Assembly (NCBI GenBank): GCA_029953675.1
Contig: JAMWBK010000006.1
Span: 1,302,001-1,366,000 of the forward strand
Reading direction: 5' to 3'
DNA length: 64,000 nt
Origin: Rhodosorus marinus CCMP1338
Lineage: Eukaryota > Plantae > Rhodophyta
Shown: positions 1 to 64,000 of the stretch, in pieces
Layout: every line of letters begins with the position of its first letter
Position numbering within the stretch: position 1 is the stretch's first letter
Notes under the pieces: generated by a model
Databases searched by the model: none
The model's input: the letters and a program-made list of their open reading frames with translations, nothing else
What the model was told of the DNA's origin: nothing
Translations under genes and position numbers: made by a program

Positions 1-2120
1 CAGCTTTTCCCCTCTGGCTTCCCGTTCTTACGCCGCGTATATGGTGAAGCGCCGAACGGGCCCCGATTTGTCACACCTTGGGTGCCGAGAGCCACACCTT
101 TGCGGCTCATACGGGTGTGCAGCAGGGCGATCCCTTAGGGCAGTTCCTGCACGCCTGTGGATTGCAACTGGTGCTGTTGCGGCTGAAACATCAGTTCCCG
201 CGGGTCCGTGCGGTCGCCTTCCATGACGATGTGACGCTTCTTAGCACTCCCGACGATCTGGTGCCGGCCTACGATTTTCTCGGCGAGGTGGCTTCCTTGG
301 TGGGGCTGCGTATCAACCATGCCAAGTGCGATTTCTGGGGGGGGGTCTCACTGCACCGCGGACACGGTTCCATCCGGGTTCCGAGATATTTGGCGAGCTG
401 AGGGCTTCCTTCTGTTCGGTGTCCCCGTAGGCACCCCGATACTTGTTGAACGCAGCCTCTCCGCGCTCCTGAGTCATCACGATGAGCTCCTGCTCATCGT
501 GATGACTCAGCTCCTGACTGAGCTGTGCACTCTCCCAGAAGGTACCCTTACCTCCAGAGCGCTCTGCTCATCTTCCGGTTCAGCGCATGCCAGAGGCTGA
601 CCTATTTTTTGCGGCAGCTACCCTCCGAGTGGGGGTCTTGGCTGGCGCTCCGCGCAGACCGACGAGCGAGGGACGTGCTAGGCACGCTCATGGATGCTGA
701 GCTATCTGTTTTGGGGGATGCAGAAAAGGACGTCCTTCACCGGCAGATCGCGTTGCCCGTGCGGTTGGGCGGGCTGGCTGTGGGATCTTATGCGTCGATC
801 CAGCCGGCGGCTGTGGTGAGTTCGTGGGCCACTGCGCTTAGTACATGGTCTGCGGAGTGTGATCCGCATGTACTCACATGCGGATCGAACCACTCGGTTT
901 GTTGAGTGGACTTCGGGTTGGGCGGCTGGACGGGACTCTCGCCCCACGGCTCGGGGGGGGTTTTTCGGAACTGGAGGCCGCTTTTCAACAATGTAACGCC
1001 CTGCCGAGTGGTACCCAGGCTCGGTGCGATTCCTGGGCGGCAGTTCTTGACTCCCTCGGTGGCCAGCGTTCGGGAGTCTCTGCTGCAGCACCGTCTGTTG
1101 GAAATGGTGTAGAAACTGCCGAGGATATTGACGCCGTGGCTGTGCCGTCGAGACCGCCTGAGCAGGGCGTTTCCCAGTCCGGTCCGGCCCCTTCGAGGAC
1201 CGATGTAATCCACAAAACCCTTTCGTGGGACATACATCGGGACTCGTATGCCACCCTTCTGAGTTTACCTTCGTGCTCGGCGTCGACTTTGGCTCGCCTG
1301 CGCGGTTTGGGGGGGAGTCTCAGCTCCCGTTTCTTCCCGGTCATACCTGCGTATCCGCGGTTGGCAATTAACGATATCGAACTTTGTGTAAGCTTACGAC
1401 TTTACCTGGGTTTGCCGCAACCCCCTTGGCCTGTTGAGCGGGATTTTCTAGACGCGCATTGTGCGGGGCCAATGTGCCGTGGGGTGATTATGGTGCCCAT
1501 GTGTTGGCGTCTTGTGCGGAGGTTCAAGGGGCCCGGACCAGACGCCATACGCGGCTCAACCGCTTGCTTTTCCGCTACCTTCGTTCTCAATCGCTCGGTA
1601 CGGACCGAGAAGTGGAGTATGAGGTCGCTCTCGCGGTGGCATCGGAAATGGCTGATGGGATTGACGCCCCAGCGGTACAGCGGGTGGCGGATCTCGTTGT
1701 GACTGACCTCAATGCGCGTCGCAGTGAGTACATTGACCTCTCCATCCCTTGTCCTCAAGCGACCAGGTACCTGCCTGCGTCGGCTCGGCGTCGAGGAGCT
1801 GCAGCTCGGTCCATGCGGCAAGTGAAAGATTCGCAGTACGCGGCAGCGATGTCAAACCCTACCTTTCGCGATTCGGCAGTGACATACCGGTTCGTCCCCC
1901 CTCATTATTGAGTGCTTTGGCTTGATAGATAGTGTAGGTTCTCGCTGGCTGCGTGCGAGCTCTGTTTCGCAACGACCCAGGGCGTTTAGATAGTCTGGTC
2001 ACGGAGCTTTCTTTGACCCTGTGGCGCTCCAATTCTGCTTTGTTTGTGGACACGCGTCATCAGCGTCTTGTCTCTCGCTTCTCAGGGTAGTTAGCCTCTG
2101 AACAAACGGATCATCATCAT
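1..2120 (+). mobile_element. CRE-like non-LTR retrotransposon (RT + restriction-like endonuclease), 5' end outside the window or truncated, frameshifted (copy A)
   Basis: RT motifs GVQQGDPLG and FHDDV (78-401), IALPVRLGGL (525-905), a Cys/His knuckle-like region and RLE motifs RHTRLN...RVADLVV...YIDLSIPCP (1459-1911) are spread over several frames. The stop at 2088-2090 is followed by a ~20 nt 3' UTR and an (ATC)3 tail. Confidence 0.85.
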
Positions 2121-2718
2121 GCAGTTGGACAGCCTCGGGCAGGAGCCTTTCGGGACACTTTCGGTTGATTTTGCGAACGCCTTTACCAGCGTGTCGCGTG
2201 TTCACGCGCTCGAGGTGGTTCGTCAGCTCTTCCCATCGGGTTTCCGTTTCGTGCGCCGGGTCTACGGGGAGGGGCCAGCTTGCCCTCGCCTTGTCGCCTT
2301 GGGTGCAGACAGCCAGAGTTTTGTGTCACAGACGGGTGTTCAGCAGGGAGACCCCTTAGGGCCTCTTCTGCACGCATGTGGATTGCAGTTGGCGCTGTTG
2401 CGCGTGCAGAATCAGTTCCCGCGGGTCCGTGTCGTCGCCTTCCATGACGATGTGACCCTTCTCGGGACTCCTGATGATTTGGTGCAGGCGTACTCCCTTC
2501 TGGGCGAGGTGGCGTCCTTGATTTTGTACCGTTCCCTCTCTGTTCCGGGACATTTGGCGTCCCGAGGGCTTCATTCTATTCGGTGTCCCTGTGGGCACTG
2601 CGAGTTTCGTGGAGCGCAACCTTCGAGCGCTGCTGAGCCGCCACGATGAGCTATTGAATGAGGTGTGCCGCCTACCGGAGGGGTACCTCCAGACCGCTCT
2701 GCTCCTCTTCAGGTTCAG
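2119..2718 (+). mobile_element. 5'-truncated CRE-like RT fragment (copy B), directly downstream of the copy A tail
   Basis: ORF 2119-2649 contains SVDFANAFTSVSR, GVQQGDPLGP and FHDDV. It is homologous to copy A ~100-590 but diverged and internally deleted. Confidence 0.85.
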
Positions 2719-3193
2719 TGATGATCCGTTTATTCAGAGGCTAACTACCCTGAGAAGCGAGAGACAAGACGCTGATGACGCGCGTCCACAAACAAAGCAG
2801 AATTGGAGCGCCACAGTGTCAAAGAAAGCTCCGTGACCAGACTATCTAAACGCCCTGGGTCGTTGCGAAACAGAGCTCGCAGCCAGCGAGAACCTACACT
2901 ATCTATCAAGCCAAAGCACTCAATAATGAGTGGGACGAACCGGTATGTCACCGCCGAATCGCGAAAGGTAGGGTTTGACATCGCTGCCACGTACTGCGAA
3001 TTTTTCACTTGCCGCATGGACCGAGCTGCAGCTCCTCGACGCCGAGCCGACGCAGGCAGGTACCTGGTCGCTTGAGGACAAGGGATGGAGAGGTCAATGT
3101 ACTCACTGCGACGCGCATTGAGGTCAGTCACAACGAGATCCGCCACCCGCTGTACCGCTAGGGCGTCACTCTCATCAGCAATTTCCGATGCCT
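2719..3193 (-). mobile_element. Inverted 3' fragment of the CRE-like element (RLE domain and tail; copy C)
   Basis: ORF 2745-3146 (-) ADLVVTDLNARRSEYIDLSIPCP...PLIIECFG...HQRLVSRFSG. Near-identical reverse complement of 1638-2117. AATAAA at 2729-2734 (-) is followed by CGG-ATCATCA. Confidence 0.9.
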
Positions 3194-3357
3194 AACTACC
3201 TTGAGAAGCGAGAGACAAGACGCTGAGCACGCGCGTCTACAAACAAAGCAGCATTTGAGCGCCACAGGGTCAAAGAAAGCGCCGTGGGCAGAATAACTAA
3301 ACGCCCTGGGTCGTTGCGAAAGATACCTCGCAGCCAGCGAGAACCTACACTATCTAA
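3194..3357 (-). mobile_element. Second, more diverged inverted CRE-like 3' fragment (copy D), head-to-tail with copy C
   Basis: The reverse complement matches the terminal ~165 nt of copies A and C (gatagtgtaggttctcgctggct...gcgtcttgtctctcgcttctcaaggtagtta). Confidence 0.8.
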
Positions 3358-3947
3358 GCAATGACTGATTGCTCCGCACGCAATTTATTGAGCTTTCTGG
3401 CCGGTAGTGGGAGCCGTCTGCAACTTGTTTTTCACCTTTATTTTTTCTGGGTGGCTTGTTCATTCATCATCCTTTTATCCAGTAGGGAATGAAACAGCGA
3501 TATCACAGACGTTGCAACCCGAGCCGTGGTTCTCAGGGCGAACTCGTTGCAATTCTTCCCTGCAAAGTCTTTGGACTCCTTCTCACCTGGCGTTTTGTTC
3601 CTTTTTGGGTGGGGGGGATTGAAGCTGAATCCATGACCTCTGCTTGAAGTTCACTCGCACAATTCTGCACAAACCAAGCAGCCACTCCGCATGCCGAAAA
3701 GGCCGGTCCGGGACTGCTTCTATTTTACGGGATTTCATGTTTGAACATCTCTTCCCCATTTTGGCCAACGGATTTTATGAGGTCTAGCTACGGACCTTAC
3801 CAAGCGCGGGTACTGACGAGCGGGTCGCCGGAGCACTGTGCATTACGCCGCTGTGTTGGTATTGATGTTGGCGAATGCCTTCTTGAGGTTCAGTGGCTTT
3901 CAAGCGAACTATGTGCTTGACTTTAGATTGCTCTAGCCTGTGACCCC

Positions 3948-6696
3948 CTAGTTTCCGTCCATCTTTTCTACAGAGCAGCGATTTGCGAAAACACTATCGC
4001 CTGGGGCTGCTCGAACTACAAAGTGATAACTTTGCATTTTTGTCGCGGTGATAGTAACCGATTTCTTGGTCCATTCCGTAAACTCCCTCCTCTCTGGTGA
4101 ATACTTATCGTTCACTTCCAAAAAATTCCTGTACTTACCAGAAAAAACTGTCATCCACAGAGGTCCGCTTCCTTGAAACACGCACTCAAACACATATACC
4201 GATCCAGCTTCCAGAACCAGTGTCTGTGAAGCTTCTCCCAGGCTCGGGAGATACAAGACGACAAGGACTGCTTTTGGAAATGACCTCTCCATCACCCTGG
4301 CTTTGTTCCTGAAGATCCAAGTACTTCCCACCATATCAAACCCTGCGTCCCGTAGGAGCTCACCACCCGGAAACGGTTTGGTAGGTTGTAGACCTTCGCT
4401 AAGAACAGTAAGCGAGCATCCATCCACAGAGATTTGATGATTCGGTAGGCTGCTGAGGATGAGATCATAATAACCCAGTCCCTCCGCAGTGAATTCTAAC
4501 GACCATCGATTCCATTTCGATACGTCGACGTTTGAAACTCTTTTGATCCGCTTCACGATAACACCCCCAGTCATGACCGTCATCTTCAGCTGAGCAGAGC
4601 CCCGCGCTTGACATCTAAATCGATACTTGTATCTCGCCTTGAGAACGAGAGTCTGGGTTGCGGTGGCGCCTCCATACCCCAACAGCAAAATATAGTTTCC
4701 CTTCAAAACACCTCTGTCGCTGTATGAAGCATGCTCGTTCCTAGTCCACTTCCTCGATCTCTTTTCAAAGTCAGCATCCCTCAGATACTCACCATCAGGG
4801 CCGGGAAATGTTGCAACCAACTCTTCCGCAGTCGGCCTCACGCTCGGCATCGGTTCACTAGCAGACTCAGTCGCCGTAGTCTCGGGCATAGTCTGCACAG
4901 CCTCAGTAGCTGTGGCCGAAGGTCCAGTACTGGCCGAAGCAGAACGTTCCGCAGTTGGTTCCACAGTTGGTTCCGCAGTTGGTTCCGCAGTTGGTTCCTC
5001 AGTTACTTCCGCAGTTGGTTCACTGGTGACAGACGTCTCATGCGGCTGCCGATGTGGAAACAAACGGGCACATGGGCTTGCCACTCTTAGAAGAAGATTC
5101 GGGAGAGATTGCGTGATCCGCGTTTGAATACTTGCATGTTACCTGCGCTGTTTCGGTCTCAGTTGGATTCTCACGGATGCCACGGGATATAATTGTTCCC
5201 AGATAGATGAAATGCGAACTTAAATCCTTTCTATACTCATCATCGGCCAAGACGACGGCCACCAGCTGGAACTTGTCCCCTTCCTCAGTGTTTTGGACCA
5301 TTTGGACTTCATCCGAGATGAGCATGTACTCGTCGGGCTCCAGGTTATCACTTAAGGTGTACGAACCGAGGAAGGTGATGGAATTGACCGGCAGCGAGTA
5401 TCGCTGCACATCGAACTCATCGGTAACAAGGTAGATGCTGATGACTACGTTTCGGGCGCGCACTGGTCCACGGTTAATGACCGATAGTCTCCACTCAATC
5501 TTCTCTCCACCCCAAAACGTATCAGGTATCCAGGCGCGCTCCAAATCCGTCACAAAGTTGGAGTCAAAGAACCAGATCACATATGGCCGTTGCTCAGCTG
5601 GGGCCCAATTGCTGATCACTGAATTCAACTCTTGTCTCCTGTCCGCATCCAGCATTACAATACCAGTTAGCCGAGCGCAGCACGGAGGGCCCGAAGCGCA
5701 TCGTGTATAGGAGACCACTCCAACGATTCTCTGAGCACACAGCCCATTAACACACTGGTTTGTATATACATTTGAACCACTGAATCCGTTACAGTTGAGG
5801 GCGTCCGCTTCTCTAATCCACTGGTTCACGACGGTTTTGATCTTCCCCGATGACTTGATCAGAGTCTTACTGTCATAGTTTACCCCTGGATATCCCATGA
5901 AGCTAACTCTAGTCCCCTTTCCTGGCAGGTTGCTGGACGGTTTCAAATTTCGATTTGGAATCGGACGATCTAGTCGAAGGATACCGTAGTCGTACGACAG
6001 GCTGCCCCCTTCTGAAATGTAGCCGAAGGTCTTCACGTCCACCGCATGGGCCACTCCGTAAGGTTTGTCCGCGTGTATGTCGCTGTCTGGGTTGACATCT
6101 TCGGACATCGCCGGGATGACGAAAAAATTCCCATGATATTTGTCCCGCGCCACGCTGTACAGGCAGTGTGCTGCGGTCAACACTGTTGTGTCGTCGATCA
6201 GTGACCCCGAACAAGAGGAGTCAAAGTCTTCGATAGACGCAGATTGCTTAAACCGGAAAGTGAAGTAGATCTTGACCATACTCGACTCCGGGGACCTTTG
6301 CCACGGCATCTGCCTCTCTGTGGTTTGCCTTCCAGTCAGATTCAAAGAAAGCCTGTTGCTCTCATTGAGGTCGAATATTCCAGCGTGCTCAATCAGCTTC
6401 TCGAAACCCGTCTTGTTGACCGGGGGATCCTGCAAGGTCTCAAAAACTGGTGACGTGGGATCTTCCACAACGCTGTCCATTTGCTTACCGCCATCGTGTG
6501 ACAAAGCTAGTGGGTTCGACGCGTCGGGATCCACGTATTCAGTCTTGGCATTCGCAGAAATGACTTGAAGCGCTTTAACATTGGCGTAGGACTTTACATA
6601 GCTAAATAAGGGGTCGACTTCCTCCCAGTTGGCCTGTCCAAAACCTCCGACGACTAATGCCAAGAGGAAACCCAAAAGGTATCGTCCCGAATTCAT
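3948..6696 (-). CDS. Secreted trypsin-like (S1, bacterial V8/glutamyl-endopeptidase-like) serine protease with CARDB-like Ig domain, EPTA linker and two CBM-like domains; ~883 aa; exons 6696-5143 and 5045-3948
   Basis: Signal peptide MNSGRYLLGFLLALVVGGFG. Triad motifs CSGSLI..VLTAAHC, YDYGILRL, GYPG and GFSGS. Intron 5142-5046 (GTAAC...GGCAG, 97 nt, phase 0) joins ORFs 5038-6738 and 3948-5084 in frame. Two C-terminal repeats begin YLRDADFE and LLRDAGFD. Confidence 0.8.
4947..5020. repeat. 12-bp coding tandem repeat (TTCCGCAGTTGG-like, ~6 copies) encoding the EPTA/EPTV linker
   Basis: Directly visible; translates as EPTAEVTEEPTAEPTAEPTVEPTAE on the - strand. Confidence 0.85.
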
Positions 6697-8899
6697 CCTG
6701 CTTTCAATCCTCGCTTTTCCTGAGCACTTTCTCTCCAAATCAGCGGAAGGAGTAATCCGCGCTCATGCAAGTCTGTCAACCGTCTCAAGCACAAACACGA
6801 GCCCCTGGTAGCAGCGGCAAAAGAAATCCTATTCCATGATCACCTTCGAGGTAATCCAGCTTCGCGCAAACGCACACGGCGTTATTCAGACCAGTCCCAA
6901 CCGAGCCACCCACCTCTCACAACCCTGCTTCCACTACCTTACTGGTTACTATTTCCCAACCTCCTCAATAAAGAGAATCCCTCTCTCCGTGCCCGGAAGG
7001 CCAAGTGCAAAGGTCGACAAAGCAGAACCTTCCCAACACCCCACCTTCCCGCGCGGAGAATCCGGACCGCGCCACTTCTTCTAAATCCTCCGAATCCATC
7101 TATCGAATTTCACAACTCGAGCACAGCAATCTAGTATTATATCCATTATCTACGTAACCAAACCATCAAATTATATTTCTCAATTCATTCTAGCTCCTTA
7201 AAAAAAATGGATTCACCCCCGGGTCAAGAAAAGCTGTTTTTCGCCGTCCAGCCTCGAAAGCACTAGACAGCTCCAGCCAACAACGAGTCGGGCGCCTTTT
7301 GCCTCTTTGTTTACGGGCCTGGAAAGATTGTTGTTCTATTTCACAAGCCATAATAGCAACGTGTGACCTTCTCCGGTTTCGACCACCACCACTGACAAGA
7401 CCAACCGAAATGGAAACGAAGCCGCAAGACTTGAAAAGCGCAGAAATTGACACTCCTTCCCTATCAATTTTGCTACACTTAACATATTAAATAAACCTCA
7501 AAAAAACATAGGTTCATTTAATATTACATATAAAAATTGACTTGACCCCATTTTAATATGTAATATTAAATAAATTTCTAGATTGATATTGTTTAAGTAA
7601 AAAACAAAAAAACTCACGACCAACCCCGAAAGAACGATATTTCTCTACTCTTTCGTGCAAAGGCTCGTTTAAGTTTTCCAAATTAATATTCTTAGTATAG
7701 AATGGTTTGAATAATTCAAAATATCTTCAACTCCAAACCAATCATGTTTTGCTGCACTGCGCCAAACCAAACTAAGCGTCACTTCCCACTCCAAACGAGT
7801 TTGATCGCTCCCTACCGTCGTTTCCATTCAGGAGGAATGAATAGAGGTTATATTTTTGTGTATTTCTCATCTTCGCATCAAAATTTCACGTGATTTTAAC
7901 AGCAATGAGCATCAAACTATGAAATACGATTCACCCTGCATGAAGACTGTAAACGAAAAAAAATTCCTAATTCCAAGCGCAGGAGGAAAAATCCATCCCA
8001 ATCGCTTTTGAAGAGTTTCCACCCACCCCCTTGGAGTGAGTATTGCTTAGATGCTGAAGAGGCTTGATTGTTATTGAAATACTTTATATCTTCCGCGGAC
8101 ACGACAGAAGTGCTTATAATATCTGACGGGAGAATATTATTGATTCATGATCAGCATTCTTTTTTTTTTGTGTGATCATTGGCTTTGGGTTGGAATGGTC
8201 AGGAACGCCACCTTTTTCAGGGTTGCTCAGGAATGTGAGCCCCGAGGGGCCCGAGGGGTTGGGAACGGATCGTCAGCCCGCCACGCGTCTGGGTCTTTTT
8301 TGTCGGTTGGAGCAGACGAGTGATTTTCGAAGGCCCCCCTTTGTTAACATGCGAAGCGAGCGCAGACCTTTTCACGCACGCACCCTGCCAGCATGAACTA
8401 GAAAGTAATGAGAGTGCTTGGCAAAGCTCGTGCTTGAAGTGAAAAATGATTATTGGTTCAAGCGAACATTTTGCACCCCCTTCCAAAATCAAAAAAAATA
8501 ATCTCCGCCTCCCTTGTCGAGGAAGACCTAAGGTGCTTAGAATCCGCTTGAATTTGACGTACCCCGTTTTCCGCCGGGTTCCGGTAGCAAACCCAGTAAC
8601 CGCTTTTCGCCAGCTACCTACCGCAGAGCAAAACCAAAAAATACCAGCAATACACTACTAACCCACCTCGAAACCCAGGAGCCGGACTCACCAAAAGCGT
8701 TTAGTTCAGTCCATAATTTCGTATTCATAGAATTCACAATGAGGGAGAGTTGCGCTTCTCAAAATTTACCAAAAGGATTTGGTGAGCTTGCGCCCGTGCG
8801 AAGCTAGAATTCATGAGCTCCTAAGACATTAACGGTTCATGGAGGTTGTCTTGTGAATGAAAAGGTTACACAGATGCTGGGAAAGGAACCCTAACATCT

Positions 8900-10330
8900 A
8901 GATATTTCTAGTACAACAACTTACAATCAACAACCTCACGCATTCAGAGCCTGAGAGGAACGAACCTCTAAAACTACGCACTGCAAAATTTTGGTACTGT
9001 TCACGTGCGGTACCAGCTTGGCAATGTGTTGAGATGCGTCTCTCCGGCAGCAAATCACCGGCCTTCTCCCTCACAAGGTTGTTGTCCATGCATAAATGAC
9101 GATGAGTAGATCACAAATTGTTTAACGGTCTCATGAACACACGCCTGGATTCTCCATGTGAATGCTTTATACCGGGTATATACCATGGTTGTTCATATAC
9201 TCGAGAAAGCGACTAAGATCGGAATACGCAGGTCAGCAGCGCTTCCCCTCCAAAGAGGGACTGGATATGAAACTTAGAATACAACAGGTATATAAGCACC
9301 TCGGTCGCGAGCAGTTCTGAGGGGTAATAAAACCACCGCTAATGAAACCCTGCATGAATCGCATGGACGAGACAAATTTTCGAGATGGTTACGACGAGCC
9401 GATAATATCATGCGATGAAGGGGAGTTACCAAACTGGCGTTTCGCTTGGCAGACCCATTGCGGAGCCACGCTCCAAGCGCACCTGCCGTTTCGCTGTCAG
9501 ATAACTGCATTCTCACTTGCACCTCATAAAACCTAGGCAATATCCTACATGGGCGGAATGTACTAATATACGATAACACAACGTAAATTTGGATGAACAT
9601 ATCAAACTGACTGAGGCCAAGAGAACAGGAATAAAAATAGGAAATATTCAATTGTCATAACAGTAAAATTCACTAATAATCCAAGATTTATTCGCGTATC
9701 CTGAACAGCGGATTTTTCGGTTTGTGCTCGCTGTGGCGTGTCCCTAAACATTTGCACTAAAGGATATGGATCTCGCTGCACAAACCAGCGAGTATACTTG
9801 GTCGTCATTCGCAGTGTTGTGCCCCGTGCACATCGGAGTGCAGAGCGTTTGCTGAATCTCTAGAAGATCGATTCTCTATGGTCAGTGCTGCATTTTGCAG
9901 TACTTGGCATGTGGGCTAGGATTGACCAAAACCCTCCACCAGGGGTTTCTGAGAATGATCTTGAATTTTTCTGCTACAAATATCCTGGAGGTAGAGTCCG
10001 AGATCGCACCACACCAATCTCATGTGCATCTTAGAACGAGAGGGGTTGGTGAAAATGAGAATGAATCTCTTGTCTTCCAGGGTGCATTCAGCCCCATCGT
10101 TTTAATCTGACGCTAAGCTCCCTGAATGAGGTACTCGGGGAACTGCGTAGTGTGAATTGCGTTGTCAGTAAACCTGCCTCACACTTGCACGGCTCATAGT
10201 TTCCGAAATTTTATATAGAAATCAACACAAGGTGAAAAAAATATCCGCTTGAGGACGCTAAATCCAGATGTTTCAACAAGCTTTGAGAGAGGACGTTTTC
10301 AAACCCCATCGAACTCTAAGCTTATGCGGT
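8900..10330 (-). mobile_element. Heavily degenerate Copia-like RT/RNase H remnant
   Basis: The peptide LVREKAG...ISTHCQA resembles the Copia RNase H C-terminus (FVREKV...VST..QLAD). The sequence around 10120 (ctgaatgaggtactcg) is shared with the clearer Copia copy at ~11362. Many stops and frameshifts. Confidence 0.35.
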
Positions 10331-10339
10331 AGTCTTACC

Positions 10340-10648
10340 AACCAACTCCAGCACTTGCAGCTGTCCGCCCATATAGGACAAATGGCGTCCTTCGGTCCTT
10401 TCGGGACTTGGCGCTAACTCGTCGGTTTTTGCCGTTGATCATCGAGGCTTGTTCTTTTAAACAGTGTTGCTTCCGCTGGTTTCGTCTTTTTTTCAATGCC
10501 CCCAGCCCTCTTGACAGCCTCTTCACGGAGCCTTCTCTGACTCTGCGGCGTTCGAACGCTGCTTCGTTGTTGAAAGGGCGTCATCAGCGTCTCCCTTTCC
10601 ACTCCTCAATGTAGGTAAGTAGGCCCTGAACAGCTTTGTTGTTGATAT
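10340..10648 (+). mobile_element. CRE-like RLE 3' fragment, older subfamily
   Basis: RFLPLIIEACSF...LDSLFTEPSLTLRRSNAASLLKGRHQRL aligns with the copy C C-terminus; ends in ctgaa...(TGT)n. Confidence 0.75.
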
Positions 10649-10925
10649 GCAGGTTGAATAAAGGCCTACACGGCCTGAAACAGCGGGAAGGATATGGCAC
10701 GAAAACGCCAAGCGAGACCTCACGAATCATGGACGCGCGTCATCAGTGTCGTCTTGTCTCTCGCTTCTCCGGGTAGTTTGGCTCTGAATACACGGATGAT
10801 GATGAATCATGGATTCGAACCTACGAGAGCTGACGGGTGTGTCCTCAAAAGGAATCTCCCTATTGTTGCAGTCTACGTGGATGACTTGTTGGTCATCGTA
10901 AAAGGCGATGAGGTCGTAACTCCAT
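10649..10925 (+). mobile_element. Copia RT fragment interrupted by a 70-bp CRE insertion
   Basis: LNKGLHGLKQ-GRIWHEN, then NHGFEPTRADGCV...VAVYVDDLLV (Copia RT YVDD motif). Confidence 0.8.
10734..10803 (+). mobile_element. 70-bp 5'-truncated CRE-like insertion flanked by a 10-bp TSD (GAATCATGGA)
   Basis: Matches the terminal CRE sequence and ends in (GAT)3. The direct repeats are at 10724-10733 and 10804-10813. Confidence 0.85.
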
Positions 10926-10929
10926 GAGG

Positions 10930-12010
10930 TTCCGAATTCATTGCAACGATAGTGCTTTTGTCTGAATACACGCCCGTCAGCTCTCGTAGGTTCGAATCCA
11001 TGATTCGTGGTGTCATGCTTCAGGTTTTCGTGCCATATCCTCCCCGCACGTTTCACGCCGTATACGCTTTTACTCAACCCACATATCAGGTCCCTTTTAC
11101 CGGGCTCGTCCATCCCGTGTGGTTGAGCGCTCCTCTTTCAGCCCGCCGTTCAGTTACACAGTTTTCACATCGGCCTGCTCGCGCTAAGCCCTCTTCATAG
11201 TCAGGGTTCATTTAATCTGAACAATATGATCTCTCTTCCTATTCGATGCCCTGGTGTTGCGTAAAACCCTTAGCAACTATTCTCACCTTGAAACGTTGAA
11301 CGGAACCGTCCAATGCTCGTTTCATTTGAAACACGAATGGGCTTAGTCGGAGGCTAAGGTCCCCGAATGAGGTACTCGCACGTAGATTGACAGAGTATAT
11401 GTCCCTTTTGTTCTCTCCGACCTACTCACAAGACTCCACGTATTGTTTGACTTCAGCGAGCCAAGCTGGTCTGTGGCAGCTCTCGTCTAGACCTCTGCTT
11501 GAGCTGAGCGCATTACCTCCTCCCAATTACTCGGGATTCGGGCATCGAATAACGCATCTCCCTTGTGCGTCAGGTGTATACTGATCGTCCTATCCTGAAC
11601 ATCTCTCCGTAGATCCTTTTTCAGCCGAGGGTCGTACCTTTGGCCGGGTATCGGCCTTCATTCGTGGTGAAGTGCCGTACGTGGATGAAATCCTTCCGTG
11701 CAGGTCTGTAGACCCTCGCGACGCTGTATTCGCGCACGTGCATGAGTTTACCGTTGTCTATCCTCGATTCAAGCTTGTGAGCTTGCGGCTTCCGCACGCT
11801 TGTATTCGGCGTAGCATCCGAAAACCCTGATCTCCTTGGTCTCTGGAGCCTTCTTCGCTACCAGCTCGTAGGGTGTCTTCCATTTGAGGATTTTTTCGGG
11901 GTCATATTGAGACCTTGCTCCACCGTCGGTAGTGCTTCAGGCCAGAAACAGGTTGGGAGCGAGCTCGCCAACGCACAGTCTCCCTGTGGCTGTCCTCATC
12001 GCTGCTAGCG
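10930..12010 (-). mobile_element. Copia pol fragment (integrase C-terminus to RT), degenerate
   Basis: LPTCFWPEA...GKTPYEL...IRVFGC, SLKSNNTWSLV, FKVRIVAKGFTQHQGIE and LSKSVYGVKRAGRIWHEN occur in the correct Copia order, with stops and frameshifts. Confidence 0.85.
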
Positions 12011-13689
12011 CCCCGTCGTACTACGGGGGACGAACAATCCAGATCAAGTACGATACAATTGTCTACACTACTGCATGCCGGTAATCTTCTAACTACCTAT
12101 GATACTGCTCTTACTACCGCAGCACCCGATAGGCATGATCCCGAGTGGCCCACAAGAGCCATTCTTTATGAGATACTAAACGTGCAAAATGTAGGTCAGA
12201 AATTCCCCGGAGGTTCATGTTTTAAAGAAACTGCTTCAAAATTCGCAAAGAAAATACTCTAGAATATTCCAAATCTAAGATCGATCGTATTATTTTAACG
12301 AAAAGCATTGTTTAAATAGTGCGATTTCAGGATTTTCAAGTTTTTCCGAAATATTGATTTTAATTGTTTCAAAACCAAATAGATTCTCGGAAACGTATTC
12401 GAGTAGCGTACCTGACTTTGTGCACAATTTTATCGTATTTATGATATATCTATACTATTCTGAGGCAAATAGCCGTATTGTGGATGGATACTTTCTAAAT
12501 GTTGGATATTTTTCAAAAAAGGCGCCTTTCCCTTTGCTAAATTTTGGTCGTTGGCATGGTTTGCTATCGCAACTGCGGAAATTATTTCTAAAATTTGTGT
12601 AACCCTGGAAAATCGAAATAGTAAGGACGCAAACGAGACATCGTTGTACAACTAGATGCTCTTCTCCGAGTTGGCTGGGGGTTTTGGTTTGTGTTTTCGA
12701 TTCCTCTCGGAGATAGTCCTGTCCTCGTAAGGCCGCCGCTTGGTACGGTGCTATTTCCTATCGGGTACAATGGTTAACTTTTGCCTGCGTGCACCAAGGG
12801 CACCAGGGGCGGTGTTCATTTTTTGACACCTCTGGAGAATTCCCACTCAAAACTTGTCTTTTTCCCCAAGACGTCCGTTTACTAAACACTATCGATTCTA
12901 CGAAACGGAAGCCTATTTCTGATGCCGGACTAGGTCACTACTTGATCCTAGCCGACTAACCGGATCTGTCTAACTTGACCCTCCTCAAGAATAAAGAGTT
13001 GAGCTTCCGCAGCAAAACTCAAATGCAAAAGAATATCACTCGTTTGCAACGGACCATCACTGAATCGTTATTGCTTTCGGACATATTTTCTGGGTTAGCA
13101 ACTTCGCTAAACGATTCACGTGCGGGTGCTCCTGAGGTCGGGCACCTGAGGTCGGGAAGCTTGACAGTACTTCGTGCAACTTGCCGCTTAGGCAATGTGT
13201 TCCAGCAAATGGACCTGTGGGACAGCCAACTTACCAGCAACAGACCAGTTGCCTGTTGAGGAGGGTTTTTCCATTCCGAAATTGCAACTCTAGAGCGCTT
13301 CACACTTAAACCCGTTCCTTGAATGCCTTGTGCGTTGTTTTTAAAGACTAGTCTTCCTCAGCTTCTGTCCTTCAAGTGAAATGCTCCGTGGCGGTCGCTG
13401 CCCCTGGATTTGTATGATGGCTGAAACTGGTAGGTTTGTCTTGAATTTCTGCTTTTATCGAAAAAAAGAAGAAAGGAATTTCGCACATACACGCACGCAT
13501 ACGGATACGCGCTGTCTCCAAAAACTAAAGCGTACAGCCTGAGAAAGACCGGACTAGGTAAGGGTACTTAAGGATCCCATGCTATAAGATTGCTGATGGG
13601 ATGAAAGATCGGGAGGAGAGGAAAGAATGGGGCTCTATTCGCCATGCTGAACGACAGCGCAAGCGGCTCTTCTCACCCAGGAGCAGAGA

Positions 13690-14450
13690 TTATACCTCTA
13701 CTTCTTCAGCTGCAGCTTCTGCAGCTTCTTCAGCTTCCGCCGTTTCCTCTGCAGCTGTGTCTGCGGCAGCAGGTTCATCGTCCACATCAGTTTCACCCTT
13801 TGCTGGTCGTTTCTTACGCCCCGCAGCGACTTCCATACCGCAAACTCCCATAGAAAAAAAGGAGAAACCAAAGAGGATCCAGTAGAATGACTTGATCGCC
13901 TGTATCATAGGGCAAGGAAGGGATCTCTTGATTTAGCAAAATGACTGCTTCCTAGAAAAAATAAACGGTTTCTAGGATATCTCACGTCTGCGTCTGAGAA
14001 AGTGTCCTCTGTGAACTCAGGGGGATTCAACCGGACAACAGCAACGATACCTCCAACAAACCAGAAGATCCAGGCCAGGACTCCTTGACACATTAACTCT
14101 ACAGATGCCGACAGCCCCTTATCAGAGCAGAACGTCATACAAAACCTGCGGAAACACAGAAAAAATCGATCAGCGTCTTGTGCTCTATCGACTGTGCCAA
14201 AGCTGGGTCAGGCGACGTACATTGCCAGCATGCCAGTGAGGATCACGAATCCAATGACTGCCCAAGAGATGAGAAACGCCGTCACGGGCGCTGTGAACTC
14301 GAGGTCGTTTGGACCGCTGTCAATGATCTCATCGGCTCGCTGCCACTCGTCGTAAGTAGCGGAAGCAACCGAGAAAATAATCAAGGCAAAGACCCACTCA
14401 AGGAAGATCAACCCAAACCGAGTCCATCCTAACCCGTCTACAGTCTGCAT
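13690..14450 (-). CDS. Four-TM MARVEL-like membrane protein with acidic Ala/Glu-rich tail; 199 aa; exons 14450-14221, 14145-13986, 13899-13690
   Basis: Two GT-AG introns (75 and 86 nt) join three short ORFs in frame, giving four hydrophobic segments. The family assignment is by topology only. Confidence 0.7.
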
Positions 14451-17379
14451 CCTTCAGACACCACGAAAATCTTCAAAAAAGTATACTTGAAACAAAAACA
14501 AAAGTAGATTGTACTCTACAATGTCTATTAGCTCGTCTCTCTAACAACCCGATACCTAGCTGCGTTCCTGCCTGGGACATTGCGAGAACTTTGCATTCCA
14601 AACTCATGTCTGTATATATACATCCAACAATGTCTAATGCTGGTGCCCACACCCAAAAATATCGCTGCCCCCGAGAAGCTCTTGAGGGGATGAATTTAGA
14701 GTTTGGTGGTGTTCTCGTGGATAGCGTGCTTTAGAGGTACAGGTTCCATGACAATATTTCCATTTACAGAAATGCGGGAGGTAGATTCCATCGGGACGAG
14801 AAACAAATGGTACACATATTTAATCTGATTAGAATCTTCACAACGAAATCAATCAATCAGGTCTCGCTCACCTTCTTCCCCGCACTCCCCTTCCCCCGAT
14901 TTCCATTCTGCACATATGGAAGTATCTGTTTCCGGTAGGTGCAGCTTGAGCTAGCACACATGCTTAGCATCGTGAAGTATCTTTGTGAAGACTCTAGACT
15001 CTAGTCTTCACAAAGATACTTCACGATGCATTGTGGTAGCGGCGGGGGGGGGGTGTAGGAGTAGGCTTCTGTGTGTTTCGTAGGTGCTAGTACTACTAGG
15101 GGTGTGATTTTATCTCCAATGTCATATCTAGCACTTCTGGGATGGTGTTCCCCAGCCGTTCGTTTGCTGGTGCCAACAAAATCCTTGCGTATCAGATCGG
15201 AGACTAGAGTCGTCACGTGGAACCCCCCTCCCAAGCCCTCACCATCAACAGCTGGAAAACGTTTTTCAGATGCAACCACTGTGGAAGTGTGTTTTCTTGC
15301 TGTGTATCAATCTCGTTCGGCAAGGCGGACGGCTTTTGTCTGGTTCTTTGTTCGCCCAGCACGAAACGGCTGGAACCAATTTAAGATCTCTTCTTGTAGA
15401 GGGGGGGTTGTGCTTCGCACGTGTAAAATCTGTTTGTCGCACTAGTGATAGTGTCCACGTTCTTATTTCGAACTTTGCTATATCCCATCCAGTCATACCC
15501 AGAATGGTGGAACTTGGTAGAAGCCCTAACATACACAGCCCCTAATAAAAATATTCAATCCGAAAGCCGCGGCGCCCACCAGACGTACAAACGTCATAAA
15601 TCAGCGAGACAGTAGTACAGTTTTCTTTCACATCTGAAATCAAGTATCAAAAAATTTGTCTCATGCAACCAATTTCTAGTTTCAAGCTTTTCATTGTGAA
15701 AAACTTGACGAGGTTCAGAAACACAGCCTCTTCCAGAGGGGCTCTTCCAGAGGGCTCTGAAGAGTTAGTTCGAGAACGAAATGGGCGTGCCCGTGTGCGC
15801 GGCATGCGAGATATTCAGTATCTTTCGAAACTTCATTGTTTTCTAAAGGATATGCGATGATAGCATTGCCCCTTTGACACAAAGCCTTTCAGTCTGCTGC
15901 AGAAGTTCCACACTGAGGGGAGATTGTTCCGACACAGAATCCCGTTTCGCATCAACCTGACACTAGGCAAGCACCGGATATCTCACATCTTATCCAAATT
16001 CCAATTCCCCTGCCTTTGCCTACCAATTCTTCTACCAGTCGTCCAAAGTCTGGTAGTATTCTTATAGTATAAAAATATTCAACTGTTTCTGAGTTTTTCT
16101 GCTTCTAAGCGAAGGGGGGTTGCGGGCTGCTGCGAAGAACCTACTTGTTTTGCGGAGGCGGGTGGGGAAAACACCTGTTCGGTGGCTAGATATCGACCAC
16201 CGAAAAAATAGACCTCACGAGTCTTCCAGCTATATGATTGGAAGACAACAGTTTCTAATTTAAATTTTCTGGTGAAACATTGAAAGAAAACTAAATTGTT
16301 TCTAGTTCCTATTGGGACTTGTCGTTTCTGCTTTTCGAAAAAAAAGAGTAGTCCCTGACGGAGAACATGGATAGCTTTTCTTCTCGAAAAACAGTTTCTT
16401 TTTAGAATGTGTCTCTCCCCGCCCCTTTCCCGTATTTGTCAAATGAGGATATCTCCGTGAATATCCATAAATATTTTGATAATTTAATATTTGGTCACCC
16501 GGAGTGATAAGAACCCCTCGATACAAGGGGGGATTTGTTTTTAATGTTCTCGTTAATCAAATTGTTTTTATCTTGGGGCTCTGGAAAAATTTGGTGTCAG
16601 ATGATGACATCTCGACCTCTCTCGAATTTATTCGACAAAATGAAGCGTATCTCATGGAGGGGACTCAGTCTGGTTGAATCGGCCCCTCTTTTCCCGCGTT
16701 TAACCGCGTTGTATGTGGACTGACTCTTAAGTTTTTATTCGATCATTCTTTTCACCTTGTCCAATGGACAATTACGAACAAAATGCGTGGAGTATGGTTC
16801 GCTGTTTCCTGGGGCTTCTCGGACACGACCTTGCCATGGTTGTGCCCGGGGAGGTGGGCCTCCCCAAGAGAGATATCGGCAAATGCTGGCCGGGATGTGC
16901 ATCATCCCGTTGTCCAAGACTTGTTGGACAGAGGTGCATTGTTGTCCTAGAACCTTTAACCGCTTTTGCTTGATGAGAAGGCCTCCACGGCATCAAGCCC
17001 TCCGGTCCGGATTGCTCGGATGTTTTAGGCCCATGCTTGCTTCTCGCCAAAGTTCTTGTATAGTGATAGCACGACCAGAGGTCCTTCTTTTTGCGTTCGC
17101 GTACCTGACAACTGGAAGTTTTTGTTGTTGATTAGGAAAATGACATCTTGATTGCATGTTCACACTCTCTTCTCACAAAAACTGACCCGACAACTCTCGC
17201 CAGTTGCAAGCACATCTTGACGCGTCCTGATCCCGCTGTTTTTCTCGTTATCTTCTCAATCCCAGAAAGGGATGAAGGGGGTGTGCTGGACCTCTAACAC
17301 CTAACTGCTAACAGCGTATCGCAGCGTTTCGAAAAGCGTTTCTAGGTAGAGAAAAAAAATATGCTTCGGATAGTTGAAT

Positions 17380-18060
17380 TTGCTGATCAAGCGAGAGGGA
17401 CCTGCAAACTGCCTGCGTATTCCCAGCTGCTCTATGAATCGAGGTTAGAAGCTTGGCAGTGAAGAGTACTTCTCCATTGGAAAAACAGACAGATCGGACA
17501 AATAATGTCAGCAATCTCGGTTTTCCGTAAATGGGATCTGGACAGTACTGACCGACCATTATGCTGACATTGTGGCACTTTGCCGATGCACCTTGAGTAT
17601 CCAACCTAATTTGTTTTCCGCTTTAATTGGATCCGACCACAGGGGAGCTCTCGCTGTGATAGATGCGCCAGCCATCGGATCTGGCATTATGCATTTCCAC
17701 TATCGTCCACCATGAATTGGGAACTGGGTTGCACATCAAAGGACCGCGAAACATTGAAAATAAGGAATAGCAGAGACCAGTCGCACTGGGTGCCACCAGT
17801 TATCGCTCCTGATTTTTACCTGATAGAGGTAGTCTGCGAAGAGCCGAGACCAGTCCTCCTATCTGGCAATGCAAAGCATAGATTTTCAGAGCCAATCAAG
17901 CGCCGAACGCTCAGTTGAATCGGCATATGCTTCAGAGCGACATACGGTTCGTCGTGAGGCAAGGTGGGAACTTGCCATATTGCGCTTTCTGCACTCATAC
18001 CCCAAATTATCCAGCTGGTTGTACACCCCCATCGGATGTATGTTTCTTCTTGCACATTGC
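17380..18060 (-). mobile_element. Probable degenerate Tc1/mariner-like transposase remnant
   Basis: Ordered degenerate motifs VYNQLDNLGYECRKR, ERSALDW, EDWSRLFAD, HGG, QHNGR and LHCQASNLDS-IEQL resemble the Tc1 motifs WSRVLFSDE, HGGG, QDNA and WP..SPDLNPIE. Many stops. Confidence 0.4.
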
Positions 18061-18720
18061 AAGGTCTTGATTCGCATACTTAAAAGACCAGCCCTTTCCG
18101 ACCTGTTGCTTGTTCCCTAGGCGACCCTCAGAGCGTGCCAGCTTTATTAAGAGCATCCGGCAAAACCGCACGAGTCTTGTCGAGTTTCGGCTCTGGGCTG
18201 TCGCCTAGTGCCTTTGGTTATTGAGTGCTTGCGTAGTTTTCCTCGAACGAATGGTTTAATCGGAGGCTGAAAAAAAAAACCCCGAGGGGAAAAAAAGACT
18301 AAGCGCGGCGAAGTACTCGCGCCTCCAACATCAAAGCGGCATTCATGCGCCACAGCAGGTTTTCCTAGCGCACCGTCGGTGGTTAAATAAGTAAATTTTC
18401 CGGTTTCACGAGTTCGATTGGCTCTCCTTGGCTTCGTGGAGTGTTCCGAGAGCACCCAGAACGGCTCCCTTCGCTGTGTACCTGCTTGAGTCTCCAGTAA
18501 AGCTTATGAATTCTGCATTGATGTTGGAGGTCTGCGATTTACACCTGTAGTCTTCCTAGACTCTGAATGATCACTAAGCCTTCGTTCAAAGTCGATCTAG
18601 GCTAAAAACCGATTTTCTCGTGTTTCATGTTCTCTGTGATTCTTGATTCTCGGAAAAATCTCCGATTTCGTCAGAAACGATGGACTCGCACGAAAACATT
18701 GATAAAATATAACAATCCCG

Positions 18721-18791
18721 TACACCAACCGGGAATCGAACCCGGGTCTCATCCTTGGGAGGGATGTATTCTACCACTAGACCATTGGCGT
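18721..18791 (-). tRNA. tRNA-Gly (anticodon CCC), intronless
   Basis: ACGCCAA/TTGGTGT acceptor stem, D arm TGGTCTAGTGGTAGAATA, anticodon stem CATCC-CT-CCC-AA-GGATG and T arm CCGGGTTCGATTCCCGG. Confidence 0.93.
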
Positions 18792-19687
18792 TATGGACTT
18801 CGAAGTTAATAAAGGCATTAATATAGTACAGAAGTCCTTCGGAATCTCTCTACAGGCGCCTGAGGTGGAAGGGGGTGGGGGGGCACAATCAGAGTTTCTT
18901 TCATTATCTCCAGCTCAGCGGGTCACTCCCCTTGGGATAGAACTGTTCATTACGGGGTGAAAGTTCTGCTCCACGTCCACATTAGACCAAGCTCGTGGCC
19001 AATGCCTTCGAGCTGTTAAGGGATGCCTCTAGGATAATGGGAATGTTCCTCCCTTGGCGATTAGTGGAGATGTTGAGCCGGGTAGCGTTGCTGTCGATCT
19101 GATTGCAAGCGGAATGCAATCCGCTGCTTGTAACCCGTTTGGTTGGATTAATTTTCTGAGAGATTGTTGTACTTTAGTTCACACTCCTTAAGCTCTTTTG
19201 CGGAGTTACTGCCTTAGTACACTTAGAGCACCTAAAGGAAGCGGCTATCTGGTCGGGATTGCATAGTACACAACCTCAAGACCCCGGCAAATAGGCTCTA
19301 GCGGAACTTCCAGTGTGCAAGCGAATGCGGTCGCTGACCCATGCTAGCCCAGCCGGCGCGCTTTCTTCTTTGAATGAAAGCCGAAATATCACCAGGAAGG
19401 CGACATTGTAGTGGACTAACCTGTAGTGGGTTCAATCGCGTCTAACACGTTCAAATTCATGGCTCACATGCCATGACCAGAGCGGAATGGAACTCTCAAA
19501 ACCCTTTCTATAGGTCTATCTCGGCGGACTGGGCTCTGCTCAGCTGCTCATTTCGATTTGGCGCCAACCCGGGAGGGACAGGGTAGCGCCCTTTTCTGGT
19601 CATTCTCACTAATCAACCAGCTTATCTAGGCGGCAAGCCCAAAGCGTTATCCGCTGGCGAACGGACATTCATACAATAAACGGAAGC

Positions 19688-20644
19688 TCAAATCTTGAAC
19701 GCGGCCTTCGTAAGCTTTTCCGATTGCTCCCAGAGTTTCTTCCGCAACTCTGGGTCGTCGGCAAGCTTGTTCGCTTTCACTTCAGCAGGATGTTTACCCT
19801 TCATATGCTTGACCATTGGCATCCAACCTGTTGGGCCGAAAAAGCCACCAGGTGTTGCTGCAGACGAAGTAGATGCGTACAGCGCAGGCCGCGCACCTGT
19901 CTCGTAAGTCCCTGCCGTAGGCTTCATCGCATTAAACATAACCTGTTCCGCAAAACCTCTCCTGGCCTGCGCCTGAAGTTGACCAACTACATACCCTGGG
20001 TGTACAGAGTACGCATAAGGTTGCTTCAAACCAGCGGCTTTCACACGTTCATTCAGCTCCCTCGCAAACATAACGTTACATAGCTTGGTCATAGAGTACT
20101 GCCTCCAAGGCTCATACTTTGCTGTCGCGTTCAAATTGTCCCAGTCAAATTTCCCGAACCAGTTCGCGGAACTGCTCTGCGTTACAACGCGGCTGCCTTC
20201 AGTCTTTCCCAACAGTGGCATAAGCTCGTTGGTTAAAAGGAAATGGCCTAAGTGGTTAGTAGCAAGTTGCATCTCGTATCCATCAACACTCTCTTGTCGA
20301 GTATCTAGCGCCATCACCCCCGCGTTTTCAACCAGCAAGTCCAGACGATCGTACTTTGAAATGAAATCATCCGCAAACTTCTTCACAGACTCCAGCGACG
20401 ACACATCCACGGCCATGATCTCAATCTTCTTACTCGATCCAATCTCTTTTAGCACTTCTTCCCTTGCCTTCTCTCCCTTCGACGGGGTTCGGATCGCCAT
20501 AATCGTCGTTGCGCCGTGCTCGGCCAGGCGCTTAATGATCTCCAGGCCGAGGCCGATATTCGATCCGGTCACAACAGCAACCTTGCCGCTCAAGTCCGGC
20601 ATATCTGCAGCCGTCCAATTCTTCGTCTTCCTCTCTGCGGCCAT
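19688..20644 (-). CDS. Short-chain dehydrogenase/reductase (RDH12/WWOX-like oxidoreductase), intronless, ~318 aa
   Basis: WTAADMPDLSGKVAVVTGSNIGLG (TGxxxGxG), DLLVENAG, NHLGHF and YSMTK (YxxxK). ATG at 20644 chosen as start. Confidence 0.92.
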   Translation of the reverse strand: MAAERKTKNWTAADMPDLSGKVAVVTGSNIGLGLEIIKRLAEHGATTIMAIRTPSKGEKAREEVLKEIGSSKKIEIMAVDVSSLESVKKFADDFISKYDRLDLLVENAGVMALDTRQESVDGYEMQLATNHLGHFLLTNELMPLLGKTEGSRVVTQSSSANWFGKFDWDNLNATAKYEPWRQYSMTKLCNVMFARELNERVKAAGLKQPYAYSVHPGYVVGQLQAQARRGFAEQVMFNAMKPTAGTYETGARPALYASTSSAATPGGFFGPTGWMPMVKHMKGKHPAEVKANKLADDPELRKKLWEQSEKLTKAAFKI

Positions 20645-21551
20645 CTTCTCCACCGGACAGATAACGACAAAATCACCTAAAACGTTCTCCTTCGACGTAC
20701 TCCTGTTCACGCTCCCACTCGCGCTTGCCTGCATCCATGCCGTATCCCAAACCCGGTCGCCGCCGATGCATCGTCGGTATTTATACTCATGGTCCTGGCC
20801 AACAAATACCCAATGGGATCTTATCAGTATATCAATGACGGCCGCAACAGCTGAGCTCCCTCCGGATGTGGTAGTTCTCCCACATTCGGATTCATGTCAT
20901 CCTCTAGAAAATTCATCTAAATATTTTCATAATTTCAACACGAAATCTGCAAAATCCTCACATTGAAGATATTTCCAAAATATTGGTCAAACACTAACCA
21001 CGTGGGGGAACCCGTTTGCTTCGTCACCCACCTCTTCCCTCCCCCCTCCAAAAAAAAAACATTTCGATGTATTGGTTGTCCACTCTTCTTCAACCTTTTC
21101 CCCTCCCCCCCCGACCATTGAGATACTGCTTAGTGCTGAATGCGGAGCGCATTTTTCCTTTTGATATTTCAAAGAAAGGGATGGGAGGGTGGTTTCCGCA
21201 TTGAAACAAGTTGGAATGGAGTGATAACCCCTAAGGAATTACTGCATCGGGCTGTGCTACTGTTGTTCATTCATTCCCGCGTACTAATTAAGGGCAAGTA
21301 CTTCCAAGAAAGTCATTAATATTGCGTTTCTATAGAAGTGCGAGGGGACATATACCCTCTCATGCAGAAATTATTTATTCCATAAGGTGCGAAATTACTT
21401 CATAAATCCTAGATATGGTTTGTTTCAAGGGGGTATGTAGAAATACTATTTCGGCTTACCCAATTAAAAGAGTGTGACTAATTTTTGCGGAATCTTAGCC
21501 AAAGCCCCCCCCCCTCGAGTCGGAGTCTTTTTTTTTGTTCAAAATTAGCAG

Positions 21552-21807
21552 TCCGGCTGTGTATGCTTAGAAATCAATATGGCTTGTGCCGAAGCGCTCC
21601 GGCTGCGTATCTTTGAAGACTGGTTAGTCTATTACGTTGGCCACCTGCTCACTTTCCCACATACGAAGAGTTCTAAAAAAATACGTCATCGTTCAGTAGA
21701 AAAAAAATGCATTACCGATATTAGATTCTGCTACTATGGGATAGCTCAACATTAGGCGTCACATACACAGCGGGAACGGATCATTACATCGGGCATACAC
21801 AGCCGGA
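21552..21807. repeat. 15-bp perfect inverted repeat pair with two inner degenerate copies
   Basis: TCCGGCTGTGTATGC (21552-21566) and GCATACACAGCCGGA (21793-21807); inner variants near 21598 and 21761. Confidence 0.6.
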
Positions 21808-22351
21808 TCGGATGGTTTTGTTCGGCTGCTTTCCTCAGTTCAGCTGAACATCACAGCGACCAATTTTTTCTTCAGTGTTTTTTACTTCTCGTAGAGTAAG
21901 GGCGAGTTGGTGGAGCTTTCCCCTTGCCTTGTCTCAGCGAGAAGGTCGGTGATAGCCGGTGCTTTCCTTTATCAACGTGATTGGCCTAGAATTCGGTGAG
22001 TATGCAAGCACGTGCATTTCGTGATTTGCATTTCGCTATGGTTTGGCGAGTGTGAGAGGAGCACTGCACGCCTCAATGCATTGGGACGTACACAGCCACC
22101 CATACTAAAAAAAATCAAGCCGCTGACGGCAAGGGATGAGCAAATCTGCCACGCCAGGGCGCCAACCTCTGTGGACGTTTTTCAGCTTCAGAGCTTGCCG
22201 ATGATCAAGGCGATCGCATACTCTGGCTGCTCTGGCAGGGCCAATTCCAATAGACCAGGAGAACAAAAAGTTGAGATTGTAGAAATATGGTGGAACCGGG
22301 GACGCGACCCCGATGGCGTTTTCGGAATAAGATCCAGAAGTACCTCATAAC

Positions 22352-22530
22352 TTGAGCATTTTGGAAACCCAAAATGGGTTTATGGAGTCCGTTGGTTCTC
22401 GCTGGCTTCGGGAGTTGCTCCGCGAACGCCCTGACCGCCTTTCCTCGTTGTTTACCCGTTTAAGTTTCTTGCTGTGGCGTATGAACGCTGCTTTGATCTT
22501 GGAGCGCGCGGTCTTCGCCGCGCATAATCT
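22352..22530 (+). mobile_element. CRE-like RLE C-terminal fragment (distinct subfamily)
   Basis: GFMESVGSRWLRELLRERPDRLSSLFTRLSFLLWRMNAALI is homologous to GLIDSVGSRWLRALFRNDPGRLDSLVTELSLTLWRSNSAL. Confidence 0.75.
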
Positions 22531-22896
22531 TTTTTTTCCCTCGGGGTTTTTTCTTTCAGTCTCCGATTAAACAAATTCATTCATTAAATACACAAGCTCA
22601 TCAAAATGATTGAACAAAGCATGTCGTCTTGTGGTGGATCCTAGTTGCTCGTAAAGTCCAGTCGATCCCCTAAGAGTTTCGAAAGTCAGGAAATTTATCA
22701 TGAAACATAAGATTGCGTCGATCACCGAAGGCGTTCGATGTTTCATTTTTCGGAGAATTTCTGAGAAAAGTCTGTCGTGCGTTTTCTCGCCCATTTAAAG
22801 GGATGGTTCTTCTAAGTTGGAACGCATTCCGCTATTTCCTTTAGCCATTTTACGTTAGAAGGATACCCCAGGTGCGTATTCCGTTTGGTGGCTTTC

Positions 22897-23109
22897 ACAA
22901 CCTCTGGCTTGGTGGTATCAAGCTGGAACCTGATCCTGCTCACGGTCTGGGCCAGGATGGAAATGTACCATAGATGACTGTCGGGTCCATGCTTTGCTGA
23001 ACTGGACCGAGTACATCCGACACGAGGTCCTGCGGCTCGCCAACAATACCGTTCCGCATGAGCTCAATCAACTTGATATAGCCCTTGGTACAATTAGCCA
23101 CCGCCAGCA
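22897..23109 (-). pseudogene. Frameshifted partial duplicate of the sugar-dehydrogenase gene (matches 27490-27703)
   Basis: Hand alignment of the reverse complement gives about 89% identity over ~213 nt with a 1-nt deletion. Confidence 0.85.
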
Positions 23110-23281
23110 TAGACTAGGACTGCGTGTGAACTGGTGAGGAGCGGTGAAGAAGAAAAATCGTCATGTGGAGTCGGTCTTGCGGTGTTGTGCGAGCGACGCT
23201 GGCGGGTGTGAACGTTGAATTGCAATCCTGTCCGTACTTCAAGCTACTGGCTGTTGCAGGGCACTAGTAAAGAATGCAAAC

Positions 23282-23636
23282 GCAGCGAATGAATTTGGTG
23301 TTATCGTGGTCGTGGACTGGGCAGAAGAACTGTGGCGAGTTGTTGATCACTGAGCGGCGAGGGCTCTGTCATCTAAACAAGTTTCAATACACTGTGAAAA
23401 AATTCGCTGGCAACCGTTGATCGTAAGCATGGAGATGCCGAAGTCTGCGGTTTCGGCCGCAGCGAATGAATTTGGTGTTATCGTCGTCGTGGACTGGGCA
23501 GAAGAACTGTGGCAAGTTGTTGATCACTGAGCGGCGAGGGCTCTGTCATCTGAACAAGTTTCAACACACCGTGAAGAAATTCGCTGGCAACCGTTGATCG
23601 TAAGCATGGAGACTGCCGAAGTCTGCGGTTTCGGCC
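23282..23636. repeat. Direct tandem duplication, 177/178-bp unit x2
   Basis: The unit starting gcagcgaatgaatttggtgttatc begins at 23282 and again at 23459, with few substitutions and one indel. Confidence 0.9.
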
Positions 23637-26423
23637 TAGCTATGCCACCTGGACCTGTACTGCAGGTGCACCAGTGCAGAGGCTTGGTCAGCGGATCGAC
23701 TCTCAGTTAGGTTGAAATATGTACGTCTGCAAGGAAATCTAGTTTGAGATTGCGCGAGGGGACAGAAGCAAGCCCTCGATTTCAAAGACCTTGAATACTC
23801 GGATATTTTGCAGCTCCATCGGCGGAGGAATGTTGCTGAGGAGTAGATTAAGTCGGACCGAAGCCTCCACAGAATGTTAGTAGCTACTTGGTACTCAACA
23901 TTCGTATGTATCAACACGGGAACCCTCTCACCCAGTCCTCATTCGCTCAGAGTCTTTCAGCCTACCCCATTGTGAATCCCACGTGCAAATCCAATAATCG
24001 ACTGGTAATGTCTCGACCCCAGCAGCGTGTTGCTCGAGGCATTCCACAGTGGGATTGTGGACGATAGAGACCACCGCGCACTCAAGACCTAGAGGTTCGA
24101 TCAACCTTGCTCCCCGTAGATACAGAAGTGGGTTTAAATTCAACGGACAACCAAAGACTCATCGTCAATGTACCCATCGAGAAATTCCTAGCTTCCCCCT
24201 TCGATTTCAAAGAAGACAGCCCAGCGCTAATAAACTGCAGCAGATGAATCAAAGGGTGCTCGATTTCTTTCTAAACCAGCACAGATCGTTTTGGAGAGGA
24301 CGCGACCAGCCGCGGAGACCTCAGCATATCAATGTCTTCTCCCTACACTTGGATACCTGAGCTGTATCATATCAGAGCACAGAGCAAATAAAATTCCGCA
24401 TTCGTTGGAGTCTTGAAGGGGAAAGCGGTCGCCAATCACTTCACATTGGAAGATCCGGTGATAATGAAATTCTCCCGAGTACAAGGTGAGCAACAGAGGA
24501 TCGCAGCCCGGGTATATATTCCTGACAGATACTCCGATGATTACCGAAAAAAGCGTATTCTTCCCTTAACGCACCATATCATGAATCCAAGGCTCGAACC
24601 TCGTCAAGAACGAGGAGCGGGCAAAACACTATCAACTGAAGCAGTGTCCATGAACCGCACTCCTTCGCTTTATAAAATTCCGACAAACAGTAAGAACCAA
24701 AAAAAAATAAAAATGCGAAGATGACCCAAGTTCAAGTTTTGAGTCCCTGGTTGGCCACACCCTGTTCACACATCTTCTTCCAACAAAACCCCACATCTTT
24801 CTCCCCCCCCCCCCCAAAAAAAAAAGAAGGAAAGGGAAGAAACGCATGGAAGAGCCACTCCATTCTCTTCTCCAACAAAAACCGTAGGGCCCTGGCTAGT
24901 TGCAAAAAGCAACATTAACTATTCCAACGGCCAGCATCCATTTGCAACCGTTTTGCATCCTTTTCGGGATTTACGCAAAAATAAGAAAATTAGGGCTTCC
25001 ACGAAGGCACACAAATAGTAAAACACTCTGAAACCAACGATGATGAAATACCCTTAATGTTTTTTTCAGTTTTCCACAACCCAAAATCGCTTGTGTCTCA
25101 TTGAAAATCTTCCGTTGAAGTCTCACTATTCCAATAGAGACGAGGTGTATACACGATAACTTTTATTATATTAATTAGAAATATGGGCTCTATCACAGTT
25201 TTATCTGATGATTTCAGGATTGCTCGGGTACGATCGAAATTTACAGATCTTTTTGAAAGCGTTTCAAGTCCTCATGCTTTTTGTAAGGCAATTTTCGAAT
25301 CTTCTCTGCTAAGAATTCCCTGAACCACACGCTTTGCGCGGTACGCATATATTCAATACGATATGTTCGTACCCCCTTCTATTCTGTACTGCTTGTCGAT
25401 GTTCGTTTTTGCTAAACATATTGGAGGTTAAACAGAAAATCCTGTACATTTAGACGAAGGACTTGAGAACGTTTATACCATATATCCTTGTGTAAATAAT
25501 GACAGTGCATAACTTTTCGCCACAAGTCAGTCCTGCCCCCCCAGGAGGTATGCACAACCGTAGCAACTCAGTCAATAAGAAGTTCACGTCACAACAACTC
25601 CTCAAAAAGACTGCAATTTAAGAGGTTAATACCTCTATATTGATTGTTTTTTGTTTTTATATTTTGTGGTCAAACTATCCTTGCCGAATACGCTTACAAA
25701 TTTTTCTTCAATGCGGTCGCAGCGATGTTTCAGATTCAACGGGGTATAGGGGCAGATCCGTACGAATATCCTTCTCCTATTTTCAAACCACTGGGTCGAA
25801 AATCAGGTCCGCGATTAAAATGTATCCTAATTCTTCCACAATAGCCGACTTCAGGCGATCGTCAGCATCTAGGAGGGGTAGGTAAAGCAAACGATTCTAA
25901 GAAATTCATTCTGGTCGAAGGGGGTAGTTCAAATTAGGGCCCAAGTCATGTTTGTTTGTTTGTTTCTTTGCGGTCGGAAACCGGCAGGTGAGACCGCTTG
26001 AATATTTTTCATTTTATGAGGTTTCTGACACTGAGAATATTTGAATTTCTATCATTTTGTGAGGACACGTTGTGTTTTTTCTCGTTTTCACTTGTTTTGG
26101 TTGCTCTGCTCCTTTCTGAGAGGTATTTGTAGCCAATGTTACATCCGCAAACCATTTGACGACTTGAGCGGGTTTGCTTCTTAAATGAGGAGCCCGGGCT
26201 AATAGCGAACTTTGGAGCGGGAGGAGGCGTGACAAGTTGCTGAGGATGGTCAAAACATCCCCAGGACGGGTTTGAGGGAGAGGAAGATTGAGAAACAAAC
26301 ACCCGTCCCTGTTGCAACGTGCGAAGGGGTTGAACTGGAATTGGATGAGAGCCTGAGGGTTGGGATAAGTGGACCTCGGTGGTTTTTTTTGAGAGAGTCG
26401 ATTTGGTGCGTAATTCGTGAAAA

Positions 26424-29400
26424 ATGAAGACTTTGCGGTTTATCCTTGGCATTGCACTGCTCGGGGTATTCCTGAATGTGGATGGTGTTATCATCGATCG
26501 CGAGAACATTGTGAATGAACTTGTGGCTGAGTCAGACCAGATCCAAACTCCGATCGATATTGATTGGATTCCTGGTGATGTAACGCGTATGCTTATCTGT
26601 GACAAGCGTGGAATCATTTTCCTGATGATCGATGGAGAGCTCCAGCCAAAACCGTTTTTGGATATCAGGAGCAAGGTAGAAAGCATTGGTTCCAGAGGTC
26701 TGTTTGCCTGCCTGGTAGATAAGAATTTCTCGAAGAATCCATACATCTACCTCAGCTACGTTGACAACAGGGTACAGTCCCCGCCGGATAGGGCCAAGTC
26801 TGGCAAAATCGTGAAATACAAAGTCAACAACGCGCTGACGGAAGCCAGCGGAGAGGTTGTCCTCGTCGGCAAGCAGTTTCCCCCCGTAAACGGCTGTGGT
26901 TCCAATAAGTCGATTGGACGGAAGGACATTATCTGCCTCGATGCGAATCAGCACAACATCGGGTACCTTGTACAGAACCCCGCTAACGGGGAAATCTTCG
27001 CTGGTCTCGGTGACGCCGCAATCCCTTCGACATTCGACGATCTGCCCTTCCGTGCTTTTGACCTCGACTTCTTAGTCGGAAAAGTGTTGTGCATTCAACG
27101 AAATGGACGAGGGTGCCAGGGCAATCCGTTTGTCAGGAACGGCAATCTCAAAGAGAACCGTGGGAAAGTATGGAGTTACGGTTATCGCTTCCCCTTCCGA
27201 GGAAACTGGGACCCGGTGAATAAGCTCCCGCTCACAGCACACGTTGGATTCGCTCGATATGAAAGCATAGTTCTTACCAGAAAGGGCCTGAACTTCGGAT
27301 GGCCGTGCATGGAAGGGCCAAAGGAGAACCCGAAAGCGGCCACGGATCCAATCTGCAAGCAGATAAAGAGCGGGAAGATCGAGTTGGATAAGAATAGGTC
27401 GCTTTGGGACTATGACCACAACTTTGGAACCTCCGTCACCGGTGTAGAACGACTAAGCTCGGACAAGTGGCCTGAGAGCATGAAGAACTTGCTGGCGGTG
27501 GCTGATTATACCAAGAGCTGGATCAAGTTGATCGAGGTCACGCGGAACGGTATCGTTGGCAAGCCTCAGGACCTGCTGTCGGATGTACTCGGTCCAGTTC
27601 AGGTAAAGCAGGGACCGGATGGCCATCTCTACTACATTTCCATCCTGGCCCAGAGCGTGAGCAGGATCAGGTTCCAGCTTGATACCACCAAGCCAGAGGT
27701 TGTACAAGTACTACCTCCGTTTGGGTCTTCCAATGCGGAAACGACTACGCCAGTTGAGATAAAGTTCTCCAAGAGGATTGACTTTGACACGGTCAACAGG
27801 CAGAGAGTCAGAGTTGTGAACGCCAAAAATAACAAGGCGGTTGCTCTGAGCTTCTCATGGGATGCGGCGAGAAACACGGTTGTTGCACAGCCGAATGGAC
27901 GGCTTGCGAGAAACACTGACTACGAAGTGACTGTATCGGGTATCAAAGACAACCAAGGACGGACAATGGTTGGAAATTTCAAGTCGTCTTTCAAAACTGG
28001 AACAGGGTTCTCGCTCTATATCTCCGATCTCAAGTTTGTGAAGGCAATCAATGGAAAGGACAAAGTTCTGCGGGACAAGCAGCCGTTCCAGAGTGCGCAG
28101 AAGGTTCAACCGCAACTGTCCATTCGTGGAACAATATACCCTAAGGGCCTAGGAGTCCATGCAAGATCAGAGGTTGTTGTGGACCTGCCACAGGGATGCA
28201 CGAGGCTCCAAGCTTACGTAGGTGTCGACGATTTGAGACGGAACCTTGAAGAGGGAGAACTGTTCTATGAAGTACTGGCTGATAAGAAGCGCGTGTTCTA
28301 CACCCAAAACCCGACGACGAAACAAGGACCTGCCGTATACGTCGACGCTAGGGTAGCTGCAGCCAGCCGAGTTACGTTAATCACGACCAAGAGCGGAAGG
28401 ACAGGTCCAGCTGCGGCTGTGGGAACATGGGGAGATGCACAGTTTCGATGTGGTGGCTACGATACTGCACGCCCGAAGGTAACCAAGGTTTCCCCTGGGC
28501 AGGGGTTAGGAATAAATGGTAGTATTGACGTCACTTTCAGCGAACCTATGGACGTCAAGAGCACTGTGGCAGCGACTGAGTTGCTACTCCCGATCGCACT
28601 TGGAGGATATGACCTTGGCTTCACAACTACTTTCAGCAAGAGTCTGAAGACTATGACTATCAAACCAAATCAGCCTCTGCTGCACGATACTGAATATCAG
28701 CTGACGATCCAGAGCTCAGCAGAGGACCTATCCCAGAACAGGCTCTCCGCAGACGTTCAACGCAACCTTAAGACGGCGGCAGTTGCACCAAATGGAGAGA
28801 GGATCGGACTTGTAGAGCTTGTGACGAGGGGTAGAAATCCCGCTGCGAATTTCAGGAAGATTGTAGGTGGCGGAGGTAATACGGGAACAAGAGTTAGGCA
28901 GTTTAACAATGGTATTGCAATGACCGGGTACTCGGTTGCCACGTTCCAGCTTCCTGGATCCGGATGCACTTCAATTTCGTTTATCGCCGGAAAGGAGAAC
29001 GCGAGAAAGGACGGTGAGACCTGCCGCATGAAGATGTTTGAAGCTACGGGGCCACAAGGGGCAGAGAAGACTGTGTTTGACGAAGAGTTCACCGATTCGC
29101 GGGCATCCGTAACTGTCAAGAACAAGACTCTCACCAATGCCAGACGCCTGCGTCTGATAGTGGCCAAGTCTCCACCAGCGCCGGGCCCGGTGCAATGCTC
29201 TTGGGCGGCTGTCCAATTGACATGTGGCGGGGAGCAGGTGCTTCTCACAAAGCAAGAAGTGGTGGACAGAGTTGGCAACGCTCTGGGCATAAACAAGCGC
29301 CGGAGCGGGCAGCCTATCGCACTCCGCATACCAACTACTGGTACTGGTGGTGGCACTCCTACTAAGATCGAACTCAAGCCAAATGTTGAGGTTAAGTACA

Positions 29401-30185
29401 TAACGCCGGGTGTCTGCTCTACCCTCAACATGAGAGTCGATGCCAAGAACGGTGGGACGGTGAACGTGCAGTTGCTCAGCGGTAACGGCAGGCAGCTGTG
29501 CCAAACTGGAACACTCAACAGCGGCACCGGGAAAAACATCAGCTGCAACGTCAGAGGTGTATCTAGACTGACCTTGAAGGCTACAGGCAGTGGCGGGGTC
29601 GCGGAGATTTCGAATGCGAACTTTAATTGTGCGAAGGGCTCACGACAACCGCGTTGTGAATTTGGCGATTTCCCCGCCAACTTCAAGGTTAAGGATGAAG
29701 TTTGCTACAGTGCAACCTGCTACAACTTCAAGGGACAGGTATTGCCGGCCTCGTCTGTGTCTTGGGTAACGAAGATCATTCATTGCCAAGCTTTGTGCCA
29801 CGAGCATGAGGAGGAGACTACGCGAGGAAATCGCGGGTGCTATACCATACCGGATCATGGGGATTTCTTCTTTATGGAGTTTGATGTGATAGCCAGAGAT
29901 GGCGAAGCAGTCAGCGTTTATACGAGACAAGTCCGGCCGCAAACTGTCACTGTTACCGTAACAACAATGCCACCTGGTATTGATGTTGGAGTTGACTCGC
30001 TCGCCGGTCCATCTCCGCTTAAATCCATAGTGCTTGTAGGAGCAAAGTTCACTGCGAACGTTCCTGCCAAGTCCGGGAAAAATACGTTCAAGTTCTGGGA
30101 TGATAACAGAAACGCGCCAGGGGACAGACCGTTCCAGTTCAACAAAGCCGGAACACGAAAATACAACGCAGTGTACACCAGATAA
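26424..30185 (+). CDS. Secreted glucose/sorbosone (PQQ-type) dehydrogenase-like beta-propeller with Big_5 Ig-like, NPCBM (CBM51-like) and further Ig/NPCBM-like modules; 1253 aa, intronless
   Basis: Signal peptide. GSDH motifs RGLFACLVDKNF..NPYIYLSY, HNIG..., GKVLCI, NPF, YGYRFPFR and NFGWPCMEG. Big_5 motifs IKFSKRID and VTFSEPMD. NPCBM motifs YISDL...YPKGLGVHARSEV...VGVDD...WGDA. Confidence 0.85.
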   Translation: MKTLRFILGIALLGVFLNVDGVIIDRENIVNELVAESDQIQTPIDIDWIPGDVTRMLICDKRGIIFLMIDGELQPKPFLDIRSKVESIGSRGLFACLVDKNFSKNPYIYLSYVDNRVQSPPDRAKSGKIVKYKVNNALTEASGEVVLVGKQFPPVNGCGSNKSIGRKDIICLDANQHNIGYLVQNPANGEIFAGLGDAAIPSTFDDLPFRAFDLDFLVGKVLCIQRNGRGCQGNPFVRNGNLKENRGKVWSYGYRFPFRGNWDPVNKLPLTAHVGFARYESIVLTRKGLNFGWPCMEGPKENPKAATDPICKQIKSGKIELDKNRSLWDYDHNFGTSVTGVERLSSDKWPESMKNLLAVADYTKSWIKLIEVTRNGIVGKPQDLLSDVLGPVQVKQGPDGHLYYISILAQSVSRIRFQLDTTKPEVVQVLPPFGSSNAETTTPVEIKFSKRIDFDTVNRQRVRVVNAKNNKAVALSFSWDAARNTVVAQPNGRLARNTDYEVTVSGIKDNQGRTMVGNFKSSFKTGTGFSLYISDLKFVKAINGKDKVLRDKQPFQSAQKVQPQLSIRGTIYPKGLGVHARSEVVVDLPQGCTRLQAYVGVDDLRRNLEEGELFYEVLADKKRVFYTQNPTTKQGPAVYVDARVAAASRVTLITTKSGRTGPAAAVGTWGDAQFRCGGYDTARPKVTKVSPGQGLGINGSIDVTFSEPMDVKSTVAATELLLPIALGGYDLGFTTTFSKSLKTMTIKPNQPLLHDTEYQLTIQSSAEDLSQNRLSADVQRNLKTAAVAPNGERIGLVELVTRGRNPAANFRKIVGGGGNTGTRVRQFNNGIAMTGYSVATFQLPGSGCTSISFIAGKENARKDGETCRMKMFEATGPQGAEKTVFDEEFTDSRASVTVKNKTLTNARRLRLIVAKSPPAPGPVQCSWAAVQLTCGGEQVLLTKQEVVDRVGNALGINKRRSGQPIALRIPTTGTGGGTPTKIELKPNVEVKYITPGVCSTLNMRVDAKNGGTVNVQLLSGNGRQLCQTGTLNSGTGKNISCNVRGVSRLTLKATGSGGVAEISNANFNCAKGSRQPRCEFGDFPANFKVKDEVCYSATCYNFKGQVLPASSVSWVTKIIHCQALCHEHEEETTRGNRGCYTIPDHGDFFFMEFDVIARDGEAVSVYTRQVRPQTVTVTVTTMPPGIDVGVDSLAGPSPLKSIVLVGAKFTANVPAKSGKNTFKFWDDNRNAPGDRPFQFNKAGTRKYNAVYTR

Positions 30186-30699
30186 GCTCCATGTTCAGTT
30201 TAGGGGGAAAGCGGACTGAAGGAAAGCGTTCTTCTTATTTGCCTAAAAGTTGGGTGGAAGGCTGTGTAGCTGTTTTACTTCCTTTTCGTTTCAATCCTTT
30301 CCGTGAGTGCCTTTGAGTAGTAGTTCCCTAGGCGGAGAGAGGGGGCTTTCCTAATAGCTTCTACAAAATAAACGCCAGTTAATCCATCCTATTGAATTGC
30401 ATCCTCCAGCCAAGGATTTTGCGTCAGAACAAGCACATACCAAATTGACTTCCTGGACTTTTTAGGAGTCGCGTTCTTTTCTCAGTCCATTATTTTGAAA
30501 CACTATCTAGATAATTTGGATATTGCGCTAAACCGTGATGCAAATTTTTAGATTTAATCTTTGGCCTCCTATAGTAAGCCTGAAGAAATTGGAAGCAAAG
30601 TGGTTGATTTATCGGACCAGCCGTTCTTCGTCCTCTACGAAACGAGAACCTCCTTGTAATGCTCAGTACAGCTCGTAACCATGCTTACTGAGTGCTTCC

Positions 30700-30850
30700 T
30701 GTTTTATGGAACCTGCTGGCCCATGCTGGCTTCGTGAACATGACGATGAGCGCCCAGATCGGCTCTCTTCCCTGTTTCCTGGTCTGAGCATGTCTGCTGT
30801 GGTGGTGGTTTTTGCGAACATAGTCTTTAGCCGTATCGCACGCACGTTCG
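30700..30850 (+). mobile_element. Short degenerate CRE-like RLE C-terminal fragment
   Basis: GPCWLREHDDERPDRLSSLF is homologous to the 22352 fragment. Confidence 0.55.
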
Positions 30851-30974
30851 AGTGCTCTTCCAACAATATCGTCTCTCAGGAATCCAATTCAATCGCACTT
30901 GCGGACGGAAGCGCTGAATTGAGAAGAGTAGGGACTTGTGGTATCCTCTATTCATCAACAACATATTCAGAACC

Positions 30975-31440
30975 TATCTACCCTGAGGAGCAGAAACGGA
31001 GACGCTGATGACGCGCATCCAACAACAAAGAAGCAATCGAACGCCAGAGTCTCAGAGACAGCTCCGTGAGGAGACTGTCAAGACGGCCGGGGGCATGGCC
31101 AAAAACACGACCAAGCCAGCGGGAAGCAGCGAAGTCTAAAACAATCCAAAGCACTCGGTGATCAGCGGTGCAAACTGACGGGACAGTGCGGAGCCCCGAA
31201 GGGTTGGACGAGTGATCGCCTCAGGTACTGAGACTCCTTCAGTCGTCGCATTGAACCAGCGGCGGCACCACGACGTTGTGCAGACGTCGGAAGATGTAGC
31301 GCAGCCTGGGGACAAGGAATAGACAACTCAAGATACTCACTCATGCGAGCAGCCAGGTCAGTGACCACCAAATTCGCCACACGTTGGACCACAGGTGTCT
31401 CATCATCAGCATCAAGCGGCTGAGCTCCAGGCAAAGAGAC
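30975..31440 (-). mobile_element. CRE-like RLE 3' fragment
   Basis: VQRVANLVVTDLAARMSEYLELSIPCPQA...RRGAAAGSMR; 3' end cgcgtcatcagcgtctcc...cagggtag...tctgaata(TGT)2. Confidence 0.8.
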
Positions 31441-31699
31441 CTCCTAGCCCACCTCGCGATCCCCTCTCTACTGCAAGGTCCGGAGATGGCCAGGAGTTAT
31501 ACATCCGATGTTCAACAGGGGAAGCAGGAAAGTTGTAGGGATTCCGTTGTCCAATAGCCAACAACCGAGCGAATCATTTGTTCCGTAATCGCGAAACGTA
31601 CAATTGAGCCCCAATTCTTTTTTTGGGGGGGGTGGGTTCCGTTCCCCCTGGTATATAGAAAAAAAACCGTTAACCACGTTTTCTGGTGCATTCTCCTAA

Positions 31700-32050
31700 C
31701 TTATGCCTCAGTATACTACTCTCCAAAGAGCGGACGCGACAAACATTTTCCCATTCATATTCCAAAAGATACATGTTTCTATGCTTTATGGATCCTCGCA
31801 CCGCTCCAAAACATGGCGGCCCGCGGAATATCTCAAATGCTGAGGATTTTTCGCGATGGTATCCGACCAAAGTCCCCGCTACCCACTACCCCGTTTCCCC
31901 GCAATGTGTCCGTACATATTCGAAAAGTTGTACGGCGAATTACGTAATCGTGGTCACAGTTTGTAGGAGCTGCGTGCAATCCTCGGTTTGTACCATATGA
32001 AATGCTAGAGAATCTCCCCTCTCGTAATCGACCAAACACACATGTACAAA
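31700..32050 (-). mobile_element. Possible Merlin/ISXO2-like DDE transposase C-terminal remnant
   Basis: GLHAAPTNCDHDYV and RGSIKHRNMYLLEYEW loosely resemble H.TVNHS..FV and G....HL..YL.EF.WR. Degenerate. Confidence 0.3.
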
Positions 32051-33143
32051 ACTCTAAGTGAATCTCCTAGACACACCCCATATGCCGTCCGCTCACATAT
32101 TGGAGTCCAGTTTTTTGTCTTTTGGAACCGCTCGCTTCTTCTCAACTGCAACCCTTTTACGCAAGTATTGTCCTTCCCCCTACCTAACCCGCCGTTTTGC
32201 GAATACCGTGGCGCTCCTTGACAAAGAAAAATACAAATAAAAACTAACCCATTTCTTAATTGGTTATAGGCATCACAGCTACGCCTTTTTATTGGTCTAA
32301 CTCGCTTTTGAAATTCGTCTATTGGCTTTATGGCGATAGCCTTCTAACCAATCAACAACAATAAATATGCTGAAAGTTGCTATTTATTTTAAAAAAAGAT
32401 CATTTCTTTGGTTGACTCTGTCACTAGGACGTTTTTTTAAGTTAATTACAAGATAGATCCGCTCTGGGGATAGTATCCCTGCGGCCACTATTCTCCAAAA
32501 CAACGTTTAGGAACACTTTAATTAAAAAATATTAATAGAGAATAGCAAGAGCGTACAAATTAATTATACTTTACAAGTATCTTTGTATGAATAGTAGAAT
32601 TAAAAACGTCTGTGTAATTTCGTCTTTTCAAGAACATTTCTGTATGGCAGATTTTCTATCAAAATTGAAACGGGGTTTCCGGGGAGCGATTTTTTCGAAC
32701 GGACGAGAATGATTAATTGCAATAAAGTTTTGAGTGAATTGAGATTTGGCTACGGACACAAAGTTTGTACCCGGTTTTAGTGGTAGGGTTGCATCATTCC
32801 CGTTTCACGAAAAGTAGAAAAATCTGCCTTATACACGCACAGAGTCTATCGACATTTTTTTCGGATGGAGAGTGCGGAGGCGTTGATCGAATTCTTTTTG
32901 GCCCCAGGACGAATGAATGGGTCCACTAATGGCTTCTGGACGTTGAACGGTTCCACTGCTGGCTGCTGCTGAACGTTGAACGGGTCCACTGTTGGCTGCT
33001 GGACGTTTTGAACGGCTCGTGTTCTTGGATATTCGAGGAGCCTAAAAAGGTTATAAAGGCGTTTCAACTCGTAAAAAGCTGGGTAGGGGTAGTGGAGGGG
33101 GCAGGAGTCAACTAAGACTTAGGAGAGTGAAAAGTCGAGAAAG

Positions 33144-33704
33144 ATGGTGAACTTTGAGGATCAGGAAACTATGCGGCTGACTGGCAATGACCTTGTTGCT
33201 GGAATAGCTGAGGTGCTGCGGGGAAGCTGTTGTTATGATGAGGACATGAGCGCTTCCAGCATCCCGAAACGCTTTTTCGGGATGAAGAAGCAGGAAATCT
33301 CGCTGGAGACATACGTGAATCGTTTGTATCGCTATTTAGACTGCTCCAACGTGGCGTATATAACCGCTCTTGTGTACCTGAGGAGGATCCAGTTCCTGGA
33401 CCCGCGATGCCGGCTCACGTACGGGAACATCCACCGGCTCTATGCTACTGCTCTGCTGATCGCGATCAAATACCACGACGACGAACACTACTCAAACAAA
33501 TTCTGTGCGCAAGTGTTCGGCATGTCCGGCCTCGCCGAAATCAACGAACTGGAGGGTTTGATGCTTTCTCTGCTGGGTTTCAGAATGAGCATCAGCCAGG
33601 AAGAATACTACGCTCATAAGATTTTTATCATGAGGCACATGCAGACCGTGACCTCTGCGAATATTCTACCTTGCAAGAGCAATATGCCCATCTCGGTTGC
33701 ATAG
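33144..33704 (+). CDS. P/U-type (PHO80-like) cyclin, intronless, 186 aa
   Basis: ISLETYVNRLYRYLDCS..AYITALVYLRRI, NIHRLYATALLIAIKYHDDEHYSN and EINELE..LSLLGFRM are cyclin-box motifs. Confidence 0.9.
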   Translation: MVNFEDQETMRLTGNDLVAGIAEVLRGSCCYDEDMSASSIPKRFFGMKKQEISLETYVNRLYRYLDCSNVAYITALVYLRRIQFLDPRCRLTYGNIHRLYATALLIAIKYHDDEHYSNKFCAQVFGMSGLAEINELEGLMLSLLGFRMSISQEEYYAHKIFIMRHMQTVTSANILPCKSNMPISVA

Positions 33705-36700
33705 AGATCTCTTGAATAGACTTGAAAATAGTGTTCATAGCCCGTCCGTTATTCTATTTGCAAATACATAATCGTCCTGAGAAATAAAAGATCGTACTCA
33801 AAACTGGCCTTGAATCATAGAGAGAACCCACTGGCACGATCAGGTCCGGACCCGGCTTGAAACCAGTCCTGCTTGTTGGGGGTGAAGGCCTCACCGTACC
33901 GTGAGCTTCTGGCGAAGTGGTGCCTGCGATGTGGGATGGCGGGGTTGGCTCAACGATGTCGTAACCATCAAGCGAAAGAGATGCATAAATTCTTGAGAGA
34001 GCAAAAGCCCTCGCTCTTCTTTTCGGGAAGGGGCAGCTGGCTCCAATGCTTTTGTCTGCTTTCTTTTTTGGGGGTCAAAACGTCTACAAGGGAAAAGTGA
34101 CCTATGTTCAGAGCGCCCTGTACTCGCCCCTTGAGTGATTTTCCTGCGAACTCGAGACAAATGCAAGGCGTGGACGTGTAGCTGTAGCCCTCGAGCCGTC
34201 GCGGAGAACCATTAACAAAACCAGGCTTGAGTAGATTTCAGTGATGTCTCTTAGAACACACTGCAATCTGTCGGTCCCATTTCGATTGCTAAGGATCGGG
34301 AATCACTCGCCACAACCCCTCTTGCCTTCAAAAGCCTGACGATGAAGGTCTCCCCCAGTTTCAAAGCAGTTCGTGGCGGCCGCAACTTCAATGGGCTTTC
34401 GTTTGCAAAGAAAACAGACCAATCGGTTGGGACTCGGAGGTGATACATGAACACGTAAGCCATGCAGCTAGTAGTTTTGACGAAACCATTGGGCCCACGA
34501 GGCAGACAAGAAATTGAATTAATTCCTGTTGAGGAACGGTACACTGCAACCCGAATTCATTTGCTCGCTGCCCTGCGCTGAACTGGGCCGTTAAAGATCG
34601 ATACGGAAGAGATCCTGCTTTGCGGCCACGGGGTGGGAGCTACTTGCTTCCAACGAGCAAAAGATAGTGTTAGCCTTGCAGCAGAAACAAAAATTTTGAA
34701 AACCGCCAACAACATGGCAAGGGAGTTTCCATTTTTCCCCCCCATTCATCACACCCGTACAACCTCCAGGAGAAAATAGAAAAAAAAAGGACGCCGAAAT
34801 ACCCGGGATCGGCCGCGCTCTTTACTCCAACTCCCCGTTCCAAAAAAAAGCCTCCCGTGAAGCGGGAGATTTCCACACCATTCGCATCAGAACTCTAAAT
34901 ATATACGAAAACGAACAGACGGGGAGTAGGTCCCACGTTGACCTTGACGAACTATTTTTAGAAAACAGGTCAAAACATCAAAAACCGAAGTGTTTCTTAT
35001 TACGAGAAGAACAACGTCCTTCCAGCACTGCAGTAGGCCTAGTTAGTTTCAAGGTAGCAAATGGACATGTATGAAAGTAAAAAATACATTATCATCCTCA
35101 ACGCTTCTTCTTTGTCACTTACGTACTGCAAACCTAGCACCGAGTGCAAAGGACGAAAATATCAAAATCAACCCCTCCTGAGAATTCTCCTTCATCCCAA
35201 TCCATTTCTGCTTATTCCTTTTCCAAGTACAATTGAAGCTATATCTCCGATCACGTCGAATGGGGACAATCGCCAAGGGGTGGAGGAGGGGGAGGGGGAA
35301 GAGAGTTGGTACCGATATTAAGCTGAGACGAGATATTCTTTTTGATTTTAACGTTTTCGTTGCATCTTCTCTGTGCCTTAAATTGATGTACTGAAACTTC
35401 AAATCCATTTCTTTTGTATTCAAATATATTTGGACCAATCATTTTGCTTTATTCACCGGGCGGTTGGGGCATCGTTGTTTTGCTGAGAGATCTTCTCTTA
35501 TTAGAAGTTTTTCTTTGAAGAAGGTACCTTTTCTAATGCTCCTTTCTAAAACAGCGAAGAGCGCTATGGGACTGAGAGGGGGTTAACGGATCTTGGCCAA
35601 TGGGTCCGCATTCGTATTTTTGTTCATAGCTGTTGTGCTGGGATTCCTTTTTACGTTGAATTTTGAACAAATCTTGGGCTATGGGGTTGTGGTATGGGGG
35701 GTGAGATCGACAAGCAACGGTTTCTATATTTAGTGTTTTCGAGTTCAAGATTGACGCCGCTTCTAAAAACCCAGAAGCGGCTCAAGAAACGGAATAGGGA
35801 GCCATTTGAACTTTCGGTATGAATGCTTTACGTAGTGAAGCAGGGTTGCCTTTGCTAAAATTAGAAACAATATTCATCGGATTCTATCCCCCTGGCGGAG
35901 AAAAACCCGAATCACGAGTTGCCTTTTCTTGTGAATTCGAGTGTAAATTGCAATCGGAATCTGTCTGGCCTCACCCCCTTCTGAATCGAGTCCAGTGTTT
36001 CTAAAATTAGAAGTAAAACTTTTTCCAAGGGGTTAACCAGAAATCTTAGTCCGCAGAAAGTGACTATTCTTTGGCGAAAGCGAAGATTTTGGGTTTGAAT
36101 CGACTTGTTTTAACAGGGGTAGGAACTTCCCCCTCGACTTCCCCGGTTGAAAACGCTCTGATTAGCCAATGGATAGATAGACGCGATTAAAAAAAAGAGA
36201 CCTGCAATTTCCATCCAAACCCAGGGCTAGTGAAAACGATCTAAAAGTTTTAGCAAGACGAAAATATTTTCGCTTCAAAATCTCCTTGGTTTTTATCTTT
36301 ATTTCACTCTCAATCAGATCGGGTCCGCTTGTGTTCGGGAAAGAAAAACCGAGATTCTCACCAAAGAAGCTGAAAAATGGAAAAACTTATAAAGGAATTC
36401 CGTGTTGAGCACTGTCCTTTTTATGCAACCCGCGTTATTCACAAGTTTTAATACGTTTTTGTTTCTTACATCCTTAGGCTCATCTCCCATAAAATCCTGC
36501 CCCTCAAAACCGACCATTTTCTTGCTTTGGCTAGGGCCGACGTCATCACATCATGATACTATTACTTTGACCGTTCGCCACCTCTCAGACTGTGCTGGTT
36601 TTCTTTCTTCCTTGCTGGTGAATTTTAATGGGAATTAATCGATTTGGATTATGTCTATTTTTGGCACCCGCTATCGGTTCAGGAAATGCCCGTTGTCACC

Positions 36701-37564
36701 AAATCTTTTTGTGTAGAACTCCGTAGAAAAATTCTGGTCCATGAACTGCGTATAAAAATAGATGTAGAGAGACATTTCCTCTTTTGAGATCGTTGAAGTA
36801 ATATGTGTCAGAGCCGTTTCCTTGGGTGTAGTGCGTATGTGAGTGGATGTGTATAAGGTGCGCCCTTTTTCCTCTTAATTCATTTATTTTTGAGGCAGAC
36901 CATCGGGAGTGCTTTCTCTGTTCTTTTTAATTTGATTCCTTTTCACTAGCGAAAAATCTGGGAATGAATAGAACAATTGATAAGGCGGTTTTCACATTCT
37001 CAATTTGATTGGCTAATTAAATACGGTACTGAAATTGAATAAAATTAGACGTTTGTTTCCTGAAAAACTGTTGTTCTACATCCCGCGATATCCTCAACCG
37101 CAATAAGTTTGTTCAATATTTCTTAATAGGTTTTTGGGTTTTGGGGTTGTTGGGGTTTGGGGGGAGAGTGAACAAAGGCGGGGGTGCGTGTGGGGGTGGG
37201 TATCTGTCTCCATGGCCGGTGGAGGGTTCCTTTCTTTTTTGTTTGGGACCCGTTTTGGTCGTTTTTATTTCGGTTTTTGGTGAAAATGTTGAGAGTGAGG
37301 GGGGTGTGGGGGAAGCTAAAAGGCATCTGCAAAGAGGAGGGCGGGGGGGAAGAGGGTTGGGTTTTGTGAGTCCCCGGGACGTGTAGCTGTGTTGAACAGA
37401 ACTGAGCTTAGCATGTGCTGAGTATATGTATGCCAGAGTCGGCGGTTTCATATGGAGAGGGGCCTGGGGAGGTGTAGATTACTGTGTAAGGCTTAAGAGC
37501 TTAGGGTGTAAGTGTTAGTGGGGAATGGGAGATAGTAAACTTGCTTGTGCTTTGTGAAAGATCA

Positions 37565-38236
37565 ATGATGGACTGTTTGACGCTTGGTTTTGACTTGGAT
37601 ACCCAGTGGGGTGATGATGAGGACGTGTCGGTTGTTTCCCGAGTCTCGGACTTGGACAGTTCTCCGTTCGAGAAGCGGAACTCGCTCGTCCCTCCTGTGA
37701 CGTTGAGCACAATCAACTCGTTTGATAGAAACGCGGAGATGAAGCTGGTGGATCTGATCCTGCGGAGTCCGCGACCAGCACCTGATGCTGAGAACTCCAA
37801 CATTAAGAAGGAGACAGTTGTCCACTCGGCTCCTGTGAGAAAGCCCTCACTGGAGAGAAAACGTACATACACAACTGCAGCATGCCCTATCTGCCAAAAG
37901 GTCTACTTCAGAAAGTACGAAATGATGCGACATCTCAAGGCAGTGCACTTGAGAATGAAGCCCTTCCACTGCAGCATGTGCTCATTCAGCTTCTCCAGGA
38001 GAACACTCTTGAAACTTCACGTGATGAAGATTCATAACCTGCATTCGGACTCACTTGTCGACGGGAAAGAGGAGGCTGAGATCGTTGGGAACGACCAGCA
38101 CCTAAACGACAATGAGCACGAATTAGTGAGCGAGCTGGAGGCGACGCAGTTCACGCTCTCATCCGAATCGGAGCCTACTGGGTGGAGGAACTCCGAGCGG
38201 GGGTACATGCAAACAAGTGAACGGAGGAAACTCTGA
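37565..38236 (+). CDS. C2H2 zinc-finger protein (two fingers)
   Basis: CPICQKVYFRKYEMMRHLKAVH-LRMKPF-HCSMCSFSFSRRTLLKLHVMKIH. Confidence 0.88.
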   Translation: MMDCLTLGFDLDTQWGDDEDVSVVSRVSDLDSSPFEKRNSLVPPVTLSTINSFDRNAEMKLVDLILRSPRPAPDAENSNIKKETVVHSAPVRKPSLERKRTYTTAACPICQKVYFRKYEMMRHLKAVHLRMKPFHCSMCSFSFSRRTLLKLHVMKIHNLHSDSLVDGKEEAEIVGNDQHLNDNEHELVSELEATQFTLSSESEPTGWRNSERGYMQTSERRKL

Positions 38237-39496
38237 CTCTGATACGAAGAGATGAGAACTACAACCAACCGAGAGTGAGGACTTCCTATACCAATTACTG
38301 GCCTGTGTCGTTATTATCCCGTGAATGGCCATCACCGATTTATGTAACAATAACCCTCGGAAGAGCGGAAGAGGCGAAAAGAATGCTCGTTGCTTGCTGA
38401 AACGCGGGTGCAAACCTATTCTATAGAAATCAAAAAGAAATTTCCATGTTGATTAAAAAAAGGAAATGTGAATTTGTATATCACCAAAACGACTGCTCTT
38501 TCGGCGCACTGTATGAGTATTTTTCTTCCACCTACTCCCGCCCTCCGCAAGGCCTCTATCCTCAAGTGGACGTTGCAGGCCACGACCCAACCAAGTTTTC
38601 TGGAACAAAGAAACTATTCAAAATTGACTTAATTGCAATCAATAAGCGTGAGCATTGAATCCATATCATTTCGAAATGTACGTCTCCGGACCAAAAAAAA
38701 CGCTCCAGATATGGTGCTAAGTTTATTTATGAATAAGAAAAATCTCGCGAAGGAAGTTTTTGGTCTTAATTAAAGAACGAAGTAGATCAAGGGCAAGAGA
38801 CTCTAAGATATGCAATATATCCCCAAAATAGAATGTTTAGGGTACATATTTGTACTATTTGCCAGATTAAGTATTTCACGCATATTTTTGTGGGCGGTGT
38901 CTAGATCTAGAAAACAATATTCTAGTTTTGTGACACGACTCTTTCTTCCGGGGCTGGAGCTCTTGCATTACACGAACGACGGTTAGGTCACCAACGTCCG
39001 GGGTTTGGTTAATGGCACTTCGGCATCGCCCCAGATAATGGTTTGATGCCAACTGTTGAAGGCGAGCATGGGCTTCAGAGAGAGACCGGACACTGTATAG
39101 AGCACAAGAATAAGCTTAGAGGGGATAACGGACTAGAAGCAATGGGCAGATGGGCGATGAAGAGCCTGCTCATGCTATTGGAAAGGATGTCGTAGTGCCG
39201 CTTTTCTCAAACTCCGCGTCCATAGGGAGGACTAACGATAACATACGATCATGGTATTTTCCCTCGAAGCAATAGGGGGTGTCGGCATCATCCTGGGTTT
39301 TTGCCCTTGAAAATATCGTTCGATGAAAATTGATTTTTTTGCTGTTCATCTGAAATAACAATGTACGTCAGTCAAATTGCGCTACAGACTGAGAAGCGAA
39401 GAAGGCAGTGAAGGCTCGGTCCCTCGCCTTGGTGTTTGGCATGTTCAAAAACCTCCGCGCTGATCATGACATGCTACATTTGCATCAAGAAGAGTT

Positions 39497-42013
39497 CTAA
39501 AAATAATTGTCCCCTCTGCTGTTCCATCCTGCGGGTGGTTGCGGTCTCGGTGTGGCTGCTGGCTCTCCATTTGGTCTTCTTGGTATAACACGGTACAATC
39601 GGCAATTATCCACCACGGCTCGACCGTTGTCTGCGAGCAGCCTAACAATGTAATTACCGTCCTCTGGTACACTGAACCTCATCTGCTTCTCTCCAAAGTC
39701 CGCTTCTCCCATATAATACGCCCTCTCATAGCCCCTTGCGACCGGAACAGGCGTCCGGTCTCTAAACACCAGAAACCTTACCAACAGCCCAACGGTAGCG
39801 CAGGAAAGACGATACGTGAAGCTCTCTCTGAGCCGAACCACCTGCTGAACCATGCCCCCTACTGGCAAGTACAAACCAGCGGTTCCCCGTCTCCTATACA
39901 ACTCAGAGATCCTCGCACCACCAGCAAAATCCCAGGCAGAGTCGGACTCGAAACCACGATTCTGAAGAAGCGGTGGCCCTATCTCATACCAATCCACTGT
40001 TGGAGGCGGGGCTGGAGCGCCGATAGGATATGCGAATGGAGAATCACATAGCTCTGGCTCCTCACCAGTTACCCCATCGATTCCATCCAGAGCACAGCAA
40101 GCCGCCCCCTCGCAATTGTCCACCTGAATAGTCACGGAGCTGATCGTCCCTCCACCAGAACCAGGAGGGTATCTGATCGTAACCTTGGGATTGCGCCCCA
40201 GTCGCTCCAAGCTCACGGTAGCGCTGAAGGCACCAAACCAAGCGAACTTGTTGTGGTCACGCTTCCCGCCCGCAAAATCGGGGTGGTACTGAACCGGAAC
40301 ACCATTCACCTTAACTTCAGGATCGTCGCTCCTAGACCAGCCCCGGGAGTGCGCAACTCTGATAGTTCCAACTCCTCTGCCTGTAGGTAGGCCATTGAAC
40401 ATAAATACATGATCCACACCAGATCGGATATCGACCAACACCTTGTCGGAATAGTGTCTGGTCCTGTTGATCTCGCGCCTAGCGTTAACGTTTTCATTGA
40501 AGGTGAACTCGTATGTAACCATTTCGTCATGTCCAATCGTGAGATTGCTGGGTAGTTGCGCTGGCCGATTGCCTGACTCCCTGGAGATGATAGTATTCTC
40601 ATACACCATCCTTCCACCTCGCTCTAGGTTGAGGGCCTTATCCCGAGCGGTGAGCGGAGCATCCACCAGGTAGAGTCGTTTCCTGCTTACCCTCTCCAAG
40701 CGCCTTGAAATGGTTCCCGGAAACTTGAACTGCAAGTCCACGGGAGAATCGCGGAGATTCTGAATAAGCATCCACGATTTGTTTCTGCTAACGAACGAGT
40801 GCACATAGATATCCGGATGTGATGAAGTGGAGTAGGTGAACCGTCCGGAAACTCCTTGGAGCAGTCGATAGTATCGTACGAGGTTGGTCATTCTGAAATT
40901 GGCTTCACTTCTCGCCACGGTCAGTGACCAGGGATATTTAGGGTCTCCCGGGTCGACTCGAAACCCTCCGTCGGCTGTCATGAAAGTGACCGCCTTGTCG
41001 ATATTATCCGGCGTCCTGAGCAATCCATGCAAGACCTTCATCGCCTCTGCCATAATCTGGAACTCCTGTCCATCAGTACCGGGCATCGCTTTCCTATTTT
41101 CCTTGTCATACCATATCCTGTTGAAGGATCCGAACTCGGACGCGACGTACTTGTAGATCTTCCCTTTCTGGATTTTCATGTAAGTCTCAAGGAGGTCAAT
41201 ATTCCCCTCAAGAATTCCACCTCCAACGTCGTAGAGATGCTCGGATATGAAATCTTGGCAGTCGTTGATGTTGTCCAGCCAGACCTTCATTTTCTCCCGG
41301 AAGTAGTCGAAGCGATGAAAGTACGGGCGAGTGAACGCAGCGGCTGGTCCTCCAACTTTCATGTCTGGGTGGAAGAGCTTGACTGTGGTGCAAAGTCTGT
41401 TGCATCTTCTCGTTAACCTTATTATCATTTCCCTTTCCGTTTGGTCGCCTGGACGGAGGGCTCTCCATTTGCCGAGTGGTTCGTTAAAACACTCATAAAT
41501 CAGAGGTCTGTAGTAGCCTCTGGAGTCATCGAAATAGTAGTTGAAGTAATTTGCCGCGTAGTAGTCATCATCACGGCTGAAACGGTTGATGACAGTTCTC
41601 ATGCGCAGTGCGGTATCGGAAACGATTCGCAGAGGCTTTATCTGCGTCCTTGTGAAACCACAATCCTTGCAGAAATACTTCGTCAGCATTGCCCTCCTTC
41701 CCGCCGTCTCCATCTCTTGCTCTGTGATACTGTCTTGCTCCCACAGGTCGGAAGCGGTAAAAGGCCCATCTCCCCCGCTCCGACCGAAGTCAATGTTGAG
41801 GGGGTCGGCAAACCTTCTCATAATCTCCTTCGGAACTTGGGCCTCGCTGTACCTCCCATGTGCGACTACGAAAACATCCCTGTCGAACCTGACGGTTCCC
41901 TCGGTTCTCAAGATCGTCTCTAAATCACACGTGATCGACTCCTGCTTCGTTCTGAGACCTGCAACCATCCCAACGGTGGTGACCACCAACAACGAGATCC
42001 AGAAACCTGCCAT
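39497..42013 (-). CDS. Secreted GH86 beta-porphyranase/beta-agarase-like glycoside hydrolase with C-terminal CBM-like domain; 838 aa, intronless
   Basis: Signal peptide. Clan GH-A motifs YECFNEP and ASEFG. KVGGPAAAF, FREKMKVWLD, FISEHLYD and NIDLLETY match remembered GH86 porphyranase A segments. A BPA_C-like segment WFGAF...GGTISSVTIQV is followed by an LLQNRGFE module. Confidence 0.8.
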   Translation of the reverse strand: MAGFWISLLVVTTVGMVAGLRTKQESITCDLETILRTEGTVRFDRDVFVVAHGRYSEAQVPKEIMRRFADPLNIDFGRSGGDGPFTASDLWEQDSITEQEMETAGRRAMLTKYFCKDCGFTRTQIKPLRIVSDTALRMRTVINRFSRDDDYYAANYFNYYFDDSRGYYRPLIYECFNEPLGKWRALRPGDQTEREMIIRLTRRCNRLCTTVKLFHPDMKVGGPAAAFTRPYFHRFDYFREKMKVWLDNINDCQDFISEHLYDVGGGILEGNIDLLETYMKIQKGKIYKYVASEFGSFNRIWYDKENRKAMPGTDGQEFQIMAEAMKVLHGLLRTPDNIDKAVTFMTADGGFRVDPGDPKYPWSLTVARSEANFRMTNLVRYYRLLQGVSGRFTYSTSSHPDIYVHSFVSRNKSWMLIQNLRDSPVDLQFKFPGTISRRLERVSRKRLYLVDAPLTARDKALNLERGGRMVYENTIISRESGNRPAQLPSNLTIGHDEMVTYEFTFNENVNARREINRTRHYSDKVLVDIRSGVDHVFMFNGLPTGRGVGTIRVAHSRGWSRSDDPEVKVNGVPVQYHPDFAGGKRDHNKFAWFGAFSATVSLERLGRNPKVTIRYPPGSGGGTISSVTIQVDNCEGAACCALDGIDGVTGEEPELCDSPFAYPIGAPAPPPTVDWYEIGPPLLQNRGFESDSAWDFAGGARISELYRRRGTAGLYLPVGGMVQQVVRLRESFTYRLSCATVGLLVRFLVFRDRTPVPVARGYERAYYMGEADFGEKQMRFSVPEDGNYIVRLLADNGRAVVDNCRLYRVIPRRPNGEPAATPRPQPPAGWNSRGDNYF

Positions 42014-43774
42014 CCTGCCTATCCCTATCCGAGACCATGCGTCCTCAGATTATCCTCAGCAGCGCAAGCATCGCAAACGGACTCACCCTGACCATGGTTT
42101 CTCCTATTTATACGTTCAGATCTTCTCCAACCAGGCATCCCGCCACAACTCAAATTTACAATCGGGTTTCTGTTTCGACTCCAGATCCCGTTGTCCAACT
42201 CTGCCCTTTTCAGTTTCGTTTCGTTCATTAGTTCCTTTACCATTGTAATTTTGGTAGAACTTACTCTATACCAATCACAGGATCAGAACAAACAGTCCAA
42301 CTCTCAACAAACCAAACAACAGTGAAACGATCAAGATCACCACAAACGCACAGTCTCCAGAGTTTCATTGAATTGGACCCCCGAGTCATATGGGCCCCCT
42401 TTTTTTCAAGTCATTTCAAAGAAAACAATCTTAAGTTTCGATACTTTTTCTAAGTCTTCCCCCAAAAATATCTAAATTTCCTTCCAACATTTCTCATGTT
42501 TTCACATAATAATTACAACGATTGTAATTATGCAATATGTACTCTATTTGAATTGTTGAAGAAACATCCGCAAGCGTTGGTTTACCGATCTCTACGTTGG
42601 GGATCTTTTATTCTTCTATTCATGATAGGAACTGCGTAGTTCCGTTCTTTTTTAGCTGAAATCTTTAGAGGGAGATCTTTTCGAGAAGAGAGTAATTAAG
42701 GCCAAAGGAGAGGAGGGTTTTTAGGTGCGCACCGCACGAAAGGGCTATAGAATCACCTTAGAAAATATAATTTATAGTTGCTGTAGTGAGAAAGTTGAAA
42801 ACGAGCGGAGGGTAATTGAAGGCTGATAGTTGAACGAAGTTGTTTTGGACTAAGCAAAAAAACGCTTCTCCCCCCTCCGTCAGCGTCAGGGTAAGGTGTA
42901 CCAATCGATCACTCGTAGATCTTGACCAATGTTGTTTATTATTGCTTATTTTGTCCTCTTTCTTCCTCGTGTCCTCCTAAACTCATCTCTTTCTAGGTAT
43001 GTTTTGTCTATATGTAGTCTATGAAAAAAACAACACCTCAAGAAAATTCGTTAATTGTCTCGTACTTTTGTAGAATTTACCTTTTTCATATACCTTTTCG
43101 AAGATCTCGACGTTTGCATGATCTGCGTTTTTGATCATTAACTACGTGAAATACTACCTTGTTCTTCCTCTACTTTTGAAACTATTATCCATAAAATTGA
43201 TCACAAAAACGGCTCGTGCATGCACTCCGGCAACTTTTTACCCCCCCCCTCCCCCCCACCTCCCCCGATGTGTTGTGAGAGGTTTTCAAGAAGGAGAAGT
43301 GTTTTGATTGTTGATATTATCGGACGGTACTTCTAGCAGAAAACACGTCAGAATCGATGAGCTATTTTGTCGCTCACACAAACCCAGTTAGTTTTAATTG
43401 AAAGTTCACTTTACGCTCATTTGATCTGTTTGCCCATATTCCCAGATTGCTTGCATCGTTCAGCTTAAACAGTTTTCCCCTTTTCTCTGTTCTATTGATG
43501 GTATCTTGATTGGTTTACGTGGGTCTATGCTTCGACAAAATAAGACTGAGAAACTGATTTTGTTCTATTTATGTACTCAAAACATGAGCTAATCAGGTGA
43601 AGGTTCGTATCCAGCTTGATTGGCTGGTTTATCTAGTCATTGAGGATTATTAAACCGAAAAATACGGGTTGTTATTAACCAATTATATCATCTTCAATTG
43701 TGGGAGTGTATTGAAAGGTTTTACTCTCGAAACAATTGGTAGTGCTAGAACGGGAACTACGTATGTTGATGTGG

Positions 43775-44238
43775 GTATGAAGGATGACCGACATGGTCGG
43801 GTGAGTTTGCGTTTACTTTGCCCCACGTGTATTTCAAGTCAGCACTATTTTGGGCGCGGAGAAGCTCGATCGTGTCATCGATGGTCTGTGGCTAGAGTTC
43901 GAAAAGTACATCTACGTATGATGTTATAGGTATGCACGATAATGAGCGATATGGCAAAATTCGGGTGAGGTTGCCCACTTTGCCCGACGTTTATTTCAAG
44001 CCTCACTATTTCGGACTCCGAGAAGCTCGATCGCGTCATCGATTATCTGTGGCCAGAGTTCGAAAAGTACATCTACGTATGACGTTGGGTATGAACGATA
44101 ATGACCGACATGGCAAAATTCGGGTGTGTTCGCGTACTTTGCCGGACGTTTATTTCAAGCCACTATTTTGCACTCCGATAAGCTCGATCGCGTCACCGTT
44201 TATCTGTGGTCAAGAGTTCGAAAAGTACATCTACATAT
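43775..44238. repeat. Diverged tandem repeat, ~160-bp unit x3
   Basis: The anchor GTTCGAAAAGTACATCTAC starts at 43897, 44058 and 44216 (spacings 161 and 158). Confidence 0.9.
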
Positions 44239-45722
44239 AAGAAGTTGACAATTAGGTAAGGGTGCTCGGCACGTGTTGAGGATTGAAGTCGCGGACCCTG
44301 GCAAGCATCCAACAGCCATTGGCCGCGGGGATATCACCACCGCCGGCAAAACTACTATCCGGTACTCCGTTCTTTGGACGACGAAGAGCGGGAGGAATTG
44401 TCAGACCCGAGAGCTGAAGGATTACACAAGCAGCCAGGAACTTCTGGAAGAACATAGACCGTTGGTTTGACTGGGATGAACCAGGCAGGGATCCTCGTCT
44501 GACTAGTTAGCGACCACCAACAGCTCAGATGGAGTGAAATCCGCAGCAGTGGTGGGTAACGTCGGCAATACTGCGCTACCAGGCCTACGGAAGGCGACGT
44601 AGTTTTAAACCGTAACGCGACCGTGACTGCACACATCAATGACATCCCAATCAACTAGTTCATTGATACCAGAACTAGTCACTCGGTTATCTGGTATGAG
44701 TCCATTTCCGTGAAGTATTTACCCCGGATGTTCGTTTAATCCTTCTCATCTCTTGGGTCTGCGAAGGGGGGAGGGGACGGAGTGATTCCCCATTAACTCA
44801 TGTTGAGAGCATGAAATAGGGGCATAGTTCTAGTCTTATTTTATTGAAACATAGACCCTTGGCTACTAATGGGCATCCCGTTCCTCGTCTTTCTTCCAGC
44901 ACTACAGCGCCTCTTGCAAGCCAGCATAGCTACCTGAGACGTATTGGAATATGAGATTGGCTTCATCGAGAGATTGGGTCGGAGGATCGGAGGAAAATAT
45001 ATTTAAATCCTGAAAGTGGGTTTGTCCTTAGAATTTAACAATAAATCAAAAATATTCGCTGTTGTATCAAATTGAATTTGGATGGATTAGCATGAATGAG
45101 CGATTAAATCTATTTTTGCATAGGTTTTTCTTCCATGTGCTTGGGCAAACTAAATCCGTAGTGACCGGGGATAAAAGGAGGGGGAAGGGGGAGGGGTTGT
45201 TTCGTAATTTCTCTAGTCAAGATGGTGCAAACTGAGCCGTCCTTCTTGTCTCGATTTACGAATGGTATTGTCGATCATGCTTCCTTCAATGAAAACGTGA
45301 ATTTCATTTAACAAGAGACTCCTGCAGTTCACATAGAAAGGTGAGATGGGGATTTCCGCCACCTTCGAGCAGCCTTGTGTGGACGGCCATCGGTTAGGCC
45401 TTGTTCTCCAGTCTTGTCATTGGTGTCTCTCTTTCCGACGTCGTTCAAAAGTGGGAACGGGCAAGACGAATCCTCGACGAGGTCTGTCCTGTGTTTTGTA
45501 GATTTGGTGGCTTGCTACGTAAAAGGGTCAAAGTTGTTGATAGCACTGGCCTTGGCTTGCCACTCCACGGAACCGCCGAACATGCGGACGCCTCACTTCC
45601 GCAAGAGACAGCTTCAGGTTTTCTGTCCAGTGCTACTAGCAAAGGTTTGCACTACCAATGCGACTAGTCCCTCCTTAAAAGCCCCCCGGACTCCAAATGC
45701 GTGTGGCAGAAACAGCATATCT

Positions 45723-46929
45723 CTATCCTCCCAGAGCGGTGATGTCAGCATCGTCCAAACCCAACAGGTACAGAATGGAGTCCATGCTCGGTTGATCTAT
45801 CTTAGCCTTCACAGTCTGCTTGACGATCTCCTTCGCATTGAACCCGACACCGAGGCCTGCCTCTTCAAGCATCGGGATGTCATTCGCGCCGTCCCCAACA
45901 GCCAAGACTTGGTCAGGATGAACTTTGAGAAACGTACGCACGTTAATCAGAATATCCTTCTTTCTCTCAGCATCGACGATTTGACCCAAAACTTCACCAG
46001 TAAGTTTGCGGTCCTCGAATCCGAGAGTATTGCTGAACGAAGCGTCCATTTTCAGGGCGTCCCGCACGTGATCTGTCAAGAAAGTGAATCCTCCAGAGCA
46101 AACGCAGGTAGTGCATCCAAGATTGGACAAAACCCTGCGACGAAACCAAACGCATTCATTTAGCTTTCCAAATAACTTCGTGGCATTCTCCCTTGTCTGC
46201 TCACCTCATTAGTCGTTGTGCTCCGGCGGTGTATGGAACCTTCTGCTTCACGCTATCCAGCGCTTCAAGATCAACGCCTTTGAGCAAACGTACTCTCTGA
46301 AAAAGAGAATCTTCAAAGCGAATTTCGCCGTTCATGGCCCTCTGGGTGATCACAGCGCACTCCTCTCCTTTGCCGACATGCCGCGCAATGGTGTCAGCAG
46401 TCTCCATTTGGATCAGAGTTGAATCAAGATCGAACAAGGCAAGTCGCTTCATTCTTCGTTGCGCGGCATCCTTCTGCAGAACACAATCGACGCCATTGGT
46501 ATCAGAAAACTCTGCAAATGCCCGGCGGGTTGTTTCCTCGTCTTGAGGGTTGAAAGTCACGTTGATCTCAACAGATAGGGTGTCCGGTTTGTTGCTCAGA
46601 CGCCTCATGTTTCTCGTCTCAATTGAAAGCGATTTCAACAGCTCTGAAAAGTCCATCAGCAACCGTTCCTGGGTGTCCTGCCTGACACCCAGCTCAAGCA
46701 GCGTCACGGCATAGTCGACATCCTGTGACGAACTCCCCCTGGCTTGCAACCCAATATCCCGCAATGCGTATGCACCGTTTCCCTTCTCGTTGACATTCTC
46801 ACCTACCGAAGTGCAAGAAACTGGCCTCAAACCTGTTCTTCTTCCGAAGCCGGTTGTGCACACCGCAGAAGCATTGCATGGACTCAGACGAGCTGAACCA
46901 AAACCTGAGATAAATGCCATCCTTTTCAC
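45723..46929 (-). CDS. serB: Phosphoserine phosphatase (HAD family, ACT-like domain) with plastid-type transit peptide; exons 46929-46205 and 46134-45723
   Basis: FDLDSTL (DxDxT), AMNGEIRFEDSLFQRVRLL, SGGF and VGDGAND. A 70-nt GT-AG intron restores the frame (378 aa). Confidence 0.92.
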
Positions 46930-47848
46930 AAGCAGAAAACAAAAAGACAGAGGCGCGTCGATCCTTTCTGAAACTTCACTAGCGATCTACGCCGAAGTAT
47001 ACACCTCGTCCCTCTACGCAGGAAGTCCCCCTGCTCGAAGCCTCGGAATCTCAGCGACGATCTCTGTCCCCAACCGATTGTGACAGGTACGGGGGACTAT
47101 ATACCAGCCAGGCCGATTCCTGTTGAAGCAATGATTTAGGCCGCGGTGATTGATGCAAGGACTGACTACGTCAACCTTTCAAACGGGGCTTCACGGACAA
47201 CCTCTCAAACTGGACGATGCTCCCGCGCGGGGAGCGTGGTCAGCGTCTTAAAAACCTCTGAACCGAGAAGGGTAAAGCTTTCCTCTAGTGCTTTTACTCG
47301 CAGGCGAGGTGTTCGTTACCGCGTTACAAATATCATGTTCAACTTGAGAACAATCAGTGATCAGCCCTCTATTGGCCACTCAATCTCCACCATCCTCTTC
47401 GCTTCTAATCCGCTCAACCTCTAATCGTCGACGCCACTCTAAAGTCCTAACCAATAATACCTCCCTCATCAAATAACCCTCAAATTCTATACTATTAAAA
47501 TTAATATTCATTATACGAAAATATCCAGACTCGTTGAACCGAATACAAACCCCCTAGATACTTTTTGTAAATTTCCTGTTGCTGGCCGTGGATTGACATT
47601 TTGCTATTTGAAGATGGAGATAGCAATGAGGTGAAGATCCGAGGATGATGCTTTCTGGTCAGGGGTTTTGAAAAGGGTGAGATACAGAGTGTCTTACTAG
47701 TTCTGGTTAATGTGAATAGATTGAATACGCTAATACTTGCGTGAAGAAGTACCTGCCTGCTCTTGTTTTTTTTTCTGGTAGCCTTTGTTGTGTGTGACAA
47801 GTTTGGCAAACTAAGGGCTGGGCTGGAGGGGGTTTGGAGGGGAGAGAG

Positions 47849-48337
47849 ATGGAGGCGTTTGTTTCTACTGTTGGCATTGGGAATGGGAGGGATACGAGTA
47901 GGTTGAGATGTCGTCGACGTGGAGTGGTTGCGATGGCGAAACCTGTGGCTGAGTTTGATAAGGTTTGGTTGAAACTGGAGAGTGGTCCGGATCAAACTTC
48001 GAGTGGGTTGTTGTTGAAGACGGACGAAGAGATTAAGCAGAACATTGGGATGGTATGAAAAAAAAACCTCCATTTTTTTCAATTTTGGCAAGTCCAGTGT
48101 ATGTGGCCGACTAATTTCTTTCTCGTTCGCTTTTGGATTCGCCGCTTTTCCATGTAGGTTGTCTCTGTGGGGCCTGGTGACCAACTCGACGACGGGAGCT
48201 ACGAATCCCACTCAATCGTGGAAGGTAGTAAGGTGATCTTCAATGAACATTCTGGTAGAGAGATCTCGCTTGATGGCGTGGACTATGTTGTGTGCAAGGT
48301 TAAGGACGTAGTTGCAACTTTCTCTGAGATTGAATAA
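47849..48337 (+). CDS. cpn10: Plastid-targeted co-chaperonin Cpn10 (single GroES domain); exons 47849-48052 and 48158-48337
   Basis: Transit peptide MEAFVSTVG. KPVAEFDKVWLK...TSSGLLL, then a 105-nt intron, then VVSVGPG...DG...KVIF...GREISLDG..YV...DVVA. Confidence 0.85.
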
Positions 48338-49043
48338 AAACGCGAACGGACCGATTCGCTTTTGGAACTGTTGCGCCGGCGCCACTGCGATGGCCCAGTC
48401 ACATAACAAAAGTGTGCAACTGGAAGGCATAAACTGTTGAAGCCTAGTCCCCATTTTTCAGGGTTTTCTTGCCAACGGCATTTCCACGCTGTTCTTCCGA
48501 CTGCGTGAAGAGGACGAGCGCACCTTTTTCGGCAGACAACCCATTGCGCCACATTTTCTCTTCCGTTCAACCACAGAAAAGGAAGAGGTATGGCGCCGCT
48601 CAGGTGGTACTGAAATTTTGGGGTGGAGAGTACACTACAGCCGGGAGAGCAGCCGAGTAACAACCAGGCATTTTCACAACCCATGCGTTACACACTAAAT
48701 TTAACCTATTCCTGTAAGCATTACTTAATAAGCAAGAACAAACTAGTGAAACAGACGGCCACTATCCCAGCTCATTGGCACTGCCTTACCACCCGCAACT
48801 AATCAAGTTTCAATTGACACATATGGGAAGTCGCACCCTACACAAACGCCAAAGCTCTTATCCATCCCGAACCAGATGAGCGTAAGCCCCCACTTTGCCT
48901 CTGCCTACGTATCGATTGCGGCCCTCTGTGAGTACCGACCCTGTGTACAGAAGAACATAGGGCACCGAAACAAGTGTAGGCAGCAATGGTCGAACAACAA
49001 CTCTCGTACTCCCCAACGCCTCTTTTCCCAAACATAAAACGTC

Positions 49044-49673
49044 TCATAGATATCCTCCTGTTACTGGCGCTGTGCTCGAACCCAGCGAGTTCAGAAGTGA
49101 CGTTGACAGCGATAGAATTAGAATAACTGCTACCCAAAATCGCCAATCCTTTTGGAGAACTCTCCACGGCGGGAGGTTCATGAAGCCCTTCTGCTGGCTC
49201 AGTTGCTGGCGGATGGTGGACGGACGGGAGACCTTCTTCTTGCTGTTCTCAATAGCCTTTTTCTGTGGACGTAGAACATGGAAACACGAACATTAGATAA
49301 ATTCAACGCCGTAGCGCTCAGGTTGGCCTTCTAAGCGAGCTCCGCCGCATCAAAAGTTTCGCTTGCTTTTTGATCTGGTCACCTCACGCATCGCCTTGTC
49401 TCTCTGGTAGCGGCTGCTGGTTTTCAGAGGTTCTCTCAGAGTCTCATCCAAGGGCGCAGGAGCTGGGTTCGACCCCGTCTCCTTGAATCTTGCCCACTCA
49501 GCGTTCCAGTCGCGACCCGACTCAGGAATGTCGTGAATATCCTTACCCTTCTCATCCCCGCCATCCGCCGCCGCAATCACCACAACCTTCTTCCTACAAG
49601 CCGAAAACCCGCGCCCAACTCCTCCAACCTTGTGAGCCTGAAGCCCAACAAATGCCAAACACAAATCTGCCAT
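49044..49673 (-). CDS. Small putative plastid protein of unknown function with C-terminal TM helix; 169 aa; exons 49673-49383 and 49262-49044
   Basis: Transit-like N-terminus, RDWNAEWARFK motif, a 120-nt phase-0 intron, then LPPWRVLQKDWRFWVAVILILSL. Confidence 0.65.
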
Positions 49674-51335
49674 TCTTCCCCACCAAACAAAAGAAAAAAA
49701 GACGCCCTCCCCAACCCCTTCACTTAAAAAAAAGCAAGGTTCTTCAATCCCGAATCCACCCCCACACCCACTCTTTTCCTTCTCAAACCGCCTTTTACCG
49801 CCTCTGTCCTACGCCCTGTGCTATACACCAAGCATCCACAAGGGAGACAAATAAACATCCAATCCTACCCAACTACTTCACCGACCGCCTTCCTCATGAA
49901 CACCATACCAACGATTCCGCACCCATTCCCGCCATCCCCAACCCGGCTCCTATTGCCATGATCTGCAGAGCCTAGCAAAACATTTCTAACTTAAGATTAA
50001 ATTTCTAAAACTAGAAATATATTCTAGATATAATTTAAATACATAAAATTAGAATACAATAAACTAAATCATGAGTTAGAGTGGTCGTTCGAGGACTTTA
50101 ATATAGACCCATGGTTCTCTCCTCCGATCCCCCCCCCCTTTGAAAATTTCAGTTCGGAATTGCAAAACTGAAATACTAAAACAAATAGCCGGTGGTGACT
50201 TTCTCACGAGGACGTGATTAAAAAAGGCCTTCATAAACAAAATACAAAACACCCCCTAATTTCAAAAAAACATATTATAAGATCTTTTGGATATTTTGTT
50301 TCTAGACATTTATTATTGTCCATTAAATGCTGGCTGTCTTGTGAAATATATATTAATATAAAAATACCCATTAAAACGTTTAGTGATCGCCACGCGTCAT
50401 TAAAGTTGTTGGACTGCGATGATTGAGCAGGGCCCTTTTTCTTGTTCTAATAGGTCGGATACCCCTGGGCTTTTCCTCCCTCCCCCCCCCCTTGCCTGAC
50501 TTTTGCAGTTGTACAAGAGAATGAAATTTCTTGAATTATCACCTATTATGTAAGAACTTTTCTTCACCGGGGAGGGGGGGGGTTAAATCGGGCTTCAAGA
50601 TTTTATCGGGGGGCTGGTGAGAGGGGAGTGTGCCGTGGGCGAGAAAGTGGTTGGAGAGGGGGAGGGAAAAGAACAGCTGGTGTGTCATGTTAGAGCCATG
50701 GGTTCGATGCGGCAGATAAATTACTCCCTGGAGTTTCCATCAACGCGAAAATAGGAAAGCTTAGTTAAGCTTGCGATTTGTCATTGCCAGACTTCCGACT
50801 CGCCTCCAGTCGATCGTGCAAACCTTGTTGATTCTTCCGATGACCTGTTCTACCCGGTTGATCCTTTGATGCTATTATTTTCGAAATGAGTGCAGCTCGT
50901 GGTTGCATCAGCTGCTATAGCCTACCCGTTCGGGGTGGAAGAAGCAATACCTGGAGTGGTACTGATTTGACCTCCCAGAAACATCCTGGCTGGCGGTGGA
51001 ATACCGAGCTACCTGAGTGTCAGCAACCCCACTGCGCTCAGCTTTCTGAGATGCTCGTAAATAGTTGAGAACTTTTTCGAGCGGCGGATACGCCGACAGC
51101 CAAACTCGTGAGATATTTTGTTTCCGTTGGACTACTTGCTGACTGTTGCGCTCAGAAATCTGAGTGCCGTGGGGTTTTGGCGTTCAGTAAAAACAGCCCC
51201 GATTATCGGTGCTTGGTGTTCCGATTCAGTCCTTTGCTCAGGTCGAGCGATGCTGCTTTGTTGTTGAACCCGCGCCTTAGCCGTTTATTCTTAGTTTCGC
51301 GGTCTGCTCAGGGTCGCCTGCCTATGACTAGGGCA

Positions 51336-51368
51336 ATCCATCCATCCATCCATCCATCCATCCATCCA
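51336..51368. repeat. (ATCC)n microsatellite, ~8 copies
   Basis: Directly visible. Confidence 0.9.
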
Positions 51369-51756
51369 TGGCTACGGAGTTGGGCCTTACGGATCGGGAG
51401 CGTCTTCTTCTGCATGTTTGGTCAACCCGCTTGCTGCGTTCCGGGTGGCTAGCGCAATACATTTACCATCCAATGACGCAGCAGTGCGGGAGCGCGATTA
51501 GGAAAGCCCCAGAGCATGTGGGAAACAAAAAAAGAAGACGATCTTGTTCCGCCAATATCAGATATATGCGGTTGCCCGTTTCTTATTTACACTTTGTAAT
51601 CATCAAACTACATTACACAGATCTCCCCCCTCCCTTCCATGAAAGGCTCACTGAAGTCATCAGAGGAGGATTCGAACCGAGTTGCGAAAAAGCCTTCGCG
51701 ATGTGAACCCAAAACAAAAAGGCAACACTTCCTTCCTTCTGGTTCCATTGATTCGT

Positions 51757-54700
51757 CTAGTCAAGACCAAAGGGGTTGCCCTCATCGTCGCCCCGCCTGC
51801 TTCTGTTCTCACGCCCTTCCCGCTTCTGCTTGGGCTTCTTTCTTTTATCTGCAACCAGGTGTGAGCTGTTCTTTGGTCCAGCCATCCCCTGGATGGCCTT
51901 CCCCAGACGTTGAGAACGGATGAGCGCGAACCTTTCGGGTTCGAAAAATTTGTCGATGCGAGTTTGCACGTGTTCAGGAGACCGCTCGCGCCTCTCCAAC
52001 TCCTTTTCCAGGGGATTGAGAAGTTCATCAGCCTTTTCCTGCTTCCATCCAAATTTCTCCCAGCAAAACCGCCTTAACATTTCAAAGTCAGGTTTGGTCC
52101 AGGTGAACTTCGCCTTTAAGCGATCGCACTCAGGCACCTCGTACGCCTCGACAACTTGAGCGTTTGGAAATCCTTCCCGTATCTCCCAATTCCTCCTTAT
52201 ATTCCGGTGCTTCCAGCAGAATTCCCTCCGAATGGCTTCCGACTGTTCCAGCGTCGCAAGTTCCTCTTCAGAAGGTTCCTCGTCCAGAAGAGTGATTTTC
52301 TTATCCACCCACTCGCGAAACTCTTCTAGTCCGTTCGGCCCGGGAAATGCTTCAAGAATCTCTGCCGCATTAACAATGCCAACTCCACGTACTCCGTCGG
52401 TATAGTCGCTACCCAGAAGCAGGGCCAGCCTAATCAGTTTTGATCGTGTCATTCCCATTTCCTCCTCTACTTGCTTCATCTCATAACCCTCTACGTATTT
52501 GTTCTTGTTAAACATATTTCTGTACACATTCAACGCGCCAAAGAGAAACGCGTCAGAATCTTCGGTCACCACGCCATCCACAAGCCCCACTTCGTTCAGC
52601 CACGCGCACTGCGCTTCCGCCTCGTAAGGAGCCTCAATGTAGGGGATCCCGAACAGACGAAGCATGTCCCGAGTTTCAGCATACATTTCATCCGAAACTA
52701 GATGCGAAGCTGCTCTACGAGCTCGCACTTCTCGCTGCAAAGCTTCCCCTTCCTGGTTGACGCGCAGACGCATTGCCTTGATCTGCTCTTCGTTGCCGTC
52801 ATCAGCTAAATCAGCCCATTCGGATGCTGAGAGCGCGGCCTCTGCGAGTGCAACAGTGTCATCCAGAGGCGAAGAGAAATCCGGGCTTCGAGATTCAATT
52901 ATCGGCCTGATTTCATCCTCCTCTCCCGTATCAGGCAAAGGGTCACCGTCTCTGGGCTCCCTCTTCTCATCCTGGGCGCCGGCCGCTAACCCACCGTTCA
53001 CAGGGCCCTCCGCGCTTGAAGGACCGTCCCTCCCCGCGGAAGCATTCGGCGGTATCGCTTCGCCTTTCCGTATCTTCCCTAAGTCCGCGTTCCCCTTCGA
53101 GTCCTCGTGTGGCCTAGAGCTAAGATTTCCAGGAGTACCTTCCGATTCCAGCTCACCAGCGATTCGCTCCTCCGTCAAAGATGGTTTCGCTGAATCCCCC
53201 GGTGCTTTTCCATCATCTGCAGCCAACTCGGACGGTCCGTCATACTTGTCTAGTTCACGCGGACCAGGAGATATTCGTTCTGTTTGAAGAGTAGCTAGGA
53301 TAGCCTCCTGAACCCCGTACTCGGCAGAATCAATCAGCAGAGGATCAGCCTCTCTGGAGATCAATGTCCCGTTCGATTCAACCTTGAATATGTCGTCGGA
53401 CTCGTAAACGCCTTGATCGCCTTTATCATTGCTCTGTCCTCGATCCTCTCGTTCGGATTTCGCAAGACCGCGAAGGAATCCTTCCAAAGCTCGCGCTGCC
53501 TTGGAGTGAAACTCATCACAGGGAACGTGTTGTCCCGAGGTCGTCACCGGCTCCGGCGAGGTCAACGTAATAATTTCACCATCGAGCCTCGGCCACCGCG
53601 ATTTCACTTCCACAGGCGACGCCAACGTAATGATTTCTTCATCTTCCTTTTGCTCCACAGATATGCCGTTCGGATCCTTCGGTTTCTCAGTCTCTACATC
53701 TACAACCTCCCATTCCATTTCATCCACAGACCCCGTACTCTTCTCTCCTTCTCTAGCAGCTCGCTGCACCTCTTCGTCAATGATAAATATCGGAAGAGCA
53801 GACTCTCGACCTGTGGCATTCTTTCTTAGCGCTGAAGTCGCCCATTGGATGCTCGCTTCAGCCTCTTGCCTAGCGCTCTGGTTACTTTTCTGTTCATCAG
53901 GAGAGGAGCTCAGGAGGACATCTTCGTCTGCCCGATCCTTCTTTCGAAAGACAAACGTTCTCTTCGAGTCCGATGCCACTCTTTTCTCCTCACCCTGCAT
54001 ACCAGATACTTTTCGACGAGTCTGTCGAATGTCTTGTAGTTGCTTCGTAGAGCGTAGGAAGTTGCTGATCTGCGCGCGAGAGAAGTCTTTAGGTGAGGAC
54101 TCCGCCACCTGAACTATCCGCTCACGGTGCGCTGCTCTCAGCTTCTGAGTGTCGTTTCTCCACGTGTCCACACGGAGTCGACCTGGGAGCTCTCTTAAGT
54201 CGTCATCATCGGACATATCCGCGTAGATAAGATCTGCATCAACGTCAGTAGACCTTGGTGATTCCTTCCCTGCTAGCGGGTTGCTTCCATCGTCAGCTTG
54301 GGATGACTTTTCCTGTTGACTTAAGTTGTTGGAGGCCTCAGGTTCGTCCAAACTCTCCCGAGCCCTCTTGCGAGAACTGCCGGCCTTTCCGGCGATTTCG
54401 ACGCGGTTATCCAGAGCTCGAGCTTGAAGTCTGTTGAGAACCATTCTCTCTGCGACGCGCTTCAGCTTTGCTGTCTGTTTCTCATGGAGCGATCGTCTTC
54501 TCTCGAGAGTTTTCCTCTTGAGCGGATGAGCTTGCCCATCGAATACGAACACTGGTCTAATGTAATGGTATAGGAGCTTACAACAGCGGCGGAAAAACCC
54601 CAACAGATGGGCGTTTCGGAGCATCATCCCCTCAGCATCACGCATCGCCCGGACGAACTGGGTGAGCCAAACAGACGCATCGACGGCCATGGTCTGCCCG

Positions 54701-54768
54701 CGGATGACTTCTAGGGGCAACTGCCTCCCCACTGGAGACAATAAATCCCACAAACCGTGGACACCCAT
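51757..54768 (-). CDS. ERCC5: XPG/RAD2/UVH3 nucleotide-excision-repair endonuclease, intronless, ~1003 aa
   Basis: N domain MGVHGLWDLL...AVDASVW...FVFDG; long spacer; I domain PYEAEAQCA...TEDSDAFLFG...LLGSDYT.GV.GVG. Confidence 0.95.
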   Translation of the reverse strand: MGVHGLWDLLSPVGRQLPLEVIRGQTMAVDASVWLTQFVRAMRDAEGMMLRNAHLLGFFRRCCKLLYHYIRPVFVFDGQAHPLKRKTLERRRSLHEKQTAKLKRVAERMVLNRLQARALDNRVEIAGKAGSSRKRARESLDEPEASNNLSQQEKSSQADDGSNPLAGKESPRSTDVDADLIYADMSDDDDLRELPGRLRVDTWRNDTQKLRAAHRERIVQVAESSPKDFSRAQISNFLRSTKQLQDIRQTRRKVSGMQGEEKRVASDSKRTFVFRKKDRADEDVLLSSSPDEQKSNQSARQEAEASIQWATSALRKNATGRESALPIFIIDEEVQRAAREGEKSTGSVDEMEWEVVDVETEKPKDPNGISVEQKEDEEIITLASPVEVKSRWPRLDGEIITLTSPEPVTTSGQHVPCDEFHSKAARALEGFLRGLAKSEREDRGQSNDKGDQGVYESDDIFKVESNGTLISREADPLLIDSAEYGVQEAILATLQTERISPGPRELDKYDGPSELAADDGKAPGDSAKPSLTEERIAGELESEGTPGNLSSRPHEDSKGNADLGKIRKGEAIPPNASAGRDGPSSAEGPVNGGLAAGAQDEKREPRDGDPLPDTGEEDEIRPIIESRSPDFSSPLDDTVALAEAALSASEWADLADDGNEEQIKAMRLRVNQEGEALQREVRARRAASHLVSDEMYAETRDMLRLFGIPYIEAPYEAEAQCAWLNEVGLVDGVVTEDSDAFLFGALNVYRNMFNKNKYVEGYEMKQVEEEMGMTRSKLIRLALLLGSDYTDGVRGVGIVNAAEILEAFPGPNGLEEFREWVDKKITLLDEEPSEEELATLEQSEAIRREFCWKHRNIRRNWEIREGFPNAQVVEAYEVPECDRLKAKFTWTKPDFEMLRRFCWEKFGWKQEKADELLNPLEKELERRERSPEHVQTRIDKFFEPERFALIRSQRLGKAIQGMAGPKNSSHLVADKRKKPKQKREGRENRSRRGDDEGNPFGLD

Positions 54769-56290
54769 GTTGAATTCGCACCAAGAAAAAGAACACCTTC
54801 TTTCAGGAGGCCATCTCTTCAAGAGTTCTCACCCAACACGTTGTTCCCTCGTTTTATAATATACAGAAATCGAAGAACCCCAGATCACGTCATTGGACGT
54901 GCGTCCTTGTCGAGCTCCAAGGCTCCCCAAAAGCACTTACTAAAGCCTATTCAAGTTTCCATCGCCATCTATCTTTACACACACCCTCATCCATACCCTT
55001 CTCCCGTTGACAAAAGCTCCATCTCCTATCGCCTGAGCTACGATGAAGGTGCTCAGGTTTGCCGTAGGCATGCCAAGCTTCCAGTATCTGAGTAGTAGCT
55101 CAACGAAAAAGCAGAGGGTTCTGTGCTAAATTTTTTTTTTTCACCCTGAGTTTCGCCACTGCCCGTTGAGCCGGCTCACCTGGGAGGTTGGAAGTTCGGC
55201 TAGCAGGTTTCCCACACGATCGAACGGGAATAATTTAGGGCTTTCGTTTTCTTCCTTTAGCATTCGTCTATCAATACCGATGCCCAGCATCCATGATGCA
55301 CATCGGCGATGTTATCTCAACGACGTGCCATATGGGCAAGATGGAAGCTGTCTGAAGCGTCCTGTGCGAGTGGGTGGTTTTCTCCCGCCAAAGCTGAACA
55401 ACTAGCAGCATTGGCTTTTGTCTGCTAGCAAAGGCCACCCGTTCACGCAGGTATGAGATTGTGCGTTGTAGGCCGACCAGCCAAAGAACATGTGCCTTTC
55501 CCGCTCTCTACCCAATTCCTTCCTCTTGCTCCTGACGGCGGCCCGCTAGGACGCTTGTCTCTGTCGGAATGCTCTCATGCCTAGTTCGTCCTTGCGTAGG
55601 ATTCAGGGGGTGGACCTTGCCAGCATGAAGCGTTTTAGACTGTGTTGCCGCCTCCGGGATCCCTGGGTGGCCTTCTCTATGCCACAGGGAACGTTTGGAG
55701 TGACATTACCGTGGCAGGAGGTTCTGTTGGCCAATAGTGGGACTCATTATTCTCCATTACTTTGCCTTTTCTCGGATGCTTTAGGTCCACGTCTCTAAAT
55801 CTACAGTCGCTCTGTCGATCAGATCGTACCGCAAGTGACTTTTCAGGTTGGAAATCAAGACCGCGTACATTGTCGGCTGCTAACCATCAGGTTTGAGTTG
55901 AACAGTTTACTGATATCCTGTGAAGGATGTTTCAGACGCAGCAATTGTCCGCAAACAGTTGTTTCATATAGGCCTGCTCGCGAAGCACGCCTCTCATAAA
56001 GCAAGCATTCAGTCTGTTCCGTTGTGTTTAAGGTTGGTTGCCAAGGGAGCTAATGATGATCAACACCTGGACAACAGCTGAATGACAAGGAAAGGCCGAT
56101 AACGCTTTTCCATCGCTTTTACTCATAGAATTGGTGTTCTAGTAGTCCTCCTAGCTACACGATTATGGAATATATAAATCAACATCGATCACTCTTCAGG
56201 CGTTGGAACGACACGCGAACAATGATCGTAAACGTGCAGTAGATCTCGCATGACATTCAGTTGCAATCAACTGGACTCGAATTTTGCTTC

Positions 56291-57491
56291 TCACTTCGCG
56301 ATCGAAGGATTCAGTTTCATCATCAAAGCCTTGTTACGCAGAGGATTCTTCTTCCTTGGTGCGAGCCTGATCTCCTGCCTCTTCTTCGGATTCACAGCGC
56401 TCTGGATTTCGTCGGAGTTAATGAGTCGGGTGAGGTCAGAGATTGCCATCGTTGGTCGCGGCAAGACAAAGCCCTTCTTCGAAGAGGCTTCCTCCAGAGA
56501 TCCGTACAAGCTGTTCAACTTTGTGAACGCATCCTCAGTCCATACGATAAATCTTCCGACGTGGCCTCCCGGAGCAACTTGCAGCAGGTTCAGCCTGTCC
56601 ACGCAGCACAGCTCAACTCCCGGAAGGTTGCGGAAAGCTTTGACGATACCCTTATCTTCTCCGTACACAATGAGCGGTCCTCTCTTCTGAACATATCTCC
56701 TGTTTCGCATCTTTCCCTTGCCAGCGCGAATCTTCCTGCTGCTCTTGGCCTTTTCCACATCGGCAAGAGCGCCCAGAGTCTTCAACACTTCAGCAGCCTT
56801 CGAAGTCTTCTGCAGCTCCTGTACATCGTTGCTAATTACGAGAGGGACCTCTGGAACTTCCGAAATGTCATGACCTCTTGACTCAACAAGTGGTTGCACA
56901 GCAGAAGCAGCGAGAGCGGACGCCAGTGCATGCCTACAAACAAATGATCGTTCGAAACATAAAGACAAAGCTTGAGAAAACAAATGCAATTGCAGACACT
57001 GTGCCCTCAAGACGAAAACTGAAACGTCGTTTCAAACTTTCATTCTTCGCTTCCACCAACTTCCCCAAGCAAAAAAGGAAAAGACGGTGCGGTGGACAAG
57101 CCCAACAAGTTGATCTTAGTTGCAAAACGCACCTTCTCTGCTTGAGCCCAACCTTGACGTGCCACTTCCTCCAAATCTTGTTGGGAGAGAACATGTGTCC
57201 TCCTCGACACATGTTTCCGAAAGCTCCCTGTCCAGATCGATGAGTACCACCGCCCGGAACACGCGGAATACGTGAAACGGCACGACCGGTTCCCCAGGAC
57301 TCGGCAGAGGTCTGCATACCCGCCATCTTGCTCACCGCATAAGCCTGCCTCTTATTCTTGGCAATTCCAGTATGCACCAGCTTCACCAGATCTGGTCGAA
57401 GCGGCGTCGAAAGCACCGCCGGCATCGACACATTCCCACATTCCTTACCGTCCTCAGAACTGAACACGGTCACTACCGATCGTGCTGCCAT
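56291..57491 (-). CDS. RPL4: 60S ribosomal protein L4 (uL4); exons 57491-57133 and 56933-56291; 3' end uncertain
   Basis: [36 protein letters not shown], a 199-nt intron, [11 protein letters not shown] and APGGHVGRF. Confidence 0.95.
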
Positions 57492-58834
57492 CCTTCCTTG
57501 CAAAAAAAGCAAAAACCTCCCCTCCTACCTGTACAGGTCCCCCCCCCCCAAACAAAAAACACAAACCTACGCGTCTTTCCCCCTCAAACCTTCCCCTCAC
57601 TCTCACCCACTCTTGCCCAAGCCACTTCCCATCCTCTTCACCAAGGACTCGATACCGAAAACAAAAACAAACAAAACGAAACCCAAATGCGTTCACATCA
57701 ATCCCCGTCCACCCCCCTAAAATATGCTTCCCAAGCACCCTTTCCAAACTCGATTAGTCAACTTATCCAAACTAAGAAACAAAGAAATCCTGTCTCATAC
57801 CTTATAAAAAAAAGGCTTATTAGAATCTACATCAACACGATAAACCCCCCTCCATCGCGTCCATGAAAAACCTATCGCCGTCGGCGGGGAACGCCGAGTC
57901 GCTCTCAAAAACGCCGCATCCAGGCACTGGAGTAAATAATTCCAAAATTCAGTATAAGGGGCGAAGCAGTTGGGTTCCTGGTAAAACGCCGAATTTCTCG
58001 GTAAGCAGATGGATTAATATCCTCCATTGGATCTCGTTTAAAGTCCGTGTACTAATAATTACACTACATATGGCAATATAATTTACTAATTCAAATTTAT
58101 ATATCGTTAATTACGTTTGCAATATACCGTCAAGTCGATTCTTTTCTACGGAGAGTATCAGTCAAGTTAACGTTTATCAATCAATAAATAGCTTGAAGCG
58201 TTTGTGCAGATACAGTACTTTTCAGTTTGCGGTTAGGAGGGGGACAGAAATACTTTAATCTGTACCATATATATCATAAAACAAGAGCAGTTCAGGAAAA
58301 ATCCACTCATTTGTAAGAAATTGTGAGCATAATATGGATTTGCATGTATCTAATCTGGACTATTGAGCATAGAAAAGATCAACTCTAGAATATTCTGAAA
58401 ACAAGGGCTTCCTCTACAGCTTAACCAATCACATCCTCTATAGAATCTATATGGGCCAATCAACGATGACCATAGGTGACGGTCGGATCGCGTCAAGCGT
58501 TTGGAAAAAGATACTGAAATCAAGTATGGGACAGTCTGTCCCGAATTTTTCCACTTCTAGATTTCTCTTGGAATTTATTTCAACAGAAGGAGATAATTCG
58601 TTTTTACGCTTTTCGGGCATTGTCTTTGGAAACCTTTTGTTTTTGAGAATGTGGAGATTATTGATATTGGCAATCGAGTTGATGGGCGGGGTGCGGTGAG
58701 TTTGGTGCTTTGGTTGGTGAAGGATCTATCATTTGTGTTCACTTTTGGTCTTTGAAGTGCTTTGTCTAACTGTTAAAGTCTGCGACTTAGGATCAAAGAG
58801 GGAGAGCGGTGAAATTTTTTTTTTGGTTCTGAGT

Positions 58835-59615
58835 ATGGCGTTCTTGACCTCCTTTGTGCCCAGGGCCGTGCGCACCGGCTTGCTCGGAGACGGGGTTTGT
58901 CATAGAGTTGTCCAGTCAAAAGCGACTGTTGGGAGGTTCCACGTTCGCATGCAATCTGCCTCAACTGAAAGTGAAGACAAGTTTGTAGCCGATGCGTTGA
59001 AGTCGGATAAAGTGGTCGTGTTCGCAACCACGACATGTCCTTACTGCGCCCAGGTGAAGGACTTGTTCAACAGTCTCAACTTACCTTTCAAGAGTTACAA
59101 CTTGAATACTGTAAGACGACGTCTTCGGACTGCACTCGTTTAGGCTGTCATTCATCGGGCCATCATTTGCATTCGTACTAATCCGAGGCAATTTACCGTC
59201 TTCGCTCAGATGGATGACGGTGCTTACATCCGTCAGTCTTTGCTTCGTTCAACGAGTCAGAGGACAGTCCCGAACGTTTTCATCGGAGGGGAGCATGTAG
59301 GAGGATGTGATGGTAAGTTAACCCAGAGACACAACCGAAGAGAAGATTCAAGCTGGGGAAGTAGAGGGCACTTGCTCCGTTAGATTTTGCTCCGAATGCA
59401 TATGGGTTACATGCTTGACTCCTTTTGGTGATCGGATGTACATCTCCATTATCGAGCCATCCCGTTAACCATAGATGGCCCTCGTTGATTGACTCCAATC
59501 CAAAAGTATCCGCTGGCTAATTCTCACCTGCTTTTTTTTTGCCTCAGATACAATCGCAGCTTTAGAAAGCGGGAATTTGCAAAAGCTCCTTTCAAAGGTG
59601 GGATTGGCTATTTAG
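58835..59615 (+). CDS. Class I glutaredoxin (CPYC) with plastid-type transit peptide; exons 58835-59110, 59210-59312, 59548-59615 (148 aa)
   Basis: TTCPYC, RTVPNVFIGG and GGCD-DTIAALESGNLQKLL are reconstructed across two GT-AG introns (99 and 235 nt). Confidence 0.88.
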
Positions 59616-59814
59616 ATGATGGTTGTTATCGAGATGTGGCTAACCTTGGGACGGGTATGACACCACTATGTGACTGAGATACTGCCGCGTGCATTTATTG
59701 TCAAGTTTGCGAGACCCAGCGGCTCGGAGGCTTTGTCCTCGGATTGTCTTGAAAAATTAACAGAACAGTGAAATCTATCCCTAATTTCGAATCTGTTCCA
59801 AACCCTAACAATGC

Positions 59815-61632
59815 TCACGATGCAAAATTGTCCATGGAGTTGTCCTCGGAGGACAGATCATCCACTACGTACAAGGAATCCTCAGACCTCTCCTTCTTAA
59901 AGGTTATGTACACAAGAAACAGCATTACCACAACGAACAAGGGTGTCGCCAAGACCCCAGTGAGAATCTTGAAAACAAGTTTTTCCGATGTGAACCCTTC
60001 TTTCAAGAAGCTCAAGACCAACAGCAGGTTGAGGAAGATAACAATAATAGCGCAAATCCAGGATAAGGCTGAAACTGCCCAATGATTATGAAACTCGCCC
60101 ATCCTAACCTTGCTTGATGTGAACCGTATCAGCGGTATCACAGCAAACGGCAGCTGAAGCGAAAGAACCACCTGGGATATGCCGAAGACCGACGGAGACT
60201 TAGCAAACCGAAAGTCAACCTCCTAACTCCAAAGGGAGGATGGCCGAGAGATAAAGTACTTCAACAGACATACCTGGGACAGGATCAGGAGCTGGTACGT
60301 CCCGGAATCCCCAGTGGCTAATATAACGATAACAGAAGGTACCACGGCGAGCATTCTGGTCACAAGTCGACGAATAACCGGAGGCGCTCTAATCTCAAGG
60401 AATCCCTCCATTACGTACTGCCCAGCTAGCGTACCACATAACGTCGAGCTCTGACCTGAAGCGATGAGCGCTATACCGAAAAGCAACTGAGCGACTTCAA
60501 ATTTACCTATGCGAAAACCTGCTCCGAAAGAAACCAAATACGCAGATTCAAGGTTCGTAAGGGTAAGTGCCGGGGGGCGGGGGAGGGGGGGCCAGAACTC
60601 AGTATGCAATCCATGAAACGCTTGCTCAAAAATCTTACCGGTATTCTCGAGGAGGCGATATGCGTCCTGCAACGTGACAACCTCAATATCTTTGGCCCAA
60701 AAGTTGGCGGCGGAGATAATCAGAATCGCACAATTGATGAACACAGCTGCGTTTAGAGCAACGGCACTATCTATAAGGTTATACTTGCATTCTGCGCGGA
60801 TCGCTGCTTTTGACCTCGATGTCATTCGGTCACCCACAATTGCGGAATGGAGATAAAAATTGTGTGGCATTACCGTTGCGCCGACAATACCACAAGCAAC
60901 GTAGAGAGACTCTAGATTCAACCGCGGAATGAACGTGCCTTTCACGACTTCAAGGAGGTCTGGTTTCGCGAAGAACAGCTCTGCAATGAAGCATGCGGAT
61001 ATTATAGCAAGAAAGCCGAACATGAGCTGCTCAAGTCTACGCATACCATGACGTTGGACCGCCAGAAGCAAAAATGTGTCCAGCGCGGTCAGTATCACGC
61101 CCAACACCAGAGGAATGTTAAAAACCAGATTCAAGCCTATGGCAGTGCCCAACACTTCGGTCAAGTCCGTGGCAATTATAGCTAATTCGGCCAATACCCA
61201 GAGAGCGTAGGAGGGCATTCCCGTGTACTCCTCCTTGCACACCTCCGCAAGGTGGCTCCGAGTTACGACGCCGAGTCTTGTTGCCAGGGTTTGCAGCAGA
61301 ATGGCCATGAGATTGGACATGATCAGAACCCACAGCAGTTCGTAGCCGAACCTGGAGCCGCCCTCAATATCAGTCGCCCAGTTTCCGGGATCCAAATACC
61401 CCACAGATATCAAAAATGCGGGGCCCAAATGCGCAATTACCCCTCGCCACGTCAGCTCCACATGTTCACCGAGGTTCGGCACGGCCTCTTCACGAAGCTG
61501 GTCGTCGTCGAAGAAGACCTCATCCTGGTCTTCCGGGGGATTAAAAATAGCCTCAAACCCGCCATTCCGTCCAGGACCCTTTCCTGTCCCTTCCTGATCC
61601 TCCTCCCTTGGATGCCCCGCCACCTCCGCCAT
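59815..61632 (-). CDS. NRAMP/MntH divalent metal transporter; exons 61632-60639, 60518-60274, 60171-59815 (531 aa)
   Basis: YLDPGNWATD, GATVMPHN.YLHS, SGQSST..GTLAGQYVMEGF and SQVVLSLQLPFA. Introns of 120 and 102 nt. Confidence 0.93.
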
Positions 61633-63508
61633 TGCAGAAAAACGCCTGAAAAACTCTTCTCGGCCCCCGGAAAAACTAAAAACAAAACAAAAAAGGTTCA
61701 CAACAGATACAGAGAGGAGATAGGGTGGTGAGACAAACAAGATCTCATCAATCCCTCCCCCCAAAAAGCTAGTTACTGAATATAAAAGACTCAAAGGCGT
61801 CCTCTCCTCCTCAGATGATATCTAACCCCCCCCCTACCTCAACCCAAACCCCAAAACCCAAACAAACAGACTGAACAAGACCAACCTCCTTCACACCCTC
61901 CCAATTCCAAGTAAAGCCGAAGATTTCCTTTCTAGGGTTTTGCCAGCATCACTCCAAAACCTGATATAAAATAAACAAAAAACCGAATTTGCAATGAAAG
62001 CAATCATGTTGCGATAGTACGAGAGTTTTGTTGCTGCTCGCTGCTCTGTGTCACTGTGGAGATTGTTTTGGTGTTAAATCCCTAGAAACAGAAACGAATC
62101 ACGATGGGCAGCATTGATCTGGTCATTGAGTGGTCCCACGCACGACGTTAAGACCTACGTAGGCATATAGCTTTCTCCTTGCGTGATGGAAGAGTGTGGT
62201 ACTTGCCCGAGGTCCCTGCTGCTGGCGCTATGTATTGTCAGGAAGAAATCCTCTTATGAAAAAAAGCTCTGTGTGGGTGTTTGCATCGGAACAACAGCTT
62301 CGTTCACCTGGTGAGTGACTGTCTTGGTTTCATGGATTCGAAGGCGCGTTACTGACCGCTTCGCTCTGTAGTTTGCCGTGTCACAAATTTTGGTGTCAAA
62401 GCTCAATTTCCTGCTCTGATCGGTACCTGGCTCTGTTTCTGGAAGCCCAAGCTTTGCGGTTTATGTGTACTGGATTAATTGGTTGGTTTTCGTCGTTTGC
62501 TCTGCAGATTTTCGTCATGATTCAACTGATCTGAATCTGCACTTATCAGTTTAATCAGAGCCAAACTACAAAAGACAGCGTGCTGTGCAGCGCACAGGAA
62601 GGAATCGGTAAACCGCGGACACGGAGTATCGTACTCAGGGGGGCTGTGAGCTTAGACGTGGGGACAAACCAGCAAATCTACGATGAGGATCTTGAGGGTC
62701 TGTTCTCATACACTCCTTCGGGGGTTCCGTTTATACTGAACACGTACGCTTCATGGACTCCGTCAGGAGGCCAAACCGCTGGCTAAAAGCTTCACTTCCG
62801 ACACCGGCGATCTCCGCCACACGGTGTCTCAGCTCAATCGCTTGCTCCCTTCGAAAACTCCGCCCCCATGTTCCGCGAAACACCGCGCGCCTCGCGCATT
62901 AGTCCGGGGTTTACTAGTAAAGCTTCAGGATTTTCCTCAGGGTAAGTCTCGTTCTGATTTCAACGACCGAATCTGCTTCCAACGGTCCCCGGTCCTACCA
63001 CTGGTGACCTCATAGAGACCCGTCCCGAATTCGATTCGACAACGTCTTAACCACATCCGTTGAAGAAGAACTCATTCTCAAATATACTCACAAACTTGAC
63101 AACAGTACAATCAACGTACTATTCAAGTACAACCATGTACTAATTTCCCTCGCCTTTTTCTGTTTTGTTCGGTGTTTTTTTGGCGTTCAGAATATTTATA
63201 GATACTAACTAGGTCCGGCTTGAGGCGGTCGAGTGGGAGGGGTGGGAGCCGGGGAGGGGGGGGGAAGGGAATCGTGGGGATGGCTAAGGGTGATGGAAGT
63301 TGAACTGATATGAGAATTGGTTCTTTTTTTGTTTGCTTATGCTAGTATTATGGTAAGGGGACAGGAGGAGTTTATATCGAGGGTGGTGGGTTTTTGGCAG
63401 AGAAACGGAGGGGGGCTGAGATAGATTCTGTTTTGCGGGTTGGTTCTTTGGGAGCTGGGATTTTTTTTTTGTGTGTTTTCGTGTTGGCATCTTGAAGTGT
63501 TTTCCACC

Positions 63509-64000
63509 ATGGAGGCTTTGGAAAGGTTGGATATGTTCAGGAAGGCCTATAAGGACTTGCAAACGGTGTCAATGCGAGGAGCGGTTATGTCCGCTCTAAC
63601 GACCCTGCTCATGATCGTCCTTGTCGTCATCGAAGTGGTCAACTACGCCAAGGGTGATATTCGAACTGTAGTCGGGGTGAACCCTCACCAAACGGATACG
63701 ATGTGGATTTACTTCAAGATTACCTTTCCGAATATGCATTGTGATACGTTGACTGTCGACCTTCTGGACTATAAGGGTCATATGAGGCAGAACGTGGAAG
63801 CAACAATCTCGAGGACGTTTGTCGATGGTACGAGAATGGCGGATAGATCACTTCAAGCGCTGCTTAGGAAATCCGGGCTTAAGACGGAGAATACGCTTGG
63901 TATGAAGAGGGCCTTGCCGCTATCCCCAGCTAACTTCGACTCGGTCGTTCGACGGGAGAATACGTTCGTCGACTTTTATGCATCGTGGTGTCCCCATTGT
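63509..64000 (+). CDS. ERGIC-N plus thioredoxin protein (PDIL5/ERV-type PDI), truncated by the window end
   Basis: Open frame MEALERLDMFRK...(TM)...ITFPNMHCDTLTVD...FVDFYASWCPHC. Confidence 0.85.
   Translation, partial: MEALERLDMFRKAYKDLQTVSMRGAVMSALTTLLMIVLVVIEVVNYAKGDIRTVVGVNPHQTDTMWIYFKITFPNMHCDTLTVDLLDYKGHMRQNVEATISRTFVDGTRMADRSLQALLRKSGLKTENTLGMKRALPLSPANFDSVVRRENTFVDFYASWCPHC

What the first reader, a model, noticed from the sequence alone, without database searches (positions are those of the whole stretch)
39497..42013. Eukaryote-encoded GH86 beta-porphyranase/agarase-like enzyme in a probable red alga
Seen: an intact, intronless 838-aa ORF with a signal peptide, both putative catalytic Glu motifs (FNEP, SEFG), a BPA_C-like domain and an extra CBM-like C-terminal module, sitting between eukaryotic genes. 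Established: characterized GH86 enzymes (e.g. Bacteroides plebeius porphyranase A, marine bacterial agarases) are bacterial and cut red-algal sulfated galactans. Inference: the alga may use an acquired, or ancestrally retained, GH86 to remodel its own galactan wall or mucilage. I cannot confirm that it is undescribed.
Basis: partly seen in the sequence, partly recalled or inferred. Interest (0 to 1): 0.8.

Follow-up and report, generated by a model that had tools for sequence, protein, structure and literature searches.

The report
Red alga's own GH86 galactanase gene
A unicellular red alga (Rhodosorus marinus) carries in its nuclear genome an intact, secreted enzyme of family GH86, otherwise characterised only in bacteria that digest red-seaweed galactans; it belongs to an undescribed algal gene family that most likely remodels the alga's own galactan mucilage.

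Summary
Window 39497-42013 (-) is an intact, single-exon 838-aa ORF. It is a genuine GH86 by sequence (PDB hits 1e-27; profile 2e-63) and by fold (AlphaFold pLDDT 84; the top seven Foldseek hits are all GH86 crystal structures, E 3e-43). Both catalytic Glu residues are kept (E178 in FNEP, E293 in SEFG). It has a hydrophobic N-terminus and a C-terminal CBM4/16/61-like module.

The window is Rhodosorus marinus scaffold JAMWBK010000006.1 (2.47 Mb). The neighbours are XPG, Cpn10, cyclin and C2H2 zinc-finger genes, and the gene's codon usage matches theirs, so contamination is very unlikely.

New here: the gene belongs to a family of at least four genomic paralogs in R. marinus. There are also expressed copies in MMETSP Rhodosorus strains and in Bangiopsis (poly(A) transcript), and four copies in an unidentified organism. 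Together these form a clade with 100% bootstrap support, only 22-30% identical to any bacterial GH86. The donor lineage is unresolved.

Several substrate-contacting residues that are near-invariant in bacteria are replaced, so specificity is probably not classical agarase or porphyranase. Self-remodelling of the galactose-rich Stylonematophyceae sheath is plausible but untested, and no transcript of this particular paralog was found. I found no publication describing eukaryotic GH86. The red-algal GH16 porphyranases are the precedent.

The parts
39497..42013 (-). Complete single-exon gene for an 838-aa GH86 family protein (Rhodosorus marinus JAMWBK010000006.1, about 1.34 Mb)
   Evidence: ORF; identical NCBI gene model; GH86 homology
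41954..42013 (-). Residues 1-20 (MAGFWISLLVVTTVGMVAGL): hydrophobic N-terminus, probable signal peptide
   Evidence: Kyte-Doolittle window means >2; low-pLDDT helix preceding the fold; an equivalent hydrophobic N-terminus in all paralogs. No dedicated predictor was run.
40859..41944 (-). Residues about 24-385: (alpha/beta)8 catalytic barrel of clan GH-A, family GH86
   Evidence: AF2 pLDDT mostly >90; Foldseek hits to 5TA5, 5TA0, 5TA1, 8H97 and 4AW7, target TM 0.82-0.84
41480..41482 (-). E178 (FNEP motif): predicted catalytic acid/base
   Evidence: Aligns with the NEP Glu of BuGH86, Aga86A_Wa and BpGH86A; Glu in 137 of 138 family members
41135..41137 (-). E293 (SEFG motif): predicted catalytic nucleophile
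   Evidence: Aligns with the Glu that is Gln in the 5TA0 E322Q nucleophile mutant (PMC5849685); invariant in 138 of 138
40961..40984 (-). Residues 344-351 (FMTADGGF): the segment after beta-8. It contains T346, which is equivalent to the BpGH86A S326 sulfate-pocket base and to the BuGH86 pocket-filling Met. The bacterial K-A-x-W motif is lost here.
   Evidence: Residue mapping and PMC5849685
40484..40846 (-). Residues about 390-510: first Ig-like beta-sandwich (Porphyrn_cat_1)
   Evidence: Pfam PF18206, E 6.9e-10; beta-strands in the AF2 model
40112..40477 (-). Residues about 513-634: second beta-sandwich (BPA_C, beta-porphyranase A C-terminal domain)
   Evidence: Pfam PF18040, E 8.9e-12; aligned to PDB chains through residue about 634
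39974..40111 (-). Residues 635-680: Cys-rich (C639, C640, C656, following C634) then Pro-rich linker
   Evidence: The cysteines are invariant among the Rhodosorus paralogs; low pLDDT
39578..39973 (-). Residues about 681-812: carbohydrate-binding-module-like beta-sandwich (CBM_4_9 superfamily; CBM16/CBM61/CBM4/CBM22-like)
   Evidence: Profile A4 against the PDB: 8XMZ 1e-23, CBM16 2ZEW 4e-16, galactan-binding CBM61 2XOM/9FLI 1e-13 to 1e-14; homologous modules in all algal paralogs and some bacterial GH86; beta-sandwich in the AF2 model, pLDDT 50-86
39500..39577 (-). Residues 813-838: Pro-rich C-terminal tail ending ...GWNSRGDNYF. The protein stops exactly where paralog NDN08_000603 continues into a PT-rich linker and two further CBM modules.
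   Evidence: Alignment; no linker or CBM coding sequence in any frame downstream

Best explanation
The gene encodes a secreted, catalytically competent retaining glycoside hydrolase of family GH86 that belongs to the nuclear genome of the red alga Rhodosorus marinus. Its architecture is: signal peptide, (alpha/beta)8 barrel with E178 as acid/base and E293 as nucleophile (double-displacement mechanism), two Ig-like beta-sandwiches, a Cys/Pro-rich linker, and one CBM4/16/61-like sugar-binding module.

It is one paralog of an old, diversified gene family specific to Stylonematophyceae-type algae. That family most likely arose by a single ancient transfer of a bacterial GH86 gene followed by duplications.

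Shown: identity, fold, catalytic residues, genomic residence, family structure, and expression of paralogs.

Inferred: the enzyme is exported to the mucilaginous sheath. Its CBM anchors it to the galactose-rich sulfated polysaccharide, and the barrel cuts internal beta-galactosidic bonds to loosen or turn over the wall or mucilage, for example during cell expansion, daughter-cell release or sheath shedding. Because several minus-subsite residues conserved in bacterial agarases and porphyranases are replaced, its fine specificity is probably tuned to the alga's own galactan rather than to agarose or porphyran.
For: GH86 identity:
- phmmer against the PDB gives 9.5e-27 to BuGH86, 3e-21 to Aga86A_Wa and 2e-20 to BpGH86A; the profile search gives 2.4e-63.
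- The AF2 model has pLDDT 83.8 and pTM 0.80. The top seven Foldseek hits are all GH86 (E 3e-43 to 2e-38, target TM 0.82-0.84), and the next families (GH30, GH39) are at or above 5e-16.
- Catalytic and family-invariant residues are kept: R78, E174, N177, E178, P179, H259, Y261, E293, G295.

Algal residence:
- The gene lies on a 2.47-Mb Nanopore-based scaffold of R. marinus, flanked by XPG, Cpn10, HAD, cyclin and zf-C2H2 genes.
- GC3 is 0.588 and RSCU r = 0.73 with the other window genes, against -0.43 to 0.45 for bacterial GH86 genes.
- No inverted repeats or mobile-element signs flank the gene.

Family:
- Paralogs NDN08_000603 and NDN08_000604 lie about 210 kb away, next to the ribosomal protein S4e gene. 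NDN08_000131 is on another scaffold. MMETSP transcripts exist from Rhodosorus, and there is a Bangiopsis transcript with a poly(A) tail.
- The 13-member clade has NJ bootstrap 1.00 (300 replicates).

Substrate plausibility:
- Bound polysaccharides of Stylonematophyceae are 58-87% galactose. An FT-IR band suggests 3,6-anhydrogalactose, and a seaweed-like sulfated galactan was reported from Chroodactylon (PMC9031348).
- The CBM profile's PDB hits include the galactan-binding CBM61.

Precedent: red-algal GH16 beta-porphyranase, explained by HGT plus duplication (PMC9771727).
Against: No biochemical data exist for any member of the algal clade.

No transcript or close ortholog of this particular paralog was found in the 5.8-billion-protein collection or in the JGI contigs, so its expression is unverified.

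Positions that are near-invariant in bacterial GH86 are replaced: the aromatic at 223 becomes Pro, R263 becomes Val, K348 becomes Asp, and the K-A-x-W motif is lost. The substrate might therefore not be an agar-type galactan at all.

The polysaccharide of R. marinus itself has not been characterised in the literature I could reach.

The tree is distance-based, and its root and the donor lineage are unresolved, so 'ancient HGT' rests mainly on the taxonomic distribution.
Confidence: 0.6

Rival explanations
1. The enzyme is active and secreted but acts on foreign polysaccharides. It might scavenge carbon from dissolved seaweed galactans, attack neighbouring red algae, or break up bacterial biofilms, rather than act on the alga's own wall.
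For: All characterised GH86 enzymes are catabolic (PMC5849685). The multi-CBM, PT-linker architectures of the paralogs resemble bacterial secreted degraders.
Against: R. marinus is a photoautotroph embedded in its own galactose-rich mucilage. No downstream agar-catabolic genes (GH117, GH50 or GH2 types) lie near any of the loci examined. The family has been kept and diversified in at least two or three sheath-forming algae.
Confidence: 0.12
2. The catalytic machinery is intact but the substrate is not an agar- or porphyran-type galactan. The remodelled minus subsites may target another beta-linked glycan of the sheath, such as a xylogalactan or a methylated or uronic-acid-containing heteropolymer.
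For: Bacterially conserved Y/F223, R263, K348 and the K-A-x-W motif are replaced in group A. Composition in Stylonematophyceae varies, with xylose reaching up to 59%. The -2 subsite determinants are neither agarase-like nor porphyranase-like (T346, G80).
Against: R78, H52, E174, N177, H259 and Y261 are all retained. They are invariant or nearly invariant across the family, and I infer that they form the -1 subsite. The -1 subsite is identical in the agarase and the porphyranase. Galactose dominates the polysaccharide of Bangiopsis, which carries the family.
Confidence: 0.2
3. This particular paralog is a silent or decaying copy. It is a truncated duplicate that has lost the PT linker and two CBMs and is no longer used.
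For: It is shorter than NDN08_000603 and stops exactly at the linker boundary. No transcript ortholog was found in the MMETSP Rhodosorus strains, whereas three other paralogs have transcripts.
Against: The 838-codon frame is uninterrupted. All family-invariant residues and the clade-invariant cysteines are kept. Codon usage is host-like. At 55% identity to its nearest paralog, it has been under long-term maintenance rather than recent decay. One-CBM architectures are normal in the clade.
Confidence: 0.08
4. The gene is bacterial contamination or a chimeric join in the assembly, not an algal gene.
For: GH86 was previously characterised only in bacteria. Red-algal cultures carry agarolytic bacteria.
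Against: It is embedded at about 1.34 Mb in a 2.47-Mb scaffold between XPG, Cpn10, cyclin and zinc-finger genes. Its codon usage is host-like. It is at most 30% identical to any bacterial protein among 1.84 billion representatives. Paralogs lie on two scaffolds and appear in poly(A)-selected transcriptomes of other strains and another genus.
Confidence: 0.02

Closest known systems
BuGH86, endo-beta-agarase of Bacteroides uniformis NP1 (PDB 5TA0/5TA1/5TA5; Pluvinage et al. 2018, PMC5849685)
   Same: Best sequence and structure match (E 9.5e-27; Foldseek E 3e-43, target TM 0.84). It has the same barrel plus two Ig-like domains. The NEP acid/base and SE nucleophile align; BuGH86 E322 corresponds to window E293.
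   Different: Identity is only about 19-28%. BuGH86 is bacterial and periplasmic, sits in a polysaccharide utilisation locus, and has no CBM. It has a Met filling the -2 pocket where the alga has T346. The bacterial GGY, YDR and K-x-x-W residues are replaced in the alga by GGP, YDV and D-G-G-F.
BpGH86A, beta-porphyranase of Bacteroides plebeius (PDB 4AW7)
   Same: Same fold and catalytic residues (E 2e-20; Foldseek E 1.8e-38). It has a small hydroxyl residue (S326) at the base of the 6-sulfate pocket, and the alga has Thr at the aligned position.
   Different: BpGH86A F77, which fills the kink made by L-galactose-6-sulfate, aligns approximately with window G80. The K-A-x-W motif is present in BpGH86A and absent in the window protein. 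BpGH86A is bacterial and catabolic.
Aga86A_Wa, GH86 agarase of Wenyingzhuangia (PDB 8H97), and marine agarase homologs (Microbulbifer, Agarivorans, Lutibacter agarilyticus, Flammeovirga, Agaribacterium)
   Same: Full-length colinear alignment over residues about 7-640 at 22-30% identity. Some bacterial members carry the same type of C-terminal CBM.
   Different: They fall outside the algal clade, which has 100% bootstrap support. Their codon usage and genomic context are bacterial.
Red-algal GH16 galactanases, e.g. CcGH16-3 beta-porphyranase of Chondrus crispus (PMC9771727)
   Same: Same biological concept: a red alga encodes a homolog of bacterial red-galactan hydrolases. It is explained by ancient bacterium-to-alga transfer followed by duplication, and is proposed to act on the alga's extracellular matrix.
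   Different: The fold and family are unrelated (GH16 beta-jelly roll against GH86 TIM barrel). GH16 occurs in multicellular Florideophyceae and Bangiales, whereas GH86 was found here only in Stylonematophyceae-type sequences. CcGH16-3 has been assayed, and no algal GH86 has.
R. marinus paralogs NDN08_000603 (P0003), NDN08_000604 (P0010) and NDN08_000131 (P0007), and Bangiopsis sp. CCMP1999 transcript (P0008)
   Same: Same clade, same catalytic residues, same domain order, and the same CBM type.
   Different: Identity to the window protein is 55%, 26%, 33% and 30%. NDN08_000603 has a long PT linker and three CBM copies. Group B members and Bangiopsis keep the bacterial-type K/R-x-x-W motif that the window's group A has lost.

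Membership tests
Glycoside hydrolase family 86 (CAZy GH86, clan GH-A) | Significant sequence similarity to GH86 members, stronger than to any other GH family | tested here: met
   PDB phmmer gives only GH86 chains, at 9.5e-27 to 2e-20. The profile gives 2.4e-63. The Pfam GH86-specific domains BPA_C and Porphyrn_cat_1 score above their gathering cutoffs, while GH39 is only at E 0.07.
Glycoside hydrolase family 86 (CAZy GH86, clan GH-A) | (alpha/beta)8 barrel followed by two Ig-like beta-sandwich domains | tested here: met
   AF2 model pLDDT 83.8. The top seven Foldseek hits are all GH86, target TM 0.82-0.84. GH30 and GH39 are 27 or more orders of magnitude weaker.
Glycoside hydrolase family 86 (CAZy GH86, clan GH-A) | Catalytic acid/base Glu (NEP, strand 4) and nucleophile Glu (S/T-E, strand 7) | tested here: met
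   E178 and E293 align with the catalytic Glu residues of the solved enzymes. The 5TA0 E322Q mutant has Gln at the E293 column. The two positions are conserved in 137 and 138 of 138 sequences.
Glycoside hydrolase family 86 (CAZy GH86, clan GH-A) | Substrate-binding residues near-invariant in bacterial members: aromatic after GG (position 223), Arg after H-x-Y-D (263), and the K-A-x-W motif after strand 8 (348-351) | tested here: not met
   The window has P223, V263, and D348 with F351. Bacteria have an aromatic at 223 in 125 of 125, Arg at 263 in 108 of 125, and Lys at 348 in 107 of 125. This marks a divergent subfamily. It does not exclude the protein from GH86, which is defined by sequence and fold.
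Glycoside hydrolase family 86 (CAZy GH86, clan GH-A) | -2 subsite signature separating agarase (Thr and Met) from porphyranase (Phe and Ser) | tested here: inconclusive
   Window T346 aligns with the porphyranase Ser and the agarase Met. Window G80 aligns approximately with the agarase Thr and the porphyranase Phe. The pattern is mixed.
Glycoside hydrolase family 86 (CAZy GH86, clan GH-A) | Endo-beta-agarase (EC 3.2.1.81) or beta-porphyranase (EC 3.2.1.178) activity | not testable with these tools
   This requires recombinant enzyme assays.
CBM_4_9-type carbohydrate-binding module (CBM4/16/22/61 beta-sandwich superfamily) | Sequence-profile similarity to solved CBMs of this superfamily | tested here: met
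   The profile of 19 module copies (A4) hits 8XMZ at 1.2e-23, CBM16 2ZEW at 3.6e-16, CBM61 2XOM at 6e-13, and CBM22 and CBM4 xylanase modules at 4e-07 to 3e-05.
CBM_4_9-type carbohydrate-binding module (CBM4/16/22/61 beta-sandwich superfamily) | Direct Pfam PF02018 hit on the window's own module | tested here: not met
   Residues 636-838 have no Pfam hit at E <= 1. Homologous modules in P0003 (1.9e-08) and P0009 (2.3e-06) do hit PF02018, and jackhmmer links them to the window's module.
CBM_4_9-type carbohydrate-binding module (CBM4/16/22/61 beta-sandwich superfamily) | Binds a polysaccharide | not testable with these tools
   This requires binding assays.
Horizontally acquired, host-domesticated red-algal galactanase (as proposed for red-algal GH16) | Located in the nuclear genome among eukaryotic genes, with host-like composition | tested here: met
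Horizontally acquired, host-domesticated red-algal galactanase (as proposed for red-algal GH16) | Algal sequences are monophyletic and the family is otherwise bacterial | tested here: met
   The 13-sequence clade has bootstrap 1.00. All 20 non-clade relatives whose source was checked are bacterial isolates, MAGs or long metagenome contigs; the other non-clade sequences in the tree were not checked.
Horizontally acquired, host-domesticated red-algal galactanase (as proposed for red-algal GH16) | Algal clade nested within an identifiable bacterial donor group | tested here: inconclusive
   The algal stem attaches between two large bacterial groups of 66 and 59 sequences, and the midpoint root falls on that stem.

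The most novel reading that the evidence does not exclude
The algal GH86 clade, and especially the window's group A, keeps the retaining catalytic pair but has rebuilt the sugar-binding subsites. It may not be a degradative agarase or porphyranase at all. It could instead be a wall-building or wall-editing enzyme of a new specificity, for example an endo-transglycosylase that cuts and re-ligates the sulfated galactan of the sheath. That would be the red-algal functional counterpart of plant xyloglucan endotransglycosylases, evolved from a captured bacterial hydrolase.
Probability: 0.15. Interest if true: 0.75.

Novelty: new variant of a known kind. Interest (0 to 1): 0.5.

Why it matters
GH86 is treated as a family of bacterial red-seaweed degraders. 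A domesticated GH86 family that is duplicated, expressed and specific to eukaryotes would be the second, independent case after GH16 of a red alga using a captured bacterial galactanase. It would also be the first in the early-branching, mucilage-sheathed Stylonematophyceae.

This gives a concrete molecular handle on two questions: how unicellular and pseudofilamentous red algae loosen or shed their sheaths, and whether agar-like galactans predate the seaweeds.

The clade's altered subsites also make it a source of potentially new galactan-cutting specificities for oligosaccharide production and polysaccharide structure analysis. It is also a caution for metagenomics: GH86 reads are not automatically bacterial.

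Tried and rejected
- A downstream continuation of the gene (PT linker and extra CBMs, as in NDN08_000603) via an intron or frameshift: all three frames downstream lack it, so this was rejected.
- AF2 with only the four Rhodosorus sequences gave an unusable model (pLDDT 43). It was replaced by a run on a 110-sequence alignment.
- The word-indexed homolog search with the single protein found nothing beyond Rhodosorus; the two profile searches added nothing (A2) or returned only their first query sequence (A5). The exhaustive HMMER search was needed.
- Two scans of JGI metagenome contigs found no relative.
- Literature searches for Rhodosorus with GH86, GH86 with eukaryote and alga, and the SRR accessions found no description. 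The original BpGH86A paper was not held under the id I tried.
- The organism behind SRR22824290 and SRR22824282 (four clade members) could not be identified.
- Contamination or a chimeric assembly was rejected on context, codon usage and paralogs.
- A mobile-element vehicle was considered: no inverted repeats flank the gene.
- NCBIfam has no model for the protein.
Full report
1. OBSERVATION

Window 39497-42013 (-) is an uninterrupted 838-codon ORF that starts at ATG and ends at TAG. The public annotation calls the same single-exon gene.

Pfam finds the two GH86-specific beta-sandwich domains above their curated cutoffs: BPA_C at 537-631 (E 8.9e-12) and Porphyrn_cat_1 at 401-451 (E 6.9e-10). 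GH39 gives only a sub-threshold trace. NCBIfam has no model. The first 20 residues are strongly hydrophobic. This fits a signal peptide, but no dedicated predictor was available.

2. ORGANISM AND CONTEXT

The protein is encoded on Rhodosorus marinus GCA_029953675.1, scaffold JAMWBK010000006.1 (2,472,615 bp), at about 1.34 Mb. This is the Nanopore-based, Pilon-polished pseudo-chromosomal assembly of strain CCMP1338 (PMC10250338). R. marinus is a unicellular red alga of the class Stylonematophyceae.

The called neighbours within 10 kb on either side are XPG nuclease, Cpn10, a HAD hydrolase, a C2H2 zinc-finger protein, a PHO80-type cyclin and a GSDH-NPCBM protein. The Cpn10 and HAD gene spans exceed their coding lengths, which implies introns. 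Long ORFs are sparse across the 64 kb, and there is one tRNA-Gly.

The GH86 gene has GC3 of 0.588, within the range of the other window genes (0.545-0.642). Its codon usage correlates with theirs (RSCU r = 0.73), whereas five bacterial GH86 genes give r from -0.43 to 0.45. No inverted repeats bracket the gene. I therefore reject contamination or a chimeric join as far as sequence alone allows.

3. FAMILY MEMBERSHIP

Sequence searches of the PDB return only GH86 chains: BuGH86 5TA1/5TA0 at 9.5e-27, Aga86A_Wa 8H97 at 3e-21, and BpGH86A 4AW7 at 2e-20. A profile of the algal paralogs reaches 2.4e-63.

A first AlphaFold run on four sequences failed (pLDDT 43). A second run, on a 110-sequence alignment, gave pLDDT 83.8 and pTM 0.80, with most of residues 25-640 above 90. 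The top seven Foldseek hits against the PDB are all GH86 structures (E 3e-43 to 2e-38, target-normalised TM 0.82-0.84). The next families, GH30 and GH39, are at 5e-16 or weaker.

E178 aligns with the NEP acid/base. E293 aligns with the nucleophile, which is the residue mutated to Gln in the 5TA0 E322Q structure. In a 138-sequence family alignment these positions are Glu in 137 and 138 sequences. E174, N177, P179, H259, Y261 and G295 are likewise near-invariant across those 138 and are retained here; R78 is invariant in the 110-sequence alignment. The enzyme should therefore be a competent retaining glycosidase.

4. C-TERMINAL MODULE

Residues about 681-812 have no Pfam hit on their own. jackhmmer links them to one to three homologous modules in every algal paralog, and to modules in some bacterial GH86 proteins. 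Some of those modules hit Pfam CBM_4_9.

A profile of 19 such modules hits solved CBM-type beta-sandwiches: 8XMZ at 1e-23, CBM16 2ZEW at 4e-16, the beta-1,4-galactan-binding CBM61 of Thermotoga galactanase (2XOM/9FLI) at 1e-13 to 1e-14, and CBM22 and CBM4 xylanase modules.

The window protein ends (...GWNSRGDNYF) exactly where paralog NDN08_000603 continues into a PT-rich linker and two more CBMs. No such sequence lies downstream in any frame.

5. A GENE FAMILY, NOT A SINGLETON

An exhaustive HMMER search of 1.84 billion representatives found only 319 GH86 relatives. The eleven best non-self hits, plus one further down the list (P0019), are algal-type:

- R. marinus NDN08_000603 and its MMETSP ortholog (55% identity).
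- Two further MMETSP Rhodosorus transcripts (P0004 and P0152, 36-38%).
- NDN08_000131, on another 1.1-Mb scaffold (33%).
- NDN08_000604 (26%).
- A Bangiopsis sp. CCMP1999 transcript (30%), whose contig ends in a poly(A) tail.
- Four proteins from single-gene contigs of runs SRR22824290 and SRR22824282. The organism is unidentified, and its codon usage resembles that of R. marinus (r 0.47-0.63).

NDN08_000603 and NDN08_000604 sit 7 kb apart, about 210 kb from the window gene, beside the ribosomal protein S4e gene.

In a neighbour-joining tree (138 sequences, 471 columns) the 13 algal-type sequences form a clade with bootstrap 1.00 (300 replicates). The window's subgroup A (8 sequences) also has 1.00.

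The bacterial relatives whose source was checked are Saccharicrinis, Marinoscillum, Microbulbifer, Agarivorans, Lutibacter agarilyticus, Phycisphaeraceae, Pelagicoccus, Flammeovirga, Agaribacterium and Gayadomonas, plus unnamed proteins on long MAG or metagenome contigs. They are only 22-30% identical.

The algal stem attaches between two large bacterial groups, and the midpoint root falls on it, so no donor can be named. Identities within the clade (25-55%) are as low as those between algae and bacteria, so the family is old or fast-evolving.

No sequence from another named eukaryotic lineage was identified among the hits (only 20 of the non-clade proteins had their source checked), although the library includes other red-algal genomes and MMETSP transcriptomes. 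A single ancient transfer into a Stylonematophyceae ancestor is therefore more parsimonious than ancestral retention. This is an inference.

6. WHAT IT PROBABLY DOES

Shown: a secretion-type N-terminus, an intact retaining catalytic apparatus, a CBM, and expression of paralogs.

Inferred: the enzyme is exported into the mucilaginous sheath and cleaves internal beta-galactosidic bonds of the alga's own polysaccharide. Supporting chemistry comes from relatives:

- Bound polysaccharides of Stylonematophyceae are galactose-rich (Bangiopsis 78%, Rhodaphanes 87%, Chroothece 58%).
- FT-IR suggests 3,6-anhydrogalactose in Chroodactylon, Rhodaphanes and Bangiopsis.
- A seaweed-like sulfated galactan was described from the Chroodactylon sheath (PMC9031348).

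The polymer of R. marinus itself is uncharacterised in what I could read.

7. SPECIFICITY

Pluvinage et al. (PMC5849685) attribute agarose-versus-porphyran selectivity to the -2 subsite. In the porphyranase, F77 and S326 leave a 6-sulfate pocket open; in the agarase, T82 and a Met fill it. By alignment the S326/Met position is T346 in the window protein, which is small and hydroxylated and so porphyranase-like. The F77/T82 position is approximately G80.

More striking is that residues near-invariant in bacterial GH86 are replaced in the algal clade:

- The aromatic after GG (aromatic in 125 of 125 bacteria) is Pro in 10 of 13 algal sequences.
- The Arg after H-x-Y-D (108 of 125 bacteria) is aliphatic or small in all 13.
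- In group A, the K-A-x-W motif after strand 8 is lost (window D348 with F351).

I could not inspect the model coordinates, so the spatial roles of these residues are inferred. I conclude that fine specificity probably differs from the characterised enzymes. 'Agarase/porphyranase' should be read as the family name, not as a prediction.

8. COMPARISON AND NOVELTY

The protein is a member of GH86 by every sequence and structural criterion, but it belongs to a distinct eukaryotic subclade. I found no paper mentioning GH86 in Rhodosorus or in any eukaryote. UniProt only auto-labels the paralogs as 'Beta-porphyranase A C-terminal domain-containing protein'.

The conceptual precedent is the red-algal GH16 family. 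CcGH16-3 of Chondrus crispus is a proven beta-porphyranase, explained by bacterial HGT followed by duplication (PMC9771727), and that paper does not mention GH86. I therefore rate this a new variant of a known kind: interesting to algal cell-wall and CAZyme specialists, but not a new principle.

9. OPEN POINTS

- Expression of this particular paralog is unverified. No transcript ortholog was found.
- The tree is distance-based and unrooted.
- The SRR22824290 organism is unknown.
- No biochemical data exist for any member of the algal clade.

Noticed in passing
window 26424-30185 (+): A 1253-aa ORF combines a glucose/sorbosone dehydrogenase beta-propeller (GSDH), bacterial Ig-like Big_5 domains and an NPCBM/NEW2 carbohydrate-binding domain (E 5e-36). 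This is a bacterial-style secreted architecture only about 9 kb from the GH86 gene. Its codon usage is host-like (RSCU r 0.76). It may be another old bacterial acquisition tied to the extracellular matrix.
   Followed up: partly
L002:704-3322 (-) and L002:10001-13801 (+) (same scaffold, about 210 kb from the window gene): Two further GH86 genes, NDN08_000604 (group B, 872 aa) and NDN08_000603 (group A, 1266 aa, PT-rich linker plus three CBM copies), sit 7 kb apart in divergent orientation, near the 40S ribosomal protein S4e gene.
   Followed up: partly
L010, L011, L012, L014, L015 (Logan contigs of SRR22824290 and SRR22824282): Four distinct members of the algal GH86 clade (P0005, P0009, P0011, P0019) come from one unidentified organism. 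Each lies on a 3.6-5.6-kb contig with a single gene and long non-coding flanks, and codon usage resembles R. marinus. It is probably another member of Stylonematophyceae, but this is unproven.
   Followed up: partly
window 43815-44238: A 161-bp tandem repeat (2.7 copies, 86% matches) lies in the intergenic region about 1.8 kb upstream of the GH86 start codon. It creates a spurious 102-aa ORF with internal repeats.
   Followed up: no
window 3948-6738 (-): A trypsin-like serine protease ORF (5038-6738) is followed immediately by an overlapping ORF with a PT-rich repeat (3948-5084). They may be one secreted protease gene split by an intron or a frameshift. PT-rich linkers also occur in the GH86 paralogs.
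   Followed up: no
window 39974-40111 (residues 635-680): A cluster of cysteines (C634, C639, C640, C656) lies between the BPA_C domain and the CBM. It is invariant among the Rhodosorus paralogs and absent from the solved bacterial enzymes. It may be a disulfide-stabilised hinge specific to the algal clade.
   Followed up: no
PMC5849685, section 10, compared with the PDB 5TA1 SEQRES alignment: The paper names the pocket-filling methionine of BuGH86 'M396'. The Met that aligns with BpGH86A S326 is SEQRES residue 372, which is residue 369 in the numbering where the nucleophile is E322. This looks like a digit transposition in the paper.
   Followed up: partly
window 18720-18791 (-): A tRNA-Gly(CCC) gene (Rfam 60.6 bits), the only RNA gene detected in the window.
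   Followed up: no
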